In this document: positions 1-64,000 of the stretch, piece after piece
How positions within the stretch are numbered: position 1 is the first letter of the stretch
Layout: each line of letters begins with the position of its first letter
Source of the DNA: a bacterium
Lineage (GTDB): Bacteria; UBA8248
Direction of reading: 5' to 3'
DNA length: 64,000 bases
Assembly: GCA_965202625.1 (NCBI GenBank)
Contig: CBDBBI010000010.1
Coordinates: 1,856,001-1,920,000, forward strand
Program-made: the position numbers and the translations under genes
The notes under the pieces: generated by a model
What the model saw: only the letters and a program-made list of their open reading frames with translations
Database searches by the model: none
Told to the model about the DNA's origin: nothing

Positions 1-11
1 CAGAAGGCGCT

Positions 12-1265
12 ATGAAGGCGGCCCAGGAAGTGGACGCCGCCATCACCCGGGGCGACGACCCCGGGCCCATGGCCGGCGCGCCGATAGGTCTGAAAGACCT
101 GATTGACGTCGCAGGTCTGCCGACCACGGCGGGAAGCGTCATCAAACAGGATCGCGTCGCGGAATGGGACGCGCCCCTAGCCCGAAAGATACGCCGGTCA
201 GGGGGCGTGATACTAGGCAAGCTGAATCTGCACGAATACGCCTTTGGCCCCACCGGTCACAATCCCCATTACGGGGATCAGAAAAACCCATGGGACGCCA
301 CTCGAATCACAGGCGGATCAAGCGGCGGCTCGGGCAACAGCGTGGCAACGCGACAGGTCGCCATAGCCATCGGCTCCGACACGGGCGGCTCCATCCGCAT
401 CCCCGCGTCCCTTTGCGGCGTCATCGGACATAAGCCCACCCACGGACTCGTCACGAAGGTGAATTGCGCGCCGTTGTCATGGTCGCTCGATTCTTTCGGA
501 CCGCTAGCGCGTTCTGCCCAAGACTGCGCGCTGATGATGTCCTCAATCGCGGGATACGATCCGGTCGACCCCTCGTCCATCACGAGCGATCCACCCGATT
601 TCACCGATGCGCTGAGCGCGCCCATCGAAAGTCTTCGGGTCGGCCACGCGCGGGAATACTACGAGGGGAGATCGGAACCCTCCGTGGCGGAGGCGGTGAA
701 CAAGTTGGCGGGGACGCTCCGAGAGGCAGGTGCCAAGGTCGTCGACGTCAAAATACCCGACGTCGAGAACGCGGTTCACGCCGCCTCCGTCGTGATGGTA
801 TCCGAAGCGGCGGCCACGCACGAGAAAAACGTGCGAGAAAAAGCACGGTATTTCGACCCGGGAGTTCTGGAGAGAATCCGAACGGGTTTTTTTATCTCCG
901 CCATCTCATACATTCAGGCACTCAGATTCAGGGAGCAATGGACGAAGCGCATCTGTAAGGAAGTGTTCGGCCAGGTGGACCTCGTTCTCTCCGCCACCAC
1001 GCCAATTCCCGCTGCCTTACGCTCTCAAGCGACCGGAGTCGTGCGCGGCCAAGAAGTTGAAATCAGAACACTCATGATCTCCTTGACGAGGCTTTGGAAT
1101 TTTCTCGGCGGACCATCCACGGCGTTTCCCGCGGGGATGAGCGAGGAGGGATTGCCTCTCGGAGCGCAAATCATGGGCGCGCCCTTTGACGATCACCGCA
1201 CGCTCGCGTTAGTCCATCAACTGGAGAAAGCGGGCATCGTGAAAGTGGAGGAACCACCCCTCTAA
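12..1265 (+). CDS. Amidase signature family protein (GatA-like); 5' end probably lies before the window
   Basis: GLKD, GKLNLHE, TGGSSGGS and GSDTGGSIRIPAS amidase motifs; frame is open upstream to the window edge. Confidence 0.9.
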   Translation: MKAAQEVDAAITRGDDPGPMAGAPIGLKDLIDVAGLPTTAGSVIKQDRVAEWDAPLARKIRRSGGVILGKLNLHEYAFGPTGHNPHYGDQKNPWDATRITGGSSGGSGNSVATRQVAIAIGSDTGGSIRIPASLCGVIGHKPTHGLVTKVNCAPLSWSLDSFGPLARSAQDCALMMSSIAGYDPVDPSSITSDPPDFTDALSAPIESLRVGHAREYYEGRSEPSVAEAVNKLAGTLREAGAKVVDVKIPDVENAVHAASVVMVSEAAATHEKNVREKARYFDPGVLERIRTGFFISAISYIQALRFREQWTKRICKEVFGQVDLVLSATTPIPAALRSQATGVVRGQEVEIRTLMISLTRLWNFLGGPSTAFPAGMSEEGLPLGAQIMGAPFDDHRTLALVHQLEKAGIVKVEEPPL

Positions 1266-1280
1266 CGCGCAAGAGCCGTC

Positions 1281-2537
1281 CTACTCTGGTCTGGCGCCAT
1301 TCGCCCCCATCGGAAATTTCTCGCAAAGCGCTCTGACATCCTCCCTCACCGACGCGATGCGCGACTCATTCGCGATGTCGGCCAGCACGTCGGCTATCCA
1401 TCCGCCCACGACTCTCATCTCAGCTTCTTTCATGTGACGAGACGTCAGCGCAGGCGTCCCGATGCGTATCCCGCTCGTGAACGCCGGTTTTCTGGTATCG
1501 AAGGGAATGGCGTTTTTGTTCACCGTGATTCCGGCCTGGCCCAGGGCGGTTTCCGCCTTCTTGCCGTTGAAGCCGGCCTCGCGCAGATCCAAGAGGAGCA
1601 GATGGTTGTCCGTCCCACCTGAAACCAGATGGATTCCCCGTCTCAGCAGCGCGTCCGCGAGGGCTTTTGCGTTTTTCACGATCTGTTCCGCATAGTCCTT
1701 GAACTCCGGGCCGCTCGCCTCCTTCAGCGCCACCGCCTTGGCCGCGATGACGTGCATCAGAGGCCCGCCCTGAAGTCCCGGAAAGATGGCCTTATTCATT
1801 AGCGCCGCATAGTCCTCGTCGCAAAGTATCATGCCGCCGCGAGGCCCCCTGAGCGTCTTGTGCGTCGTGGTGGTAATGATCTGCGCGTGGCCCGCAGGAC
1901 TGGGATGCGCGCCGCTCACGATGAGGCCCGCAACGTGGGCGATGTCCGCCATCACCACGGCGCCTACCTCGTTCGCGATCTCCCTGAACCGCGCGTAATC
2001 GATTGAGCGGGGATACGCACTCGCCCCCACGACCATCACCTTGGGCCGATGCGCTCTGGCCTGGCTCTCCACCTCGTCAAAATCGATCACGTGGTTCTCG
2101 GGATCCACACCGTAGGCCACCACATTGAACCAACGGCCCGAGAAAGTGACGGGATGCCCGTGAGTGAGGTGGCCCCCGTGAGAGAGATTCATCCCCAAAA
2201 GAGTGTCGCCGGGATCGAGTAAGCCATAATACACCGCAGCGTTCGCCTGGGCGCCGCTGTGCGGCTGCACACAAGCGTGATCCACACCGAAAAGGGACTT
2301 CGCCCGCTCAATGGCAAGGGACTCAACCACATCCACAAACTGACAGCCGCCGTAATACCGCTTTCCCGGAAACCCCTCGGCATACTTGTTCGTCATCACG
2401 CCGCCAGTCGCCTCCATCACCGCCTGGCTCACATAGTTCTCTGAAGCGATGAGTTCAAGCTCCTCCGCCTGACGCTTCTTCTCATTCTCCATGCCGACGA
2501 AAACGTCCGGGTCGCTCAGCGCAAGTGCCGATGACAT
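1281..2537 (-). CDS. glyA: Serine hydroxymethyltransferase
   Basis: [22 protein letters not shown] and [13 protein letters not shown] (PLP lysine); start placed at MSSALALSD after GGAGG. Confidence 0.97.
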
Positions 2538-2747
2538 GAAGGCGCCCTCCAGATTGCTGCGGGAAAAGCGGGAAGCTCGTGGAGACCTCAAGACCACCAG
2601 AAGCTAACAAACGGATTTGGGAGCGTCAATCCCCGAGAGGGTGAAAACCCAGGGCGCGGCGCCCATTGCGAGGCGCGAACGCCTTGCGCGATTTTAAGGT
2701 ATAATGACGTTTAGAAATTGGGATCAAAGAGGAATTCATCATGCTGG

Positions 2748-3206
2748 ATGAAACCGACGATCTGCTCACCATCACTCCGGAAGGGGATTCCCTTGACCTC
2801 TCTTCCACTCGAGCCGGCGGCACTCGACTCAGCAGATCGGCTACGCGATGAAATTCTCTCGGGCGTGGGGAATCGCGACGCCTCCATGAACCAACTCAAG
2901 GATTTGGTGGCACGCCATGCCGACACCCTGCCCGGCTGGGCGGCGATGGGAGAAATCGCGCGCGCCGGCGGGGAGACCCTTAACGTATACGCCTACTTCA
3001 GGGTTGCCTATCACAGAGGACTCGACAAGGCGCGCGCCTCGGACTGGCGCGGCGACGGACATATCCCTTGGGAAATCCCCGCCAATTGGCCCTTTCTGCG
3101 CGCCATTCATGGTCTGGCCCAATGCGCCGACGCCCTCGGGGAATCCACCGAGGCGAAGCGCTGCGGCGATTTTTGGGGAACTCTCGCTCCGAGCCATCCG
3201 TTCTGA
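2748..3206 (+). CDS. DUF3151-like protein
   Basis: YAYFRVAYHRGLD..WRG.G.IPW...N..FLRAI..LA..A..LGE..EA.RC matches the DUF3151 pattern; TATAAT at 2700-2705 upstream; start uncertain. Confidence 0.7.
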   Translation: MKPTICSPSLRKGIPLTSLPLEPAALDSADRLRDEILSGVGNRDASMNQLKDLVARHADTLPGWAAMGEIARAGGETLNVYAYFRVAYHRGLDKARASDWRGDGHIPWEIPANWPFLRAIHGLAQCADALGESTEAKRCGDFWGTLAPSHPF

Positions 3207-3317
3207 GCACGACGCCTCTTCTCAATCGAGCGGGCAAAAAAATAAAAAGAAAGAGGAAAGAGAGATTGATGAGACACTTGGAGCCAGATGCCAAACACAC
3301 CGGGATAAAAAGTGCGA

Positions 3318-3644
3318 TCATCCCCCCATGTATTGCCCCATGAGGAGGACGTGATCATCCTCTTTCATCTCGGAATCGAGTGTATGGTGAATGCCCAGGA
3401 GCGCGTCGTTGACGGCGATCTCCAGGTGCTCGGCGAGCGTACCTGAGTCGTCATACCAAAGCGCCTCATCCAAGGTCCGATAACGCGCGCTCATCTTTCT
3501 TAGAACATCTCGAAGGGTAGCACCTTGGGGAACCCGCTCGTCGAAGAGTTTGCGCTCGTTCCCGTCTCCGCCCACGAACGTTGACGCCCAAGAGATAAAT
3601 TCCAGTCGAACGCGAATGCCGTCTGCGCCGCTCGTCTCGCCCAT
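3318..3644 (-). CDS. MoaD/ThiS family sulfur carrier
   Basis: About 108 aa, ubiquitin-like, C-terminal GG; follows the AOR gene. Confidence 0.85.
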   Translation of the reverse strand: MGETSGADGIRVRLEFISWASTFVGGDGNERKLFDERVPQGATLRDVLRKMSARYRTLDEALWYDDSGTLAEHLEIAVNDALLGIHHTLDSEMKEDDHVLLMGQYMGG

Positions 3645-3670
3645 GGACCGCATCCTCCGCAACGATTGCG

Positions 3671-5548
3671 CTAATCGCTCGCCGCGGCGCCCCATAGGGC
3701 CTCGGCGACGTCCTCAAGGCCGAGCGCGCGCAAAAGCTCGACTCTGGGACGACCGGTGTCCCTGTCGTAACCTACCGTCTCGTACCAAATGTCGAGCATT
3801 CTCTGCCACTCATCCATGATTGAGACGCCCGCGACCGGCCCATCCACCGGAGTAGAACCGTAGCGCTTGGAGGGCTTCTCGAGCTCGGGGCCGATGCCGC
3901 AGCGCAAGTTGAACGCGCGCATCAAGGCGTTGATGCGGCGGCCGGTCTGTATTGCCTCATCCTTGTCGAGGTCCCATCCGGTGGCCGCCTGAACCGAGCG
4001 GCACAAAATATCCATCGGCGCCCACATGGTGAACACGCACGCCCCCAGAGAATCCTCAAACGCGCGGCGTCCCCTCAGACCGCCTACTTGCTTTGGCACA
4101 GCTTGCGGATCTTGGGGCTCCACGCGCGCGGGCAAGCCATAGTCCGTCGGAAACACCGGAGGGGCGGTATCCAGCGTTCCGCCGGAACCCGTGCAGGTGT
4201 CGATCATCTCCTGCCAGCGGGAGCGGTGGTCGTGCCCTCTCGGGGTATTGCCAATCTCGGTATAAATGGCGCAATTCCGCGCGTCTGCGCCGAGTTTCTC
4301 CGCCGCGCGCTTGGTGCCTTCGGCCAGGAGGTCGCCCATGCCCTCGCGCTTGCAAATCATATCGAGCAGCCTGTTCGCTCCATCAACGTCACCCCATTCC
4401 AGGTGGAAGCCCAGGTCCGCGTCCGTAATATAGCCTTTCTGCTGGCACTCCATCACCCAGCCGCAGAGCCAGCCAAACTCGTTCACATCCACGCAGGCGC
4501 GGTCGAGCTGGGTGTTCATCCAGGAGACCTTCTGGGGGTCGGTGGCACCAATCGTCCAGCCCGCCCCCGACCAACCCTCGTACTCGGGCTCGTCCACCAC
4601 CTGTCCCTTGTAGGGACCAGAGGAGATGACGTGCATGTGGCAATGGTGCATTCCGCATGCGCTGCATTGATGGCCCCGATGATCGAACCCCTCGCGCAGG
4701 CCGTTGGCTTCCCACTGCCCGGTTTCGACTTCCCCTGGCCACACGTTCGTCGTGTAGTTGCGAATCGGAAGCGCGCCCATGCCTTGTAAGTTTCGCACCC
4801 CGCCCAGGGTCCCGTACATGTACAGTCCCTTGGTGGAGGGGTCAGTCTGAAGGCTATGGGCGATGTCGTCTGCCGCCGTGAAGAGCGCTCTGGGATGGGC
4901 GGCGGCGACTCCTTTCTTTCCGCGCTCAATCACCACGGCTTTCACCTTTTTCTTGCCCATGACAGCCCCACAGCCATTCTTGCTGGCCACATGGCCATAA
5001 TCACCCTGTATGGCGGCGAAGCGCACAAGGCTCTCACCAGCGGGCCCAATGCTGTAGACGCTCAGATTGTGGCCGCTCAGCCCCAAGGTTTCCTCGAGTG
5101 CCTGCTGCGTCTCCCAGGTGTCCTTGCCCAACAGCTCGCCGGCATCGCAAAGCGTCACACCCCCATCGTAAACATGGAGGTACGCCCAATCGGGCGATTC
5201 CCCCTGAAATACGATGGCGTCGTAGCCGCAATACTTGAGATTCGCGCCAAAAAAGCCGTTCGCCTGTGTGTTGGTGGCCCCGTTCGTGAGTGCGCCCCGC
5301 GTCACCACGGTAAGCCCGCCAGTTCCCCAAACCGGCAACCCCGCCAGGGGTCCTGTTGCCAAGACGAGCCGGTTTTCGGGATGATCCCAGCCCACCTCGG
5401 ACGGCACCTCATCCCACAGAATCTTGGCACCTAAGCCTGCTCCGCCCACCCACTTTCTGCGGTCGGCCGCTTCAAACCTCTCTCCCCAAGTCTCTCCATT
5501 CGAGAGATCGACACGGAGGATTTCTCCTGCGTATGCGTAATCAGTCAA
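3671..5548 (-). CDS. Aldehyde ferredoxin oxidoreductase family (W/Mo-bis-pterin) catalytic subunit
   Basis: ILRVDLS, IGPAGE..VRFAAI, G.GAVMG.K.VKA, C..C...C and EPEYE motifs. Confidence 0.92.
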   Translation of the reverse strand: MTDYAYAGEILRVDLSNGETWGERFEAADRRKWVGGAGLGAKILWDEVPSEVGWDHPENRLVLATGPLAGLPVWGTGGLTVVTRGALTNGATNTQANGFFGANLKYCGYDAIVFQGESPDWAYLHVYDGGVTLCDAGELLGKDTWETQQALEETLGLSGHNLSVYSIGPAGESLVRFAAIQGDYGHVASKNGCGAVMGKKKVKAVVIERGKKGVAAAHPRALFTAADDIAHSLQTDPSTKGLYMYGTLGGVRNLQGMGALPIRNYTTNVWPGEVETGQWEANGLREGFDHRGHQCSACGMHHCHMHVISSGPYKGQVVDEPEYEGWSGAGWTIGATDPQKVSWMNTQLDRACVDVNEFGWLCGWVMECQQKGYITDADLGFHLEWGDVDGANRLLDMICKREGMGDLLAEGTKRAAEKLGADARNCAIYTEIGNTPRGHDHRSRWQEMIDTCTGSGGTLDTAPPVFPTDYGLPARVEPQDPQAVPKQVGGLRGRRAFEDSLGACVFTMWAPMDILCRSVQAATGWDLDKDEAIQTGRRINALMRAFNLRCGIGPELEKPSKRYGSTPVDGPVAGVSIMDEWQRMLDIWYETVGYDRDTGRPRVELLRALGLEDVAEALWGAAASD

Positions 5549-5566
5549 GGCATCGACCCCCTTTAT

Positions 5567-6889
5567 TTATGAAGAGACGGCGATTTCGCCCGCCGGCGTC
5601 GATGGACGCCCGAGAATGGTTTCCGGCAACAGGCCGCCCGCCGCGCCAGAGGCTAGAAACGCGCGTTTGACGTCAAATGGATTCTTGCGCAGATGCGCCT
5701 TCCACGCAGAGATATCCGCTCCCGTATAGACGAGGCCCTTGAGCATCCCCACATCGTTCGTCGTCCAGATATCTCGAGTTTTTCCTAGAATGATCGCGCC
5801 GGTCATCCTCCCGCCACGGCACAGGAGTTTCCTGTAAGCGGGGCGATCCGCCTGCACGACCTCATAAACCTCGGCGCCTGCGTCGTCCCACTCCCCGAAG
5901 CTGGCTACCTCCAGATCGAGGACGTCCACGATGTTCATGAGTAGGCTGCCCTTGTATGCGGTATCCTCTCCCGCCATGTTCGCCGCCGCCACGCGGCCAT
6001 GCTGCATGGCGGTGGGCTCAATGGCGTGCACGACTCTCTCGCCCGTCACGGCGTCAGGCCCTTGCGCGACGTCCCCCGCCGCGTAGATGTTCTCCACGCT
6101 CGTTCGACAACGATCGTCCACCAGAATTCCCCGCTCGATCTCAAGGCCGGCGCCCGCCACCCAGTCAATGTTGGGCTTGATGCCCGTGGCCATGATAACC
6201 ATGTCGACTTCCAGATTGGGGCCATTCCTGAATGTGATGAGTTTGGCTCCCCCCGCGTCCGCAATGGACACCACCTCGGTAGAGGTGCGCACCTCCACTC
6301 CACGCGTGCTTAGCCAGTTTTCGACGATTCCCGCGCCCGCGGTGTCTATCATGCGCGGCAAGACGTGCGATTCTAGCTCCACCACAGTCAGCCGCACCCC
6401 CTGATTCACGAGGGCGTTTAAAATCGTGAAGGCGATGAAGCCCGCGCCGATCATCGCCACGCGGGCACCCTCGCCCACACCGGACACCACGGCGCGCGCC
6501 TGTGGCAACGTCCAGAAGCTGTGCACGTTCCTCCCGTCCGCACCCGGCACAGGCGCCTTCACAGGGGAGGAACCCGTGGCGATCAAGAGGTTGTCGTATG
6601 CAATCTCATCGCCTCTCTCTAAAATTAACCTGTTGGCGGACACGTCGATTCTCTCGGCGCGCGCGCCGAGCCTCGCCTCTACGTTCAGCGACGCGAGCCT
6701 AGAGGGCGTCGCGATGTAAAGGTGGGACTCTGCAATATCCCGCGCCAAGTAATAGGGCAGCACCATCCGCGAATAAGGCGCCTCGTCCGCTATCAAGACG
6801 ATACGGGAATCGCCCCCGTCCAACTCCCTGAGGGTGGCGATGGCGTTCCAGCCGGCCGTCCCGCCGCCTACGATGACGTGTTTGGCCAT
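5567..6889 (-). CDS. FAD/NAD(P)-dependent pyridine nucleotide-disulfide oxidoreductase (AorC-like)
   Basis: IVGGGTAG, LLIATGS, IGAGFIA and IYAAGDVA; start at MAKHVIVGGG. Confidence 0.88.
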   Translation of the reverse strand: MAKHVIVGGGTAGWNAIATLRELDGGDSRIVLIADEAPYSRMVLPYYLARDIAESHLYIATPSRLASLNVEARLGARAERIDVSANRLILERGDEIAYDNLLIATGSSPVKAPVPGADGRNVHSFWTLPQARAVVSGVGEGARVAMIGAGFIAFTILNALVNQGVRLTVVELESHVLPRMIDTAGAGIVENWLSTRGVEVRTSTEVVSIADAGGAKLITFRNGPNLEVDMVIMATGIKPNIDWVAGAGLEIERGILVDDRCRTSVENIYAAGDVAQGPDAVTGERVVHAIEPTAMQHGRVAAANMAGEDTAYKGSLLMNIVDVLDLEVASFGEWDDAGAEVYEVVQADRPAYRKLLCRGGRMTGAIILGKTRDIWTTNDVGMLKGLVYTGADISAWKAHLRKNPFDVKRAFLASGAAGGLLPETILGRPSTPAGEIAVSS

Positions 6890-6891
6890 GA

Positions 6892-7371
6892 TCAGATCAC
6901 CTCCGCAAGCGGCCCGGCGGGCGATTTCGCCCGCTCTGCGGCGAAGGGTCCCACCCAGTCGGCCAGCGCGGCCTCCTCGTAGAGGATGGCGTGCGTGGGA
7001 CATACAGACACGCATGCGGGATTCCCCCCGCACAAGTCGCACTTGAACGCCTTGTGGGTGTCGATGTTATAGAACATCGTGCCATAGGGACACGCGATAG
7101 TGCAGAGCTTGCAGCCCACGCAAACGTCGTTCGCCACCTCCTTCGCTCCGGCCGGTGAGATGCCGATCGCCTCGACGGGACACGCCGTCAGGCACCACGC
7201 CTCGTCACACTGCGGACACGTGTAGGGTGCGTAGCTCGTGTGGCCCTCGAACGAGGACACACGAATCACCGCTTTGGAGGGCTGAAACGTCCCCGTCTGC
7301 TCGTAGGAACACGCGAGCTCGCACCGCATGCAGCCGGTGCACTTCTCAGGAATGATCTTGAGTATTTTCAT
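6892..7371 (-). CDS. 4Fe-4S dicluster protein (AorA-like electron transfer subunit)
   Basis: CTGCMRCELAC, CPQC...CLTACP, CVGCKLCTIACP and KCDLC...CVSVCP. Confidence 0.92.
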   Translation of the reverse strand: MKILKIIPEKCTGCMRCELACSYEQTGTFQPSKAVIRVSSFEGHTSYAPYTCPQCDEAWCLTACPVEAIGISPAGAKEVANDVCVGCKLCTIACPYGTMFYNIDTHKAFKCDLCGGNPACVSVCPTHAILYEEAALADWVGPFAAERAKSPAGPLAEVI

Positions 7372-7494
7372 CGCCCCCCCAAGAGCCTGAATGCGAAAAG
7401 CGCATCATTGAAAAGTGAAGATGACGTCATTTTCTCAGAGATGGGCGATTCAGGTCAAACGAAAACTCCAGGTTCATGGGCAGGCGCGGGCGTC

Positions 7495-8440
7495 AATCGC
7501 CAGAGGTCACCAGGGCGGCCCCCGCCACGACGATGAGCGTGGCCGCCACCAGACGCTTCGTGATAACTTCCACATCGCGCAGCAACACCGGCCGACAACA
7601 AGACGATGAAGATCGAGGTCATACGAATCAGGGGACTGATCACGGCAGTTGCCCATCACGCAGCGAGGCCCAGAACAGCACGGCGGCCGAGAGAGCCAGC
7701 AGGCCTGCCGGAACGCACGCCAAGGCGACTCTCAAGATCGGCTGAAACCGTTGCAACTTTGAGGCGAAGCGCGATGAAGCCAGCAGACCCGCATTGGCGA
7801 TCAACATGGCGAGCAGAATGCCCGACCAAGGAGCGTTCATGGCAGCCAGCCCAGCTTTTCGAAGATAGAGCGTGAAGCAAAACGCGACTAAGGAGATGAG
7901 GGCGAACATGTAGTGCATAAGAGAATGCCCGCCCCTTCCCCTCTCGCCGGCGAGCTAGAACAGTCCTATGACGATCAGGGCGATTCCCACCCAGACGCCC
8001 GGAAGTTCGTTCAGAACCATCACGCCCATCACCGCCGCCCCGATGGGAGAGGCCGCCACAAGGCGTTTGTCCTGCTCATCCCGAGGTCCGCGCTCGAACG
8101 CAAGGCACTACAGCACACCATGAAGTTCCCGACCACGCCGGTCAAGGCTTAGAAAACGAGGGCGACACCTCAATCTCCCTCGTAGCTGTCAGAGAAAAGC
8201 GAATAAAAGGCGGCCAGAACCGCCATCCATCCATTGACCCAAAAGGTGATCGTCAACGCCAAGGCGCACTCTAGCAGCTTGCGAATGAGAATTTGATTAT
8301 CCGCGAATAAAAAAGCGCCCATCAGCACGTGAAACTGCCGGCGACGCGTCCACGATGAAATTCACCACCTCAACGCTCCGCCGTCATAGAAAAACAGAGG
8401 GAAGACGACAGAATCATCACCAAAACAAAACGGGCTGACT
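7495..8440 (-). pseudogene. Decayed EamA/DMT transporter
   Basis: Hydrophobic fragments in shifting frames (LTITFWVNGWMAVLA; GMSRTNAL; ISPLIRMTSIFIVLLS; VLLRDVEVITKRLVAATLIVVAGAALVTSGD*) with stops and frameshifts; 5' limit approximate. Confidence 0.7.
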
Positions 8441-8510
8441 GGTTCAAAGAATACTGCTCTTCCTCTCGTTTGGTCGCTGAGTGAAAAAGCCGCGCCCCTC
8501 TTGGGGGGGG

Positions 8511-8604
8511 CTACCCGCCCAAGATGACCGTCAAAGCGCGCGCCACGGCGAGCACCCCGGACGAGCACGCGCAAATTGACACGATCCAGATTCTGATAAA
8601 AAAT
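8511..8604 (-). pseudogene. C-terminal fragment of the EamA gene split by the IS1595 element
   Basis: Reads IFYQNLDRVNLRVLV..GVLAVARALTVILGG*, continuing the EamA N-terminal part across the TSD. Confidence 0.75.
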
Positions 8605-8627
8605 GGGAATTATATACTATAGTGCCC
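8605..8627 (+). repeat. Terminal inverted repeat, cargo end
   Basis: 20/23 match to the reverse complement of 11992-12014; preceded by the TSD. Confidence 0.9.
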
Positions 8628-8683
8628 TGAAATAACCCCTAAGAATTAGTAAATTCAACAAATCTATTTATATTCATTTCTGC

Positions 8684-8713
8684 TTGACAAATCCAATAAG
8701 CATCCCGCATTAT
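8684..8713 (+). promoter_or_regulatory. Putative sigma70 promoter for the cargo operon
   Basis: TTGACA at 8684-8689 and CATTAT 18 bp downstream. Confidence 0.5.
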
Positions 8714-8723
8714 CACTCCCAGA

Positions 8724-8881
8724 TACCATCATAGAGAGCCCGTCTGTAAAGTCGGGTCGCTCGCTGAATACAATAGCCTTCGCACCCGATTCGGGGTAGC
8801 TCCCCGGACCAAGGTAAATAGGTGAGACCTCACTTTCTCTCTGTGATGGTAGCCAAGACCCGGCCTCGTCGAGATGCCGGG
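8724..8881 (+). ncRNA. Candidate structured RNA or leader, family unassigned
   Basis: 15-bp closing stem 8724-8738/8837-8851 (one G-U pair) enclosing short hairpins, then hairpin 8859-8881. Confidence 0.45.
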
Positions 8882-8913
8882 AATAATGGTTATTTATTTC
8901 ACAGGAGAAAGTC

Positions 8914-9414
8914 ATGGCTTACGCGAAAATTGTCTTTGAAAATCCCAAGAATATGCCTCCCAAGAATATGTCTGGAATCAAAAAATATTTGTCTGGCCAA
9001 CACTATACGCGAAAAGCACCGGTTGGTTTTTCGTGGACAACACTCATGTTTTCATGGTTTGTGCCACTTCAGAGGCATAACTTCAAGTGGCTAGCAATCA
9101 TGTTTTTGTGTGGGTTTCCCGTTTCGATTGCAATATCTGCAAATATAACGGAATTTTCCACATATCCCCGATACATTGCATTCTTTATGATTTTTTTCAG
9201 TGTGATTTGCCGTCTTGTATTTCCTTTCATTTACAACAAAATCCATATCCAGGAATTGATCAAAAAGGGGTTTCGGGCAAAATCACTGCATATTTCATCT
9301 GCGTTGTTGTCTCCTAAAATAGATTCTTTGGATTCTCTTTCCACAAAATGGAATATGACAATTCCGCGCCTCGAAACCGAAAATACTGGAGAAGAATTTC
9401 CAGAAAAGGACTAA
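8914..9414 (+). CDS. Membrane protein, DUF2628-like (transposon cargo)
   Basis: KAPVGFSWTT..F..F.PL.R...KW, transmembrane segments, F.YNK..I..L..KGF; AGGAG RBS. Confidence 0.7.
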   Translation: MAYAKIVFENPKNMPPKNMSGIKKYLSGQHYTRKAPVGFSWTTLMFSWFVPLQRHNFKWLAIMFLCGFPVSIAISANITEFSTYPRYIAFFMIFFSVICRLVFPFIYNKIHIQELIKKGFRAKSLHISSALLSPKIDSLDSLSTKWNMTIPRLETENTGEEFPEKD

Positions 9415-9417
9415 AAT

Positions 9418-9855
9418 GTGGAAGATCGCTCCAAGGAATTGATAGCTCTCAAAGCCAAGCTTAGCGACCGGGAATTTCATGTTCTGCAAAGCGAAATTGC
9501 TCGGCGGAAAAAATCCGTAAGTCTCACTTATGTTTTATGGTTTTTTCTTAGTGGTCTTGGCATCCACAAGTTTTACCTGGGCAAGATTTGGCAGGGGGTG
9601 CTTTATATAATTGCGCCAGCCATTGCCATCATATTTTTAGCCACGGGGTTTTTTATGAGTTTTGATCCATATGCAATAACCTCGTCCGAAGAATTGACGG
9701 AGGGCGAATTTATGATTGCGATAGGTTTTATGGGATTGATAGCCTATGGAATCTGTTGGTTCATAGACTTGTTCACCATTCAGAGTCAGGTGAACAGGTG
9801 CAATGAGGACATCGAAATTGAAACTGTTAAATCTCTTCTGGGAGCATCAAGATGA
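9418..9855 (+). CDS. TM2 domain membrane protein (cargo)
   Basis: KKS...Y.LWFFL.GLG.HKFYLGK...G and W.IDLF.I...V...N. Confidence 0.85.
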   Translation: MEDRSKELIALKAKLSDREFHVLQSEIARRKKSVSLTYVLWFFLSGLGIHKFYLGKIWQGVLYIIAPAIAIIFLATGFFMSFDPYAITSSEELTEGEFMIAIGFMGLIAYGICWFIDLFTIQSQVNRCNEDIEIETVKSLLGASR

Positions 9856-10172
9856 AATCTAATCGGAATCCCTCTTCTGCCAACCCCACTTACCATCATA
9901 TTCCGGCCAATATCGTTCACAGGCTGCTCGAATCGCTCGCCGCAGCTCTAGATACGATTTATCATCGTCCTCAAGAACTTTCCATTGAGGATGCAGTTCA
10001 TAACCTTCATCAGGTGATATTTGATGAAGTGGCCGTGGCGGGTCTGAGCGAAAATGAGAAAGCATTGTTTGATCAGTTGAAACAGCATTTTCTTTATCAG
10101 TGGGCAAAGCGTGAGAAGTTGCGTTCATTAAATTCTCCTAAAATAAGAAATAAAATTCAAAACTATTTATAA
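9852..10172 (+). CDS. Hypothetical protein (cargo)
   Basis: 106-aa ORF with ATGA overlap on the TM2 gene. Confidence 0.55.
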   Translation: MKSNRNPSSANPTYHHIPANIVHRLLESLAAALDTIYHRPQELSIEDAVHNLHQVIFDEVAVAGLSENEKALFDQLKQHFLYQWAKREKLRSLNSPKIRNKIQNYL

Positions 10173-10184
10173 AGGAAATCAGAT

Positions 10185-10715
10185 ATGTTTAAGAAAATTA
10201 AATCAATTTCATTGACAGCAATTCTTTTTTGTTTTTTCTGTTTTTCAAATGTTGGCTTGTCATACGGAAAGGAGGTTGATTCTTTTCAGCAAATTATGAA
10301 TTATCTGTTCATTGGTAATGCGCTTGATGATGGTAAAGTAGACAATCTTTATTACGCAAAAATTTTTGATCGTGAGAAATGTATAGCTGGCTGGGAAGAT
10401 TCCGCAGGCGGATTTCTGAAAATATATTGGAACAACATAGACATAGATTCAATTAAATCTCAAGACAAATTCGCTGATGGCGTCTGGATGAAATACATAT
10501 TATTTTCTGGACATCCTGTTGTGGCGGAAGTTGAACTAAAGAATTTCTTTGTTATTATGGGTCTTGCAGCTAAAGGCGTTGCTACAGGAAAATACTCATT
10601 TATATCTATTCCTCTTGGACAACCTGAAACGCGTGATGATGAGCGTATGGCAAAAGCGATTCAGTTGCTGTATTCAAAACATTGCACTGGACTAAAGACA
10701 AAGATGGCATTTTGA
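10185..10715 (+). CDS. Hypothetical exported protein (cargo)
   Basis: Basic N-terminus plus hydrophobic signal-like segment; AAGGA RBS. Confidence 0.65.
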   Translation: MFKKIKSISLTAILFCFFCFSNVGLSYGKEVDSFQQIMNYLFIGNALDDGKVDNLYYAKIFDREKCIAGWEDSAGGFLKIYWNNIDIDSIKSQDKFADGVWMKYILFSGHPVVAEVELKNFFVIMGLAAKGVATGKYSFISIPLGQPETRDDERMAKAIQLLYSKHCTGLKTKMAF

Positions 10716-10775
10716 TTGGGGGATGAAAATAAATGGAAACCCCAGCAGAAACTCCATCAGTAACAAATTGTGGAT

Positions 10776-10952
10776 TTATTTCGGCTTGTCCGTATGACGT
10801 ATCTGCACTGGACGCAATAAACGTTCCACCGCTTCATCCAGGCTCATTTCTTCCAACGTAAATTCTTCTTCTTTTTCGGCCTTGGAAGGCTGATACGTCG
10901 ATTTTGCGATTTCAATCACCGGTAATTTTTGTTGCGTCTTTTTCTTCGGCAT
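10776..10952 (-). CDS. Small 58-aa protein directly downstream of the transposase
   Basis: MPKKKTQQKLPVIEIAKSTYQPSKAEKEEEFTLEEMSLDEAVERLLRPVQIRHTDKPK*; ATG 1 nt after the transposase stop; below the ORF-track cutoff. Confidence 0.55.
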   Translation of the reverse strand: MPKKKTQQKLPVIEIAKSTYQPSKAEKEEEFTLEEMSLDEAVERLLRPVQIRHTDKPK

Positions 10953-10953
10953 T

Positions 10954-11892
10954 TTAGGCTACCAAATCCTTATACTTGAGCCGTTTCCCGTCCATTCCAT
11001 TCACCATTTTCTCCATCTGGTCAATAGTATCAAGAGGCCGAATGTTATGCCTACCGGAAAACTCATCAACATATTTCTGTAAATGCTTATGGCTCATTCG
11101 ATGATAGGTTCCATGAAATCCCTTTTTGAACATGGCCCAGAATGACTCCACGCCGTTGATGTGCGCCTGCTCGTTCACCCACTCTCCAAGGCCATGACTT
11201 ACGGCCTTGTGATTCTTGAGTCCTTTGTATGACTTGTGCTCGTCTGTATATTTAAGGGCGTTTCCATCCACATTCTCATTCACGAAATCATGTAGCGTTT
11301 CCTGCTTGGTGTCATCTACCACCTTGGCTCGAATCCGATTGGTGCTTCTATCCTTGATACCCACCACGGGAGCCTTTCCCACTGCGCCCCGCCCTTTGTT
11401 TTGTTTCTTGTCCTTGCGTTTGTTCTTTTCGAGTCCGCCCACATACGTCTCGTCTATTTCCACGGGGCCGTTGAAAAAATCTCCGTGAGCTTCAAATACC
11501 TTGCGAATCCGATGGGTCAAGTGCCAAGCGGATTTTTGACTGATTCCCAAGTCTCTATGGAGTTTCATACTGGAAACGCCCTTGAGATTGGTGATGCAGA
11601 AATAGAGTGCCAGCGCCCATACCTGAAAACCAAGATTTGAAGATTCCATGATGGTTTTGGTTCGGACGCTGAATCTTTTTCTGCATTCTTTCTCGCGGCA
11701 ACGAAAAGGCATGGTTTTGTGTTTTGCGCCTATGAGCACGTTCAGGGAACCGCAATAGGGACAACACACGCCCACTGGCCACCTCTTCTCGATAAACCAT
11801 TTCTCGGCGGCCTCATCATCAGGAAACATTCGCAAGGCATCCATGATACTCAATCCCTTTCTGAATGCCTTGCCGGGAGCTTTCTTTGCCAT
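10954..11892 (-). CDS. IS1595-family DDE transposase
   Basis: Zn ribbon CPYC..C.EC, HTH, VEIDETYVGG, YTDE..SY, HINGVESFWA and YVDEFSGRHN; start MAKKAPG after GAGGAG. Confidence 0.95.
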   Translation of the reverse strand: MAKKAPGKAFRKGLSIMDALRMFPDDEAAEKWFIEKRWPVGVCCPYCGSLNVLIGAKHKTMPFRCREKECRKRFSVRTKTIMESSNLGFQVWALALYFCITNLKGVSSMKLHRDLGISQKSAWHLTHRIRKVFEAHGDFFNGPVEIDETYVGGLEKNKRKDKKQNKGRGAVGKAPVVGIKDRSTNRIRAKVVDDTKQETLHDFVNENVDGNALKYTDEHKSYKGLKNHKAVSHGLGEWVNEQAHINGVESFWAMFKKGFHGTYHRMSHKHLQKYVDEFSGRHNIRPLDTIDQMEKMVNGMDGKRLKYKDLVA

Positions 11893-11932
11893 TGATTTCT
11901 CCTCATGTTTTCTCTTGTCATTCAATGGCAAA

Positions 11933-11961
11933 ATTATACTAAATAGTGCCCAAATTGTCAA
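11933..11961 (-). promoter_or_regulatory. Transposase promoter, perfect sigma70 consensus
   Basis: Minus strand reads TTGACA-atttgggcactatttag (17 bp)-TATAAT. Confidence 0.85.
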
Positions 11962-11991
11962 GCGTTATATTTTGGGTGTGATTGCATTCAT

Positions 11992-12014
11992 GGGCACTAT
12001 TGTTTATAAGTCCC
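11992..12014 (-). repeat. Terminal inverted repeat, transposase end
   Basis: Pairs with 8605-8627; followed by TSD TAAAAAAT. Confidence 0.9.
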
Positions 12015-12810
12015 TAAAAAATCCAAAAAAAACAAGAGCAAAAACAAAATGGAGAGCCTGTTTATCGGAATCACCTCTACGAGCCTCCCGCGTTGTATGG
12101 CGAGCCAGAAGCTGTATGCCGAGATGATGTTGAAAAATCCTCCGACGAGCATCCACCAGACGCTCTTCTTACTCCATGTTCTGGGGTTGAGTTCATGGTT
12201 TTTGACGAACGGTATCGAGCCAAGTTGAAGGAGCGCGCCCGTGAGTGCTGTGGCGCAGATGCCGAAGGCGGGAGAGGGTATCGTCTGAAACGCGATCTTG
12301 CGAAGCGGCGGTGCGAAGGAGAAGAAAAAGGCCGCCAAAATCGGCATGAAGATAATGCCAGAATGGGGTCGCGCGACACGCCCCTGCGCCTCTCTCCTGA
12401 ACCAGCGGTATCGCCCCAAAGACGACGGCGAAAGTCCCCAGCGCAACGGGGAAGGTGATGGTCTCGCCAAGCAGGAGCACGGCCAGCAGCGCGCTCCACA
12501 TCGGATGGACTTGCAGCATGATTTGAGAGCGCGCCATTCCGATGAGCGCGGCTGATATAAAATTCAGGTTTCTCGATAAAAAATGAGAGCAAAATCCGGC
12601 CATCACGAACCAGAAAATCCCCGCTAGGGGCCATTTTTCGAGACCCGCGCCCGCCATATAAATGGCTGCGGCGTATGTCGTCAGCGTCAGGTTGCTCGCG
12701 AAGGTGAGCGCCTTTGGGCCCATCCATTGAAGAGCGCCGCGATAGACCGTTTGCGCCGCGGCCAGAAAAACGCCGGACAGGAACGACAACAACACGGGAG
12801 GGAGCGATTC
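12015..12810 (-). pseudogene. EamA/DMT transporter, N-terminal part; frameshifted and IS-interrupted
   Basis: Two overlapping ORFs (12193-12885, 11997-12470) each carry one EamA repeat (P.WSALLAVLLLGE; LVEVIPINRLSILF); truncated at the IS end. Confidence 0.8.
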
Positions 12811-12969
12811 GATCAAGGGCAATCCAGGAAGTCTAGAGGGTGAAATGAACTGACAGGTGCGCATTATGACATGAGAAACCCCCACCCGAAATCAGTGCGC
12901 TTGCCCATGAGAGAGTGTCTTGTGATACATTTCTCCTCTCTTCCCCGCTTCCATTAGAGGACGAGGAAA

Positions 12970-13644
12970 ATGTCGTGCGACGCTTCAATGCCCGCCATGG
13001 AAATCTTTCCCAAATACGCCCTTTTGCCCGAAATGTATGCACAGGAAATGGAGGGATTGACGCCAGAACAGATCGACGCGAGACAATCCGGCAAAACTTG
13101 GGGACTGTGGTCGATACGCGAGCAGGTCAGCCACATAGGATACGTGAACTACAGGTGGTTTCTGCAAATATGGGGGAAATCCCTATTCGGGGAGGATTCG
13201 CCGAGGCCGGAATCCCTCTATCATACGGGCGGTGCGGATCGCCTTCTTGACCCCAAGCGATTTTATGAGATGGACGATTTGCTCGCGGCTTATGAGGATG
13301 GCTGCCGCCTGGCCCTGAACATTCTGAAACGCGAAACCGCCGAATCGTTGCGGGCGAGAACCAAAACTAGGGAAATCCCCCGAAGCTACGTATGGCCCTC
13401 GGGGGACAAATATATCGATTGGATTCAGGGCGTGGTGCTGAAAACCCACCCCGGCGGCTTCTGGCGGGACGAGAGCCAAGAGAATCTCTTTCATTACACC
13501 CTGGAGTGGACTTTTCGTCACGCGCTCTGGGAAGGATTCGCCCACCTCAAAACCATTCAGGCACACAAACGCATCCAGGGGATCAAAACGAAAATAGCGC
13601 TGGATGAGCGCATAGGCTACCTCGCCGCGCTCACCTGGGAGTGA
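12970..13644 (+). CDS. DinB/YfiT-like metal-binding family protein
   Basis: WSIREQVSHI and H...E..AHL..I motifs. Confidence 0.7.
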   Translation: MSCDASMPAMEIFPKYALLPEMYAQEMEGLTPEQIDARQSGKTWGLWSIREQVSHIGYVNYRWFLQIWGKSLFGEDSPRPESLYHTGGADRLLDPKRFYEMDDLLAAYEDGCRLALNILKRETAESLRARTKTREIPRSYVWPSGDKYIDWIQGVVLKTHPGGFWRDESQENLFHYTLEWTFRHALWEGFAHLKTIQAHKRIQGIKTKIALDERIGYLAALTWE

Positions 13645-13692
13645 GCACCCACTCAATCAGGCTCTCAGGCGCGTCATCGACCGAGAACAAAT

Positions 13693-14109
13693 TCAGACTC
13701 TCCTCTGAGACGAAACCCTCTGGGCGCGCATGGTGCAAAAATTCCAGCAAAGAATCATAATAGCCACAAGTGTTGAGCAGGCCGACCGGCTGGTTGTGAT
13801 ATCCCAAATGAAGCCAGGTGATTCATCTCCATGGTCTCCTCCAACGTGCCAAGCCCCCCCTGGCGAGGCGATGAATCCATCGGCCAGCTCCGTCATCAGC
13901 GCCTTTCTGTCGTGCATCGTGCACACCACGCACAGGCGGGCAACCCCCTGAACGGCGTCGGCCAAAACACCCATGAGTCCCACTCCACCCGCACCATAGA
14001 CCACGCCGACGCCATGCGCCCACAAAGCATGACCCAGGTTCCGCGTCGCCTCGCTGTATTCAGGCCGAACCCCCTTTGACGAACCTGCGAAAACGCATAT
14101 CCATTTCAA
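13693..14109 (-). pseudogene. LOG family (TIGR00730-like) pseudogene
   Basis: ICVFAGSS, VYG.G.VGLMG.LADA and MH.RK..M..LADGFIA.PGG, with an internal deletion and a frameshift after PGG. Confidence 0.8.
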
Positions 14110-14230
14110 GGATATCACCTCCCTCCGGAATCGGCGCGCCGTCTGGGCGTAGACGTTCACCGGGTTTCACCTTTCACTCTCAGCGCCCGTTGGCGTCTCC
14201 TATACCATTGCGGATACGCTCTCGCTCACC

Positions 14231-14930
14231 ATGAAATCCTCATCTGGAATATCATGTACTGTTGTGGACGTCGCGCGTCCGACATTGTGAGGCGGCATCC
14301 GCTGAGAAATGCTGAATGTTACGATATCAACGGAGTTTCAAGGGACCCCGCCGAGCCAGACCCTTGTCGCCCGCATTGAGGAGATGGGGTTGTCCCACCA
14401 AATGACGACGACGTTCACGATCCAGCCAGCCAGAAACCCTCTGATCCTCGCCTCCTACTGGCCGCCCGAACCGGAAGAGCGACGCCTGATCGTCTACGTT
14501 CGCGCCCGCGCCCATCACCCCCATCGCCGCCGTTCCGTACCCAATCGGGCGAGGGGAAGCAAATATCCCTTTCTGGCGGCGCTTTGTGAGCTGGCGATCC
14601 GCTGGGGGGAAGGAGATAACTTGTTGGCGGGCGACCACAACACCGGGCGCATCAGCGAGGACGAGAGCGTAAAGTGTTTCCATCACTTTGAAGATAGATT
14701 TATGATGGCCATGGCAGAGGCGGGTTGGGTGGATGCGTACCACACCGCTTACAGCCAAAAGCGTGCATAAATCTGGCGGGCGCCCGGCGGGGGAGGACGC
14801 TTCCGGCTGGATCACACCTTCGTCAACCGTCACGCGCAAAACAGGCTCATCATCATGCGCATCGACTGGATGAGAAGAAGTCCGAGGCCGCTGAGCTACC
14901 ACGTGCCCCTGTGGATCACGCTGAAGGATG
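14231..14930 (+). pseudogene. Endonuclease/exonuclease/phosphatase (ExoIII-like) pseudogene
   Basis: ILIWNI, LAGDHNTG, GWVDAY and FRLDHTFV lie in different frames. Confidence 0.65.
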
Positions 14931-14966
14931 AATTCGAGAACGGCAAGGAAAATGCGGCGCAAGCGT

Positions 14967-15809
14967 TCATCCGCTAGAGAACAGAACCACAGAGCCTGCG
15001 GCGAGGACGACGCCCGTCCCTTTCCTCAGCGTGAGTCTCTCCTTCAAGAAGATGATCGCGAGCACGCCGGTCAACACGAAACTCAGCTGCGCGATGGGCG
15101 CCACGACGACCGCGTCACCATAGGTGAATCCCACGGCGATGGCCACGTAGCTCGAAGAGGTAAGCACGCCGCACACGAAGGGCAACCAAAGCGCTACGCC
15201 GCGTCTGGGCAATGGGTCCTTTTGGGCAAGCGCGAAGGGCACGGCCATGCAGGTGACGCCCACACTTTGAACGGACGTCATCATGGCGGGCTTAGCGCCC
15301 ATCCCGAGTCCCAGCTTATACAAAAACCCGATAACGCCGAACATGCACATGGCCACAATCGCAAGGGCGACGGATCGTTTGTCAGCCACGGACGCCATCA
15401 CGCCGCTTCCGGTCGCCATCACGGCGCAGGCGGCCAGAATGAGAGCAAGACATTGAAGAAAATTGACGCTCTCGCCCAGAAAAAATACCGTAAGAATGGC
15501 AGTCACCGCGAAATTCAGCCGGACAATCGGCACGAGCGCTACAGCCTCCCCTCGCCGCAGGGCGAGCAGGACGCACAAAAATGCTGTGAACGCCAAAATT
15601 CCGTTGATGAACCCGAAAACGAGCCCCTGGGTCCAGAGCAGTTCCCCGCGATACCAGGCCAGCCCGAACGCGTTCGGCAGATAGGCCATGTTTTGCAGAA
15701 ACATGAAGGGCGCGCCGCGCAACTCCCACTGCTGGCCCCATTTATAGAGAAAGTCATTGACGCCAAGAAAACAAAGCGAGATGAGCGCGAAGACGACTTC
15801 GGGCGGCAT
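14967..15809 (-). CDS. EamA/DMT family transporter
   Basis: About 10 TM segments in two EamA repeats (VPIVRLNF..FFLGE; VAPIAQLSF..FLKE). Confidence 0.9.
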   Translation of the reverse strand: MPPEVVFALISLCFLGVNDFLYKWGQQWELRGAPFMFLQNMAYLPNAFGLAWYRGELLWTQGLVFGFINGILAFTAFLCVLLALRRGEAVALVPIVRLNFAVTAILTVFFLGESVNFLQCLALILAACAVMATGSGVMASVADKRSVALAIVAMCMFGVIGFLYKLGLGMGAKPAMMTSVQSVGVTCMAVPFALAQKDPLPRRGVALWLPFVCGVLTSSSYVAIAVGFTYGDAVVVAPIAQLSFVLTGVLAIIFLKERLTLRKGTGVVLAAGSVVLFSSG

Positions 15810-16259
15810 ACGGAACTCCTCGCGCGGATATCCCTGCCCGCCGCGCACGCCTTGGCTGAAGGGGGAGAGAAGATCGCCCTCAATTCAGGAAAGCTCCAAA
15901 GGGCGCGGGCGCGAAAACAGAGGCAGGTTAAGACTCTCGTCAGCGCGTGTCAAAGAGAGGAAGCGGAGAATCCATCCGTCTCATGGGATGCCGAATGAGG
16001 CGCTGGCGAGCAGCTGGTTACCGCCTCGCCGTAGTCTATAAAAGCGCTTGCGGAGTCATGGCCGCTCCCCCACGCAAAAAAAAGCACCACTCCTCCCGCC
16101 CCCTTCGCGAAACGTGTTCCCAAAATACGCGCTAAGAGGACGAGGAAGCCAGCCTATGCTTTCTCGGGCGACTCAGATGGCCCTCACTGGCAGGGCATAA
16201 AACATGGTATCTTTGTAGCCGCGGAATTCAGAGGACTCCGTCGTCATCCGAAAACCCTC

Positions 16260-16757
16260 TTGTTTTTCCCATCACTTTCCAGGAGGTGGGGCTTGGGCCG
16301 CGAATATCCGCTTCGCCCCATCGTCGGCGTAGGGGCCGTCGTCGTCGAAGATGAAAAAGTTCTCATCGTCCGCCGAGGGCGACCCCCCCAAATGGGCGCC
16401 TGGAGCATTCCGGGCGGGGGCGTCCGGCTAGGGGAGGAACTTGAGTGCGCCTGTATGCGAGAGGTAAGGGAGGAGACGGGACTGAAGGTCGATATCGTCT
16501 CCGAAGGGCGGGTTTTGAACCGCATCACCCGGGACGAATGGGGACGCGCGCGATTCCATTACGTGCTCATTGATTACGTGTGTCGCCCTGCCGGGGGCGT
16601 CCTTCGGGCAGCAAGCGACGTCTCGGAGGCGAAGTGGCTCCCCTTAAACGAGATATCCGCCTTGCGTCCGATGACAAGCGGAACGGCAGAGTTCATACTA
16701 GAGTCGGTCGCCGCGCTCGACGAATCATCTCATCAGGAAAGACGAGAGCACACATGA
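16260..16757 (+). CDS. NUDIX hydrolase
   Basis: PGG.V..GE....C.REVREETGL Nudix box. Confidence 0.92.
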   Translation: MFFPSLSRRWGLGREYPLRPIVGVGAVVVEDEKVLIVRRGRPPQMGAWSIPGGGVRLGEELECACMREVREETGLKVDIVSEGRVLNRITRDEWGRARFHYVLIDYVCRPAGGVLRAASDVSEAKWLPLNEISALRPMTSGTAEFILESVAALDESSHQERREHT

Positions 16758-17491
16758 ACGATGGCGGAGAAAAGCGCTTCTCGAACGAGCGCCTCGCAGC
16801 CTTGTTCCTGCGCCTCGCCACGCGCGAGCTCAAAACCTCCGCCTCCCATCTCAAAAGAAGGTTCCGCGTCTTCGTCGAGGAGTCGGACCCCTGGAAGGCG
16901 CGCGAGGAGATTGAATCCTTATCCGGAACCATTCATCGCCTCAGTCGCCTCATCGAAACGCTCTCGGATACGGCCGACATCGAGTCCCAGCGCGTAAGTC
17001 TCGAGAACGCCGAGATCAACCTCGCCCATCTATTCAGCGAACGCATCAGCAAACGGCTCTGGCGTTTTCCGTCCTATCGGTTTCTGCCCGAGATGCCGTC
17101 CCGACTTGAAACGTGGGGCGACAAGCGGAGGCTCGCCTCCCTCATCGACGATTTACTCGACGCGGCCATTCACGTCGCGCCCGACGGCGGCATCATCCAC
17201 GCGCTCCTCACGAAGGAAAACGGGCAGGTCGTTCTGTCCACCCACAATCGCGACGCCAAGATACCAACATCTCGCTTCGAGTCGTTCATCGACTGGATGG
17301 AGGAAGACGTAGAGAATCCAGAAGCACTTCGGGGAATCTCCATCAGTCTCTACCGCAGCTACCGCGCCGCCCGCATGCTGGGCGGGCGTCTGGAGCTCAT
17401 GGCCCCGCCCGAGGGCGGCGCGGCGTTCACCGTCAAGCTTCCGGACGGCGAATCGCCGCATCCCCCGCCTTCAGGGAGTCCGCCCGCATGA
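16754..17491 (+). CDS. Degenerate histidine-kinase-like protein (DHp plus HATPase-like fold)
   Basis: ATRELKTS in place of ASHELRTP; GD..RL..LIDDLLDAA; GG.L......GGAAFTVKLP; ATGA overlaps at both ends. Confidence 0.7.
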   Translation: MNDGGEKRFSNERLAALFLRLATRELKTSASHLKRRFRVFVEESDPWKAREEIESLSGTIHRLSRLIETLSDTADIESQRVSLENAEINLAHLFSERISKRLWRFPSYRFLPEMPSRLETWGDKRRLASLIDDLLDAAIHVAPDGGIIHALLTKENGQVVLSTHNRDAKIPTSRFESFIDWMEEDVENPEALRGISISLYRSYRAARMLGGRLELMAPPEGGAAFTVKLPDGESPHPPPSGSPPA

Positions 17492-18552
17492 ACGACGAGC
17501 AGCGCATCTCCGAGGAGACACTCGTTCGCTTCGCCACGAAGGCCATCACTACCCTCGGGGCGAGCGAGGAGCGCGCCAGGGAAACCGCAGAAATTCTCAC
17601 GGCAGCCGACCTGCGAGGGATATCGAGTCACGGCGTGGCGGGCGGGACGGGCTTACGCGAACTCATCGAGCGGATTCGCAAAGGCGCCATCGACCCGAAA
17701 GCCACGCCGAGCGTCAGGCGAAACGAAAACTGGGCCATCGCCGCCATGGACGCACGGGGGGGCATCGGCCCGGCGGCGGCGATGGACGCGACCCGCCTCG
17801 CAGGCGACCTGGCGGAGAGATATGGAGTCGGAAAGGTCTACGTGCACAACGCGAATCACTTCGGGGCGGCGTGCGTGTACGTGGAAGCGCTGATCGAGCG
17901 GGGTCTCGCCGGACGCGCCACCTGCACCTCCGGGGCCTGGATGATCCCCTATGGGGGAAACAGGCTTCGGCTCGGCACGAACCCCATCGCCTGGGGGGTG
18001 CCCGCGGGAGATCGGGCCATCGTCATCGACATGGCCACTACCCAGCGCGCGGTGAGTCCCGCCATTCGCGCCAGCCGCGCGGGAGAGGTGATCCCGCCCG
18101 ATTATTTTCTCCACGAGAACGGGGATGTCATGTCCGGTCACGTGGAGTACGATGCGCTACTCAAAGGTTCCGTCCTGCCTCTGGGAGGGAAGCAGTTCGG
18201 CTACAAAGGCTCCGGCCTTGCTATGCTGGTGGATCTGGACGGCGTCATCGGCGGAGGCATGGCGGGGCGCGTTCCGACGCTACGCGTGAAGCCCGACGCA
18301 CGCATCGCCCAGACCATAGAGGCATGGAGGCTGGATGCGCTCTATCCCGAGGAAGAAGCGAGGAGACGACTGGCAGAGGCGGTGCGGGACATCAAAACCT
18401 GCGGTGGGGCGGAGATGCTGCTTCCGGGCGAGCGCGAGGCGATCAAAAAGGCGAAGGCGGAGCAAGACGGCATCCCCTATGAAGCCTCCCAGTGGAACAC
18501 CCTTGAAATGATAGCGGGCGGGCTGGGCATTGAAACCCCCGAGGCCATATAG
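17488..18552 (+). CDS. Ldh_2 family (NAD(P)H-dependent) oxidoreductase
   Basis: ADLRGISSHG, NANHFGA, GTNPIA, DMAT, LPLGG...GYKGSGL and LPGERE. Confidence 0.9.
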   Translation: MNDEQRISEETLVRFATKAITTLGASEERARETAEILTAADLRGISSHGVAGGTGLRELIERIRKGAIDPKATPSVRRNENWAIAAMDARGGIGPAAAMDATRLAGDLAERYGVGKVYVHNANHFGAACVYVEALIERGLAGRATCTSGAWMIPYGGNRLRLGTNPIAWGVPAGDRAIVIDMATTQRAVSPAIRASRAGEVIPPDYFLHENGDVMSGHVEYDALLKGSVLPLGGKQFGYKGSGLAMLVDLDGVIGGGMAGRVPTLRVKPDARIAQTIEAWRLDALYPEEEARRRLAEAVRDIKTCGGAEMLLPGEREAIKKAKAEQDGIPYEASQWNTLEMIAGGLGIETPEAI

Positions 18553-18620
18553 CGCAGCCGACCGAAAGGGGCTGCTGTTTCGAGGGCGGCGCCTCGCAAG
18601 CCACGCCGACGTGCCATCAA

Positions 18621-19871
18621 CTAGGCATTTCGCTCCAGATGGACGTTTTTGATCCGCCGCTCGCTCGCCGCACTCACGATAAGCGCCCACTTTCCTAAGG
18701 ATACGCGCTCGCCCGCCTTGGGAATGCGCTCGAACCGCTTCAGGAGATATCCCGCCAGAGTCTCGTAGTCCCCCTCGGGAATGGGCAGTGAAAGAGATTC
18801 GCGCACATCCTCGACTTCCATGCGTGCGTCAATGAGATATTGATCCTCACCCACCTTGCGGAACATTCGCACCTCATCGACGTCATATTCGTCGGCGATG
18901 TCTCCCACGATCTCCTCCACCAAATCCTCCATCGTCACAATTCCGGCGCAAGCCCCGTATTCATCCACTACCACGGCCATTTTATCCTTCCGACTCATCA
19001 GCTCCTTGAGAAGATCGTCGGCAGGCTTCGTCTCCGGCACGAAATAGACGCTTCGGATGAGCCCCGCCTTTTCCTTGAGGCGCCCGGTGGCGGCGGCCCC
19101 CAGCCCGAGAACGTCTTTGGCGTGAACAACCCCGACGATGTGGTGCAGGTTCTCTCTGTAGATCAGAATCCGCGAATGGCCGTCGTCCTCGATCTTTTCG
19201 ATCACCTCCTCCACCGTGCCGCTCTCGTCCACCGCCGAGAGATCCACTATGGGCACCAGCACGTTCTCCATGTCCAGCGCGCCAAACGTGAATATGCGGC
19301 CGATCATCTGTCGCTCCAGAACTTGCACGTCTCCGTCGCTTTGCTCCTCCATCAGGTATTCGAGCTCTTGTCGGGTGACGAACGGAGCCCCCTCTCCACC
19401 GCGCATCCTCAAGCCCAGCACCGCACCGATGAGCGCGCTGATCAGCCAGACGAAGGGATACACCACCCGCCTCGCCCCCCAGACGACGCGCGCCAGATAG
19501 GGGGCAAGCAGATCGGCCCGAGCCTGGCAATATCCCTTGGGAATCACCTCTCCAAACACCACGAGCAGGGGGATCACCAAGGCGACCGAGAGCGCCTCCC
19601 CATACGCGGGGCCGATGAAGTTGATGGCCGCGATGGTGAACAGGGAAACGTTCGTCACGAAGCTGGCGTTATGGCAGGTCAGAATCGTGCCCATGAGCCA
19701 CTCGGGCTTCTCCAATAACGACAGGGCGAGCGATGCCCCCCTGTCCCCCCCCTCCGCCTTGGCGCGCAGACGGGCGCGATCCGCGGAGACGATGGCAATC
19801 TCCGCGCCTGAGAACAACGCTTCCGCTATAAAGAGGACGAGGCCGACCACGACGACGGAGAGGACATCCAT
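18621..19871 (-). CDS. CNNM/hemolysin-family protein (DUF21-CBS-CorC)
   Basis: FSGAEIA, FGEVIPK, GHSRI, VVDEYG...GIVTMEDLVEEIVG and YETLAG. Confidence 0.92.
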   Translation of the reverse strand: MDVLSVVVVGLVLFIAEALFSGAEIAIVSADRARLRAKAEGGDRGASLALSLLEKPEWLMGTILTCHNASFVTNVSLFTIAAINFIGPAYGEALSVALVIPLLVVFGEVIPKGYCQARADLLAPYLARVVWGARRVVYPFVWLISALIGAVLGLRMRGGEGAPFVTRQELEYLMEEQSDGDVQVLERQMIGRIFTFGALDMENVLVPIVDLSAVDESGTVEEVIEKIEDDGHSRILIYRENLHHIVGVVHAKDVLGLGAAATGRLKEKAGLIRSVYFVPETKPADDLLKELMSRKDKMAVVVDEYGACAGIVTMEDLVEEIVGDIADEYDVDEVRMFRKVGEDQYLIDARMEVEDVRESLSLPIPEGDYETLAGYLLKRFERIPKAGERVSLGKWALIVSAASERRIKNVHLERNA

Positions 19872-19872
19872 C

Positions 19873-21144
19873 CTAGAAATCCTCCCGTCTTCGCGCCTGC
19901 ACCCGAAGGACGCGGGAGCCGCTCGTCTCGACCACAGTGAACTCCACGTTCCCCAAGCGAACCTTCTCGTCCAGCGAAGGCACGTGGCCGAGCATCGTGA
20001 ACACCGCGCCGCCCAGCGTGTTCGCCTCCTCATAGGCGGGAAGCTCCCAGCCGCTCACCGCAGAGAACTCCGCCAAGGGAACGCGGCCCTGGCAAAGATA
20101 CGAATCGTCCTCCTCGCGCTGGATCCAGGTTTCCTCGACCTCGACGTGCTCGTTGGTGATCTCGCCGAATATCTCCTCGAGCAAATCCGTCATCGTCACC
20201 AGGCCGAGGGTTCCGCCGAACTCATCCTGCACGATGGCGATGTGGGTGCGCTCGTGTCGAAACCGTCGAAACAGACGGTCGAGCTTCATACCGCCCGGAA
20301 TCACGAGAGGCGAGCGCAACATCCGCTTCGTCAGACGTTCCTCCGGGTCGAAGCGCTTCCGCCCCGCCTGACGCAGAAAATCTTTGACGTAAAGGATGCC
20401 CACTATCCGATCCCGGTCTCCCTCGAAAATCGGAATGCGCGAATGCGCCGCCGCGCGGACGCGCTCGCTCACCTCCGAGACGGGCAGGTTCATCTCCCAA
20501 CACTCCAGGTCCATGCGGGGCACCGCCACGTCGGACGCGGTTTTGTCGTGAAAGTCGAAAACGTTGTGAATGAGCTCGCGCTCGCCCTCGGCGAGCTCGC
20601 CCTCGGCGTGGCCCGCGTCCACGAGATGCAGGAATTCATCCTCCATCAGGATGCTTTGGGGGTCGCGCGGGGGAGCTCCCATGCAGGAGAGAACGCCATT
20701 CGCCACCTGTAAGAAGATCCACCGCAGCGGGGCAATCAAGCGCGCGAACACGGATATAGGATAGGCCAGGAATCGCGAGAGGCGCTCCGGATACCGGGCG
20801 GCCAGGGATTTGGGCGTGATCTCGCCGAATATCATGAGCAGCGGCGCCATCAAAACGGGCGCGAGCCACCTGCGCTCAGGCGCGAGATGCGACACCACGG
20901 TCCCCGTGAACAGAACAGAAGCGACGATGTTTATGATTTCGTTGCCCATCAATATGGAGGTGATCAGCCGCCGGGGCTTGCCCAGCAAGCTGGACACGCG
21001 CTCGCCCGCGCCCCCCTCTCGGGACATAGCGAGCACCTTGGGACGCGAAAGGGAGAAAAGCGCCGTCTCGCTGGCCGAGAAGCCAGCTGAGCAGAGCATG
21101 AGAAAGACGAAAGCGGCGAGGCGAAAGAGCAAGTCAGCATCCAT
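19873..21144 (-). CDS. CNNM/hemolysin-family protein (DUF21-CBS-CorC), tandem paralogue
   Basis: FSASETALFSL, FGEITPK, HSRIPI and DEFGGT.GLVT..DLLEEIFGEI. Confidence 0.92.
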   Translation of the reverse strand: MDADLLFRLAAFVFLMLCSAGFSASETALFSLSRPKVLAMSREGGAGERVSSLLGKPRRLITSILMGNEIINIVASVLFTGTVVSHLAPERRWLAPVLMAPLLMIFGEITPKSLAARYPERLSRFLAYPISVFARLIAPLRWIFLQVANGVLSCMGAPPRDPQSILMEDEFLHLVDAGHAEGELAEGERELIHNVFDFHDKTASDVAVPRMDLECWEMNLPVSEVSERVRAAAHSRIPIFEGDRDRIVGILYVKDFLRQAGRKRFDPEERLTKRMLRSPLVIPGGMKLDRLFRRFRHERTHIAIVQDEFGGTLGLVTMTDLLEEIFGEITNEHVEVEETWIQREEDDSYLCQGRVPLAEFSAVSGWELPAYEEANTLGGAVFTMLGHVPSLDEKVRLGNVEFTVVETSGSRVLRVQARRREDF

Positions 21145-21220
21145 TAACCAATGCCTCCCGGCTGATTTTGATTCAGACCCATCCGCCCCGGAGGTTCGGG
21201 TTCAGGCATAGGCACTTCCG

Positions 21221-22102
21221 CTACCATGAGGCTACTAACCTCCTTAGATAGTCCCGAAACGAGAGGCCGATATCCTTGCGCTCCAGGGCGAATTCGACCG
21301 TCGCTTCCAGAAAACCCAGTTTATCGCCCGCGTCATAGCGCTTTCCCTCATACTCATAGGCGTAGAGGGGCGCATGATCGAGCAGCCCTCGCAACCCATC
21401 GGTGAGCTGAATCTCTCCCCTCGCGTCAGGTCGCGCGCGTTCGAGAGATGAGAAAACTTCGGGCGGCAAAACGTAGCGGCCAACGATGGCGACATCCGAT
21501 GGCGCATCCTTCGGATCCGGTTTTTCTACCACCCCTTTGAGCGGTATGACGCCCGGAGAGGGCGCCGGCGCGTCGGACGGATCGACGACGCCATATTTGG
21601 AGAGCGCGCTCCTCTGCACCCGCAACCCGGCGATCACTCCGCCGCCGTGCGCCTCGAACACGCCCACCAACTGGCCGATGGCAGGCGTTTCGCTCCGGAT
21701 GATGTCATCACACAACATGACGGCAAAAGGGGCATCTCCCACGGCAGACTTCGCGCACAGAACCGCGTGCCCCAGCCCCAGGGGGCGATTCTGGCGTATC
21801 GACGTTACCTGCGCCTTGCGGGAGATTTCCTCCACAACCGTCAGCAATTCCTCCTCGTCCCTCTCGCGCAAATGAGACTCCACCTCGAAGGCGACGTCAA
21901 AGTGGTCTACAATGGAGACCTTCCCGCGACCGGTGATGAAGATGATCTCCTCAATGCCGGCGTCCAGTGCTTCCTGCACCCCAATCTGAATCTGGGGAAT
22001 ATCCACGATGGGAAGCATCTCTTTCGGAATCACCTTGGTGGCGGGCAAAAAGCGCGTACCGAGCCCGGCCACCGGAAAAACGGCCTTGCGAACCCGACTC
22101 AT
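21221..22102 (-). CDS. galU: UTP--glucose-1-phosphate uridylyltransferase
   Basis: KAVFPVAGLGTRFLPATK..PKEMLPIVD, GLGHAVL, VEKP and GEIQLTD. Confidence 0.96.
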   Translation of the reverse strand: MSRVRKAVFPVAGLGTRFLPATKVIPKEMLPIVDIPQIQIGVQEALDAGIEEIIFITGRGKVSIVDHFDVAFEVESHLRERDEEELLTVVEEISRKAQVTSIRQNRPLGLGHAVLCAKSAVGDAPFAVMLCDDIIRSETPAIGQLVGVFEAHGGGVIAGLRVQRSALSKYGVVDPSDAPAPSPGVIPLKGVVEKPDPKDAPSDVAIVGRYVLPPEVFSSLERARPDARGEIQLTDGLRGLLDHAPLYAYEYEGKRYDAGDKLGFLEATVEFALERKDIGLSFRDYLRRLVASW

Positions 22103-22190
22103 AAGGATGCGCTCACGAGAGAGGGGAAATGACGATATACGTGAATTCGGGACATTCTGCTTTGACCATAAAAAAAAGGGCGCATCATGG

Positions 22191-25267
<3,077 letters not shown>

Positions 25268-25272
25268 CTAAG

Positions 25273-25305
25273 AAAAACTCCCCGGCGGCTTATGCCGACG
25301 GGGAG
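25273..25305 (-). terminator. Intrinsic terminator after pal
   Basis: CTCCCCG...CGGGGAG stem followed by a T-run on the minus strand. Confidence 0.7.
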
Positions 25306-25338
25306 GCCTCTTTACTTTAAGCGGGACAGGCTGGACGA

Positions 25339-25938
25339 CTAGTTCACGCCCGCCGGAAGGCCGCCAATAATGTTAAATTCCGCCCGACGGTTCTTTGCCC
25401 ATGCCGCTTCGCTGGAGCGAGCGTCATCTGGCCGCTCCTCGCCGTAGCTCACTGTATCGATCCGTTCGGGCTGCACGCCAAGGGAGACCAGATAATCCTT
25501 CGCTTTCAGCGAACGCCTGTGCCCCAGCGCGATATTGTATTCTACCGTACCACGTTCGTCGCAGTGTCCCTCAATCTGTACCCGAATGGTCTGGAACTCC
25601 TGCAGGAACTTTGCCTTGGCGTCCAGAATGGAGCGCATGTCGGGGCGGATCTCAGATTTGTCGAAGTCGAAGTACACCTTCTGATTCTCGAAATTGGACA
25701 ACGATTGCCGGAAAGTGGCGACCTGGAGGCGACGTTCCGCCTCCGCCATGCTCGTCTCGCGGCGCTCGGCGACGCGTTGATCCCCACTCATCATGGAGTC
25801 TTGTGCCATGGACGAAGACGGCTTTACGGCAGGCTCCTCCTCGGTTTGCGCCACATGCCTCGTGCACCCCACAGCAAGCATAATCGCCGCAACCATTATC
25901 AAGGATTGACAGGACTTCACGTGACGCGATAACGACAT
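25339..25938 (-). CDS. pal: Peptidoglycan-associated lipoprotein
   Basis: Lipobox LAVGC; VYFDFD, IEGHCDERGT.EYN.ALG, SYGEERP and NRRAEF. Confidence 0.96.
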   Translation of the reverse strand: MSLSRHVKSCQSLIMVAAIMLAVGCTRHVAQTEEEPAVKPSSSMAQDSMMSGDQRVAERRETSMAEAERRLQVATFRQSLSNFENQKVYFDFDKSEIRPDMRSILDAKAKFLQEFQTIRVQIEGHCDERGTVEYNIALGHRRSLKAKDYLVSLGVQPERIDTVSYGEERPDDARSSEAAWAKNRRAEFNIIGGLPAGVN

Positions 25939-26138
25939 TCAAAAATCCTCCCGGGAGTTTTTCGCTTATTCTATGCACTATGTGCATATAGCCATGTTGG
26001 GCAAGCGTTATACGCCTCGGAGTAAGAGATACCCTCCGATTCACCTTCGTATAGAGGCATATTCTAAAGGATGAAGGCGCGATGGGCAAGCCCATTTATT
26101 CAATTTTTCAAGAGGCACACGCCCCGTTCTCAAAAACA

Positions 26139-27491
26139 TCATCTGGACGACGGCGACCAAGCGGGTTCTTGTCCAGGTCGAAGCCGCTTGAGCTGCGTGC
26201 CGGCGGAGGTCATGACGTAGACGTATTTTCTGCCGCTCCGATCTGAGGAGAACGCGATGTGCCGGCCATCGGGAGACCAAGTGGGAGATTCGTTGCGGCC
26301 CTGGCCGCCCGTGAGACGACGCAGGTCGGAGCCGTCGACGTTCATGGTGGCGATGTCTATTTCCTTTCCTCGTTTGATGCGGCTCGTCAACGCTATCCTG
26401 TCCCCTCGGGGACTCCAATCGGGTTCGGTATTGTATTTTCCCTTGAACGTGATGCGCCGAGGGCTGGAGCCGTCCAGAGCCATGACGTAGACGTGGGGAT
26501 TCCCCGAACGGCTTGACGTAAAGGCGATTTTTTTGCCGTCCGGCGAGAACGAGGGGGATACGTCAATGCCGAAGCTCCGAGTGAGCCTTCTCTTCACGCG
26601 CGCGCGCAAATCATAGCGAAAGATCTCAAAGTTTCCCCCCACAATCTCGGCGAACGCGAAGTAGCGCGAATCCGGAGAAAAGGCACCCCCTATGGCCTGC
26701 ACGCGCCTTGAGCTCACCTTGCGCCCGCGCGCCCCGCTCGTGGGCAATAGAAACACGCCGGGCGGCTTAGATTTGAACGAAGAATACGCCAGCCACCTAC
26801 CGTCCGGAGACCACGCGGGTGCGTTGTTGCCCATTCCGTTGCGCGTCACCCGCCTCGGATCGGCGCCGTCCCAATCCATTATGTATATCTCCCCGCGCTC
26901 TTTGGGTGAGCGCCTCGACACGAAAGCGAGCTGGGTGTCGAATATCCCCTCCTCGCCCGTGAAGCGCTCAAGTACTGCGTTGGCGAATCGGTGGGCCAGC
27001 GAACGCCAGTCGATCTTCGAGTATTCATATCGCCTACCCAGCTCTTGGGCGGAGCGGAGCGTATCGTAGAGGTAGAGTTCGGCGGTGATGTTGTTTCCCG
27101 AAATGACGTAGCCGCCCTTGATGAGTGCCTCCACCCTGACCATCTTGCTCCATTGGGAGAACCTCTGCTCTTTCTTGCGAGTCCCCGCGCGCATGGGATT
27201 TTCGAGATAACCTCTCCGGTCAGGAATGAAAAACTGGCCGGTGCGCCTGAGGTCGGATTCGATGAGTTTCGCTATCTTGAGTCCCAGGGCGTCGCGCCGC
27301 CCGTCGAGCGGGCGAAGCTCCGGTATCGCCAATCGTATCTTCTTCGCCGTCGGGGAGTGAATGTCGATGAACACGCGCGCAGCGTCCGCCGCCCCCTGTA
27401 CCCAGGGAAAAATCGCCGCCACCCAAAAAATCGCCCAGAAAAACGTCCGACTTTCGCGCCCCTTATGCCTGATTTTCCACTGGATTCGCAT
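26139..27491 (-). CDS. tolB: Tol-Pal beta-propeller protein
   Basis: TolB N-domain plus repeated P.WSPDG PD40 motifs; located between tolA and pal. Confidence 0.92.
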   Translation of the reverse strand: MRIQWKIRHKGRESRTFFWAIFWVAAIFPWVQGAADAARVFIDIHSPTAKKIRLAIPELRPLDGRRDALGLKIAKLIESDLRRTGQFFIPDRRGYLENPMRAGTRKKEQRFSQWSKMVRVEALIKGGYVISGNNITAELYLYDTLRSAQELGRRYEYSKIDWRSLAHRFANAVLERFTGEEGIFDTQLAFVSRRSPKERGEIYIMDWDGADPRRVTRNGMGNNAPAWSPDGRWLAYSSFKSKPPGVFLLPTSGARGRKVSSRRVQAIGGAFSPDSRYFAFAEIVGGNFEIFRYDLRARVKRRLTRSFGIDVSPSFSPDGKKIAFTSSRSGNPHVYVMALDGSSPRRITFKGKYNTEPDWSPRGDRIALTSRIKRGKEIDIATMNVDGSDLRRLTGGQGRNESPTWSPDGRHIAFSSDRSGRKYVYVMTSAGTQLKRLRPGQEPAWSPSSR

Positions 27492-28531
27492 CAGCAGCCG
27501 AGCCTTTTTCCGCAGAATCGAAAACCGAGCAAAAGCCATTTCTCTTTTGCTGTATCAGGAGGCGAGGGCAGGGTAGGCTTCGAGGCCCGCTTCACGGCGC
27601 GCAGCGCCGCCTGATCGTAAATACGGTTTCCACTGGTGCGCACTATCCGCAAATTACGATGTCCTCCCCTACGGCTCACGTCAATCGAGACCGAAGCTCT
27701 CATCTTGCTCACGTTGGAGAGGCTAAGCGGAAGCGTCCAGTGGTTCCGAATCCGCCGCGCGAGCAGACCATAGTATCTTTCCATCTCCGAGCGCGCGACC
27801 CCGCCGCCGCCGAGACTGCCGCCACCCTGCCCATCACCTCCCCCCGAGCCGAGATACCCCTTCAAGGGTCCACGGCTTCTGGACGCAAGGTCCGCCTTCG
27901 CTAGGCGATTATCGCGCATTCGATCAGCCGGCGGTCTGTTTTTCTTTTTTGGGCTCCTCGCCCCTCTGGTCGCGTCGCTCTTGCGTTTCTCGTAGCGCGA
28001 GCGCCAACGCCTCTCGCGCTCGCGGCGAACGCGGATTCGCTCAAGGCGCGCCTCTCGAGCGAGGTCGCGCCTTTTCTTCCGCACCGCCCTTTTCTTGCCC
28101 TCGCCGCTCTTCTTCACAATGCGGCGAAGCTTCCTGGGAGGACTCTTCTGTTTGAGGATTCTTTTTTTCTCATCCGACGCGGACCTCTTCTGAGGCACCA
28201 CTATCTTCCTCGCGCCCTTGGCCGGCGCCTCCACGTCTTCTGGCCGATCTCCGGATTTGCCCCGCGCCGCGCCACCCGGAATTTCATCCGCACCCACCAG
28301 ACTGACGGCCGTCCCACTGCCGAAGAAACGGTATTTTGGCTGCGAGGGCGCCATGCTCACCCAAACGAAGAGCACCGCGTGCAGAAAAACGGAAGCCGCC
28401 CACGCCCTGCGAAACCAGCGATCATGAACCAGTGCACTCCGCTCCTCACGCGCCCTTGAAACCTCCGCTTCCACTCGTGGAGGAGGTCCGCCCTCGGCGT
28501 TGTTTTCCGGAAACTTTCGCTTCTCGCTCAT
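27491..28531 (-). CDS. tolA: TolA/TonB C-terminal domain protein
   Basis: TM with S..LH, long basic linker and TonB_2-like C-terminus (I..HW..P, SGN..YD.AALRAV). Confidence 0.8.
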   Translation of the reverse strand: MSEKRKFPENNAEGGPPPRVEAEVSRAREERSALVHDRWFRRAWAASVFLHAVLFVWVSMAPSQPKYRFFGSGTAVSLVGADEIPGGAARGKSGDRPEDVEAPAKGARKIVVPQKRSASDEKKRILKQKSPPRKLRRIVKKSGEGKKRAVRKKRRDLAREARLERIRVRRERERRWRSRYEKRKSDATRGARSPKKKNRPPADRMRDNRLAKADLASRSRGPLKGYLGSGGGDGQGGGSLGGGGVARSEMERYYGLLARRIRNHWTLPLSLSNVSKMRASVSIDVSRRGGHRNLRIVRTSGNRIYDQAALRAVKRASKPTLPSPPDTAKEKWLLLGFRFCGKRLGC

Positions 28532-28546
28532 GAGACCACCGAATTC

Positions 28547-29002
28547 TCAGCGTCTTCGCCGCCCGGTCTGGGGGGGCTCCAAGGGGTCGGTCACCATGTT
28601 CAAGCGGTTGACGCCCGCCGCGCGAATGATGGACATGGCTTTCACCACCTCGCCGTAGGGAACTGCGCGATCCGCCCTCAGGAAGATTTCCCGACGCCGC
28701 CTGCCCTTGAAGATCGCCGTGAGTTTCTCCTTCAACGCAGAGTTGGTCAGCAGACTGTCATTGAGATATATGCGACGGTTCTTGTCCAAGATGATGACGA
28801 CCGCATCCTCCGCCACGCTCGCCTTCGCCGCTCTCACCTGGGGCAAATCTACGTTCACGGCCTGATTCTGCGTCTCGAGCAGCGGCGCGGTGACCATGAA
28901 AATCACCAGCAACACCAGCATCACGTCCACGAGCGGCGTGACGTTGATGTCCGATATGCTTGACCCACGGTTCAGATTAACGGCCAAAGCGCCTCCCGTC
29001 AC
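28547..29002 (-). CDS. tolR: TolR/ExbD
   Basis: INVTPLVDVMLVLLVIFMVTAP and LRAD..VPYG.V. Confidence 0.93.
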   Translation of the reverse strand: MTGGALAVNLNRGSSISDINVTPLVDVMLVLLVIFMVTAPLLETQNQAVNVDLPQVRAAKASVAEDAVVIILDKNRRIYLNDSLLTNSALKEKLTAIFKGRRRREIFLRADRAVPYGEVVKAMSIIRAAGVNRLNMVTDPLEPPQTGRRRR

Positions 29003-29817
29003 AAACGCATGAATTGACGACCAACGAGATTGAGAAAATCCGCCGTGAAGTTCTCGATTTCATCCGCGATCACCTTCACGCGGCCCTGATAGTGATTATA
29101 CGCAATCACCGCGGGGATGGCCGCGAGCAGTCCGAGCGCCGTGGCGATGAGCGCCTCGCTGATGCCCGGCGCGACCACGGCGAGCCCCGCCGAGCCTCTG
29201 GCGCCAATCTCCCGAAACGAATTCATGATGCCCCACACCGTGCCAAAGAGGCCAATGAACGGGGTGGCACTCGCCGTTGTAGCCAAAAAGGTCATCATGC
29301 GCTCCAACTTGCCCAACTGCTCGTTCGCCGCCCGCCTGAGCGCGCGCTCGACGCTCTCCACCCCCGTCATCTCCGAGGTGAGAACGCCCGAATCCTCGGC
29401 TCCCCCCCGAGAGCGCGTTTTCAGCAGCTGCTCGGCCTCAATATAGCCGGCGGCGAACACCTCGCCCACCGGACCGCTCTCGTGAGCGTCCATCTCCGCA
29501 TAGAGATGATCCAGGCGCTTGGAGCGCCAGAACGTCTCGACGAACGTCGCCGAGCACCTGCTCGCCCTGCGAAGCTCCCAGAACTTCCAGATGATGATGG
29601 CCCACGACGAAAGCGAGAAAACCACGAGCAGGAGCAAAACGCCCATCACCATACCGCCCGACTGCGTGGCGAGGGTGAATATGCCCATCTCCTGCTTAAG
29701 GGGCGCGAACGGAAGCGCATCGCTCGGTGGCAACGCGGCCGCGGCCAAAAACGGTAGCAAAACCACTCTCCTCCTAGGCGGAGGGTGCAGTATCGCCCCT
29801 TTGTCAGTCGCAGTCAA
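28999..29817 (-). CDS. tolQ: TolQ/ExbB
   Basis: TPFIGLFGTVWGIM..F and VAPGISEALIATA.GL.AAIPA. Confidence 0.93.
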   Translation of the reverse strand: MTATDKGAILHPPPRRRVVLLPFLAAAALPPSDALPFAPLKQEMGIFTLATQSGGMVMGVLLLLVVFSLSSWAIIIWKFWELRRASRCSATFVETFWRSKRLDHLYAEMDAHESGPVGEVFAAGYIEAEQLLKTRSRGGAEDSGVLTSEMTGVESVERALRRAANEQLGKLERMMTFLATTASATPFIGLFGTVWGIMNSFREIGARGSAGLAVVAPGISEALIATALGLLAAIPAVIAYNHYQGRVKVIADEIENFTADFLNLVGRQFMRL

Positions 29818-29905
29818 TATGAATGGTCGAACGCTGAATTGTTGACATCTCTTCTCATCTCAGGGATAATGAATTCCTCGCCCGTTGCTGGAGGCCCCGC
29901 TCCGA

Positions 29906-31099
29906 ATGGACGCTCAAGCGATCAAGGCCGCCATCTCAAAACGCATCGACGATGAGGCGGACGCGCTGTGGGCACTTGCGCTCGCGATTCACGCCGATCC
30001 GGAGCTCAGATTTGAGGAGTACCGCGCGGCGGCGCGCCTGTCCGCCTATCTGGAGGACCGCGGATTCGCGCTCACCCGAGGGGTGTCGAACCTGCCTACT
30101 GCGTTTCTCGCGGACAGGCCCGCGGTGGATGCGAAAAAGCCCTCCGTCTCGTTCCTCTCAGAGTATGACGCGCTGCCTGGACTCGGTCATGCCTGCGCCC
30201 ACAACATCATCGGAGTCGCCAGCGCGGCTGCGGGTGCCGCGCTCAAGGAAGCGCTCGGGCCCGAGCACGGGAGCGTCGCCGTCTTCGGCACACCCGGAGA
30301 GGAGGGCGGGGGCGGCAAGGCGCTAATGGCGCAAACCGGCATGTTTCAAGGAGTAGGTGCCGCCATGATGATGCACCCTTCGGACGAAACCAGGGTCGAG
30401 GCGCGTTTTCTCGCCCTCTCTGAACTTCGCTTTCATTTCAGGGGTCGCGCCGCGCACGCCTCCGTCGCCCCGGAGCAGGGCGTCAACGCGCTCGACGCGC
30501 TTGTCATCACGTTCAACGCCGTCTCCTCTCTCCGCCAGCAGCTTTGCCAAAGCGATCGCGTTCACGGCGTCATCACAGAGGGCGGGGACGTTCCCAACGT
30601 CATCCCCGAGAGAGCCTCCGGCTGGTTTTTCGTGAGAAGCGATACGCTGGAGGGACTCTCGGAGTTGCTCTCCCGGGTCATCGCCTGCGCGCAGGGGGCG
30701 GCCAAGTCCACGGGCGCGAAACTAAAAATCGAGAAACATCCTATCACATACGCCCCCCTGCGGCTCAACCCCCCCCTGGCATCGCTGTTTCGAAAAAACC
30801 TCAACCAGCTGGGCGTCCATGAGCCAGATTCGCCGCCGCCCCTGCGAATGGGATCTTCCGACGTCGGAAACGCCAGCCAGCACACGCCCACCATTCATCC
30901 GCAAATCCAGATGGTTCCTTCAGGGGTTTCCGCCCACACGCGGGAGTTCGCCGAGGCATCGGCGGGCGAGGAGGGCAGGCGCGTCCTGCTCGCCGGTGCG
31001 AAGGCGCTGGCGATGACGGGCGCGGACTTTCTTCTGGACGAGGGCGCACGGGGGGAGGTGGAGGCGGAATTCAAGAGGCGAGAAAGCACATCAAAATGA
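29906..31099 (+). CDS. M20 family amidohydrolase (ACY1L2/AbgB-like)
   Basis: EYDALP..GHACAHN, GTP.EEGGGGK, NALDA and GSSD.GN.S. Confidence 0.88.
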   Translation: MDAQAIKAAISKRIDDEADALWALALAIHADPELRFEEYRAAARLSAYLEDRGFALTRGVSNLPTAFLADRPAVDAKKPSVSFLSEYDALPGLGHACAHNIIGVASAAAGAALKEALGPEHGSVAVFGTPGEEGGGGKALMAQTGMFQGVGAAMMMHPSDETRVEARFLALSELRFHFRGRAAHASVAPEQGVNALDALVITFNAVSSLRQQLCQSDRVHGVITEGGDVPNVIPERASGWFFVRSDTLEGLSELLSRVIACAQGAAKSTGAKLKIEKHPITYAPLRLNPPLASLFRKNLNQLGVHEPDSPPPLRMGSSDVGNASQHTPTIHPQIQMVPSGVSAHTREFAEASAGEEGRRVLLAGAKALAMTGADFLLDEGARGEVEAEFKRRESTSK

Positions 31100-33327
31100 A
31101 CGAAAAGCGAAAAACAAACGTGAAGCCGGGGCCTCGCATCGTCGCCATCATCGTCCTGTTCCTGATGCCGGCACTCGCTTGGCCCGCACCAAAGGCGCGT
31201 CCAGCGAAACCGCCGCCCGGAGAGAGTGCCACGCTTCCGGTGCTGCCCTCCAGAGTCAAGAAACTCCTGGCGGCCAAGCGATACCAGGAGCTCATCCGGA
31301 CGCTACGTCGGGAAAAGGGGAGCTTGGGCGGCAGGCGTTCTTTCCTTCTAGGACACGCTTACCTGCAACTTAAGCGGTTTCGTCCGGCGGTCGCGCAATT
31401 CGAAAAGGCGCTCAGGGAGAGTCCCGCTCTTGAACGCCACGCCTCGCTGTTTCTGGCAAAAGCCGCTCTGGGAGCCGGGTGGAACGGGGTCGCCCGCCGC
31501 GCACTCGAAGGATTGCTCAAAAAAAAGGAGCGCCCTCCGGAGACTCCTTTCGTCTACTCCGCGCTCATACGCATTCACCGGAAGGAGAAGCGGCCGTTGA
31601 ACGCGGCGAAGCTTGCAAGGCGCTATGTCCACTCGTATCCGAGGAGCCGAGAGGTGCCGTATTTTCTGCTGAGGCAGGCGGAGGCGCTCCTCGCCGCCCG
31701 ACAAGACCGAAAGGCCGCACTCCTCCTGCGGGAGTTATGGTTGCGCCATCCGGAGCGCCTTGAAGCGGATCGCGCCCAAAGGCTCGCGGCAAAAATCGCC
31801 GCCACTCTCACACCGCCTCTCAAGAAACCCGGTCCCAAAGCTCACTACGAGCGGGCCCGACTCTTAAGAAAACGCTATCATTTCAATAAAGCACTGAAGA
31901 GCTTTGCGGATTTGAAGCGCCTGTTTCCAAAATCCCCCTACCACAAGGGCATCACGCTACACGAGGCGCTCACCCTTTTCTCCCTGCGTAAGACGAAGCA
32001 GGCGGGTGCAGCCCTCAAACACGCCATCCGCCATTATCCTCCCGGCGACCCACTACGCGCGGAGGCGCGGTATTATCTGGCCAGGAATCACCTGCGCGAG
32101 AGAGACCAACCCGCCTTTGAGGCGCAGGCGCGGCGCTTGCTCAAGGAAACGCGAAAGGGGAAATGGGCGGCGCGGACGCGCTATCTCCTCGCGCGCATCT
32201 ATGAGGACGATCGCAATTTCTCCAAGGCCGCGCGCCACTACAGGGAGGTGATCGCCAAGCATCCGCGCTCCCCGCTGACGCCCAAGGCGCGCTTTCGGCT
32301 CGCTTGGCTTCGCTTCAAGTCGAGGGACTACCGCCTTGCGCAGAAGGGGTTTTCCAAGATGAGAGACGCCCACCCGGAGCACTGGCTGGTGGGGGCCGCG
32401 ACGTATTGGGCCGCGGCGGCGGCGGAAAGAAGGGGGAAGCGCAAGAGCGCCATCGCCCAGTACCGCGCCTGCGCCCGGGAATATCGCCACCGCTATTATG
32501 GACAACTATCCCTGCACGCGCTTGACCGCCTGGGGCGGACGGGCGACCCAAACGCGCTCAAGCCGATTCCGCCAAGAGAAGCTGGCTATCGAGAGTGGAT
32601 GCGCCTCCCCCCAAAAAGCACCGCCATCCGACAGGCGGCCGAACTGCTCTCTTCCATGGGCTTTCATACGCTCGCCGTCCTGGAATATCGCCGCCTCGGC
32701 GCATCTCCCTATGCGCACTACCAAGCGGCGCTCTCTCTCACGGAAGCGGGGCAGAGCCACCGCGCCATAGAATTGATGAACAAATTTTTCTGGGGCTCGG
32801 TGCGCTCGGGCGGAAGCGACCTGCCGAGATCGTTCTGGAGAATCGTCTATCCGACCGTCGTGAAGCGCGCTGAACCCGGTGGGGCGAACCCCTATCTGGT
32901 GAACGCCCTCATCCGGGCGGAGAGCTCCTTCAACCCGCGCGCGTTCTCCCGCGCCGGCGCACGGGGACTCATGCAGCTCATGCCCGCGACAGGGCGGAGC
33001 CTCGCGAGAAAACACAAAATCCCCATCTCATCCGTCAACGACCTGTTCGACCCGGGGGTCAACACACGGCTGGGCGCAAGGCATCTGGGCGCGCTCATTC
33101 GCGATTTTGACGGCGCGATCGTCCCCGCGATAGCGAGCTACAATGCAGGCCGCGCCGCCGTCAGGAGATGGTGGAAGAAAAGAGGCCGCCGCAAGCCGAT
33201 AGACGTCTTTATCGAGGATATCCCCTACTCCGAGACAAGGAACTACGTCAAAAGGGTGCTAACCTATTACCGCGAATACAAGCGAATCTACGGAGAAGCG
33301 AATCGGCCAAGAGCGTCTGCCCCATGA
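31096..33327 (+). CDS. Soluble lytic transglycosylase with TPR repeats
   Basis: IRAESSF, GARGLMQLMP.T, ASYNAG and IPY.ETRNYVK.V. Confidence 0.92.
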   Translation: MNEKRKTNVKPGPRIVAIIVLFLMPALAWPAPKARPAKPPPGESATLPVLPSRVKKLLAAKRYQELIRTLRREKGSLGGRRSFLLGHAYLQLKRFRPAVAQFEKALRESPALERHASLFLAKAALGAGWNGVARRALEGLLKKKERPPETPFVYSALIRIHRKEKRPLNAAKLARRYVHSYPRSREVPYFLLRQAEALLAARQDRKAALLLRELWLRHPERLEADRAQRLAAKIAATLTPPLKKPGPKAHYERARLLRKRYHFNKALKSFADLKRLFPKSPYHKGITLHEALTLFSLRKTKQAGAALKHAIRHYPPGDPLRAEARYYLARNHLRERDQPAFEAQARRLLKETRKGKWAARTRYLLARIYEDDRNFSKAARHYREVIAKHPRSPLTPKARFRLAWLRFKSRDYRLAQKGFSKMRDAHPEHWLVGAATYWAAAAAERRGKRKSAIAQYRACAREYRHRYYGQLSLHALDRLGRTGDPNALKPIPPREAGYREWMRLPPKSTAIRQAAELLSSMGFHTLAVLEYRRLGASPYAHYQAALSLTEAGQSHRAIELMNKFFWGSVRSGGSDLPRSFWRIVYPTVVKRAEPGGANPYLVNALIRAESSFNPRAFSRAGARGLMQLMPATGRSLARKHKIPISSVNDLFDPGVNTRLGARHLGALIRDFDGAIVPAIASYNAGRAAVRRWWKKRGRRKPIDVFIEDIPYSETRNYVKRVLTYYREYKRIYGEANRPRASAP

Positions 33328-34538
33328 GCGCCGCGCGGCCGCTGCTCGCGGTCGGCCTGATGTCAGGAACCTCCGCCGATGGGGTGGACGCCGCCCTAGT
33401 CCGCATCCTTCCGGCCGAGCGCCCCAAGATCGAAACGCTCGGCTTTCACACCGTCACCTACCCGAGACGTCTCAGGGAACGAGTTCTACTGGCCGCAGGC
33501 CGGAAAGGCACCCGAACAGACGAGATATGTGCGCTACACCGGGAGGTGGGCGAGGCGTTCGCCGCAGCCGCGCGCGATGTGGCCTCAAAAACCGGAACCC
33601 CGCTGGAGAGCGTCGATTTCTTAGGCAGCCACGGCCAGACGGTGCGCCACCTTCCCGAGGGAGGAGAGGGAGAACGCGGGCCATTGCTCCCCTCCACCCT
33701 TCAGATCGGCGACCCCGCCCCCATCGCCGCGCGCACGGGGGCAACGTGCGTCTCTGATTTTCGCGCGCGCGATATGGTCGCGGGCGGAGCGGGCGCACCC
33801 CTAACCCCCTGGGCGCACCGGATACTCTTCAGCCGAAAAAGCGCGCCCGCCGCTTTCGTGAACCTGGGCGGCATCTCGAACCTCACCTACCTTCCCCCCT
33901 GGGGCGAGGGGGGCGCATTCGGCTTCGACTGCGGACCGGCGAACATGACCCTCGACTCCCTCGCCCACCGCCTCACGAACGGAGAGAGAAACTACGATCA
34001 GGACGGCGCGATGGCGGCGGCGGGCCGCGTGTGTCCCGAAACCCTAGCCGAACTCAAGGAATGCGCCTACCTCAAGCGAAAGCCTCCCAAAAGCACGGGC
34101 AGAGAAACCTTCGGCGAAGCGTTCGTCGATGAGACCGTTGAGCGCATGGCCTCTCGCGGGAGCGACGCGAAAGACGCCATCGCTACGCTCACCGCGTTCT
34201 CCGCCGCCTGCGTAGCGGACGCGATTCAGAATTTTTTTCCGAAAGACGCACCGCCCGATGCGCTTCTCAGCGGCGGCGGCGGCGTCCACAACAAAACCCT
34301 AATGCGCCATTTGCGCGACGCCTTGGGCGACCTCCCCCTCGTCACGAGCGACGCGCGGGGCGTCGCACCCGACGCAGTCGAGGCCGTCTGCTTTGCCCTG
34401 CTCGCGTGGGGAACTCTCTCCGGACGCGCGAACAACCTACCGGACGCAACCGGCGCGAGAGAGGCCGTACTCCTCGGAAACATCACGCCGGGGAGGAATT
34501 TCGCCTCCTTGATGAGGCGTTTTCACGCCGCCGCCTGA
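33324..34538 (+). CDS. anmK: Anhydro-N-acetylmuramic acid kinase
   Basis: GLMSGTSADGVD, GSHGQTV.H, DFR..D...GG.GAPL, NLGGISN, FDCGP.N and PKSTGRE. Confidence 0.95.
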   Translation: MSAARPLLAVGLMSGTSADGVDAALVRILPAERPKIETLGFHTVTYPRRLRERVLLAAGRKGTRTDEICALHREVGEAFAAAARDVASKTGTPLESVDFLGSHGQTVRHLPEGGEGERGPLLPSTLQIGDPAPIAARTGATCVSDFRARDMVAGGAGAPLTPWAHRILFSRKSAPAAFVNLGGISNLTYLPPWGEGGAFGFDCGPANMTLDSLAHRLTNGERNYDQDGAMAAAGRVCPETLAELKECAYLKRKPPKSTGRETFGEAFVDETVERMASRGSDAKDAIATLTAFSAACVADAIQNFFPKDAPPDALLSGGGGVHNKTLMRHLRDALGDLPLVTSDARGVAPDAVEAVCFALLAWGTLSGRANNLPDATGAREAVLLGNITPGRNFASLMRRFHAAA

Positions 34539-34611
34539 GCGAGCGCGTATGCAAATCGTCCGAAATGCGGCATCATATCTCTCTTGACGCTCAACCGCCG
34601 GGAGGTATGAC

Positions 34612-35799
34612 GTGGAAGCAACTATTGAGGCCCAGGCTGTCTCGCTCGCCAAAGAGCTGATCGGCATTCGGAGTGAGAACCCCACGGGCGATGAGTCCGG
34701 CATGGCAGATCGGATGGAGGCGTTTTTTCTCGACGTCGGTCTGGAAGTGGCGCGCGAGCGCGTCGCACATGGGCGCGAGAACGTGACCGCCGAGATCGCG
34801 GGCGCGGAAAGCGGCCCCGCTCTGGTCTTTCTCAATCACATGGACACCGTACCTGCAGGCGAGGGCTGGTCGCGCGACCCATTTCTCGCGACTGAGGCGG
34901 ACGGAAAAATCTGGGGCCGGGGAAGCTGCGACATGAAAGGCGGCATCGCCGCGATCCTCGCGGCCATTCAGCATCTCAAGGGACGAATCGACCGGGGAGA
35001 GAAGGCGCGCGGCACGGTGCGCTGTTGCATGGTGGTGGACGAGGAAAGCGGCCGGATGACAGGAACGGAAGCGGTCATAGCGCGCGGGCGCGTGCGCGCG
35101 GACGACATCGTGATCTCCTGCGAGCCGACCGACCTCGCCCTGGTGACGGCGCAAAAGGGCGCCATGTGGACTACGCTCACCTTCCGCGGCAAAAGCGCCC
35201 ACGCCGCGACGCCCCACATGGGTGCGGACGCGATTCACGCCGCCGCCCACGCAGTGGTGGCACTCCAAGAGGCGGTCTCGGAACTCCCCTACGAGGACCC
35301 CCTTCTGGGCCGATGCACCATGGTCGCCAGCATCATCAAGGGCGGACACAAAACCAACGTGGTCTCCGAGAGATGCGAAATCCAGGTGGACGCCCGCTTC
35401 GTCCCTCCCTTTCAGGCGTCCGACGTTGAGCAGCTCATCCGCGAGAAAGCCGCCGGGGCGTGCTCCAAGACACCCGGAGTCGCATTCTCCCTGCGCACCA
35501 CCATCTCGGACCGCCCGCCCGTCAGGGCGGACTTAAACCACGCGGGCGCAAGACTCATCCTGAAGACCTTGGAAGAAGTCCTGGGCACCGTTCCCGCTCC
35601 CGCGGGCGTGAGCTATTATTCGGACGCAGGGATGGTGGCGGCGCGGACGGGAAACCGAAACTGCTTCCTTCTCGGACCAGGAAACATTGAACAAGCCCAC
35701 GCGTCTGATGAATTCATCGAGGCCGCCTCCCTGAGAAAAGCGGCGCGCGTCTACGCCAGACTCATGGAGAAATTCGCCTTGGGGGAAACGGCAGCGTGA
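34612..35799 (+). CDS. M20 peptidase, ArgE/DapE family
   Basis: HMDTVP, GRGSCDMKGG, DEE, CEPT and GPG..EQAH..DE. Confidence 0.88.
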   Translation: MEATIEAQAVSLAKELIGIRSENPTGDESGMADRMEAFFLDVGLEVARERVAHGRENVTAEIAGAESGPALVFLNHMDTVPAGEGWSRDPFLATEADGKIWGRGSCDMKGGIAAILAAIQHLKGRIDRGEKARGTVRCCMVVDEESGRMTGTEAVIARGRVRADDIVISCEPTDLALVTAQKGAMWTTLTFRGKSAHAATPHMGADAIHAAAHAVVALQEAVSELPYEDPLLGRCTMVASIIKGGHKTNVVSERCEIQVDARFVPPFQASDVEQLIREKAAGACSKTPGVAFSLRTTISDRPPVRADLNHAGARLILKTLEEVLGTVPAPAGVSYYSDAGMVAARTGNRNCFLLGPGNIEQAHASDEFIEAASLRKAARVYARLMEKFALGETAA

Positions 35800-35818
35800 A
35801 AACTATCCAGGAGCACCC

Positions 35819-36961
35819 CTATTTTCTTATGAGGAACAAGAACTCCCTGTTGGGTTTCTCCACCTCCGGCAGCCAATCATTCGTCCATTTCATAGCAGCC
35901 ATCACGTTCTTTTTATAATCAATTTTTAAGACATCGACAAGTTCTCCATTATCTCTTATCACTTCATTTATCTCCTCAGCAGTCGCTCTTCCACCAGAAC
36001 TGTAAGAGAGCAAAATCCATTTACACGGCGTTTTTTTGACGAGGCGCTCGATTGCCTCCACCACAACGAACCTTCCCGAAGCGTTCCTGCGAAATTCCTC
36101 AAACACCGAAGTTGCCACCTTGTCGGACGTGTCTTTTCTTCGCAAAGCCTTTCCAAAAACTGAGGGTCTGTCGTTCTTGCAAACAGTAGTCCACAGGTGG
36201 TAGTAAGAGGCGTAGCGCACCCTGGAAGGAGGCATTTTTGCATTATTTGAGCCATACGGAGGATCATAATAAGCGAGGTCTGCGTCCGCTTCGGAGAGAG
36301 ACGCAAAAACATCGCCGCACAAGACAACGTTCTCCGTCTCGTTTCGCCATAATCGCGGAACTTTCAATCTCAAATCCTTAAATGACCTGGCAGACCAGTC
36401 TTTCAGGTATGAGGCGAAATGGCCAAGCGTGCTATCCACCCCGTCCAACCCCAGAATCAGGCTCGCCAAAGCCACGCTCTTTGAAACCTCGTCAAGGTTC
36501 AGAACATCAATTTCCTTTCTAATCGCGTCGAGTTTTCTCGTGTTCTTTCTCTGCCAAGGCTTTTTTGTGCCGTCTTTCTGAATGGCGTTGTTGCGGGCGT
36601 CGGTTCTGACATCACCGCCGTAATTCTCGGTAAACCACCCATCTTCAGGAGGGATAGAGTTCAAATAGTCAATGAGCGATTGATATTCTTCCGGGTTTTT
36701 CAGGTTCTGCAAATAACATACGCCAAAAGTCCTTGACCATTCTGAAACGTCGTTCGCCACCACGCGATACCCCGCCTTGGCGAAAGCCTGGCTTACTCTT
36801 GTGGAACCCGAGAAGCCATCAAAAATACTTTTCGCCCCAGTCTTTTTTGACAACTCAAGAATCTGGGGTATCAGTCTAAGTTTGGAGCCTACATACTTGA
36901 CACCCTCGGTCCTAAGGGTTTCGAAGCAACTATCGAAAGGTAGGGCGGCCTGAGCCTGCAT
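35819..36961 (-). CDS. DNA adenine methyltransferase (D12/FokI-NlaIII-like class)
   Basis: KY.GSK, DGFSGS..VS and Y.DPPY; AT-richer than flanks. Confidence 0.88.
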   Translation of the reverse strand: MQAQAALPFDSCFETLRTEGVKYVGSKLRLIPQILELSKKTGAKSIFDGFSGSTRVSQAFAKAGYRVVANDVSEWSRTFGVCYLQNLKNPEEYQSLIDYLNSIPPEDGWFTENYGGDVRTDARNNAIQKDGTKKPWQRKNTRKLDAIRKEIDVLNLDEVSKSVALASLILGLDGVDSTLGHFASYLKDWSARSFKDLRLKVPRLWRNETENVVLCGDVFASLSEADADLAYYDPPYGSNNAKMPPSRVRYASYYHLWTTVCKNDRPSVFGKALRRKDTSDKVATSVFEEFRRNASGRFVVVEAIERLVKKTPCKWILLSYSSGGRATAEEINEVIRDNGELVDVLKIDYKKNVMAAMKWTNDWLPEVEKPNREFLFLIRK

Positions 36962-37843
36962 TACGCCGACCCGAGACCTGAGTCCCTTTTGAGTCTCAGA
37001 ATGTCGCCTTGAATTTTTTCAAGGGCCTCGCCATGGCCGGATTCAGAGGAAACCAGCGCATGAGACAACAAATTCACCAAGACAAGATTATGAGAGTATT
37101 CGATCCATCCACCAGTTACGCTATCAAAATAATCTAAACCATTTTTTGTATGAGTCCAAAGACCCCGTTGGAGAGCATTGGCCGCCGCATCTCCATAACG
37201 CACCTCACAAATATAGGCATCCTGGGCATTATAAAATCGAAATACCGGATGAATTCTACCCCGCTTTTTCGACTCCTTTGAAATTCTTACCGTTTCGACC
37301 TCCGCGCGGTTATAGTCAAAAACAAGAATATTACAACGTTGCTTTTTTTCATCATAAATGAGGGGCAAGACGTTGATATTTCGGAAATCAGAAAAAGCCG
37401 GGTCGGCGAGGACTCGCCGAACATTCTGCCTGCCTATAACGTCCCCGCCCTCTTGCTCTAAACGCGGAAACATCCTTGAAGTCTTTGTCCGTTGAAAGCT
37501 GAAGCGGGCCGTCTCCGTATGCTTTTAAACTGACCGGAAATTCAGCCTTGGTTATCTCATTGATTATTTGAATATCTTCCTCTTTAGACTTCGCCCTGTA
37601 TAGATTCTTGCCAACATGCTGAGATCGAAAATCATACATGTACTGGTTGATAAACTCGGCCATGGCGATTTCCGCCAAATCCCCATGGGTTTTGTTTCCA
37701 ATGAGACGCATGGTAAAAATGTTGCTCAACGTCGTGACGATGAGATCCGGGAATTTGCTGGCAAAGAGTCTCAGTTGCGACGTGAAATCCTTGTAAGGGT
37801 CAAAAGCCGTCTGTCCATATATTCGAGCTTCATCATTTCCCAT
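36961..37843 (-). pseudogene. Putative type II restriction endonuclease, frameshifted near 37474
   Basis: N-part (GDLAE..EEDI..VSLK, PD-(D/E)XK-like) joins the C-part ORF 36961-37473 if one G is removed (AAG-G-ATG); TAATG coupling to the MTase. Confidence 0.6.
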
Positions 37844-37911
37844 TGTGTACCGTCCCTGTATCAAGGAGGAGAAAGCCGGGCCGGACGCTAGAGACTGGGA
37901 AACGAAACCCC

Positions 37912-40080
37912 TCACGGGTGCCTGTCCAGCTCCTGGAAAGTTTCCAGAACTCTTTCGAGCGCCTTCGACGCGCCAAGTTCCTGAAAAATGCGGCGCGCCT
38001 CGTTCAAGTGCTCGCGAGCGGTCTCCCGCTCTCCTTCCTCGATGCACACCCGGCCTAGGCTCCATAGTGCCTTGGCCTCGGCGCGGGCGTCTCCCCGTTT
38101 CCGGTTGATCCCAAGGGCCATCTCATACGCCTCGCGCGCCTCTGCGAAATCGCCCCTGGCGCGGTGAATGTCCCCCATGCCAGCAAGATTCGCCGCCTCG
38201 CCCTCTTTGTTTTCAAGTTCTCGATTCAGCTCCAGGGAATTCTCGTAATGCTGCAACGCGCGCGTGAAGCGGTACTGTGCCGCGAAGGTCGCACCCATTT
38301 GGCCGTAGGTCAGGGCCTCTCCCGCCCTGTCCTCGGTTTTTTTGCAAACCTCCAGGGAGTCCTTCAGACTCGCCTGGGCGAGTTCGTACTCGCCCATTCC
38401 GATCTGGGCGGACGCCAAGGCGACGCGCGCCCGGACCTCCTCGCCGCCCTTTCCCAGATTGTCGAACAAGCGCGCCGCATCCGATAGGTGCGCCCTGGCT
38501 TTCTCGTGATTTCCTAGGCGCCAGAACAGTTTGCCCGCCCGCAGACGCAGCGAGAAAATCTGCTCGGGCCTTCCCCGCAACTCGAGGAAACCGAGCGCCA
38601 TCTCATAGGACTCCGCCGCCTCGGCGTCATCGCCCTTGTACTGATAGAAATATCCCAGATTCTGGGAGACTACGGCCTGTATCGACTCATCCTGACCTGC
38701 TTCCCGCAACGCCTCCCGACAATAGGATATCGCGGGCTCTACCTTTTCGCGCAAAAACGAAGTCACGGCCAGCGCGTTGAGAACGGACCCGATCTGACTC
38801 ACGTGCCGCAGCGCTTCCTTGAGGTGGCCCGTCGCCTCATCACAGCGCCCCAGCATCACCTCCAAAATGGCCAGGCGTAGATATTCCTCGGGCGCGGGCG
38901 GCTGCCGGTCGCCTTGGCGTTCAAGCAGGTCGAGACGCGCAGCGTCCACGACTTCCGGCGCCCAGGCGGGGAGGTCTCCGCCTACGCTTTCCATCAGAAT
39001 CAAATCTCCCGGACAAACCTCCGCGACGAGTTCGCGTATCAATTCGGGGGGCGCGCCCACTTCACGCGAAACAACCTCTGGCGCATCTTCCACGCGCCCC
39101 GCCGGCGTCTCATCCGCAAACCGAGACCCCCCGGAGGATTCCCGAGCGATCTCAAGTCCTTCATCATCCATCTCTGTTTCCGGCGCGGACTCCTTCCGGG
39201 CGCGCGCCTTCCACTTATCGGCCGCGTCCAGCAGGGAAGGATCGGTTTCCTCCCGATCCCGCTCGTCCCCAAAGGCGGATGCGTCTTCCCCGAGGGACGC
39301 GCTGTTCTGCCCCCCCCCAAAAGCGGGAGCAAACGTCTCGCCGACGCCGTCCGCCTCATCCCCTCGCTTACACGGCACCTCAGCGCGTGCGCTCTCGGAC
39401 GCGGACGACGCCACACCAGGGGGCGAGGCCCGGAGACTGGAGTCCTCCCCCTCGCCTTCCGCGCTCTCTTCCTCCCCGTCCACCCTCCGGTCGGTTTCGG
39501 CCACCTCCTCGTTCCCCTGGACAAAAGCGGCCCGGGCATCATCTTCTCCCGAACGAGGGGAGGATGCGTTCTCCATTGATGCCTCCTGCGGCGCATCGGA
39601 GTCGGCGTCCATGAGCTGGGCCACGGTGCGGCGATGTCCCACCTCCTCAGGCGCGGGCAAATTCTCCCACCAAGGCGCCTTGCCCGACTTCGTCTCCGGC
39701 CCCAGCTCCACGGAAGACACAGGCTCAGGCTCCTCAGAAGAGACATCGTCCAGCTTCCCCTTGAGGGGGAGCGCGCCCTCTTGCGCATCGCCCCGGAAGG
39801 GCGTCCAACCCTCGTCGGGCGTCAAGACTTCTTCTCCGTCCTTTGATTCCGCTCTCTCTTCGCGGGCCAAAGACTGAGAATTCGCCTCCGCAATCGGGCT
39901 TGAGACGTCCTCCAGAAAACCGCCCGCTTCGCCCATCGCATCCTCATCCCACAGCGCGGGGAGAAGCTCCCTTCGCCTTTGAGAGCGGCGATCCATCCAC
40001 CAAACGACAGGGATGCTCACCAAGGCGAGAGCGCCCACCAGGATAAGTACCGTATTCGTATTCAGTAAAGACATCTCCAT
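37912..40080 (-). CDS. Membrane-anchored TPR protein with long acidic linker
   Basis: N-terminal TM, E/D/S/A-rich low-complexity region and C-terminal TPR repeats. Confidence 0.85.
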   Translation of the reverse strand: MEMSLLNTNTVLILVGALALVSIPVVWWMDRRSQRRRELLPALWDEDAMGEAGGFLEDVSSPIAEANSQSLAREERAESKDGEEVLTPDEGWTPFRGDAQEGALPLKGKLDDVSSEEPEPVSSVELGPETKSGKAPWWENLPAPEEVGHRRTVAQLMDADSDAPQEASMENASSPRSGEDDARAAFVQGNEEVAETDRRVDGEEESAEGEGEDSSLRASPPGVASSASESARAEVPCKRGDEADGVGETFAPAFGGGQNSASLGEDASAFGDERDREETDPSLLDAADKWKARARKESAPETEMDDEGLEIARESSGGSRFADETPAGRVEDAPEVVSREVGAPPELIRELVAEVCPGDLILMESVGGDLPAWAPEVVDAARLDLLERQGDRQPPAPEEYLRLAILEVMLGRCDEATGHLKEALRHVSQIGSVLNALAVTSFLREKVEPAISYCREALREAGQDESIQAVVSQNLGYFYQYKGDDAEAAESYEMALGFLELRGRPEQIFSLRLRAGKLFWRLGNHEKARAHLSDAARLFDNLGKGGEEVRARVALASAQIGMGEYELAQASLKDSLEVCKKTEDRAGEALTYGQMGATFAAQYRFTRALQHYENSLELNRELENKEGEAANLAGMGDIHRARGDFAEAREAYEMALGINRKRGDARAEAKALWSLGRVCIEEGERETAREHLNEARRIFQELGASKALERVLETFQELDRHP

Positions 40081-40083
40081 CTC

Positions 40084-41673
40084 CTATACCGCCGATTTGC
40101 GCAGCGCGCGGCCAGGGCGCGCGCCGGTATGGTTTCCGGCCTCCACGACCATCTCGCCGTTCACGATAACCATCTCGATCCCTGAAGGATACGCGACCGG
40201 ACGCTCATAGGTGCACTCATCCCGTATTTCGTCCGGATCGAACAGCACGAGATCGGCCTTCATGCCAACCGCCAGACGTCCCCGATCCGATATGCCTAGC
40301 CGCTGGCAGGGGGCGGAGGTCATCTTCCGTATTCCCTCCGCCAGTGAAAACAGTCCCTCGTCCCTCGCCAAGGCGCCCAGAACGAAGGGGAAGGTCCCAA
40401 AATTCCTCGGGTGTGGCCGGCCGGCGCCCAAGGGCGGCTCATGCGTGAGTGCGCCCGCATCCGAACCCACCATGACGTAGGGCTTTTGAAGGATGCGGCG
40501 CATGTTCTCCGCGCTCATCATAAAAATGAGAATCTCGACGTTCATCCTCTCCTGGATCAACAAATCGAGCATCGCGTCCACGGGCGCCAAACCCCGTGCC
40601 TCGCCCAATCCCGCGAGGGTGAGACCCTCGCAGGACTGGTTCTCCCTCGTGAACACCCGGCTGATCAAGACGCTCTCCCAATAGGAGGGCTCCGGACGCG
40701 CCCGCGCGATCTCTCCCCTTATCCTCGCCCTCGTCTCCGAATCCGCGAGCCGCCTCATCCTCTCGTCCAAGGCACCATCATGTACCCAATCGGGCAGCAG
40801 CGCGCTCAGATGGGTGTTCGAGGCCGTGTAGGGGTAGCGGTCGCAACTCACGTCCCCTCCCCCTGCGCGCGCACGCTCAATGCGCTCGAAAACCGCATCG
40901 AGCTTGCCCCAGTTCTGCGTCCCCGCCGTCTTCAGGTGACTAATCTGAAGCGGCAGCCCTGCCGTGGCCGCCGCCGCGATAACCTCGTCGATCGCCTCCA
41001 TCAGCGCGTCTCCCTCGCTGCGCATGTGCGTGGCGAGCAGCCCCCCGCCGCGCCCGGCGGCCCGGCAAAGCGCCGTCAGTTCCCCTGAATCCGCGAAACA
41101 GGCGGGCGCGTAGACCAATCCGGTGGAGAGGCCGAAGGCACCCTCCCGCATCCCTAGGGAGAGCATCTCCTCCATCGCGGCGAGCTCTCCCGCGCGTGCC
41201 GGGCGCGCCTCACCCCCCATCACGCTGGCGCGAATCGTGTTGTGACCCACCAGATGGGCATAGTTGATCGAGACACCCACCTCCTCCACACGGCGAAGAT
41301 GCGCGCGCACGCTCTGAAACGCGAGGTCCAAATCGTACTGCTCTCGATACCACTTTTTCCGCTCCTCAAACTCCGCCCCGCCAATCGGGGAAGCGGCGTA
41401 GCCGCAGTTGCCGCCCACGTCGGTCGTCACTCCCTGGCGAACTTTCGCGTGCGCCTCGGGGTTGATGAGGAGGTAGTAGTCGGAGTGGCCGTGAATGTCG
41501 ACGAACCCGGGGCTGAGCGCCAAGCCCCTCGCGTCGACCACGCGGCGTGCGGGGCCGCTCACCCTTGGGCCTAAGTCCGCGATGAGGCTTCCGCGAACGG
41601 CGAGCGCCCCCTCCCAAGGCACCGCGCCCAGACCGTCGAATATAGCGACACGCTCAAAGATGATGTCATGCAT
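40084..41673 (-). CDS. N-acyl-D-amino-acid deacylase family
   Basis: PGFVDIHGHSD, QGVTT..GNCG, GLSTGL.Y.P, HMRSE and HPRNFGTFP. Confidence 0.92.
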   Translation of the reverse strand: MHDIIFERVAIFDGLGAVPWEGALAVRGSLIADLGPRVSGPARRVVDARGLALSPGFVDIHGHSDYYLLINPEAHAKVRQGVTTDVGGNCGYAASPIGGAEFEERKKWYREQYDLDLAFQSVRAHLRRVEEVGVSINYAHLVGHNTIRASVMGGEARPARAGELAAMEEMLSLGMREGAFGLSTGLVYAPACFADSGELTALCRAAGRGGGLLATHMRSEGDALMEAIDEVIAAAATAGLPLQISHLKTAGTQNWGKLDAVFERIERARAGGGDVSCDRYPYTASNTHLSALLPDWVHDGALDERMRRLADSETRARIRGEIARARPEPSYWESVLISRVFTRENQSCEGLTLAGLGEARGLAPVDAMLDLLIQERMNVEILIFMMSAENMRRILQKPYVMVGSDAGALTHEPPLGAGRPHPRNFGTFPFVLGALARDEGLFSLAEGIRKMTSAPCQRLGISDRGRLAVGMKADLVLFDPDEIRDECTYERPVAYPSGIEMVIVNGEMVVEAGNHTGARPGRALRKSAV

Positions 41674-41735
41674 GGGGGACCGCCCGGGGCGGATTCGGTC
41701 CAAACGCCGATAACGAACAGATTATGGAGAAACCC

Positions 41736-42944
41736 TCATCCAACCGCAACCGGCGGCGGGCCCGAAACCCAGGTCCCGCGCCTCATCACGCCAACGAGGG
41801 CGAGGGAGCTCGAATCGAGAACGCACAAATCCGCACTGCGGCCCGGAGCGATGCAGCCCCACCTGGATTCCTCGCCGAGGACGCGCGCCGGGTTTCGCGT
41901 GGCCGTCGCTAGAGCGCAGGCGACCTCAAGCCCGCTCCATTTCCAGAGGCGAGGAAGAGTCTGCGAGAGCGACATGCGACTGCCGCTCAACACGCCCCCA
42001 TGCGTCAGGGCGTCGCCCAGTGCTTCCGATGCAGGCGGGTTCACGTCCCCTGCGGGCCGCAGACCTGAGTCGGCCACCAAATCTGAGGTGAGTACCGTCC
42101 GCTCCCAACCCCTCGCGCGAACGAAGGCAGCGAGGGCGCGCGGAGCCACGTGCACGCCATCCGCTATCAGACCGGCGGAGAGCCTCGAATCGTCCCGCAC
42201 GAAATCCATGGGCGATGCGCTCCTATGCGCGGGAGCGTCCGGGTTCGCGTAGCGATTGAAAGCATGTACCGCGAACGCACCGCCCGCCTCCAGAAACGCC
42301 TCCACCTTGGCGGACGAGGCCGCCGTGTGGCCCATGGCCGGCACGACGCCGTTATCCGCCAGCCACCCGGCAAGCTCCGCCGCCCCCTCCACTCCGGGGG
42401 AGAGCGTCGCCAGAACCAAGCCAGGCGCGCCCAGCCCTCTCGCGGCCTCGGCGATCTCCCGGACCTCCTCTATTGAGGGAGTGCGAACGTGCTTTCGCGG
42501 ATGCGCTCCTCTCATACGAGGCTCCAGATAGGGGCCCTCCAGGTGAACGCCCAGAATCCGCGCCTCGGCGCCCCCCTCGTTTTCTTGATGGGCCCACGCC
42601 TCTCTGACCGTATGGGCCGCGCGAACCATCTCCTCCTGGGGCGCGGTGGTGATGGTGGGCAAAAAAGCGACGGTGCCGCGCCGCGCCAGTGCCAGCGCAA
42701 TTCGGCGGACGCCCTCCACACCCGCCGTAAGCACCGCGTCCGCGCCCAGGCCGTTGACCTGAAGGTCCACGAAGCCGGGACACGCCAGCGCGCCCCCCAG
42801 CTCCAGCACCTGGGCATCCGGCGGGAGGGGATACGCTCCGCGCGGCCCCACGTACGTGAAAACGCCCCCCTCAATAACGAGGAGGGCGTCCACGATTCTC
42901 TCCAGCGGCGTATAGACCGCCATGCCAGCGAGGCGCAGGGTCAT
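41736..42944 (-). CDS. nagA: N-acetylglucosamine-6-phosphate deacetylase-like
   Basis: PGFVDLQVNG, FLPT.TT, G.HLEGP.....RGAH, GHT, H.FN, IADG.HV and NPA..LG. Confidence 0.82.
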   Translation of the reverse strand: MTLRLAGMAVYTPLERIVDALLVIEGGVFTYVGPRGAYPLPPDAQVLELGGALACPGFVDLQVNGLGADAVLTAGVEGVRRIALALARRGTVAFLPTITTAPQEEMVRAAHTVREAWAHQENEGGAEARILGVHLEGPYLEPRMRGAHPRKHVRTPSIEEVREIAEAARGLGAPGLVLATLSPGVEGAAELAGWLADNGVVPAMGHTAASSAKVEAFLEAGGAFAVHAFNRYANPDAPAHRSASPMDFVRDDSRLSAGLIADGVHVAPRALAAFVRARGWERTVLTSDLVADSGLRPAGDVNPPASEALGDALTHGGVLSGSRMSLSQTLPRLWKWSGLEVACALATATRNPARVLGEESRWGCIAPGRSADLCVLDSSSLALVGVMRRGTWVSGPPPVAVG

Positions 42945-42953
42945 GATGAGAAT

Positions 42954-43556
42954 CTACTTCTTCGCGCCTTTTTTCAGTTCGGCGCGCACCCTCTCGTTCG
43001 CTTTAATGAGTGACTCGACGTTCTCCTGCGCGGCCTCATAGAGGGAGTACCGCACTTTTTCAAGTATCAGACGGGCGGCCAGGGTGGTGACGCCCGGAAC
43101 CTTGGGGGGCATTTTGATCTCACTCGCGCCTCCCGCGACCTCCTCGATTTCCCTGAGAACTTCCTGGTCGTCGTAGAGTTCTCCCTCTCCATACTGATAG
43201 GTGAGCTTTACGTAATCCCTCTCCTTCCTCTCCTGATCGCGCGTCTCCCGGACGATGTTCTCCATGTCGGCGGAAACGGGCTTTTTGGGGGATTCGTTTC
43301 GCTCCTCGATCTGCTGGAAATATTTAGCGTGATCGCAGGATTCCGGCAATTCCTCGCCCGGTATCTTCGAGCTGATCTCAAAGCGAATCGCCCTGTCGGC
43401 GTCCACAAATTTCGGCGGACCGATCTCGTAAGTGATGCCCTCGACGTTGAATCGATCCCCCTTCTTCGGTTCGTATCTCTTCTGCAAGTCTTTCGTCAGG
43501 CGACTCAGCGAGACCGAAGCGGTTTGCACGAAAAGCTGCGCTTGAAGTGAAGACAT
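42954..43556 (-). CDS. Hypothetical protein
   Basis: 200-aa ORF with protein-like composition and a GGAG RBS; co-oriented with nagA. Confidence 0.7.
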   Translation of the reverse strand: MSSLQAQLFVQTASVSLSRLTKDLQKRYEPKKGDRFNVEGITYEIGPPKFVDADRAIRFEISSKIPGEELPESCDHAKYFQQIEERNESPKKPVSADMENIVRETRDQERKERDYVKLTYQYGEGELYDDQEVLREIEEVAGGASEIKMPPKVPGVTTLAARLILEKVRYSLYEAAQENVESLIKANERVRAELKKGAKK

Positions 43557-43753
43557 ATTTTCTATCTCCCTAAGACTCGAAGAACAAATGAGAGGCATGG
43601 AACATGCCCCAGCCCCATGAATGCGTCAAGACCTGGCGAGGAGGTTTCCTGGCGCGCGTTCGAATCCGCATCCGCGCGAGAGGATATATGTGATATGGTC
43701 GCGTTTTTCAACCGAGGCGCTCGCGTCCTCCAATCAAGAAGTAGGGAATCCGG

Positions 43754-44686
43754 ATGGCCAGGCCCGTTCACATTCGCGTTGGGGGCTATTCTCCGCCCGA
43801 GACCACGCACAGCCGCGCGATGGCTCTTTTTCGGGAGAAGATGCGGGAGCAGCTGGGCGAGAGCGTCAGAATAGACGTCTTCTGGAACGTGATGGATTTC
43901 GGCTACGGCGCGTCCGACCTGCTCTCCCTCGTGGAGTGCGGTCTGCTCGACATGTGCTACTTCTCAACCAGCTATCTCGTAGAGAGGACGCCCGCGCTCG
44001 AGATCGTCGACCTCCCCTTTTTGTTCCAGGATTCCACCTGCGCCCACCGCGCGCTGGACGGCGCGCTCGGAGGGCGTTTGACCGAGCGGATCGAAGCCCA
44101 GACGGGCTATAAAAACCTGGGCTTTTGGGACAATGGATTCCGCCACCTCTCGAACAGCGTCCGCGACGTGAGAACGCCCGAGGATTGCCGGGGGCTGCGC
44201 GTCCGCCTCCAACCCAACGAGGCGCACGTCAGGACGTTTGCGCTCCTCGGCGCCGATCCCGTGCCGGTCGAGCTGAAGGCGGGGCTCGCCATGATAGCCT
44301 CCGGCGCGGTGAACGCGCAGGAAAACCCGCTCTCCAACACCGCGACCTATGGTGTCGCAAAATATCACAAGCGCATCACGATGAGCGGTCATTTCTACGG
44401 AGCGCGCGCCCTGCTCGCCCACCGGGGGAGCTTCGACGCATGGCCTGAACGAGTCCGGAAGGCCGCGCGGGCGTGCGTCCGAGAGGCTATCGACCACCAA
44501 AGGGAGGCCGCGCGGGCGGAGGAGAGCACGATTCGCCGGGACCTCGAAAAAAGGGGCGTCTCCTTCGTGGACCTAACGGATGCGGAGCGCGCGGCGTTCT
44601 TCCAGGTGACGGAACCCATCCGCGCCGACGCCAGAAAAAGACTCGGTGACGCACTCTTCGACTTGATAACGAGAAAGCCAGGTTGA
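43754..44686 (+). CDS. TRAP transporter substrate-binding protein (DctP family)
   Basis: DLPFLF, W.NGFRH, TPED.RGL.VR and G.V.AQENP. Confidence 0.9.
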   Translation: MARPVHIRVGGYSPPETTHSRAMALFREKMREQLGESVRIDVFWNVMDFGYGASDLLSLVECGLLDMCYFSTSYLVERTPALEIVDLPFLFQDSTCAHRALDGALGGRLTERIEAQTGYKNLGFWDNGFRHLSNSVRDVRTPEDCRGLRVRLQPNEAHVRTFALLGADPVPVELKAGLAMIASGAVNAQENPLSNTATYGVAKYHKRITMSGHFYGARALLAHRGSFDAWPERVRKAARACVREAIDHQREAARAEESTIRRDLEKRGVSFVDLTDAERAAFFQVTEPIRADARKRLGDALFDLITRKPG

Positions 44687-44779
44687 CGTCCTGGCCGTTC
44701 CGGATGGGCTTCGAACGAGTCTAGAGCCCACCGCGCGAGGGGACGCAGGGCCGGCCCCTCATAAAGGTAAAGAAAAACC

Positions 44780-45769
44780 TTGCGCATACTCTACGTCAGC
44801 ACGTCCCTTATCAGTATCGTTATACTCGGCACGCTCGGCTATATCCTGATCGAGGGATGGTCGCTCCCCGAGTCTTTCTATATGACGATTATCACCCTTA
44901 CGACGGTGGGCTACGGCGAGGTGCACAAGTTGAGCACGACGGGGCGCATGTTCACCGTGGCACTCCTGCTCATGGGCGTGGGCGCCGTATTCTACGCCAC
45001 GGCGAGCATCGCCGAGGTGATGCTGGAGGGCCGAATACGTCAAATTCTGGGGAGGCGAAAACTGGTGAGAGAACTCAGGAAGATGAAAGACCACCACATC
45101 ATCTGCGGGTATGGACGCATCGGCTCCACCATCGCGAGGGAATACGCCAAAGAGTCGATGCCCTACGTCATCATCGAGAAAGATGAGGCCAAGGCCACCC
45201 ATCTCGACCAGGAAAGGATTCTGGTCGTCGTGGGTGACGCCACGAGCGATCACACGCTCATCAATGCCAGCGTAAAACGGGCGAAAAGCCTCGTCTGCGC
45301 CCTGGCCACCGACGCGGACAACGTGTTCGTCACCCTGACGGCGAGGGTGTTAAACCCCGATATATTCATCCTGAGCCGCGCCGCCCGGGAGAGCTCCATC
45401 CACAAGATGGAGGCAGCGGGCGCGAACCGCGTGGTCTCCCCCTACACCATGGGCGGCATACGAATGGCGCAGTCCATTCTGCGACCCAAACTCGCCAATT
45501 TTCTCGATGAGATCACCGGCCACGCGACAACGGAACTCGATTTCGAGGAGGTGAGCGTTCCCGAGGGATCGGACCTTATCGGAATGGCGCTCAGAGAATC
45601 GAAGATCAGCCAAGAGACCGGCGTCTATCTGCTCTCCATCCAAAAGCATAGCGGAGAGATGAGGTTCAATCCGGGGCCTTACTTCCAGCTCCAGGCGGGA
45701 GATCGCCTCTACGCCCTCGGCACGCCCGAGCAGGTGAAGGCCCTGCGCGAGCGCGTTCTCATGCTGTAG
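44780..45769 (+). CDS. Potassium channel with TrkA-N/TrkA-C (RCK) domains
   Basis: TTVGYG selectivity filter, IICGYGRIG, GDAT and AGA..VVSP. Confidence 0.93.
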   Translation: MRILYVSTSLISIVILGTLGYILIEGWSLPESFYMTIITLTTVGYGEVHKLSTTGRMFTVALLLMGVGAVFYATASIAEVMLEGRIRQILGRRKLVRELRKMKDHHIICGYGRIGSTIAREYAKESMPYVIIEKDEAKATHLDQERILVVVGDATSDHTLINASVKRAKSLVCALATDADNVFVTLTARVLNPDIFILSRAARESSIHKMEAAGANRVVSPYTMGGIRMAQSILRPKLANFLDEITGHATTELDFEEVSVPEGSDLIGMALRESKISQETGVYLLSIQKHSGEMRFNPGPYFQLQAGDRLYALGTPEQVKALRERVLML

Positions 45770-45831
45770 CGCATCTCCCTCGCTTCTCAGGGTGCTCTAC
45801 GCCTCCCGTCAAGATGACAAAACAAGGACGC

Positions 45832-46566
45832 CTACCCGAGCGCGTCCAACCTCAAATTCCGCCCCAGACGGAGGAGCGCGTCCGCGGCGTCCGAGCCGGG
45901 CGCGGCGAGAGGGAGAACGTCGTCCATCCCCGCCAGATGGGGAATCACGCCCAGAAGCGGAGCCTCCACCCCGCAGAGATCGGCGATGGCCGCCGGGTTG
46001 CGCTCTGCCGCCGGCGTGGCCTCTCCGCTCGAGTCGGAGAGGATGACGCCTAGAATCTCGAGCCCCTGCCGCCTGGCCTCCCGCACGCTCAACAGGGTGT
46101 GGTTGATGGCACCCAGGCCGAGCGGAGCGACGATCACCAAGGGTAGGTTTGCGCGGCGAGCAAGATCGGCCATGAAAGCGCCGGCGGCCAGGGGCGCAAG
46201 AAGGCCGCCCGCGCCCTCCACGAGCAGGGGCACTCGCTCCTCTCTGAGCGTCTCAATCGCGCCGACGAGGCGTTCCAGGTCCGGCGGCTCCCCCTCTCGC
46301 TCGGCCGCGTGGGCGGGCGCGAGCGGCGCGCGGTATCTGTAGGGACAAACCACATCCTCCGGCCGCGCATCGCCCGCGGCCGTCCTGAGCACCAGAGCGT
46401 CCCTCGGAACGAGGCGCTCGCCCTCAAGGGCGCAGCCCGACTCAGCAGGCTTCATCACCCGGGGGCCTTTGCCCCGCGCCGCCCAGTGGGCCGCGATGAC
46501 GCACCCCGCTACCGTTTTTCCCACACCGGTTCCCGTTCCGGTCAAAAAAATGGCAGTATCAGACAT
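45832..46566 (-). CDS. bioD: Dethiobiotin synthase
   Basis: TGT.TGVGKT, KP.ESG, VEGAGGL..P and LG.INHT.L. Confidence 0.93.
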   Translation of the reverse strand: MSDTAIFLTGTGTGVGKTVAGCVIAAHWAARGKGPRVMKPAESGCALEGERLVPRDALVLRTAAGDARPEDVVCPYRYRAPLAPAHAAEREGEPPDLERLVGAIETLREERVPLLVEGAGGLLAPLAAGAFMADLARRANLPLVIVAPLGLGAINHTLLSVREARRQGLEILGVILSDSSGEATPAAERNPAAIADLCGVEAPLLGVIPHLAGMDDVLPLAAPGSDAADALLRLGRNLRLDALG

Positions 46567-46665
46567 CGTGATTGGCTCCCTGCGTCGATCGCAACGTGAA
46601 CGGGCATGGACGAGCGGACGGAGAGGCGGGCGCGTGAAACACGCCGGAAACCTTGAGGAGACCCC

Positions 46666-46920
46666 ATGAAAACAACGAGCGCAAAAACCATCGACCTCCT
46701 TGGCGAAATCTGCCCCATGACCTGGGTACGGACGAAGCTCGCCCTAGAGGCGATGGCTCCGGGGGAGGTGCTTGAAGTATGGCTCGACTCAGACGATTCC
46801 GCCACCAGCGTCCCCAAAAGCGCGGCGGCCGAGGGCCACGTCATCCGGAGCGCGACGCCGGACTCCCAGGGCGGCGTTCGGCTCGTCATAGAGAAAAGAC
46901 GAGGACGATCGCACCCATAG
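46666..46920 (+). CDS. TusA/SirA family sulfur carrier
   Basis: IDL.G..CPM..V.TKLALE.M..GE.LEV. Confidence 0.88.
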   Translation: MKTTSAKTIDLLGEICPMTWVRTKLALEAMAPGEVLEVWLDSDDSATSVPKSAAAEGHVIRSATPDSQGGVRLVIEKRRGRSHP

Positions 46921-47179
46921 CGATCAAGCAAGTCGCCATTTCGCCCCCGATTTTCCGGCTCAGGAATCCCCCGCCCAGGGGACGCAACCGCCCGTAGACC
47001 AAACCCCGCGATTCAAAGCGCATTCCGCCAAAAAGACTGCCAAATAGCGCGTCAAATAACGGCAAAAGAAAGATAATTTTTCTGAATAAAAATTGATAAT
47101 ATAATTATAATCATATATTTATGGATTAGAGAGCGTTGCGAAATTACGCGCCAAACAGTGCGCCAAAAAAGGAGAAAAA

Positions 47180-48373
47180 ATGGACTGGGAAAAGTTCAGT
47201 TTTGAATACAAATACAAAGGTTTGGGCCTCGAAAATACCATCGTCTCCATAGAGGCGTCCAAAGAAGCCTGCATGCGTCTCGTTCTCCCTCCGGGTTGGA
47301 GAGAGAGGCTGAACAAATTGAACCGCGTTCGCGCCATTCATGGCACGACGGCCATAGAAGGAAATCCCCTCTCGGAAGCCGAGGTCTCACGACAAATCGA
47401 GATTCAGGAGCAATCCGCCGAACATCCGGACTCGACAAAACCCAGCAGGGAGCAAGTCCAGATCAGAAACGCCGGCGCCGCACAAGCGTGGGTTCAAAAG
47501 AGGTTCAAGCCCGGCAGTCCTCCTTTCACTCTCGACGATATTTTCAGAATGCACAAAATGATCACCGAGAACGCGGACATGATGGACAATACGCCCGGAA
47601 ACCTGAGGACGTTTCCCGTGAACGTGGGAAGTCCATCTCTCGGAGGCGTCCACAGGGGCGCGCCGCACAAACGGCTGGCGGATATGATGCACAGATACGT
47701 TGCATTTTTGGGCTCCCCCAAAATGGCAGCGGAACACCCCGCCCTTCGGGCGCTACTCGCGCATTTTTTTCTGGTGACGATCCATCCGTTCGGCGATGGG
47801 AACGGCAGGACCTCCCGTCTCGTAGAGGCGGGCATATTGTTTCAGGAGGGCTACAACCTCCACGGATTTTACGGGCTGTCCAATTATTTCTATCGCCATG
47901 AGAACGAATACAAAACGCTGCTTGAAAAGTGCAGGAAAAAACAGCCCTTTGACGTCACCGCGTTCATCACGTTCGGATTGCGGGGATTCGCAGAAGAATT
48001 GAAGGGAATCAACAACTTCATCACGACCAAGCTGAGTCGAATCGTCTATCGAGACATGTTGGTTCGGGCGCGCGACAAAAAAATATCCAAAAGGAGACGT
48101 TTGATTAACGAGAGAGAATACAACCTTCTTGATTTTCTCATCCTGGAGACCGAACCTGAGGATCCATTCTCCGAGCGGCCCTCAAGGATGATCAGCTTAT
48201 TGGAACTGCTCAAACGTCCGCACGTTCGAGAAGCATACAAGAACGTAACCACGAGAACCCTCATAAGAGAGCTCGTCCGACTGGAGGAGTTTGGTTTTAT
48301 CAAAATCTCCGAAGGCACGACAACCGACCAACACCTCATCGCGCTGGATTTTGACGCCATCGGGAAACACTAA
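47180..48373 (+). CDS. Fic family protein
   Basis: HPFGDGNGRTSR catalytic motif; TTAIEGN inhibitory motif. Confidence 0.92.
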   Translation: MDWEKFSFEYKYKGLGLENTIVSIEASKEACMRLVLPPGWRERLNKLNRVRAIHGTTAIEGNPLSEAEVSRQIEIQEQSAEHPDSTKPSREQVQIRNAGAAQAWVQKRFKPGSPPFTLDDIFRMHKMITENADMMDNTPGNLRTFPVNVGSPSLGGVHRGAPHKRLADMMHRYVAFLGSPKMAAEHPALRALLAHFFLVTIHPFGDGNGRTSRLVEAGILFQEGYNLHGFYGLSNYFYRHENEYKTLLEKCRKKQPFDVTAFITFGLRGFAEELKGINNFITTKLSRIVYRDMLVRARDKKISKRRRLINEREYNLLDFLILETEPEDPFSERPSRMISLLELLKRPHVREAYKNVTTRTLIRELVRLEEFGFIKISEGTTTDQHLIALDFDAIGKH

Positions 48374-48422
48374 ATGGACTTTCTCCCTGATTCGGCGGGG
48401 CCTGGAAGGCGACACCTCACGA

Positions 48423-48905
48423 TCACGGCGTGGGTTCCTCCCTCAGCCAGCGCGCGAGGGCCTTCTCGGGGTCTGCGAGCTCCTCAATGGAGGTATAAAA
48501 GTGCGCCTCCCAGCCAAACTCCGGAAAACCGGTGAACAACATGAGGTTCAGCGGATAGCCATCGCAGTCCGTGCAGCGGCGAAAATCATCCCGAAACAAG
48601 AACACCGGCTTCTCCCAGGCGATGGCCATGCCGAGCTCCACCATCACGCCCTCATCCGGCGGGCAGCCGTTGACCACCCCGAAGAAGCCGGCGGCGGCGC
48701 GCACGTCCCGCACGTCGTCCTGTCCCACGCGGTACGCCCAGCCCGGGCGCGCGAGCCGCTCGGGCTCGTTGTTGCGGGAGAACGGCTCCCACACCTCGGC
48801 CCCGGCCGCCTCAAGCCTCTCCACCAGCGCTTTGAGTGGCCCCTCTCGCTGCTGGGAGGAGAAACCATAGGGATTCGCCAGGTAAAGGGTTTTGCCAGAG
48901 ACCAT
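48423..48905 (-). CDS. Nucleoside 2-deoxyribosyltransferase family
   Basis: YLANPYGFS, PDEGVMVELG.A.A..KP and NLM. Confidence 0.85.
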   Translation of the reverse strand: MVSGKTLYLANPYGFSSQQREGPLKALVERLEAAGAEVWEPFSRNNEPERLARPGWAYRVGQDDVRDVRAAAGFFGVVNGCPPDEGVMVELGMAIAWEKPVFLFRDDFRRCTDCDGYPLNLMLFTGFPEFGWEAHFYTSIEELADPEKALARWLREEPTP

Positions 48906-49070
48906 GCGCGCTTCACTCTCCTCTCTTTATCAGACGCGCGTCCCGCTCACCACCAGCACCGGAAGACGCGCCATGCTCCCACACGAGACAGCGCGCCGTC
49001 CAGCGACGCAGTCGCGCGGTCGACTCCGCCATTGCACATATCGCCCACGCGCCCAGGGGATCATCGCCGA

Positions 49071-50246
49071 TCATCGCGCGTTCTCGCCAAAAGCGGCGAA
49101 GGCCAGCCCCGCGCCCAGGGCCATGGCGGCGCCGACGTGGAGCAGATTCACGAACCCCCAAATCGGAAGGAGCCAGCCCGCCATGAACGCGCCGAAGGTG
49201 GCGCCGACCCCCCAGGTAGCGGCGCTGTAGAGGGACTGCGCGGTGTTCTTCGTCGCCGCGCCGCTCAGGCGGTCAACGTATTGAATCGCACCTGCGTGAA
49301 AGACGCCGAAGGCGACGCCGTGCAGAAGCTGGATGAGGATGAGCAGGCTCGCGTCCGTCGTGAGCGCGACGAGCTCCCACCTCAAGCCCGCGGCGATCAT
49401 ACCCGCCACGATCATGAATTTAAGGCCGAACCATCTCTGTATCGTACCTGCGAAAACGAGAAACACTATTTCGCTCGCCACTCCCGCCGTCCACGCCAGC
49501 GCGATGATGTCCGCCGACATGCCGAGTTGCTTGAGCCGGATGCTGAAATACACCCCGAAAGGTCCCGCCGACATCGCAGCGACGGTCGTGGCGGCGAGGA
49601 ACACGGCGAGCGGCCTCTGACGAAGCAAAAGCCGCAGATCGGCCCGAAACATGGGACGCGAAGCGCCCGTCTCCCTCGGCAGGCGAAAAATAACAAAAAC
49701 GAGCAGAAAGCCTGCGACCGCCACTGCCGGAAATATAGCGGCGACACCGGCCCCCTCCACTAGGCGTCCCGCGATCGTGGCCGCCGCGATGAAACCCAAG
49801 GACCCCCAAAGGCGCACCCGGCCGTATTGCGCGCCCGTGGCCTCGATCTCCCTCAGACAAAGGTTCTCGGCTATCGGCACGAGGGGCGCCTTGAGGGCGG
49901 AGAAAAGCGTGATGAGAAAAAACAGGGGCAAAAAACCGCGCGCCCCCCACAAGAACAGCGCGAGGGCGGCGCTCAGGACCGCGCATCCGAGTACCATGCT
50001 CCGGCCGAGGCGAAACCTGTCGGAGAGCGCGCCCGCCAAAGGGGGGGCGAGCGCGTTCGAGAGGCGCGGTGCGGCGTTCAGCAGACCGAGCTGAAGCCCG
50101 CTCATTCCGACGGAATGATAGAAGACGTTCAAAAACGGGAGCAGGACGCCCACGCTGAAAAAATGCAGGAAATAAAATGCGGGCATTTGCCAGAGTGGCG
50201 CGGGGCCAGGGGAATGGACGCGCGCGCGCCCGCAAAGAGGGAGCAT
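49071..50246 (-). CDS. MFS transporter (nucleoside/PPP-like); start uncertain
   Basis: About 12 TM segments; G.LSDR, YG.VRLWGSLGF and QLLHG..FG. Confidence 0.87.
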   Translation of the reverse strand: MLPLCGRARVHSPGPAPLWQMPAFYFLHFFSVGVLLPFLNVFYHSVGMSGLQLGLLNAAPRLSNALAPPLAGALSDRFRLGRSMVLGCAVLSAALALFLWGARGFLPLFFLITLFSALKAPLVPIAENLCLREIEATGAQYGRVRLWGSLGFIAAATIAGRLVEGAGVAAIFPAVAVAGFLLVFVIFRLPRETGASRPMFRADLRLLLRQRPLAVFLAATTVAAMSAGPFGVYFSIRLKQLGMSADIIALAWTAGVASEIVFLVFAGTIQRWFGLKFMIVAGMIAAGLRWELVALTTDASLLILIQLLHGVAFGVFHAGAIQYVDRLSGAATKNTAQSLYSAATWGVGATFGAFMAGWLLPIWGFVNLLHVGAAMALGAGLAFAAFGENAR

Positions 50247-50540
50247 CTCTCGGCAACCTTATCACCCGGGCGGGAAAATTCATTCGACCACGATCGGAGA
50301 ATGATTTCCAGCCGCGCGGCGGCTTCCTTCGTGCACGTGGTTTTGCTATGCTCCCCTCCCCAATGAATTCTCGGGTTCTTCGCGCCGCGCAAGGCGAAGC
50401 CCTTGAACGCAAGGGAAAGCGCCGGGGGCCTAAAAACCGCGACGGCTAAACGGAAGCGACAAAAATGGGAACCCTCTATGAGTGGAGGGGTGACCCTTTG
50501 CATTTTCCACCCAATCGGAACCCATTGCGGGAGCGAAACG

Positions 50541-51566
50541 ATGAGCACGAACGATCTGGCGAAAACTGCCCAGCGAATGGTCGCGCCGGGCAAAGGCATT
50601 CTGGCGGCGGACGAGAGCGCGGGCACGATTCAAAAGCGCCTCGACGGCATCGGCGTCGAATCGACCGAGGAGAACCGGCGCGCCTATCGCGAACTTCTCT
50701 TTACCACGGAGGGAATGGAGGAATACATCAGCGGCGTCATCCTGTTCGACGAGACGCTGCGCCAGAGCGCGTCGAACGGAACGAACTTCGGCGAAATGCT
50801 CACCGGGCGCGGCATCCTCCCCGGCATCAAGGTCGACAAGGGCGCCAAGGACCTGGCTTTCGCCCCAGGGGAGAAAGTCACCGAAGGGCTGGACGGCCTG
50901 CGCGAGCGCCTAGCCGAATACGCCTCTCTGGGCGCGACCTTCACGAAATGGCGCGCCGTCATCGCCATCGGCGAGGGAATCCCCTCCGCCTACTGCATCA
51001 AGGCCAACGCGCACGCCCTCGCGCGCTTCGCCGCCCTCTCGCAGGAGGCGGGCCTCGTGCCCATTGTCGAGCCCGAGGTGCTCATGGACGCCGACAACAC
51101 CATTGAAGTCTGCGAGGAAGCGACGAACGACGCGCTCAAGAGCGTGTTTCACGCCCTATACGGGCAGCGCGTCTCGCTGGAGGGCATGATCCTCAAGCCC
51201 AACATGGTGATATCGGGCAAAAAATGCGCCGTTCAGGCGGGCGTGTCGGAGGTGGCGGAAGCCACGGTCCGCACTCTGTCGAGAAACGTGCCCGCCGCCG
51301 TGCCCGGAATATGCTTCCTCTCGGGCGGGCAGAGCGACGCCCTCGCCACCGCCCACCTGAACGCGATGAACGCGATGGGTCCCCACCCCTGGGAGCTGAG
51401 CTTCTCCTACGGCCGCGCGCTCCAGGCACCCGCCCTCAAAGGCTGGGGCGGGGAGGCGGCGAACGTCCCCCTCGCCCAAAAACTTTTCCACCATCGCTGC
51501 AAGTGCAACGGCGCGGCGCGCTCCGGTGCCTACGAGGGCGCGATGGAGGAGGAGGTCGCCGCCTAG
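50541..51566 (+). CDS. Fructose-bisphosphate aldolase class I
   Basis: GKGILAADES, PGIKVDKG, KWRAV, VPIVEPEV, LKPNMV, FLSGGQ and FSYGRALQ. Confidence 0.96.
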   Translation: MSTNDLAKTAQRMVAPGKGILAADESAGTIQKRLDGIGVESTEENRRAYRELLFTTEGMEEYISGVILFDETLRQSASNGTNFGEMLTGRGILPGIKVDKGAKDLAFAPGEKVTEGLDGLRERLAEYASLGATFTKWRAVIAIGEGIPSAYCIKANAHALARFAALSQEAGLVPIVEPEVLMDADNTIEVCEEATNDALKSVFHALYGQRVSLEGMILKPNMVISGKKCAVQAGVSEVAEATVRTLSRNVPAAVPGICFLSGGQSDALATAHLNAMNAMGPHPWELSFSYGRALQAPALKGWGGEAANVPLAQKLFHHRCKCNGAARSGAYEGAMEEEVAA

Positions 51567-51593
51567 ACGGGCGGGTGAGAGGGAGGAGAGAAG

Positions 51594-52628
51594 ATGCGCA
51601 AGGACGCCGCCGGCGATCAGAATTTGAGGGGAATGACGCTCGAGCGTCACATTCGTGAGGAGGAGCGAAACTACCCGGGTGCGCGGGGACTCTTCACCCG
51701 CCTCGTCACGCAAATCACCCTCGCCGCCAAGATCATCAACGCCGAGGTCAACAAGGCGGGACTGGTGGACATTCTGGGGCTGACCGGTCAGATCAACACG
51801 CAGGGGGAGGAGGTTCAAAAACTCGACGAATACGCCAACGAAGTGATACGAAGGGCACTCGACCATACCGGCTCCGTGGCCGCCCTGGCGAGCGAGGAGA
51901 TGGCGGACGTCTACGTCGTCCCCGGCGAACACGTGGAGGGGGGCGAATACGTGGTACTCTATGATCCGCTGGACGGATCCTCGAACATCGACGTGAACGT
52001 GAGCATCGGAACGATATTCTCCATTCTGCATCGCACGAGCCGGGGCAAGGCACCGAAACTCGACGACTTCCTCCAGCCGGGCCTCTCCCAGATTTGCGCG
52101 GGCTACGTCATCTACGGATCGTCCACCATGCTGGTATACACCACCGGCAACGGCGTGGACGGTTTCACCCTCGACCCCTCGGTGGGCGAGTTCTTTCTCT
52201 CCCATTCCGGCATCCGGATTCCCGAGCGGGGGAGCATCTACAGCATCAACGAGGGCAACTTCTCAAAATGGGAAGATTCCGTAGCACGCTACGTCGCACA
52301 CTTAAAAACGGAGGACGCCGAATCAGGCCGGCCCTACTCGGGGCGCTACATCGGCTCGCTGGTGGCCGACTTCCACAGGAACCTCCTCAAGGGCGGCGTA
52401 TTCCTCTACCCGGGCGACAGGAAAAACCCCAACGGCAAACTGCGCCTCCTCTATGAGTGCAATCCCATGTCCTTCATCGCCGAGCAGGCCGGCGGCGCGG
52501 CGAGCGACGGCCGCCGGAGGGTGATGGAAATCTGCCCCGAAAAGCTTCATCAGCGCGTTCCTTTCATCGTCGGAAGCAAGCGCGACGTCGCCGACGCCGC
52601 CCGCTTCCTCTCCAGGGGGGAAAATTAA
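51594..52628 (+). CDS. fbp: Fructose-1,6-bisphosphatase class 1
   Basis: GE.VQKLD, SEE, DPLDGSSNID, RYIGSLVAD.HR.L and GKLRLLYEC.P. Confidence 0.96.
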   Translation: MRKDAAGDQNLRGMTLERHIREEERNYPGARGLFTRLVTQITLAAKIINAEVNKAGLVDILGLTGQINTQGEEVQKLDEYANEVIRRALDHTGSVAALASEEMADVYVVPGEHVEGGEYVVLYDPLDGSSNIDVNVSIGTIFSILHRTSRGKAPKLDDFLQPGLSQICAGYVIYGSSTMLVYTTGNGVDGFTLDPSVGEFFLSHSGIRIPERGSIYSINEGNFSKWEDSVARYVAHLKTEDAESGRPYSGRYIGSLVADFHRNLLKGGVFLYPGDRKNPNGKLRLLYECNPMSFIAEQAGGAASDGRRRVMEICPEKLHQRVPFIVGSKRDVADAARFLSRGEN

Positions 52629-53528
52629 ATGCAGACCTATCGCCTCGCTTTCCTACTCCTCACCGCCTCTCTGCTCGCCGGCTGCGTAGGCATCGAAGCT
52701 TACGAGCGCAAGGCGGACGAGGCCGCCTCCCTCAGACGAGAAATTGACGCCGGCCAACGCGAGATTCAGACGCTTCGCCAAGAAACGGAAAGACTCCAAA
52801 CGCAGATCGAGCAGAAGGACGTGGAAAACCAGGAACTCGCCCAGTCTCTCACCATGTCCAGGCGCCACAACCAGCAAATAGAGACGCGCGTGGCGGACCT
52901 CCGCGCGCGCGAGTCCGACCAGCGCAGCCAGAAGGAGGAGAGCGCCACGAAAGCCATGCGCCTTCAGCGCTCCTACGAGACGACTCGCGCGGAGGTGCAA
53001 AAGCTGAAGAAAGAGAGGGTCAACCTGAGAGCGAAGCTTGCGCGCTTTGAGGACAAGATTCGCTTTCAGGCGGAGATGGAAAAGGACATAAAGGCCCAGC
53101 TGTTAAGAGAGCGCCAGCAGGGAATCATGCGCGTGCGCCGCTCCGGCGATCGGGTGGTGATCAGCATCGAGAGCCTCATCCTCTTCAAATCCGGCAGCGC
53201 CAAAATCCGCACCGACGGCAAGGCGCTGCTCATCAAGCTCTCCAGACTCTTGCGCCGCTACGCCAACCGCGAGGTGCAGGTGCAGGGACACACCGACAAC
53301 CTGCAGATATCCGATCGGCTGGCGGAGCGATGGGAGACGAACTGGGAGCTTTCCGCCGCGCGCGCCACGCGCGTGCTGCGCTACTTCGTCGAGGAGGGAA
53401 ACCTCGACCCGCGCCGGGCGTCGGCGGCCGGCATGGGCGAGTTCCGTCCCATCACCTCGAACGACACGCGGGGAGGACGCCGGAGGAACCGCCGACTCGA
53501 AATCCTCATGTTCCCTCCGGATTCCTAA
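52629..53528 (+). CDS. OmpA/MotB family lipoprotein with coiled coil
   Basis: Lipobox LAGC; LF.SGSA, GHTDN, NWELS..RA and NRR.EI. Confidence 0.88.
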   Translation: MQTYRLAFLLLTASLLAGCVGIEAYERKADEAASLRREIDAGQREIQTLRQETERLQTQIEQKDVENQELAQSLTMSRRHNQQIETRVADLRARESDQRSQKEESATKAMRLQRSYETTRAEVQKLKKERVNLRAKLARFEDKIRFQAEMEKDIKAQLLRERQQGIMRVRRSGDRVVISIESLILFKSGSAKIRTDGKALLIKLSRLLRRYANREVQVQGHTDNLQISDRLAERWETNWELSAARATRVLRYFVEEGNLDPRRASAAGMGEFRPITSNDTRGGRRRNRRLEILMFPPDS

Positions 53529-53567
53529 GCGAAGCCGCTCCTTCGCCCCCCAGGAAAGGACGCTTCC

Positions 53568-54230
53568 TTGATCGTCGAGCGAATACCCGTCGGCCCCTTT
53601 CAGATGAACAGCTATCTCCTGGGCTGCGAGGAGACGGGGGAGGGCGCCTACGTTGATCCCGGCGCCGAGGTGGAGCGCGTCATCGCGCGCGCGGGGGAGC
53701 GCGGCCTCACCCTCGTCAAGATCATCGGCACCCACGCACACCTCGATCATGCCGAGGGCGTCGCCGAGGCGAAGGAGAGGCTCGGGGCGCCCTACTGGCT
53801 CCACGAGGCGGAACTCCACAACTTGCGCAACATGCCGAACGCGGCGCGCGCCTACGGCTTTCCCGTCCCGAGAGTTCCCGAGGTGGACGCGCACCTCGTC
53901 GCCGGCGAGACGATCTCGGTGGGAAACCTCGAATTCGAGATCAGGCTCGTGGACGGGCACGCCCCCGGCAACGTCGCGCTCTACCGGCCCGGACGGGGGA
54001 ACGCGCCGGGCCACGTCATCGTCGGCGACGCCCTGTTCGCCGGCTCGGTCGGACGAACCGACCTCTACAAGGGCGACGCCGGCGTCCTGCTGAGCGGCGT
54101 CCGCGCGCAGCTGCTCACGCTTCCGCCCGAGACGGTCGTCCACCCGGGCCATGGTCCGGAAACCACGATCGGACATGAGAAAGCCACCAACCCCTTTTGC
54201 CAGCCCGGAGCGGAAGGGCTTCCGGCTTGA
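53568..54230 (+). CDS. MBL-fold metallo-hydrolase (glyoxalase II-like)
   Basis: THAHLDH, GH.PG, GD.LF.GS.GRTD and PGHGP.TT...E...NPF. Confidence 0.92.
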   Translation: MIVERIPVGPFQMNSYLLGCEETGEGAYVDPGAEVERVIARAGERGLTLVKIIGTHAHLDHAEGVAEAKERLGAPYWLHEAELHNLRNMPNAARAYGFPVPRVPEVDAHLVAGETISVGNLEFEIRLVDGHAPGNVALYRPGRGNAPGHVIVGDALFAGSVGRTDLYKGDAGVLLSGVRAQLLTLPPETVVHPGHGPETTIGHEKATNPFCQPGAEGLPA

Positions 54231-54778
54231 GCGCGGACGCCCCGAATGCCCATCCCCATCTGGGGGGAGCGGTCAGGTTCTGCGTCGTCTGCGGGAGTCC
54301 GCTCACCCTCCGCCGTTGGACGGAGGGGGACGGCGCCATGCAGCTGTGCTGCAGCGGCGTCAAGTGCGCCCACGTTCACTTTCTCGATCCGAAGGTGGCG
54401 GCGGGCGTCATCGCCACCATTCAGGGAGGCGCGGTGCTCGTGCGGCGCGCCCACAACCCCGGCAAGGGGCTCTGGACGTTTCCGGGCGGCTTCGTGAACA
54501 GGGGAGAGGTCGTCCCCGCCGCCGCCGCGCGCGAGGCGCGCGAGGAGGCGGGCGTCAAGGTGGCGGTGGACGCTCTGCTGGGAGTCTATTCGTTCAAGGA
54601 AAACCCCACCGTGCTCATCGTCTATACGGGAGCGGTGACGGCCGGTGCGCCGCGCCCCCTGGCGGAGACCACAGAGGTCAAGATCGTCTCGCCTGAGGAA
54701 ATCGACTTTGCGGAGCTCGCGTTCGACGCCACCCGCGCCGCCATGCGCGACTGGCGGGAGCGCGTGCGGGGCGGATGA
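54227..54778 (+). CDS. NUDIX hydrolase with N-terminal zinc ribbon
   Basis: FC..CG, P.V and PGGF...GE....AA.RE.REEAG. Confidence 0.88.
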   Translation: MSADAPNAHPHLGGAVRFCVVCGSPLTLRRWTEGDGAMQLCCSGVKCAHVHFLDPKVAAGVIATIQGGAVLVRRAHNPGKGLWTFPGGFVNRGEVVPAAAAREAREEAGVKVAVDALLGVYSFKENPTVLIVYTGAVTAGAPRPLAETTEVKIVSPEEIDFAELAFDATRAAMRDWRERVRGG

Positions 54779-55053
54779 ACGCCAAGAGCGGCACGCCCGG
54801 AATCGACGCAGCTCCTCGAAGGAGGGAAAGCCGCGCGTCCGCGCGCCATATTTGCGGAAACGGGCGCGAGGCGCAGCGGGACAGCGATATCGTATGTTGG
54901 GGCGAAGCCGGCGAACCAACCGTCTATTTTCAACGTAAAACGGCTCAAAAATGGATTCTACGCATAGATGCTCTCCGCCGTTCACGCGGAGATTTTCAGG
55001 GTGAATGATTTCGTGCGGCGGTTCTACGGGTAAGGTCCCGCGCCCGCCCGGGG

Positions 55054-58000
55054 CTACGCCCGCAGCGACGCGAGCGTCTCCACCCAGAGTTTCAGGTTGC
55101 GCTCGGCGCGCGCCTTGTCCGTCAGCCGCTTGCTGGAGTGGGCCACGTATTCGTTGCGAAAATTGTTCACCTTCGCGATGCGCTCCAGCAGTTTGTTCGC
55201 CTCCGGCAACGAGCGGAACGCCCCGCGCGCGGCGGCGAACACGCCGTCGAGCTTCGGGTCGTCTTTCAGCGCATAGTCGAGGCAGGAGCGCAGCAGGCCG
55301 ATCACGGAAAACGGATTGCCGTAGAGCAGCCCGCGCTTCAATTTTTTCGCCATTTCCCGATAATGCGCGCGCGCTCTTTCGTCTATGTTCCCCCAATGCG
55401 GATCGAACCATGCTTCCTGTTCATGCCGGTTTGTGGGAACCTTGTCGCACAAGCGAATCAGAATCATGGCCTTGCAGGCGTCATCCAGCGGCCCCAGCAG
55501 GGCGGTGAATACGGGGGAGAGATTGGGCGCGTCTTTTTTTCGCTCGAAAAACCGGTAAAGCTCCAGTGCATCCGTCGCCGCCCTCCTCTCCCGCTCTCCC
55601 AGCCTTCCGAACGTCTCCGCCGAGAAGAAACTCTCCGCGTCCGTCTCCTCCCGGGCGAAGAAGGGCAATTCCGGCGCATCCGTCGCCTCGCTCAGCAGAT
55701 TTTGCAGCGCGGGTGCGCAGGAACGCACGAGAGCGTCGAAACGGTTGCTCGTCAACCTCTCCATCACATTCTGGGGAGTGAAGACGTATTCCCACTTGAC
55801 GCCGCTCGAGGCGGCGGCGCGGCACCACTCCATCGCCGCGCGCGCCTTGCGCGACACGTCCGCGTCCTGCCTTCCCTTGGTTTCCACCAGATAATGCGCG
55901 CCGTCCTCCATTCGCACGAAAAAATCCGGCGTATAGAATGCGAGCCGTTGCGCGCGCGTGAGATAGTCAATCCGCAACGCCTGGGGGCCGGCGTTCTTGG
56001 CGAACGCCGCCACGTCCGGAGCGGCGTCAAGAAAGGCCGTCATCGCCACTTCAAGCGACTGGTTGCAGGGCGTGAGATTGAAAAGCGTCTTGTCAGCGCG
56101 CACAACGGGCCGCCGCTCGGAGCTCGTCGCCTGATAGGGCTTCCAGTCGCGCAGGGACGTCCCGCCCCCACCGGCGCGGCGTTTTTTCGTCCGGGTCGTT
56201 CGCGCGCGAATGAGCGGAACGAAGACGGCGCGAATGTGCTCGCGCACGTCCTGATCGGCAAGGCGCGCGGTGAGACGCGGATTGGTCAGGCTCACCTTCT
56301 CGCCGAACAGAATCTCGCCCAGAAAAACTTCCAGCAGCGGGGCGAGGACGGCGTGCGTGCTGCGCACCTTGCAGGCGATCTCCAGCTCAAGGACGTAAAA
56401 CGATATCGCGGTGAAACCGTTCGCGAGCAACTCCAAGCGGACCTCCATCCGCTCGACCACCTCGTCGGTGAACAGATGGCGTCCCTCGTATTTGACCTCG
56501 CGCGCTTCCCCGCGTCCAAGCGGCAGGGAGCGCAAGGGTGCGGCCGCGTTCCGCACGTCCTGGACGGAGAGGTTCTCCAGCGTAGGCTGTATTTTGTGGG
56601 CCGCCGTCAGCGCGGGCAAAACGACGTCGAGCGCATCCCCATCCTTGTGCTCATCCGGAAAAATCGAGACCGTGGTGGCCGGAACCTTATCCGCGTCCGT
56701 CTCTCCTATCGGCAGGCCCTCCTGCTCGAGTTGTTCCTTATACAGACTCGTGAAGGCCGGATGCTCCACCACGACGACCAACTCGTCCGCCCCTCCGGTT
56801 CCGGGCGGCGTCATGCGGCGCAGCCCGCGCCCGAGCGTCTGCTCGGGCAAGATGTTCGCCTGCGCACTGTATGGCCGCAGCGGCACGATGGTGGTGACGT
56901 TGCGCACGTCCCAGCCCTCGCGCAGCATGAGCACGGAAACGATGCAGGCGTAGCGGCTTTCATCGCTGTCCAGCTCCCGGCTGATGCGCCGAAGCGCCTT
57001 GAGGTCCTCATCGCTTATCTGTCTTTCGCTCTCCTCGAAAACGCGTATCTTTTGCCCGCCAACCTCCTTGTTCCTGATTCTTCCCTTGAGATTCGTGTGC
57101 AGGTTGATCGTCTTACCGTTCAGCTCTTTGAAGATCGCGTCGCCGTTCAGCCGACGGGTTATATCGTCCGCCGCCTTGGTGTCCTCGCACATGACGAACA
57201 GCAGGGGTCTCTTGCCGCTCTTCGCCCACTCGTTCCGGCTGTGCCGCCACCGTTCGTAACCGAGGCGCAGATGCGCCTCGTAGCGATAGGCGGCGTCCTC
57301 ATGCGGCTGCTCAACCAGATCGGGCGTGCGGCCGATGATGGGCGTTTTGACAATGCCGGCGTCCACCGCCTCGCCGAGCGGCGTATCGCAGACGACGTGC
57401 GGAAAAAAATAGCCCTTGTTGTCTTTGGGCGTCGCCGAAAAATCCATCTGGGCGACCAGGCCGCCCGCGCGACTGGCCAGTGCTCTGTGAAGCGCGCGTA
57501 TCGCCCCGCTCCACGCCGAGCCCGGATCCCAGACGTGATGCGCCTCGTCGTTCAGCAGCATCACCCGCCGATGGGAAGTAATGCGCTCGCGCAGCTTCGC
57601 ACCGGTATCGAGTGCGCTCGCTCTCGACACGGACGGCCCGGCCCAAGGGTGGGTTTCGGCGTCCCTCCGGCCGCTCCGGCGCTCCTCGAAGAGGCGGTGC
57701 ACGTTGGTGAGGTAGAGTGCGCCTCCGGTCGTCGCCCCGCCCGCCTCATCCTGCAGGATGACCGAGAAATTCCAGTCCCCGCGCCATTCGGGCGGAATGA
57801 GCGGATCCTTCAGGAAGATGTCCGGGCCGCCGCCCTCAGGCCGAAAATCCTCCTTCAGACGCTCGAACACAGTCAGGTTCGGGGCGATGACGAGGAAATG
57901 CCGTGCCATGTCCGATCCGCTTTCTCTCAGAGCGTGAAAATAGCTCCAGACGATGGCGAGGCTCATGCACTTTGTCTTGCCCGCTCCGGTCGCCAGCTTG

Positions 58001-58452
58001 AAGGCGTAGCGCGGCCATTCGTCCTCCTCGGAGCTGACGCCGTAAGCGTCGTTTTCCGCGCCCGCCCCTCCGAACTCGCAGATGAGGGAGGAGAGCGAGC
58101 GGAGGCGGCGCACCTCCATCAGATAGACGAAGGTCTCTATCGCCTCACGCTGACAGAAATAGTAGCGAAACGCGGCTTCCGCCCCATCCGTCTCCATGAT
58201 GCGATGCGGACGCCCGAACCAGTGGTTGAGCAGGGCGCGCGTGGTGCCGCTGGCGCCGACATAGCCCGACTCCCGCCATTCCTTGACGAGTGCGCGCAGT
58301 GGATCGACGAGCCTGTTCGGTGAGGGGCGCCGGTAGGTCTTGATCTCCGCCGGATGCCCCTCCGCCGCGCGGACCCGGTGCTTGTCCGGCTCCTCCCAGG
58401 GGGCGAAAAGGGGCGCCGCAGCGGCAGGGTTGACGACCGGCGTTGGGTTCAT
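55054..58452 (-). CDS. Type III restriction enzyme Res-like subunit (SF2 helicase + PD-(D/E)XK nuclease + C-terminal extension)
   Basis: LATGAGKT, NDEAHH, FSATP, LREGWD, EQ..GRGLR and YTPDF....ETKG. Confidence 0.88.
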   Translation of the reverse strand: MNPTPVVNPAAAAPLFAPWEEPDKHRVRAAEGHPAEIKTYRRPSPNRLVDPLRALVKEWRESGYVGASGTTRALLNHWFGRPHRIMETDGAEAAFRYYFCQREAIETFVYLMEVRRLRSLSSLICEFGGAGAENDAYGVSSEEDEWPRYAFKLATGAGKTKCMSLAIVWSYFHALRESGSDMARHFLVIAPNLTVFERLKEDFRPEGGGPDIFLKDPLIPPEWRGDWNFSVILQDEAGGATTGGALYLTNVHRLFEERRSGRRDAETHPWAGPSVSRASALDTGAKLRERITSHRRVMLLNDEAHHVWDPGSAWSGAIRALHRALASRAGGLVAQMDFSATPKDNKGYFFPHVVCDTPLGEAVDAGIVKTPIIGRTPDLVEQPHEDAAYRYEAHLRLGYERWRHSRNEWAKSGKRPLLFVMCEDTKAADDITRRLNGDAIFKELNGKTINLHTNLKGRIRNKEVGGQKIRVFEESERQISDEDLKALRRISRELDSDESRYACIVSVLMLREGWDVRNVTTIVPLRPYSAQANILPEQTLGRGLRRMTPPGTGGADELVVVVEHPAFTSLYKEQLEQEGLPIGETDADKVPATTVSIFPDEHKDGDALDVVLPALTAAHKIQPTLENLSVQDVRNAAAPLRSLPLGRGEAREVKYEGRHLFTDEVVERMEVRLELLANGFTAISFYVLELEIACKVRSTHAVLAPLLEVFLGEILFGEKVSLTNPRLTARLADQDVREHIRAVFVPLIRARTTRTKKRRAGGGGTSLRDWKPYQATSSERRPVVRADKTLFNLTPCNQSLEVAMTAFLDAAPDVAAFAKNAGPQALRIDYLTRAQRLAFYTPDFFVRMEDGAHYLVETKGRQDADVSRKARAAMEWCRAAASSGVKWEYVFTPQNVMERLTSNRFDALVRSCAPALQNLLSEATDAPELPFFAREETDAESFFSAETFGRLGERERRAATDALELYRFFERKKDAPNLSPVFTALLGPLDDACKAMILIRLCDKVPTNRHEQEAWFDPHWGNIDERARAHYREMAKKLKRGLLYGNPFSVIGLLRSCLDYALKDDPKLDGVFAAARGAFRSLPEANKLLERIAKVNNFRNEYVAHSSKRLTDKARAERNLKLWVETLASLRA

Positions 58453-60461
58453 ACCTGCACCTCGAGAGTGATGCTGGTATCGCAGCCGAACACGTCCACC
58501 ACTTTAATGCAGGCGGTGTGCCTGCCTGCGCTCTCGTAGGAGAAGTGCGCGTCGCTCACCGTCTTGAGGCTTCTGTCCTTTCGCGTGCGGTAGTCCTGCC
58601 AGTGGTGGTGGAAGGGCTGGCCCGGCGCCCAATCAAAATCAACCGCCCAGAAGTCGATGAAGTCAAACCCGTTTTCAACCGCCCGCTCCTCGAGCGCCTC
58701 CAGTTCTTTGGCGGGAACCTCCGTCAGAGAGGGAATGAAGCGGGTGAGCTTCACGTCGGTCGTCTCGTCTTTCCGGATAACCTGCTCGGCGGTGAGTGCC
58801 GCCATCTCGTAAAACGGCGGAATTTCCACCCGGTTCTTTTCCATGATCTCTCTGGGAATGCGGCGCAGGCGCATTTTGAGGTCGAGCTCCGCCTCTATGG
58901 CGGCGACGGATTGATGGACGTCCATCTCGAAATCCCATGCCAGGCAGTTCACCTCGCGCCCGCCCGCCGCCTTGGCGGCTTTGGCGACTTCCGCCGCCTC
59001 CTCCCTCGTGAAAATGCCGTCGATGCCGTCCACGTGAACGAAGGCGCCGCCTTTTCGCCCATGTATGAGCGGAGAGGGCGCGTCGTTCAGAATTTCCGCG
59101 CGGAAGAACTTGAGGACGAGGGCGCGGTGCTCCCCATCCGCCCCGTTCAGGGTCTCGCGCTGCCACCACTGCCGCTCGTAGCGGCCGAGGTTATACACGT
59201 CGAAGGAGCGATAGGGCCTGTCCTCCCTATACACCTCCCGCTGAATCCCTATCATGCGCTTGCGCGTCGTGTGAACGGCGAAGCGCCCGAAATCCGCGCA
59301 TATCCACCGGCGGCCCAGCTTCTCCGCAACCGCCGCCGTCGTGCCCGAACCGCAAAAGAAATCCGCCACCAGATCCCCCTCGTTCGACGACGCTTTCATC
59401 ATGCGTTCAAGGAGGGCTTCCGGCTTTTGGGTCGGGTAGTCAAGGTATTCATTGCCCTGAGTCGCCCTCACGTCAACCCAGACATCACGGCATCTCACAC
59501 CCTTTCCCATGTATAGCTTACGTCCTGGAACCTTGCCCTTTGCAATGATTAATTCACCGTTTTCAATCCAGCGGAGAGCCGTCTCCAAAGGCATTCGGTA
59601 GCCCCCCGATGGCGCTTTTTCACCATATCCTAAATCATAGACGTAGCCTCCACCCCCAGGGTTATCTATTGGCCGCACTTCGGATATCGTCCCTTTTCAT
59701 CAGAATAACGATACAGTTTTTGACTTGCGTCACTGTATTCTTGAAATACATCGTTCCACCGTAGTCCGCCTTTGCGGTAGAAGAAAATTGTTTCGTGGGA
59801 TTTTAAACTTCTTGTTCTTAGATGCGTATCCACCAACTGCGCCGTATGCCAGATAACCTCGTTCTGAAACAAAATTTTCCTTGCCAAAAACTTCATCCAA
59901 AACGTTTCGCAAATAACCACTCACCCGCCAGTCGCAATGCACATAGATGCTTCCGTCCTCGGCGAGCAGTTCCCGCATGAGAGCCAGACGCTCGGACATC
60001 ATGGCGAGGTAGGAGTCCGTCCCCTTTCCCCACGTGTCCCGATATGCGACGAACTCCAGCAGGGATTGCTCCTTGGCGACCGCCTCCCTCCCCTCTCCTA
60101 TCCCCGCCTGAAAGGTGAAGTCCGCGCCCACGTCGAAGGGCGGGTCGATGTAGATGAGGCGTATCTTCCCCCGGAACTCCTCCAGCAGGGAGGCCATCAC
60201 CAGCCTGTTGTCCCCCCAGATGAGGCGGTTTCTGAAACCATCCCGGTGGGCGCGCCCCGCATCGAACAACTCGCCCTGGGCCGCCGCGCGCGAGCGGGGC
60301 TCGTCTATCGTCTCTATCTTCTGAAACGGCATGGCGCGGCCGGCGACGTCCGCCTCCCGACGGTTGCCGAACTCGTCGTATTTCCCCTCCCAGACGAGCT
60401 CCGTCTTCATCCGGAAGAGCGGATGCGGATTGTGCGGGCCAAAAGCGGGCTTGTCGCTCAT
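58449..60461 (-). pseudogene. Type III Mod-like DNA methyltransferase with internal frameshifts
   Basis: IYIDPPF (ORF 59730-60461), NEVIW..HETIFFY (ORF 59666-59920), and YPTQKPE.LL.R plus DFFCGSGTT (ORF 58449-59678); ATGA overlap with res. Confidence 0.85.
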
Positions 60462-60667
60462 GGAAAACGAATCTCGCTTGCGGAATCATTCAGGGGATAC
60501 ACCAGCAGAGGATAGCACGACGCGCATTTCGGCGGAAACGGTGTAACCGGACAAAAATCATTGCGCATGGCCTGGAAAAATAGCGGATTTTCCGGAGCGT
60601 AAAACGCCCGGAAAAAGAACGTTGAAAAAACCTCTCAAAGCAGGTCGTCGGGGGCGACGGCGTCCTC

Positions 60668-60688
60668 GTCATTCCGGCGAAAGCCGGA
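60668..60688. repeat. REP-like palindrome GTCATTCCGGCGAAAGCCGGA
   Basis: TCCGGC-GAAA-GCCGGA hairpin with a GTCAT leader; single copy in the window. Confidence 0.4.
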
Positions 60689-60794
60689 GGGGCGGCAATC
60701 TTTCGGGCAGGCATCCCTCCCCTTCGCGTTCCTTCCCTTCGCGCGCGACCCCAAACAAGGCGGCCAGATACGCGGCGCATCGCGCCGATATTCG

Positions 60795-60880
60795 CTGGCT
60801 TCCGACGAGTGCCACACCTTCCACAACGACTCGGAGGAGACGATGGAGTTCGTCTGCATGATTCCCGTGAGCGCGACCAG
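60795..60880 (+). pseudogene. Cupin C-terminal remnant
   Basis: Reads LASDECHTFHNDSEETMEFVCMIP, like cupin motif 2; no N-terminal part seen. Confidence 0.4.
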
Positions 60881-61224
60881 GGCGCATGACCATGAAAGGG
60901 TGCGGCCTTCCGCCCCTCCGCCAGTATAACCCTATATGTTGGACTGAAGCCCAAGGGCACATACAATAAGTAGAATATACCCCTTCCCAGGGGAGCGCCT
61001 TGATGAAAGAATCGTTTTTTATTTCTATAAATGATTAAATATCAAATATTTATGACAATTATCACATAAATTGTTTCAGATTATCCTTTCGCCCGCAAAA
61101 TTTTTCACGCAAAAAATCAATAAATACAACAAGATACAGGCATAAGCAAAAAACAACTTGAAATATATCCCGACCCTTTGCTAAGTTTGGCGGCATCCCA
61201 GTCCTTTCCCTCTTGGGTGGCAAA

Positions 61225-62679
61225 ATGACGAACCTGGCAAGAGACCTCTCTTCCCTCATCACGTTGGTGAGCAACGTCATGGAGGCTTACTCCGCCTGCC
61301 TGTTTCTCCAGAACAAAAAGCACAAGAACTACCAGCTCACCGCCTACCACAGCCTGAGCCCGCACATCATCGCCGACGCCTCGGTGGAGGTCGGCCAGGG
61401 CTTCATGGGCTGGGTTCTCGAGAACAACGAGCCGTTAAGCGTGAACCAGTTCGACAGGGACACCATCGTCCTAGGCTATTACAACAGAAACGAGGACATC
61501 AAATCCTTCATGGCGACTCCCTTGCCCTCGTCGGCCAACAGCGGGGCGCTCGCCATCGACAGCAAGAAAAGCTGGTGCTTCACGTCCAAAGACCAGAAAA
61601 TACTCGAGGGGTTCGCCCAGCAATTCGCCTATCTTGCAGACAACGCCCTGGCAGCCGTTCAAATCGAGCACCGCTCCATGAACGTCTCCGCTTTCGGCAA
61701 ATACCTGGCCTCGATTCGCGAAAGCGAAAGCGAAGACCAGTTGCTGAACGCAATATGCCAGACGCCGCACGAGTTGCTTCCCTTCGACGCCTGCTTCCTC
61801 GTTCTCATCGACGAGCAAGCAGGCTCTCCTCGCCTGTCGAAAATATCAGGATTCGGGGAGCTTTTTCCGGGCGAAATCGCCATCAGCGAGCGGGCGAGCG
61901 TGGCGGGATACGTGCTCCGTAAAAAAGAGGCTCTCAGACTCCCCGACCTCAAGAGTCAAAAAGGAACCAAACCCCTGTTCCATCATGACGAGCCGCGCCT
62001 GGCAGCGCGCTCCGCCCTATGCCTCCCCTTGATTTCAGGAGGCGAGATTCTGGGCTGTCTGGGTTTCACGAGCAAGCGGCGCGCGCGATTCGACGCCTAT
62101 TCCCTCAGGCGTGGGAAAATCATCGCGACTCTGGCGGCGGACGCCATCGCGCATCGCCAAAACGAGGCGCGCTGGCGGGCACGCCTGGAAATAGACCCCC
62201 TCACCGGCGAGCGAAACGCGCAACATCTCCTGTCCTGCCTTCATGAAACTATTCAGGACGTGGAAGCCAGGGGGCGTCAACTCGCGCTGCTCAGCATCGC
62301 TCCCGACGATGCGCCGCTATGGAAGGACATGCCCGAGCAAGAGCTCATCCTTCCTCTTTTTCATGCTCTCAAACAATTCGTCAACGGAACCGACGTTCTC
62401 GTTCGCCATGAGGGGCCGTGCTTTCTCTTGTTGTTGAAGGATTCGTCTCAAGAATACGCTGAAACCATCGCGGAGCGCATTATTCATATCGTTCGCAACA
62501 CCCCTTTCCATATTGGCGGAGAAGAAGCCGAAATCACCATTTCGATAGGCGCCGCATGTTTCCCCGAAAACGCGCAAAAACCGAAAGATCTCATCAAATC
62601 ATCTCTTGAGGCATTGGCTTTCGCTCAACGAGGGGGTGCGGCAAATCAACTTTGCTTTATGGAGGGAAATGGACGATGA
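61225..62679 (+). CDS. GAF-GAF protein with degenerate GGDEF domain
   Basis: Two GAF-like domains; DPLTG..N, VRHEGPCF in place of RYGGDEF, and ITISIG.A.FP. Confidence 0.82.
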   Translation: MTNLARDLSSLITLVSNVMEAYSACLFLQNKKHKNYQLTAYHSLSPHIIADASVEVGQGFMGWVLENNEPLSVNQFDRDTIVLGYYNRNEDIKSFMATPLPSSANSGALAIDSKKSWCFTSKDQKILEGFAQQFAYLADNALAAVQIEHRSMNVSAFGKYLASIRESESEDQLLNAICQTPHELLPFDACFLVLIDEQAGSPRLSKISGFGELFPGEIAISERASVAGYVLRKKEALRLPDLKSQKGTKPLFHHDEPRLAARSALCLPLISGGEILGCLGFTSKRRARFDAYSLRRGKIIATLAADAIAHRQNEARWRARLEIDPLTGERNAQHLLSCLHETIQDVEARGRQLALLSIAPDDAPLWKDMPEQELILPLFHALKQFVNGTDVLVRHEGPCFLLLLKDSSQEYAETIAERIIHIVRNTPFHIGGEEAEITISIGAACFPENAQKPKDLIKSSLEALAFAQRGGAANQLCFMEGNGR

Positions 62680-63713
62680 AACTGGATTTCTTGCGCAGAT
62701 TCAGATCCTTGATGGGACCCAACATCGCGATGGACCTGGGAACCGCAAACACGCTGGTTTACACAAAAAGCGCTGGAATCGTCCTTGACGAGCCATCCGT
62801 GGTCGCCCTGAACGCCAGAAACGGGGGAGGCATTCTCGCAGTAGGGAAAAAAGCCAAGCAAATGTATGGCCGAACTCCGGATTCGATTCGGACGATTCGA
62901 CCGATGAAAGACGGGGTAATCGCCGATTTCGACGTGACCAAAGCCATGATACGCTATTTTGTGAAAACGATCGTTCCCAAAAGATCCTTCAGCCGACCCA
63001 CGATGATGGTCTGCGTCCCCTCGGGAATTACCAGCGTTGAAATGAAAGCCGTGATTGACTCCGCCACCCAATGCGGCGCCACGAAGGTGCACCTGATAGA
63101 GGAACCCATGGCGGCGGCCATTGGCAGCAAGCTGCCCATTCATGAAGTGTCCGCCTCCATGATCGTGGACATTGGGGGAGGAACGACCGAGGTGGCCGTC
63201 ATATCCCAATACACCGTCGTGTATTCCGAATCTCTTCGCATGGCGGGAGATGCGATGGACGAATGCATTCAGCGGCATATCAAAAGACGCTGCGGCTTAT
63301 CCCTCGGTACCTTCGACGCCGAGCGCGTGAAAATGGAAATTGGGACAGCAGTCCCGCTCTCCGAGCCGCTTGAAATGGAGGTTTCGGGCGCAGACGTCTC
63401 CACCGGCATTCCCCGCTCCATAAAAATCACGGATGAAGTGGTGCGAGACTCTCTTGACATCCCTGTGAAAGCCATTGTGGAGTCCATCAGAAGGGCGCTT
63501 ACCAAAACAAGTCCCGAACTTGCCTCAGACATTCAGCGGCGCGGAATCGTGCTGGCGGGAGGCGGTTCGCTCCTGAAAGGGCTCGGCTCCAGGCTCCATG
63601 ACGAGATGAGGCTCCCCATTTACAGAGTGAAAGACCCTCTTACCGCCGTCGTTCGAGGAACCGGCTATGTGCTGGACCACCTGAAAGATTACAAGCAGGT
63701 GTGCCTCAACTGA
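62676..63713 (+). CDS. mreB: Rod shape-determining protein MreB-like
   Basis: DLGTANT, EPSVVA, RPMKDGVIADF, EEPMAAAIG, DIGGGTTEVAVIS and GIVL.GGG.LL. Confidence 0.93.
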   Translation: MKLDFLRRFRSLMGPNIAMDLGTANTLVYTKSAGIVLDEPSVVALNARNGGGILAVGKKAKQMYGRTPDSIRTIRPMKDGVIADFDVTKAMIRYFVKTIVPKRSFSRPTMMVCVPSGITSVEMKAVIDSATQCGATKVHLIEEPMAAAIGSKLPIHEVSASMIVDIGGGTTEVAVISQYTVVYSESLRMAGDAMDECIQRHIKRRCGLSLGTFDAERVKMEIGTAVPLSEPLEMEVSGADVSTGIPRSIKITDEVVRDSLDIPVKAIVESIRRALTKTSPELASDIQRRGIVLAGGGSLLKGLGSRLHDEMRLPIYRVKDPLTAVVRGTGYVLDHLKDYKQVCLN

Positions 63714-63735
63714 TTTCCTCCAGCTCGATCCCCCT

Positions 63736-63777
63736 GGCCGGGGGCCGGCCCCCATGCGCATTACCGGACCCCCGGCC
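63736..63777 (+). repeat. GC-rich inverted repeat after mreB (possible terminator)
   Basis: GGCCGGGGG...CCCCCGGCC stem; no clear U-tract. Confidence 0.35.
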
Positions 63778-63892
63778 CCTTCCCTCGCAACGATGGCCGC
63801 AGAGAGATTTCACACGCGGCAACAATCCGCTACAATGACGAGAATCTGAACTCCGCAACCTCCATATCTTTTACTCAAGCAGGAAAACTAAG

Positions 63893-64000
63893 ATGGCTTT
63901 CGCGCAACGGGGAGATTCGTGTTCATTCGAAGCATCTATAGAAGACATGAAGCTGATATACCGGATTTTACACCGGCATATGGGAGAGCATCTTGCGCTG
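63893..64000 (+). CDS. 5' fragment of an ORF running off the window
   Basis: ATG after AGGA; open frame MAFAQRGDSCSFEASIEDMKLIYRILHRHMGEHLAL. Confidence 0.4.
   Translation, partial: MAFAQRGDSCSFEASIEDMKLIYRILHRHMGEHLAL

Follow-up and report, generated by a model that had tools for sequence, protein, structure and literature searches.

The 64,000-nt stretch of DNA analysed (the window) contains a 3,410-bp segment at positions 8605–12014, lying between the two parts of a disrupted EamA gene. Its terminal inverted repeats, the transposase-distal arm at 8605–8627 (plus strand; GGGAATTATATAC...AGTGCCC) and the transposase-proximal arm at 11992–12014 (minus strand), match at 20 of 23 positions, and immediately outside them stands an exact 8-bp duplication, TAAAAAAT, with the left (8597–8604) and right (12015–12022) copies identical at 8/8 positions. 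A 23-mer search of the 64 kb that allowed up to three mismatches matched the two arms alone, and no match arose in any of 100 shuffles. A weight matrix for the ends, trained on 53 distinct ends from relatives, likewise found just the two arms across the whole window, at 33.6 bits (distal) and 26.6 bits (proximal), with the runner-up scoring 10.9. The complete IS1595-family cargo transposon proposed in the initial annotation, with its 23-bp repeats, perfect target-site duplication and intact transposase, is thus borne out. The element is a single intact IS1595-family transporter IS (tIS), a known kind. Its own DDE transposase placed it in a chromosomal EamA gene, where it interrupts the last transmembrane segment and has duplicated 8 bp of the target.

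The 3.4 kb could instead be read as something other than one unit, namely a minimal IS (the transposase gene and the small ORF orf58) with low-G+C DNA unrelated to it alongside and a solo relic as the far repeat. Relatives of 1.4–1.5 kb do exist (L017, L018 and L027), and orf58 abuts the right repeat in most relatives. The exact duplication, however, brackets the whole 3,410 bp, and EamA sequence resumes on both sides of it. The weight matrix scan of the window found no internal end that would exclude the cargo, and there is no repeat-like site between orf58 and c4, the cargo gene nearest to it. In addition, L001, the closest relative (its transposase is 80% identical), shows this arrangement at another genomic site: its own inverted repeats enclose a TM2 gene and the leader RNA found here. 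We therefore regard the minimal-IS reading as extremely improbable and treat the segment as one transposed unit, a structural reading that stands up to the refutations proposed in the initial annotation.

The 5′ part of the EamA gene (12030–12816, minus strand) corresponds to residues 1–261 of intact 294-aa orthologues (77–85% identity), and the 3′ part (8511–8604, minus strand) to residues of about 264–294, the left duplication copy falling within I-F-Y codons. Joining the halves across one TAAAAAAT gives WIFYQNLDRVNLRV, against WIFYQRLERINLRV in the orthologue. The junction thus resembles the uninterrupted gene, as had been claimed, but apart from the insertion the frame changes at three points: near 8550, near 12348 and within the A8 run (12026–12033). 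These make the gene a pseudogene even without the insertion and suggest either that the insertion is old or that the gene was already decaying beforehand; the large gap in G+C between the element (0.419) and its flanks (0.593) suggests a recent arrival. The host is a bacterium of roughly 60% G+C, and its Tol-Pal genes indicate a two-membrane envelope.

The transposase (10954–11895, minus strand; 313 aa) aligns end to end with those of relatives and matches PF12762 (8.9e-39), PF12760 (above cut-off) and NF033547 (180.7 bits, cut-off 75). The invariant residues D148, D218, E250 and K257 are present, together with the Cys pairs of the zinc ribbon. Its promoter (11933–11961, minus strand) is TTGACA-17-TATAAT, agreeing with the consensus at 12/12 positions. 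The inner part of the inverted repeat has a further, internal copy (11932–11951, plus strand) that lies, inverted, between the −35 and −10 boxes, taking in the spacer and the −10 box, and this copy co-varies with the terminal repeat in three relatives (L020, L036 and L034). The site is a putative transposase operator, by binding to which the transposase would repress its own synthesis. Downstream of the transposase gene is orf58 (10776–10952, minus strand), an accessory ORF conserved in this IS clade, with the motif YQPSKAELE and without a Pfam or PDB match. It is present in 24 of 37 related loci as well as in the window, invariably on the transposase strand, and in 13 elements its end lies 33–39 nt from the end of the element. 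The order of the backbone is therefore repeat, transposase promoter, transposase gene, orf58, repeat.

In the ISNwi1 subgroup of the IS1595 family, the ends read ‘ggnnatTAT’ and passenger-bearing forms are about 1.75–4.75 kb long. The transporter IS of the family are credited to Siguier, Gagnevin and Chandler (2009) in the passages citing them in PMC3129680 and in the TnCentral preprint 10.1101/2021.05.26.445724. The window element shares with these a single DDE transposase bearing a zinc ribbon at its N-terminus, short inverted repeats at the ends with passenger genes lying between them, and an A/T-rich duplication of 8 bp. It differs in that its clade has orf58 as a further conserved ORF of the backbone and a repeat-like site in the transposase promoter, and in that its passengers form an RNA-headed cassette of envelope proteins to which no function is assigned. 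The tIS is itself of a known kind; the orf58 backbone, the promoter copy of the repeat and the self-contained RNA-headed cassette are new details.

Related elements were found at 37 loci, of which 30 had assignable repeat pairs. These 30 relatives share the ends of the window element and occur in MAGs with taxon labels spanning four phyla. Their units range from 1,409 to 7,947 bp, and perfect 8-bp duplications (80% A+T) surround units that include the cargo in 23 of the 30. Pfam annotation of 116 of the 153 ORFs gave varied cargo, mostly DNA methylase/nuclease fusions plus antitoxin-like genes, with methylase-containing cargo in 10/30, antitoxin-like genes in 2/30 and TM2 in L001. Furuta, Abe and Kobayashi (2010; PMC2853133) described restriction-modification units that resemble transposons and have inverted repeats and 8-bp duplications; among these, the Neisseria gonorrhoeae unit contains, in addition, a gene bearing a transposase motif. 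The sister elements are similar in holding methylase-nuclease fusions or Type IIG-like enzymes between repeats with 8-bp duplications; the window element, unlike those units, is without a restriction-modification gene.

The cargo of the window element lies between orf58 and the far repeat and consists of four plus-strand ORFs, near-adjacent or overlapping, that read toward the transposase gene, as expected from the convergent passenger operon annotated initially. It is a self-contained portable expression cassette, comprising a promoter, a ~140-nt structured leader RNA and four translationally coupled ORFs; the stretch from c4 to orf58 showed no terminator-like site. The putative promoter (8684–8713, plus strand) is sigma-70-like, TTGACA-18-CATTAT, with 10/12 consensus positions, and similar hexamers stand 32–38 nt upstream of leader helix P1 in 4/7 leader cassettes.

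The first gene, c1 (8914–9414), encodes a 166-aa membrane protein with two strong hydrophobic segments and 19 relatives among 5.8 billion clusters. Its earlier description as DUF2628-like is not supported, as c1 has no Pfam match at E ≤ 10 and DUF2628 is matched by 0/20 relatives. The second, c2 (9418–9855), encodes a 145-aa membrane protein whose TM2 domain, recognised previously, matches PF05154 (1.4e-11; 44.8 bits against a cut-off of 27.9) and which is 62% identical to its L001 homologue. We know of no function for the TM2 family in bacteria, and the name therefore says nothing about the role of c2. The start of c3 (9852–10172) overlaps the c2 stop; its product is a soluble 106-aa protein without a hydrophobic segment and a near-orphan: of its only three relatives in 1.84 billion representatives, P0030 (56% identity) alone is convincing. 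Finally, c4 (10185–10715) encodes a 176-aa protein with a signal-like N-terminus, in agreement with the exported protein first annotated and putatively Sec-type, with two invariant Cys and an invariant C-terminal K-x-K-x-A-F. Its AlphaFold model (pLDDT 76, pTM 0.69) matched no fold in the PDB at E ≤ 0.001, and the cargo proteins are without PDB sequence matches. The label ‘four-gene envelope-protein operon’ accordingly fits three of the four products, putatively of the envelope as judged by sequence, but not c3, and nothing links c1–c4 to a function. The four genes need not act together, because L001 shares the RNA and TM2 gene only and its other cassette ORFs are unrelated.

The leader RNA (8724–8864, plus strand) was, like orf58, absent from the initial annotation. 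Its helix P0 pairs 8724–8738 with 8837–8851 and crosses P1, which pairs 8751–8758 with 8857–8864 and encloses P2–P4; the conserved loops are GAAUACAAnAG and GAAUA. The leader is 83% identical to that of L001 while synonymous sites in the neighbouring genes are saturated, and is thus conserved beyond the surrounding coding DNA. The evidence for the leader comes from seven sequences in about five lineages. In the structure counts, 94.5% of cells in the 27 pairs are paired, against 30–52% in slid controls, and both sides have changed in 16 of the 27, a number reached by 0/500 shuffles. P0 co-varies, forming stems of 7–12 contiguous bp from unrelated sequences in separate lineages; its length was matched by shuffles in 19, 1, 0, 95, 5 and 3 of 2000 trials. 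P4 is present in 6/7 copies. The covariance model gave seven matches in 587 kb, all inside elements and on the strand opposite the transposase, and L033, which was outside the training set, was matched at 50 bits with P0, P1, P2 and P3 intact. Each of the seven copies directly precedes an ORF on its own strand, and in all seven elements the downstream genes encode signal peptides, lipoboxes or transmembrane segments.

The leader resembles sRNA-Xcc1 (Rfam RF02221) in matches below threshold, 28.1 bits for L021 and 15.4 bits for the window against a gathering score of 53; three of five narrow regions tested (L026, L033 and L025) gave no match. The alignments are full-length, with the same GC-rich closing helix P1, the same P2, the internal loop AAUACAA/GAAU and then P3, and both RNAs are carried by mobile elements with a gene directly downstream. 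The leader differs in its P1-to-P1 distance (about 115 nt, against 87), its extra P4 and its extra co-varying long-range P0, in its occurrence in MAGs with labels including Acidobacteriota and Pseudomonadota (several labels giving no phylum), and in lying upstream of exported or membrane proteins. sRNA-Xcc1 is reported from integron cassettes, APSE phages and Xylella islands. In the Xanthomonas integron cassette of widest distribution it precedes symE, and in APSE phages an ORF6N-domain gene.

It is possible, though doubtful, that the leader is an independent trans-acting sRNA gene, upstream of the cargo by chance, and that the cargo genes are under their own control. The founding sRNA-Xcc1 was detected as a separate 88-nt transcript that measured about 100 nt on Northern blots, and was described as trans-acting, also in the title of Chen et al. 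(2011). The Rfam consensus has a U-run straight after P1, and U-runs follow P1 by ~5–25 nt in L025, L019 and L033. The window and L001, however, have no U-run directly after P1; there the start codon follows after 45–50 nt, an interval that has no second promoter-like site, and the invariable position of the seven copies also argues for a leader. Further, P0 has a 3′ strand complementary to the ribosome-binding region of c1, and the two pair in a predicted alternative hairpin (8832–8912, plus strand; MFE −39.9 kcal/mol, z −4.9) that places the 3′ strand of P1 in its apical stem. This fold is predicted for the window and the close relative L001 only. As a cis-acting leader, the RNA would hold two competing folds: the long hairpin would bury the c1 ribosome-binding site and the P1 3′ strand (off), and the covariation-supported P0+P1+P2–P4 fold would free that site (on). 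With two such folds, it is proposed, the leader would gate envelope protein production.

Taken together, the tIS in EamA, its backbone, the RNA-headed cassette and the proposed control and role make up an explanation that we hold with considerable confidence, the role of the cassette being its weakest step. The roles put forward in the initial annotation (surface, phage exclusion, host interaction) are conjectural. An anti-phage module acting at the membrane, by superinfection exclusion or abortive infection, would fit the restriction-modification and antitoxin-like cargo of the sister elements and the phage-encoded members of the c1 and TM2 families (phrog_4915, 4.8e-14; eight TM2 phrogs). 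This is improbable, however: the annotation of those phage homologues goes no further than hypothetical or ‘TM2 domain-containing’, no phage has both families, and PADLOC gave no match for c1, c2, c4, orf58 or the transposase and, for c3, two weak DruF matches that are not significant (E 0.018). The cassette could also benefit the bacterium as a surface/host-interaction factor or envelope stress module, with a sensor role for the leader, as riboswitch or second-messenger switch. The exported proteins of leader-headed cassettes are indeed diverse (L021 has lipoproteins, L025 a secreted HExxH protein and L019 TPR and glycosyltransferase), and the conserved core, crossing P0/P1 and competing hairpin are as in riboswitches. 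We consider this quite improbable, since the downstream genes have no common theme pointing to one ligand, neither a ligand pocket nor a known class gave a match, and the RNA resembles a family described as sRNA. Our own, tentative, suggestion is that the cassette may be a toxin-like or exclusion-like membrane module, self-serving in that it would aid retention or spread of the element, because the cargo of sister elements is mostly restriction-modification or antitoxin-like genes and because canonical sRNA-Xcc1 in integron cassettes precedes symE, a toxin gene.

The element occupies positions 8605–12014 of the window, 3,410 bp in all. Its terminal inverted repeat (IR) arms, 8605–8627 and 11992–12014, are identical at 20 of 23 positions, and the octamer TAAAAAAT directly flanks both ends (8597–8604 and 12015–12022), so that the 23-bp repeats and the perfect 8-bp target-site duplication claimed in the initial annotation are both borne out. 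With up to three mismatches allowed, the left IR arm occurs at only two sites in the 64 kb, the two element ends, and 100 shuffles gave no match. A weight matrix made from 53 distinct ends of the family also matched the window at the two element ends only, with nothing between them. As an internal IR that would delimit a minimal IS after orf58, the accessory ORF directly after the transposase gene, GGGGATGAAAATAAATGG at ∼10718 was considered by eye and rejected, as it scores <6 bits on this matrix. The G+C content of the element is 41.9%, against 60.8% for the window without it. The ends GGGAATTAT agree with ‘ggnnatTAT’, which we take to be the ends of the ISNwi1 subgroup of IS1595.

The transposase gene, tnp (10954–11895, minus strand, 313 aa), encodes a DDE domain (PF12762, 133.4 bits, E = 8.9e-39, cut-off 27) and an N-terminal zinc ribbon (PF12760, 27.8 bits, cut-off 25.4), and the protein scores 180.7 bits against the NCBIfam IS1595 model NF033547 (cut-off 75). 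Among 16 aligned intact relatives, the zinc-ribbon residues C45, C48, C66 and C71 are invariant, as are D148, D218, E250 and K257, whose location within the DDE domain makes them the putative catalytic residues. The window protein retains all invariant columns, and together with the domain matches this confirms the annotation of an intact IS1595 transposase. The DDE type, the zinc ribbon, the acidic triad with a basic residue, and the IRs with an 8-bp duplication are thus all those of IS1595, and four cargo ORFs unrelated to transposition (c1–c4) are enclosed by the IRs. The transporter IS (tIS), whose definition includes passenger genes, is an established concept for this family in the accessible text of the sources (PMC3129680; 10.1101/2021.05.26.445724). 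The element is a complete, genuine tIS of a known family and is in itself ordinary, IS1595-family transporter ISs having been known since 2009.

The target is an EamA gene on the minus strand, of which intact 294-aa orthologues are known (77–85% identity to the window gene); PF00892 was matched in each half. The gene is collinear with its orthologues but is interrupted by the element and also shifts frame three times, near 12348, in the A8 run at 12026–12033 and near 8550. The orthologue alignment places residues 1–155 at 12816–12349, residues 156–261 at 12347–12030 in another frame, and residues 264–280 at 8604–8554, all on the minus strand. Read over a single octamer, the junction is WIFYQNLDRVNLRV, where the orthologue has WIFYQRLERINLRV, and the rejoining of the two halves across the duplication, as initially annotated, therefore holds. 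The uninterrupted sequence that would define a true empty EamA site is TGGATTTTTTATCAG with a single TAAAAAAT. Decay of the gene either came after the insertion or was under way before it. Directly past the EamA stop codon (8511–8513), a GC-rich hairpin and T-run on the minus strand (8484–8510) is probably the terminator of the EamA gene itself. Directly downstream of the disrupted gene lies a second EamA-like gene (7499–8062, minus), which aligns to residues 100–293 of the EamA orthologue with 26% identity and in-frame stops, and is probably another pseudogene.

A transposase scan of genome contigs gave 37 related loci (L001–L037; 48–80% identity), all in MAGs, with taxon labels that include Chloroflexota, Acidobacteriota, Pseudomonadota and Gemmatimonadota. 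An end pair of the type GGGRATTATATAC...AGTGCCS could be assigned in 30 of them, giving units of 1,409 to 7,947 bp. A perfect 8-bp duplication is present in 23 of these 30, and the duplications are 80% A+T; those without one are L001, which has a 7-bp repeat offset by one, and L002, L017, L018, L025, L027 and L033. L001, the closest relative, lies at another genomic site, where its own ends enclose a TM2 gene as well as the backbone and leader RNA seen in the window. The initial annotation had named two outcomes that would count against a cargo transposon, relatives with the cargo at this locus without terminal repeats, or other transposase copies with a different boundary that excludes it; neither occurred, since the ends of the relatives, the weight matrix and L001 all place the cargo inside the mobile unit. 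Because synonymous sites are saturated between the window and L001, dN alone is given instead of dN/dS (0.127 for tnp, 0.266 for TM2).

The ORFs as first annotated stand, with one addition, the 58-codon orf58, which had been overlooked. By iterative search, 24 of the 37 loci, as well as the window, have a member of the orf58 family (motif YQPSKAELE), on the tnp strand every time, and in 13 elements the ORF stops 33–39 nt short of the element end. From this distribution, strand and end distance, the backbone of the clade is IR–tnp–orf58–IR, and the 1.4–1.5-kb members L017, L018 and L027 are near this minimal form. A PDB sequence search with the orf58 profile gave no match at E ≤ 1.

Several relatives show further rearrangements. 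L017 and L018, ∼8.5 kb apart on the same contig, are minimal copies that consist of tnp and an orf58-like ORF; they are identical over their 1,534 bp and have duplications that do not match (2/8 and 3/8), and the pair could be a composite transposon or the product of recombination between copies. The L024 transposase is in two pieces (7001–7723 and 10193–10594). A gap of 2.4 kb, containing a 592-aa ORF on the opposite strand, separates the N-terminal part from the C-terminal DDE segment (profile positions 101–153) downstream of it, which looks like an insertion into tnp. Extra IR-like sites outside or beside the assigned elements were seen in L037 (4499–11382), at 4499 and 11360, and in L023 (6934–14616), at 9588, 11079 and 14594, and in L037 an orf58 homologue is located past the end of the inner element; the pattern suggests that elements of this clade are nested or in tandem here.

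The tnp promoter is a perfect TTGACA-17-TATAAT on the minus strand at 11961–11933, and its spacer and −10 box contain an inverted copy of the inner IR. Among the relatives this copy varies in step with the IR: the promoter copy and inner IR are GGGCACTAT and ATAGTGCCC in the window, GGGGACTT and AAGTCCCC in L020 and L036, and CGGCACT and AGTGCCG in L034. The copy is a putative transposase operator, which would give autorepression. The second conserved ORF of the backbone and the co-varying promoter copy are testable handles on regulation.

Cargo is found in three slots, upstream of tnp, between tnp and orf58, and between orf58 and the IR, the last being the one used in the window and L001. Of the 153 ORFs of the relatives, 116 were searched with Pfam, transposases and ORFs overlapping them being excluded. 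Methylases are fused to HNH (L004, L012, L013, L014, L016), T5orf172 (L005) or Mrr (L022) domains, or occur alone (L009); L036 has an 875-aa Type IIG-like enzyme and L037 an HSDR_N protein with methylase/specificity genes. The remaining matches are antitoxin-like SocA/Panacea (L024), HicB-like (L025), retropepsin-like proteases (L010, L020), DUF2188 (L002, L003), DUF1508 (L021), TPR with glycosyltransferase (L019) and TM2 (L001); in ten elements no cargo ORF among those scanned had a Pfam match. L004 and L007 have identical ends and different cargo. Units that are bounded by IRs, flanked by 8-bp duplications and carry restriction-modification genes have a published precedent, in the accessible part of the source (PMC2853133). 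The same 23-bp ends occur across four labelled phyla, with antitoxin-like genes and methylase–nuclease fusions making up most of the cargo, so that the clade is a compact vehicle carrying defence-type and unknown genes between phyla.

The window cargo is of another kind. The four ORFs overlap or are closely spaced; c1 has two strong hydrophobic segments, c2 two or three, c3 (106 aa) has none, and the sole hydrophobic feature of c4 is a signal-like N-terminus. The TM2 passenger of the initial annotation is c2 (PF05154, 44.8 bits against a gathering score of 27.9). Its description of c1 as DUF2628-like did not survive: c1 matched no Pfam family at E ≤ 10, and DUF2628 was found in 0 of 20 c1 relatives, six of which gave a weak DUF6693 match (best 3.8e-4). 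In 5.8 billion clusters, c1 has 19 relatives and c4 has seven, and the mature part of c4 is conserved and includes two cysteines and a C-terminal K-x-K-x-A-F that do not vary. For c3, three relatives were found, one of them convincing, in 1.84 billion representatives; the other two, P0031 and P0032 (1,445 and 1,267 aa, with cadherin/RTX repeats), were set aside as compositional matches. Pairings of c1 with the first cassette ORF of L001 and of c3 with its 91-aa ORF were rejected, the proteins being unrelated.

Database searches gave little on the function of these proteins. c1 matches phrog_4915 and c2 eight phrogs, all of unknown function. PADLOC gave no match at E ≤ 1 for c1, c2, c4, orf58 or tnp, and two weak DruF matches for c3 (E = 0.018). 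PDB sequence searches gave none at E ≤ 1 with the c1 and c4 profiles, and with c3 only two chance-level matches (E = 0.42 and 0.49). The c4 structure model is fair (pLDDT 76), and Foldseek against the PDB returned no match at E ≤ 0.001, the best being weak PH-like or coat-protein folds; in the protein atlas, c4 fell in unnamed clusters only. Tol-Pal genes, LigA and MreB lie near the element in the window, the Tol-Pal genes indicating a host that would have a two-membrane envelope.

Between the IR and c1 lie 285 nt, within which the stretch 8719–8884 is 83% identical to L001, compared with 76.6% for the transposase gene and 69% for TM2, synonymous sites being saturated in this comparison. This region holds a structured leader RNA (8724–8864), which was also found in L021, L026, L019 and L025 by a profile search followed by a covariance model; the L033 copy was detected though absent from training. 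Over the seven sequences, the nested helices P1–P4 comprise 27 pairs that are 94.5% paired, against 30–52% when the 3′ partner is slid by 1–3 columns, and 16 of the pairs have changes on both sides, a count reached in 0 of 500 shuffles. The RNA strand is assigned to the cargo strand because G-U pairs are frequent. A further helix, P0 (8724–8738 with 8837–8851), crosses P1; every copy has it, formed by unrelated sequences. The contiguous Watson–Crick stems of P0 are 7–12 bp and were equalled in 19, 1, 0, 95, 5 and 3 of 2000 shuffles, P0 in L033 being assessed by eye.

All seven leader copies found in 587 kb of sequence lie inside an element, on the strand opposite tnp, convergent with it in six and divergent in one (L025). 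The gene directly downstream of each copy encodes a signal peptide, lipobox or transmembrane segments, and four of the seven copies have a promoter-like site ending 32–38 nt upstream of P1. That the RNA recurs on mobile elements ahead of varied genes for exported proteins suggests a role in cis. Behind the L025 copy, the 273-aa product of the gene (5860–6681, minus) has a signal peptide, a metalloprotease-like HExxH motif (HEMAHALH) and no Pfam match. On a quick transposase tree, from which the short or broken transposases L022, L024, L030, L031 and L035 were omitted, the RNA-bearing elements are scattered, needing five changes, no fewer than with shuffled labels; the leader cassette is therefore either exchanged among backbones or frequently lost.

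For the window and L001, the fold of lowest predicted energy is a long hairpin that differs from the P0/P1 fold (−39.9 kcal/mol, z = −4.9). In this competing hairpin the c1 ribosome-binding region is paired to the 3′ strand of P0, and the apical stem contains the 3′ strand of P1, which suggests that the leader may be an off/on switch, as judged from predicted folds. In L033, a stem ACAACCGG...CCGGTTGT followed by T5 (9230–9280, minus) stands directly after the leader RNA and overlaps the 3′ strands of P0 and P1, a terminator/antiterminator-like arrangement.

At the gathering threshold Rfam gave no match in the whole window, and at E ≤ 10 only chance-level matches over 8400–12200; the window has no tRNA or tmRNA by scan, and blastn of the leader RNA against plasmid and phage collections gave no match. 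The sRNA-Xcc1 family (RF02221) was seen only in narrow-region scans, as full-length alignments (model positions 1–87) scoring 28.1 bits in L021 (E = 0.003) and 15.4 bits in the window (E = 3), both below the gathering score of 53; the same scans gave no match in L026, L033 or L025. The leader shares P1, P2, the AAUACAA / GAAU internal loop and P3 with sRNA-Xcc1, and the common helices are backed by covariation within the leader, but it falls short of the Rfam score. We take it to be a probable divergent relative that lies outside the family as Rfam delimits it. sRNA-Xcc1 is called transposon- and plasmid-transferred in the title of Chen et al. 2011.

In the accessible parts of the literature, sRNA-Xcc1 is an 88-nt transcript of Xanthomonas campestris (PMC2996969), the toxin gene symE is downstream of it in the commonest Xanthomonas integron cassette (10.1101/2025.06.18.660453), some APSE phages have it upstream of an ORF6N-domain gene, and Xylella fastidiosa has seven copies, five within a single genomic island. 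Its biology is poorly understood, and a relative with covariation support heads the present cargo. Of the mechanistic proposals, the best supported is that an sRNA-Xcc1-like leader would gate the envelope-protein set. Because sister elements carry restriction-modification and antitoxin-like genes, and because symE stands behind canonical sRNA-Xcc1, our guess is that the cargo set may be a self-serving membrane module.

A much broader proposal, which we put forward as doubtful, is that the 8724–8864 RNA represents a larger sRNA-Xcc1 subclass with the crossing P0/P1, acting as a cis switch between an RBS-hiding hairpin and the P0/P1 fold. Joined in one plug-in expression cassette to genes whose membrane or exported products may be toxic, it would spread from one IS1595-type transposon to another and, by extension, through integron cassettes and phages of different bacterial phyla. 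On this view, the name ‘sRNA-Xcc1’ would stand for a widespread leader that regulates mobile cargo in cis, perhaps by sensing a ligand or signal, and not for a trans-acting sRNA of Xanthomonas.

Elsewhere in the window, a second low-G+C island (35819–37473; 0.47–0.50 against ∼0.62) contains a D12-class N6-adenine DNA methyltransferase (35819–36961, minus) and an adjoining 170-aa ORF without a Pfam match; the two could be a restriction-modification pair that was acquired. The segment 55054–60461 (minus) is a Type III-like restriction locus, which encodes a 1,132-aa ResIII helicase/nuclease, and its N6_N4 methylase halves are in separate ORFs (58449–59678 and 59730–60461), so its mod gene may be split or frameshifted.

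Follow-up and report, generated by a model that had tools for sequence, protein, structure and literature searches.

The window, that is, the 64,000 nucleotides of bacterial DNA analysed here, contains an intact transposon of the IS1595 family (Table 1). Its terminal inverted repeats (8605-8627 and 11992-12014; 23 nt, 87%) are flanked by the direct repeat TAAAAAAT at 8597-8604 and 12015-12022, an 8-bp target duplication of the length that is typical of the IS1595 family. Over 8501-12000 the GC content falls from about 0.60 to 0.34-0.47. The transposase carries a DDE_Tnp_IS1595 domain (PF12762, 1e-38) preceded by an N-terminal Zn_ribbon_IS1595 domain (PF12760, 2.8e-6). An empty site was found in a 52-nt DNA contig, which joins 8604 to 12026 with CC in between and extends for just 20 nt on one side. 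In other DNA contigs (runs X4 and X5), 8917-10768 was replaced by 1,357 other letters, with the leader and transposase sides kept. Among the cargo ORFs of the window, the second alone belongs to a Pfam family (TM2, 1.4e-11).

Table 1. Features of the transposon and of its leader region (positions in the window; w/, paired with).
Feature	Position	Strand	Remarks
IS1595-family transposon	8605..12014		Leader, four cargo ORFs, small ORF, transposase; terminal inverted repeats, direct repeat, low GC
Sigma-70-like leader promoter	8684..8713	+	TTGACA-18 nt-CATTAT; 10/12 matches
Leader core	8721..8880	+	Match to family covariance model R1; 160.4 bits, E 3e-31 (own genome)
P1 5' strand, proposed anti-anti-SD	8724..8738	+	Pairs with 8837-8851
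P2 hairpin	8739..8756	+	CCCG, loop, CGGG; 3' arm overlaps H1a
H1a, GUCGGGUCG	8751..8759	+	Conserved strand with two alternative partners; pairs with 8856/8857-8864
Hairpin A	8760..8826	+	P3, internal loop, P3a, P4; invariant columns and pair counts
P3 in hairpin A	8760-8765 w/ 8821-8826	+	Pair counts
Internal loop in hairpin A	8766-8775 and 8816-8820	+	GAAUACAAUA and AAAUA; conserved columns
P3a in hairpin A	8776-8780 w/ 8811-8815	+	Pair counts
P4 in hairpin A	8790-8796 w/ 8802-8808	+	Pair counts
J3/1 and P1 3' strand, proposed anti-SD	8827..8851	+	Complementary to 8886-8918
H1b and P5 hairpin	8857..8881	+	H1b, GACCCGGC, 8857-8864; P5, 8859-8864 w/ 8876-8881
SD and start codon of first cargo ORF	8903..8916	+	AGGAGA 8903-8908; start codon 8914-8916
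Four cargo ORFs	8914..10715	+	8914-9414, 9418-9855, 9852-10172, 10185-10715
Transposase, then 58-aa ORF	10776..11961	-	10954-11961, then 10776-10952

Ahead of the cargo, the initial annotation had placed a highly structured RNA at 8708-8889, preceded by a TTGACA promoter. Both were confirmed. The TTGACA box (8684-8689) is followed by CATTAT (8708-8713), and a TTGAC-type -35 box stands at an equal upstream distance in most of the related loci displayed. The sequence of the element is as had been described, and its + strand folds better than shuffled sequences (216 nt, -75.1 kcal/mol, z = -3.29, 1 of 200 shuffles equally good; z = -1.80 for the - strand). The long stem was borne out as well: TACCATCATAGAGAG (8724-8738) and CTCTCTGTGATGGTA (8837-8851) are complementary at 93% of 15 nt, the sole exception being a U-G pair on the + strand. 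Local hairpins are formed by CCCG/CGGG (8739-8742 with 8753-8756), CGGGG-TAGCT-CCCCG (8792-8806) and CCCGGC/GCCGGG (8859-8864 with 8876-8881). Four of the five helices originally proposed, namely the long stem, P2, GGGG-UAGCU-CCCC and the last hairpin, turned out to be conserved. The fifth, GTGAG-AC-CTCAC (8822-8833), did not: its letters are present, but in the family GGYGRG pairs with CYCGCU instead (8821-8826 with 8760-8765, 97.9% of cells paired). Nearest-neighbour folding of the window did not reproduce P3 and P3a.

Judged by sequence comparison, the flagged stretch is one copy of a family of leader RNAs of about 150-165 nt. In a BLAST comparison of the 816-nt query 8605-9420 with its relatives, 8707-8884 was the only conserved part. 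A covariance model of the family (R1) yielded 125 matches in 21 of the 23 genomes of the genus, with 1-15 copies per genome and six in the genome of the window itself. In a pattern scan of one-genome-per-species contigs, R1 matched 79 of the 80 loci listed, and the matches listed come from MAGs labelled as belonging to about nine phylum-level groups. Within the phylum the presence of the family is patchy (4 of 15 genera), and a pattern scan of viral contigs gave 0 matches. One pattern match without a model match, L086 from Luteibacter, was dismissed as a chance match because the sequence looks coding and has no Rfam hit. Among the papers listed by literature searches, none was relevant to such an RNA motif from sponges or metagenomes. 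The family is large, uncatalogued and spread over many bacterial phyla. By their labels, many of the MAGs with family members look marine and host-associated, and one family name reportedly also occurs in a paper on sponge microbiomes.

Homologues with compensatory changes, a check set beforehand, were found. Across 78 distinct rows, 91.7% of the cells were paired, versus 67.0% in shuffles (0 of 500 shuffles came up to the observed level) and 37-45% with slid partners; these shuffle controls overstate the significance because the sequences are related. On both sides, 33 of the 42 pairs change, including 15/15 in P1, with the reservation that the alignment behind the pair counts of P1, P3, P3a and P4 was fitted to that same structure. 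G-U or U-G cells outnumber A-C or C-A cells by 395 to 72, which favours a + strand RNA, since such pairing works as RNA on one strand only.

The initial annotation had been unable to match the element to a known family, and this held at Rfam gathering thresholds, where the whole window gave 0 matches, but the core appears to be a distant relative of sRNA-Xcc1 (RF02221). When Rfam was searched with E up to 10 on 8500-9000, sRNA-Xcc1 was the one relevant match, with 15.4 bits on 8750-8873 against a gathering score of 53 that was not reached; the rows for SNORD111, DapZ and DUF3800-XI were noise. RF02221 gave an end-to-end alignment below threshold, and 3 of 20 related loci reached E<1 (29.6-31.8 bits). 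On the own genome it gave three weak matches elsewhere and none at the six family copies, and on three other genomes nothing. A second covariance model (R2), built from the leader family only and closed by helix H1, found 18 of the 19 true sRNA-Xcc1 loci at E<1 and 15 of them at E<0.01 (16.7-40.4 bits; E-values rough owing to a short calibration), versus 3 of 19 at E<0.05 for R1 with its P1 topology (E-values likewise rough). sRNA-Xcc1 itself is an 88-nt RNA of Xanthomonas campestris that also occurs in integron cassettes, genomic islands and phages, and it is reportedly named a trans-acting RNA in the title of Chen 2011.

We then considered the genes next to the element. Of 62 loci, 53 had an SD-preceded ORF called on the leader strand, and 9 were without ORF call. 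The ORF started within 50 nt of the model end in 37 of the 53 cases and more than 50 nt downstream in 16. The element is a covarying 5' UTR structure on the same strand as the gene, as in a cis-acting leader. A hydrophobic N-terminus was present in 40 of these 53 downstream ORFs, compared with 386 of 2,767 control ORFs of the genome to which the window belongs, and 32 of 42 downstream genes had no Pfam family. The genes behind the leader mostly encode exported proteins without known family; they share no metabolic theme and offer no metabolic clue, export being their common feature. In the window, a 157-nt contig from an RNA library matches 8805-8960 without difference and bridges the leader and ORF1; its strand and ends are not readable and it may be DNA carry-over, and the cover in that library (run X1) is limited to 8805-8960.

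The description of the element as a transposon-borne riboregulator or leader before a cargo operon stood in so far as it lies inside the IS1595-family transposon, behind a promoter of its own and ahead of an SD and the first cargo ORF; the family, however, is not confined to transposons. In the genus, 18 of the 125 copies have an IS1595 DDE domain no more than 4 kb away, where <1 copy would be expected by chance (roughly estimated from some 2.5 domains in a genome of 3.9 Mb), and 107 have no such domain at that distance. The link between leader and IS1595 recurs in other phyla. A fixed-pattern search of related IS copies found no inverted repeats that resemble those bounding the transposon of the window, and a repeat search on the loci L021 and L044 gave nothing usable; by eye, one end of L021 resembles the left repeat of the window. 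The enrichment near IS1595 transposases might suggest a role at the DNA level, either as a recombination or recognition site for cargo exchange or as a structure used by the transposase itself. The copies near IS1595 occur in two arrangements only, in each of which the leader lies 3' of the transposase gene, and the cargo in the other contigs is swapped exactly from the start codon on, as such a role would have it. The excess of G-U over A-C cells points to pairing as one-strand RNA instead, the element comes with a promoter and faces the ORF in a fixed orientation, most copies of the genus are without a nearby IS1595 domain, and none of the 19 true sRNA-Xcc1 loci (3-kb loci) has an IS1595 transposase. 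We therefore hold a DNA-level role to be very improbable.

Several strands of the leader have more than one partner. Helix H1 (8751-8759 with 8856-8864) is absent from the model with which the alignment was made, though 92-94% of its cells are paired and it shows compensatory changes; 8 of its 9 pairs are pairable in at least 93%, with G-C to A-U or U-A changes, and no permutation reached the observed value. The competing P2 hairpin was likewise specific to its own sequence (cognate duplex -10.4 versus non-cognate -8.5 kcal/mol, reached by 0 of 5,000 permutations), and in 68 of 72 sequences the local MFE structure contained a P5 hairpin, in which H1b pairs with the downstream tail. In the window, 8827-8851 is complementary to 8886-8918, including the SD and the AUG, at -27.5 kcal/mol. 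Across the family, the P1 3' strand is a closer match to its own SD region than to the SD regions of other loci (cognate mean -21.0 versus non-cognate -18.2 kcal/mol, reached by 0 of 5,000 permutations), with a partner that usually ends at the start codon; the effect is modest, as the cognate partner ranks first in its row for just 5 of 72 sequences and among the top five for 16 of 72. Each key strand has two covarying partners. The competing folds of the window are close in energy, at -77.3 with the anti-SD helix and -73.6 with P1 forced, and pairings that involve the SD and exclude one another, the mark of an expression platform, were found computationally. On the + strand of 8300-9300 no terminator-like site follows P5, and in the relatives displayed P5 is, as a rule, without a U run behind it. 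We rejected a transcription attenuator, since an intrinsic terminator (a GC-rich hairpin with U run) is absent before the ORF.

A rival explanation is a small RNA that acts in trans, as proposed for sRNA-Xcc1. Whether transcribed on its own or cut out of the leader, it would base-pair with other mRNAs, in which case the position before an ORF would be incidental or reflect a dual function. The nearest catalogued relative, sRNA-Xcc1, accumulates as a stable RNA of about 88-100 nt on Northern blots (PMC2996969), and its Xylella homologues were treated as Hfq-type sRNAs (PMC12189769). Structured leaders of Bartonella, the Brt elements, were proposed to act in trans as well as in cis (PMC5387305). 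Against a role in trans, the element lies on the same strand as, and directly 5' of, the SD and ORF in most loci, its anti-SD strand matches its own SD more closely than it does the SDs of other loci, and this strand is hidden in a 15-bp stem rather than exposed. Moreover, the + strand lacks an intrinsic terminator after the element and the RNA-library contig continues from the leader into ORF1. A cis-acting leader is more likely than a free-standing small RNA, and we consider action in trans quite unlikely. An antitoxin-like RNA, which the initial annotation had offered as one option, found no support in the present analysis.

The best explanation, in our view a probable one, sees in the element a distant, extended relative of sRNA-Xcc1 that serves the cargo operon of an IS1595-family transposon as promoter-proximal 5' leader and works as a bistable translational switch in cis. 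In the direction of switching that we infer, the ON fold would combine P1 (8724-8738 with 8837-8851) with the local hairpins P2 and P5 and leave the Shine-Dalgarno site free. In the OFF fold, H1a would leave P2 and pair with H1b, itself released from P5, the resulting duplex being the closing helix H1 of the sRNA-Xcc1 type; P1 would open, and its 3' strand would pair with the SD/AUG region. Combined with the anti-SD helix, H1 would be arranged as in a classical H-type pseudoknot. P1 and H1 might also coexist as a pseudoknot, their mutual exclusion being an argument from geometry alone. Both folds would retain hairpin A, which has a near-invariant internal loop (GAAUACAAYA opposite GAAUAG) and is the likely sensor; the trigger, if one exists, could be a small molecule or a protein.

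The same architecture might do without any sensor. A constitutive module, in which a 5'-terminal stem stabilises the mRNA and sets a fixed translation level, could travel with horizontally moved genes as promoter plus leader. P1 begins a few bases past the predicted transcript start, the downstream genes are heterogeneous accessory genes, mostly without Pfam family, and the leader travels on IS1595 elements with an exchangeable cargo behind it, all of which would fit. A stabiliser would need neither an internal loop that is kept near-invariant from the leader family to sRNA-Xcc1 nor three strands that each have two covarying partners, and we regard a constitutive module as unlikely compared with the bistable switch.

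Taken one step further, the leaders could form a true signal-sensing riboswitch class that is standard equipment of cargo-carrying IS1595 transposons, so that secreted or surface genes slotted in behind them would be expressed conditionally in any recipient. The spread over about nine phylum-level groups (among the matches listed) of marine, apparently host-associated bacteria would then go back to a habitat signal that these bacteria have in common and that the invariant loop senses. This proposal is speculative and, to our mind, rather doubtful. If the reading as a bistable leader holds, one portable RNA module would control how hundreds of unrelated accessory proteins, most of them exported, are expressed, and transposons would carry it between very distant bacteria as a promoter-plus-switch for exchangeable cargo. 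sRNA-Xcc1, mainly known as a small RNA of Xanthomonas, would become the short version within a far larger class of leaders that act in cis, and the family would constitute a well-populated orphan riboswitch candidate whose internal loop is near-invariant and whose strand-exchange design is clear.

Compared with known systems, the leader family shares most with sRNA-Xcc1. Common to both are the closing helix GUCGGG.../...CCCGRC, the hairpin internal loop (G/C)U(G/A)AAUACAAnA opposite GAAUA, a CACC-like tail, a competing hairpin upstream that can engage the 5' strand of that helix (CCGAC/GUCGG, changed to CCGGC/GCCGG), the occurrence on mobile DNA and the position before an SD and ORF. The second local hairpin of sRNA-Xcc1 is absent in the leader family, where a single strand (8827-8851) pairs with a 5' extension; the resulting 15-bp P1 crosses H1, and many members add an extension of P4. 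Moreover, the 3' strand of H1 is GGCCCGGC in the leader family and not the SD-complementary CCUCCCGAC. While the leader family precedes mostly exported proteins, the sRNA-Xcc1 loci stand before small proteins without hydrophobic N-terminus (by eye) and one SymE.

The Bartonella elements Brt1-9 are multi-copy, highly structured leaders of about 200 nt directly upstream of genes, for which a function as sRNA and cis-acting riboswitch was proposed; according to their description they are genus-specific and lie ahead of helix-turn-helix regulators (PMC5387305). The likeness to our leaders is one of description, and both the restriction to one genus and the helix-turn-helix regulators set the Brt elements apart.

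The c4 antisense RNA of phages P1 and P7 is encoded upstream and contains strands complementary to an RBS region further down its own transcript. Like C4 (RF01695), our element is an upstream structured RNA with RBS-complementary strands and a putative regulator on a mobile element. Searches with the C4 model gave no match, either in 8500-9000 (E up to 10) or in 20 related loci (E up to 1). In Xylella, C4 is co-annotated with Xcc1 matches (PMC12189769). Unlike the exposed loops of C4, the complementary strand of the leader family sits in a long stem. Translational riboswitches that sequester the SD have a P1-type stem whose 3' strand can mask the ribosome-binding site. With these the leader family has in common a conserved 5' UTR domain, a P1-type stem with an RBS-masking 3' strand and multiple copies per genome; unlike them, it is carried by transposons and the genes that it would control have export as their sole theme.

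The feature at 8708–8889 is a real structured RNA, a conclusion that is strongly supported. On inspection, the initial annotation had described its sequence correctly: the 15-nt arms of the long stem (P1) are 93% complementary, with a U-G pair on the + strand as the exception, and the promoter-like site is TTGACA/CATTAT with an 18-nt spacer, ending at 8713. For the + strand of 8700–8915, the predicted folding energy is −75.1 kcal/mol (z = −3.29 relative to dinucleotide shuffles), versus z = −1.80 for the − strand of the leader region. The leader sits on the margin of a low-GC island (8501–12000, 0.34–0.47 versus about 0.60 in the DNA otherwise). It was also rightly placed within a transposon, ahead of the cargo: an intact IS1595-family element surrounds it and four ORFs follow it, only the second of which has a Pfam family (TM2). 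The operon upstream of the island (3671–7371, − strand), encoding an aldehyde ferredoxin oxidoreductase, a pyridine-nucleotide-disulphide oxidoreductase and a 4Fe-4S ferredoxin, appears unrelated to the leader. In another genome, a related element (L021, about 1300–1440) carries an ORF that looks similar to the 58-aa ORF and is likewise located 3' of the transposase. From this resemblance, the short Lys/Glu-rich ORF is a candidate for a conserved accessory gene of such IS1595 elements.

Features of the transposon and its leader RNA (positions in the window)
Feature	Position	Strand	Remarks
IS1595-family transposon, intact	8605–12014		inverted repeats, direct repeat, transposase
Terminal inverted repeats	8605–8627 / 11992–12014		23 nt, 87%
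Direct repeat	8597–8604 / 12015–12022		TAAAAAAT; flanks transposon
P1	8724–8738 with 8837–8851	+	
P2 (hairpin)	8739–8756		
H1 (fifth helix, absent from model)	8751–8759 with 8856–8864	+	GUCGGGUCG with CGGCCCGGC-like, just 3' of P1
H1a / H1b	8751–8759 / 8857–8864		
Hairpin A	8760–8826		P3, internal loop, P3a, P4
P3	8760–8765 with 8821–8826	+	
P3a	8776–8780 with 8811–8815	+	
P4	8790–8796 with 8802–8808	+	
P5 (hairpin)	8859–8881		
SD	8903–8908		AGGAGA
ORF1 start codon	8914–8916		
Four cargo ORFs	8914–10715	+	downstream of leader
58-aa ORF	10776–10952	−	Lys- and Glu-rich; 3' of transposase
Transposase	10954–11961	−	DDE_Tnp_IS1595 (1e-38), family's zinc ribbon

Public contigs from four runs were mapped onto 7900–12700. 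One RNA-library contig (157 nt, identical to 8805–8960) spans the 3' half of the leader, the SD and the 5' end of ORF1; the contig shows neither strand nor ends, and the library may contain DNA. Two DNA contigs of 1471 nt and 9959 nt, from two runs and the longer one from a different sample, kept 7900–8916 and 10769–12700, while 8917–10768 with all four cargo ORFs was swapped for 1357 other letters in both. Since the flanks are kept, the transposon and its insertion site are unchanged and the cargo differs, the leader and start codon being retained, which points to modular cargo exchange within one transposon at one site. In a 52-nt DNA contig, 8604 is joined to 12026 with CC between; with 20 nt only on one side, this junction appears to be an unoccupied target site, suggesting that the insertion is polymorphic in the sampled population.

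Beyond this element, the RNA belongs to a widespread family. BLAST searches with 8605–9420 against 60 relatives matched positions 103–280 of the query only (8707–8884 in the window), with multiple copies per genome in some relatives, and neither the transposon end nor ORF1 found a match there. A family covariance model with P1 topology (R1), built from 13 well-aligned sequences with 30 invariant columns, gave 125 matches (E up to 0.001) in 21 of the 23 genomes of the genus (1–15 each) and six in the own genome. Within the phylum, 24 of 51 genomes contained R1 matches, but these represent only 4 of 15 genera. When one genome per species was scanned for the pattern of invariant positions, at least 94 stretches matched. 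R1 recognized 79 of the 80 loci fetched from the matches listed (23–109 bits); the sole miss, L086, is a chance pattern match in coding-looking DNA. Among the matches listed, the MAG labels comprise Alpha-, Gamma- and 'Delta'-proteobacteria, Acidobacteriota and Nitrospinota, and further Longimicrobiales, Rhodothermales, Limisphaerales, Acidimicrobiia and Dehalococcoidia. The pattern scan of IMG/VR viral contigs gave no match.

The homologues covary. In the 81-row model alignment (78 distinct rows), 91.7% of the cells of 42 pairs held standard pairs versus 67.0% after shuffling (reached by 0 of 500 shuffles), and 37–45% were paired when partners were slid; 33 of the 42 pairs changed on both sides and all 15 pairs of P1 displayed four to six pair types, counts that favour P1, P3, P3a and P4 because the alignment was fitted to those four helices. 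Between P3 and P3a lies a near-invariant internal loop, GAAUACAAYA opposite GAAUAG. H1, which crosses P1, was 92–94% paired in the model alignment, and in a separate anchored count of 72 distinct sequences 8 of its 9 pairs were at least 93% pairable. It shows changes from G-C to A-U or U-A, and none of 5000 permutations reached the observed value. As G-U/U-G cells numbered 395 versus 72 for A-C/C-A, the molecule that folds is the + strand RNA. The hairpin initially proposed at 8822–8833 clashes with P3, is unconserved in the family and was discarded.

The RNA tracks with the transposase as well. Within the genus, 18 of the 125 RNA matches lie no more than 4 kb from a DDE_Tnp_IS1595 domain, and 18 of the 58 domain matches have a family RNA nearby, where a rough chance expectation is below 1 (about 2.5 domains per 3.9-Mb genome). 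Only two arrangements occurred among these 18 cases: in 10, including the window, RNA and transposase are convergent, with the cargo lying between the RNA and the transposase 3' end, and in 8 the RNA follows the transposase immediately in the same orientation. A second unit in the own genome (G000:C10:494642–497312, L046) carries the family RNA on the + strand, followed by a secreted protein of 226 aa and, in convergent orientation, an IS1595-type transposase 38% identical to that of the window. A DDE_Tnp_IS1595 domain is found no more than 3.2 kb from 8 of 13 RNA copies in an alphaproteobacterial MAG and from 2 of 3 in a Pseudohongiella MAG; a Pseudomonadales MAG with a single RNA copy lacks the domain. 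Searching 700-nt flanks with the window transposase (tblastn) revealed fragments at 8 of 80 scan loci among the matches listed, including Acidobacteriota, Rhodospirillales and Gammaproteobacteria. Given this proximity in the genus and in other phyla, the leader tracks the IS1595 family together with an exchangeable cargo slot. Most leader copies have no recognizable transposase nearby. In a Rhodospirillales MAG (L098), the family RNA is preceded by a tRNA gene (838–922, − strand, 55.8 bits) at a distance of about 40 nt and, farther upstream, by a fragment of an IS1595 transposase, an arrangement that may represent an insertion beside the tRNA gene.

Most loci have a TTGAC-type −35 box at a fixed upstream distance. 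A simple SD-plus-ORF rule called a downstream ORF in 53 of 62 loci, 37 of them starting within 50 nt of the model end. Strongly hydrophobic N-terminal 12-mers (signal peptide, lipobox or membrane anchor) were found in 40 of the 53, some of the other 13 being mis-called starts, versus 386 of 2767 when the same rule was applied to control ORFs from the own genome. No Pfam family was assigned to 32 of 42 downstream ORFs scanned; assigned ones include SNase, glycosyltransferase 25, PEGA, outer-membrane beta-barrel, DUF732 and rhodanese. Among the five other leaders of the own genome, four stand before paralogous secreted proteins and one before a small membrane protein. The former four (L164–L166 and L046, on other contigs; proteins of about 215–226 aa) have divergent leaders with an altered internal loop, e.g. 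CCAAAUGCAAGA opposite GGAAACAGG, and could be a sub-class of different specificity. Many downstream proteins are lipoproteins with a glycine run after the lipobox cysteine (L005, L011/L062, L063, L084, L096, L109, L115, L118); the partial ORFs scanned from L005, L011/L062 and scan loci had no Pfam match. The L005 and L011 proteins (about 290–300 aa) end in a GRFYGPNHEEVGGVF-like motif, one that occurs in surface lipoproteins of the transferrin-binding type.

Several segments have alternative partners. H1a can pair with an upstream RRCCC as the 3' arm of P2 (cognate mean −10.4 versus non-cognate −8.5 kcal/mol; 0 of 5000 permutations reach), and in the local MFE folds H1b pairs with downstream sequence as the 5' arm of P5 for 68 of 72 sequences. 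The 3' strand of P1 and the preceding junction are complementary to the segment leading up to and including the start codon; for the window copy, this anti-SD duplex (−27.5 kcal/mol) covers AGGAGA and AUG. Across the family the effect is modest (cognate mean −21.0 versus non-cognate −18.2 kcal/mol, 0 of 5000 permutations reaching; of 72 sequences, 5 rank their cognate partner first and 16 rank it among the top five). The two window folds lie close in energy (−77.3 with the anti-SD helix versus −73.6 with P1 forced). With moderate confidence, we consider a cis-acting bistable translational switch for the transposon cargo the most likely reading. In the ON state, P1, P2 and P5 would be formed and the SD free, and in the OFF state H1 would replace P2 and P5, P1 would open and its 3' strand would mask the SD. 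With the order H1a, hairpin A, 3' strand of P1, 2–5 nt linker, H1b, 20–40 nt loop and SD, H1 and the anti-SD helix would have the layout of a classical H-type pseudoknot, while on geometric grounds H1 together with P1 would require long connectors spanning both helices. Both folds contain hairpin A, whose invariant loop would be the natural place for a putative trigger. Translational control is favoured since no intrinsic terminator was found after the leader on the + strand.

In line with the annotation, which matched the RNA to no known family, no Rfam 15 family reached threshold; the sole consistent sub-threshold match was sRNA-Xcc1 (RF02221), which scored 15.4 bits in the window and aligned over its full length at 29.6–31.8 bits in 3 of 20 related loci. 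A relation to phage C4 RNA found no support in the Rfam scans of the leader region and of the 20 related loci. By its title, Chen 2011 describes sRNA-Xcc1 as trans-acting. In other published work, it is an RNA of about 88 nt on Northern blots (PMC2996969), precedes symE in the Xanthomonas integron cassette that is most widespread (10.1101/2025.06.18.660453), lies upstream of an ORF in APSE phages (10.1101/2020.03.17.996009), and has seven annotated homologues in Xylella (PMC12189769). No description of the extended family appears in the literature searched, and reports elsewhere may exist.

For comparison with the family, we took 19 Xcc1 matches, true or close to threshold, that occur in 7 of 81 genomes in one order. 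R1 detects 3 of these 19 loci, and a family-only model with H1 as closing helix (R2) detects 18 at E<1 and 15 at E<0.01. Both families share the closing helix, the internal loop, a covarying upstream competitor hairpin and a following hairpin, then SD and ORF. Unlike in Xcc1, where the segment in question folds into a hairpin of its own, the 3' strand of P1 in the leader family pairs with a 5' extension; H1b lacks complementarity to the SD, and P4 is often added. The downstream genes differ too, 15 of 16 Xcc1-side ORFs having no Pfam family and one being SymE; tblastn with the window transposase matched 0 of the 19 Xcc1 loci. The leader appears to be a new, extended variant of sRNA-Xcc1, a catalogued but poorly understood family.
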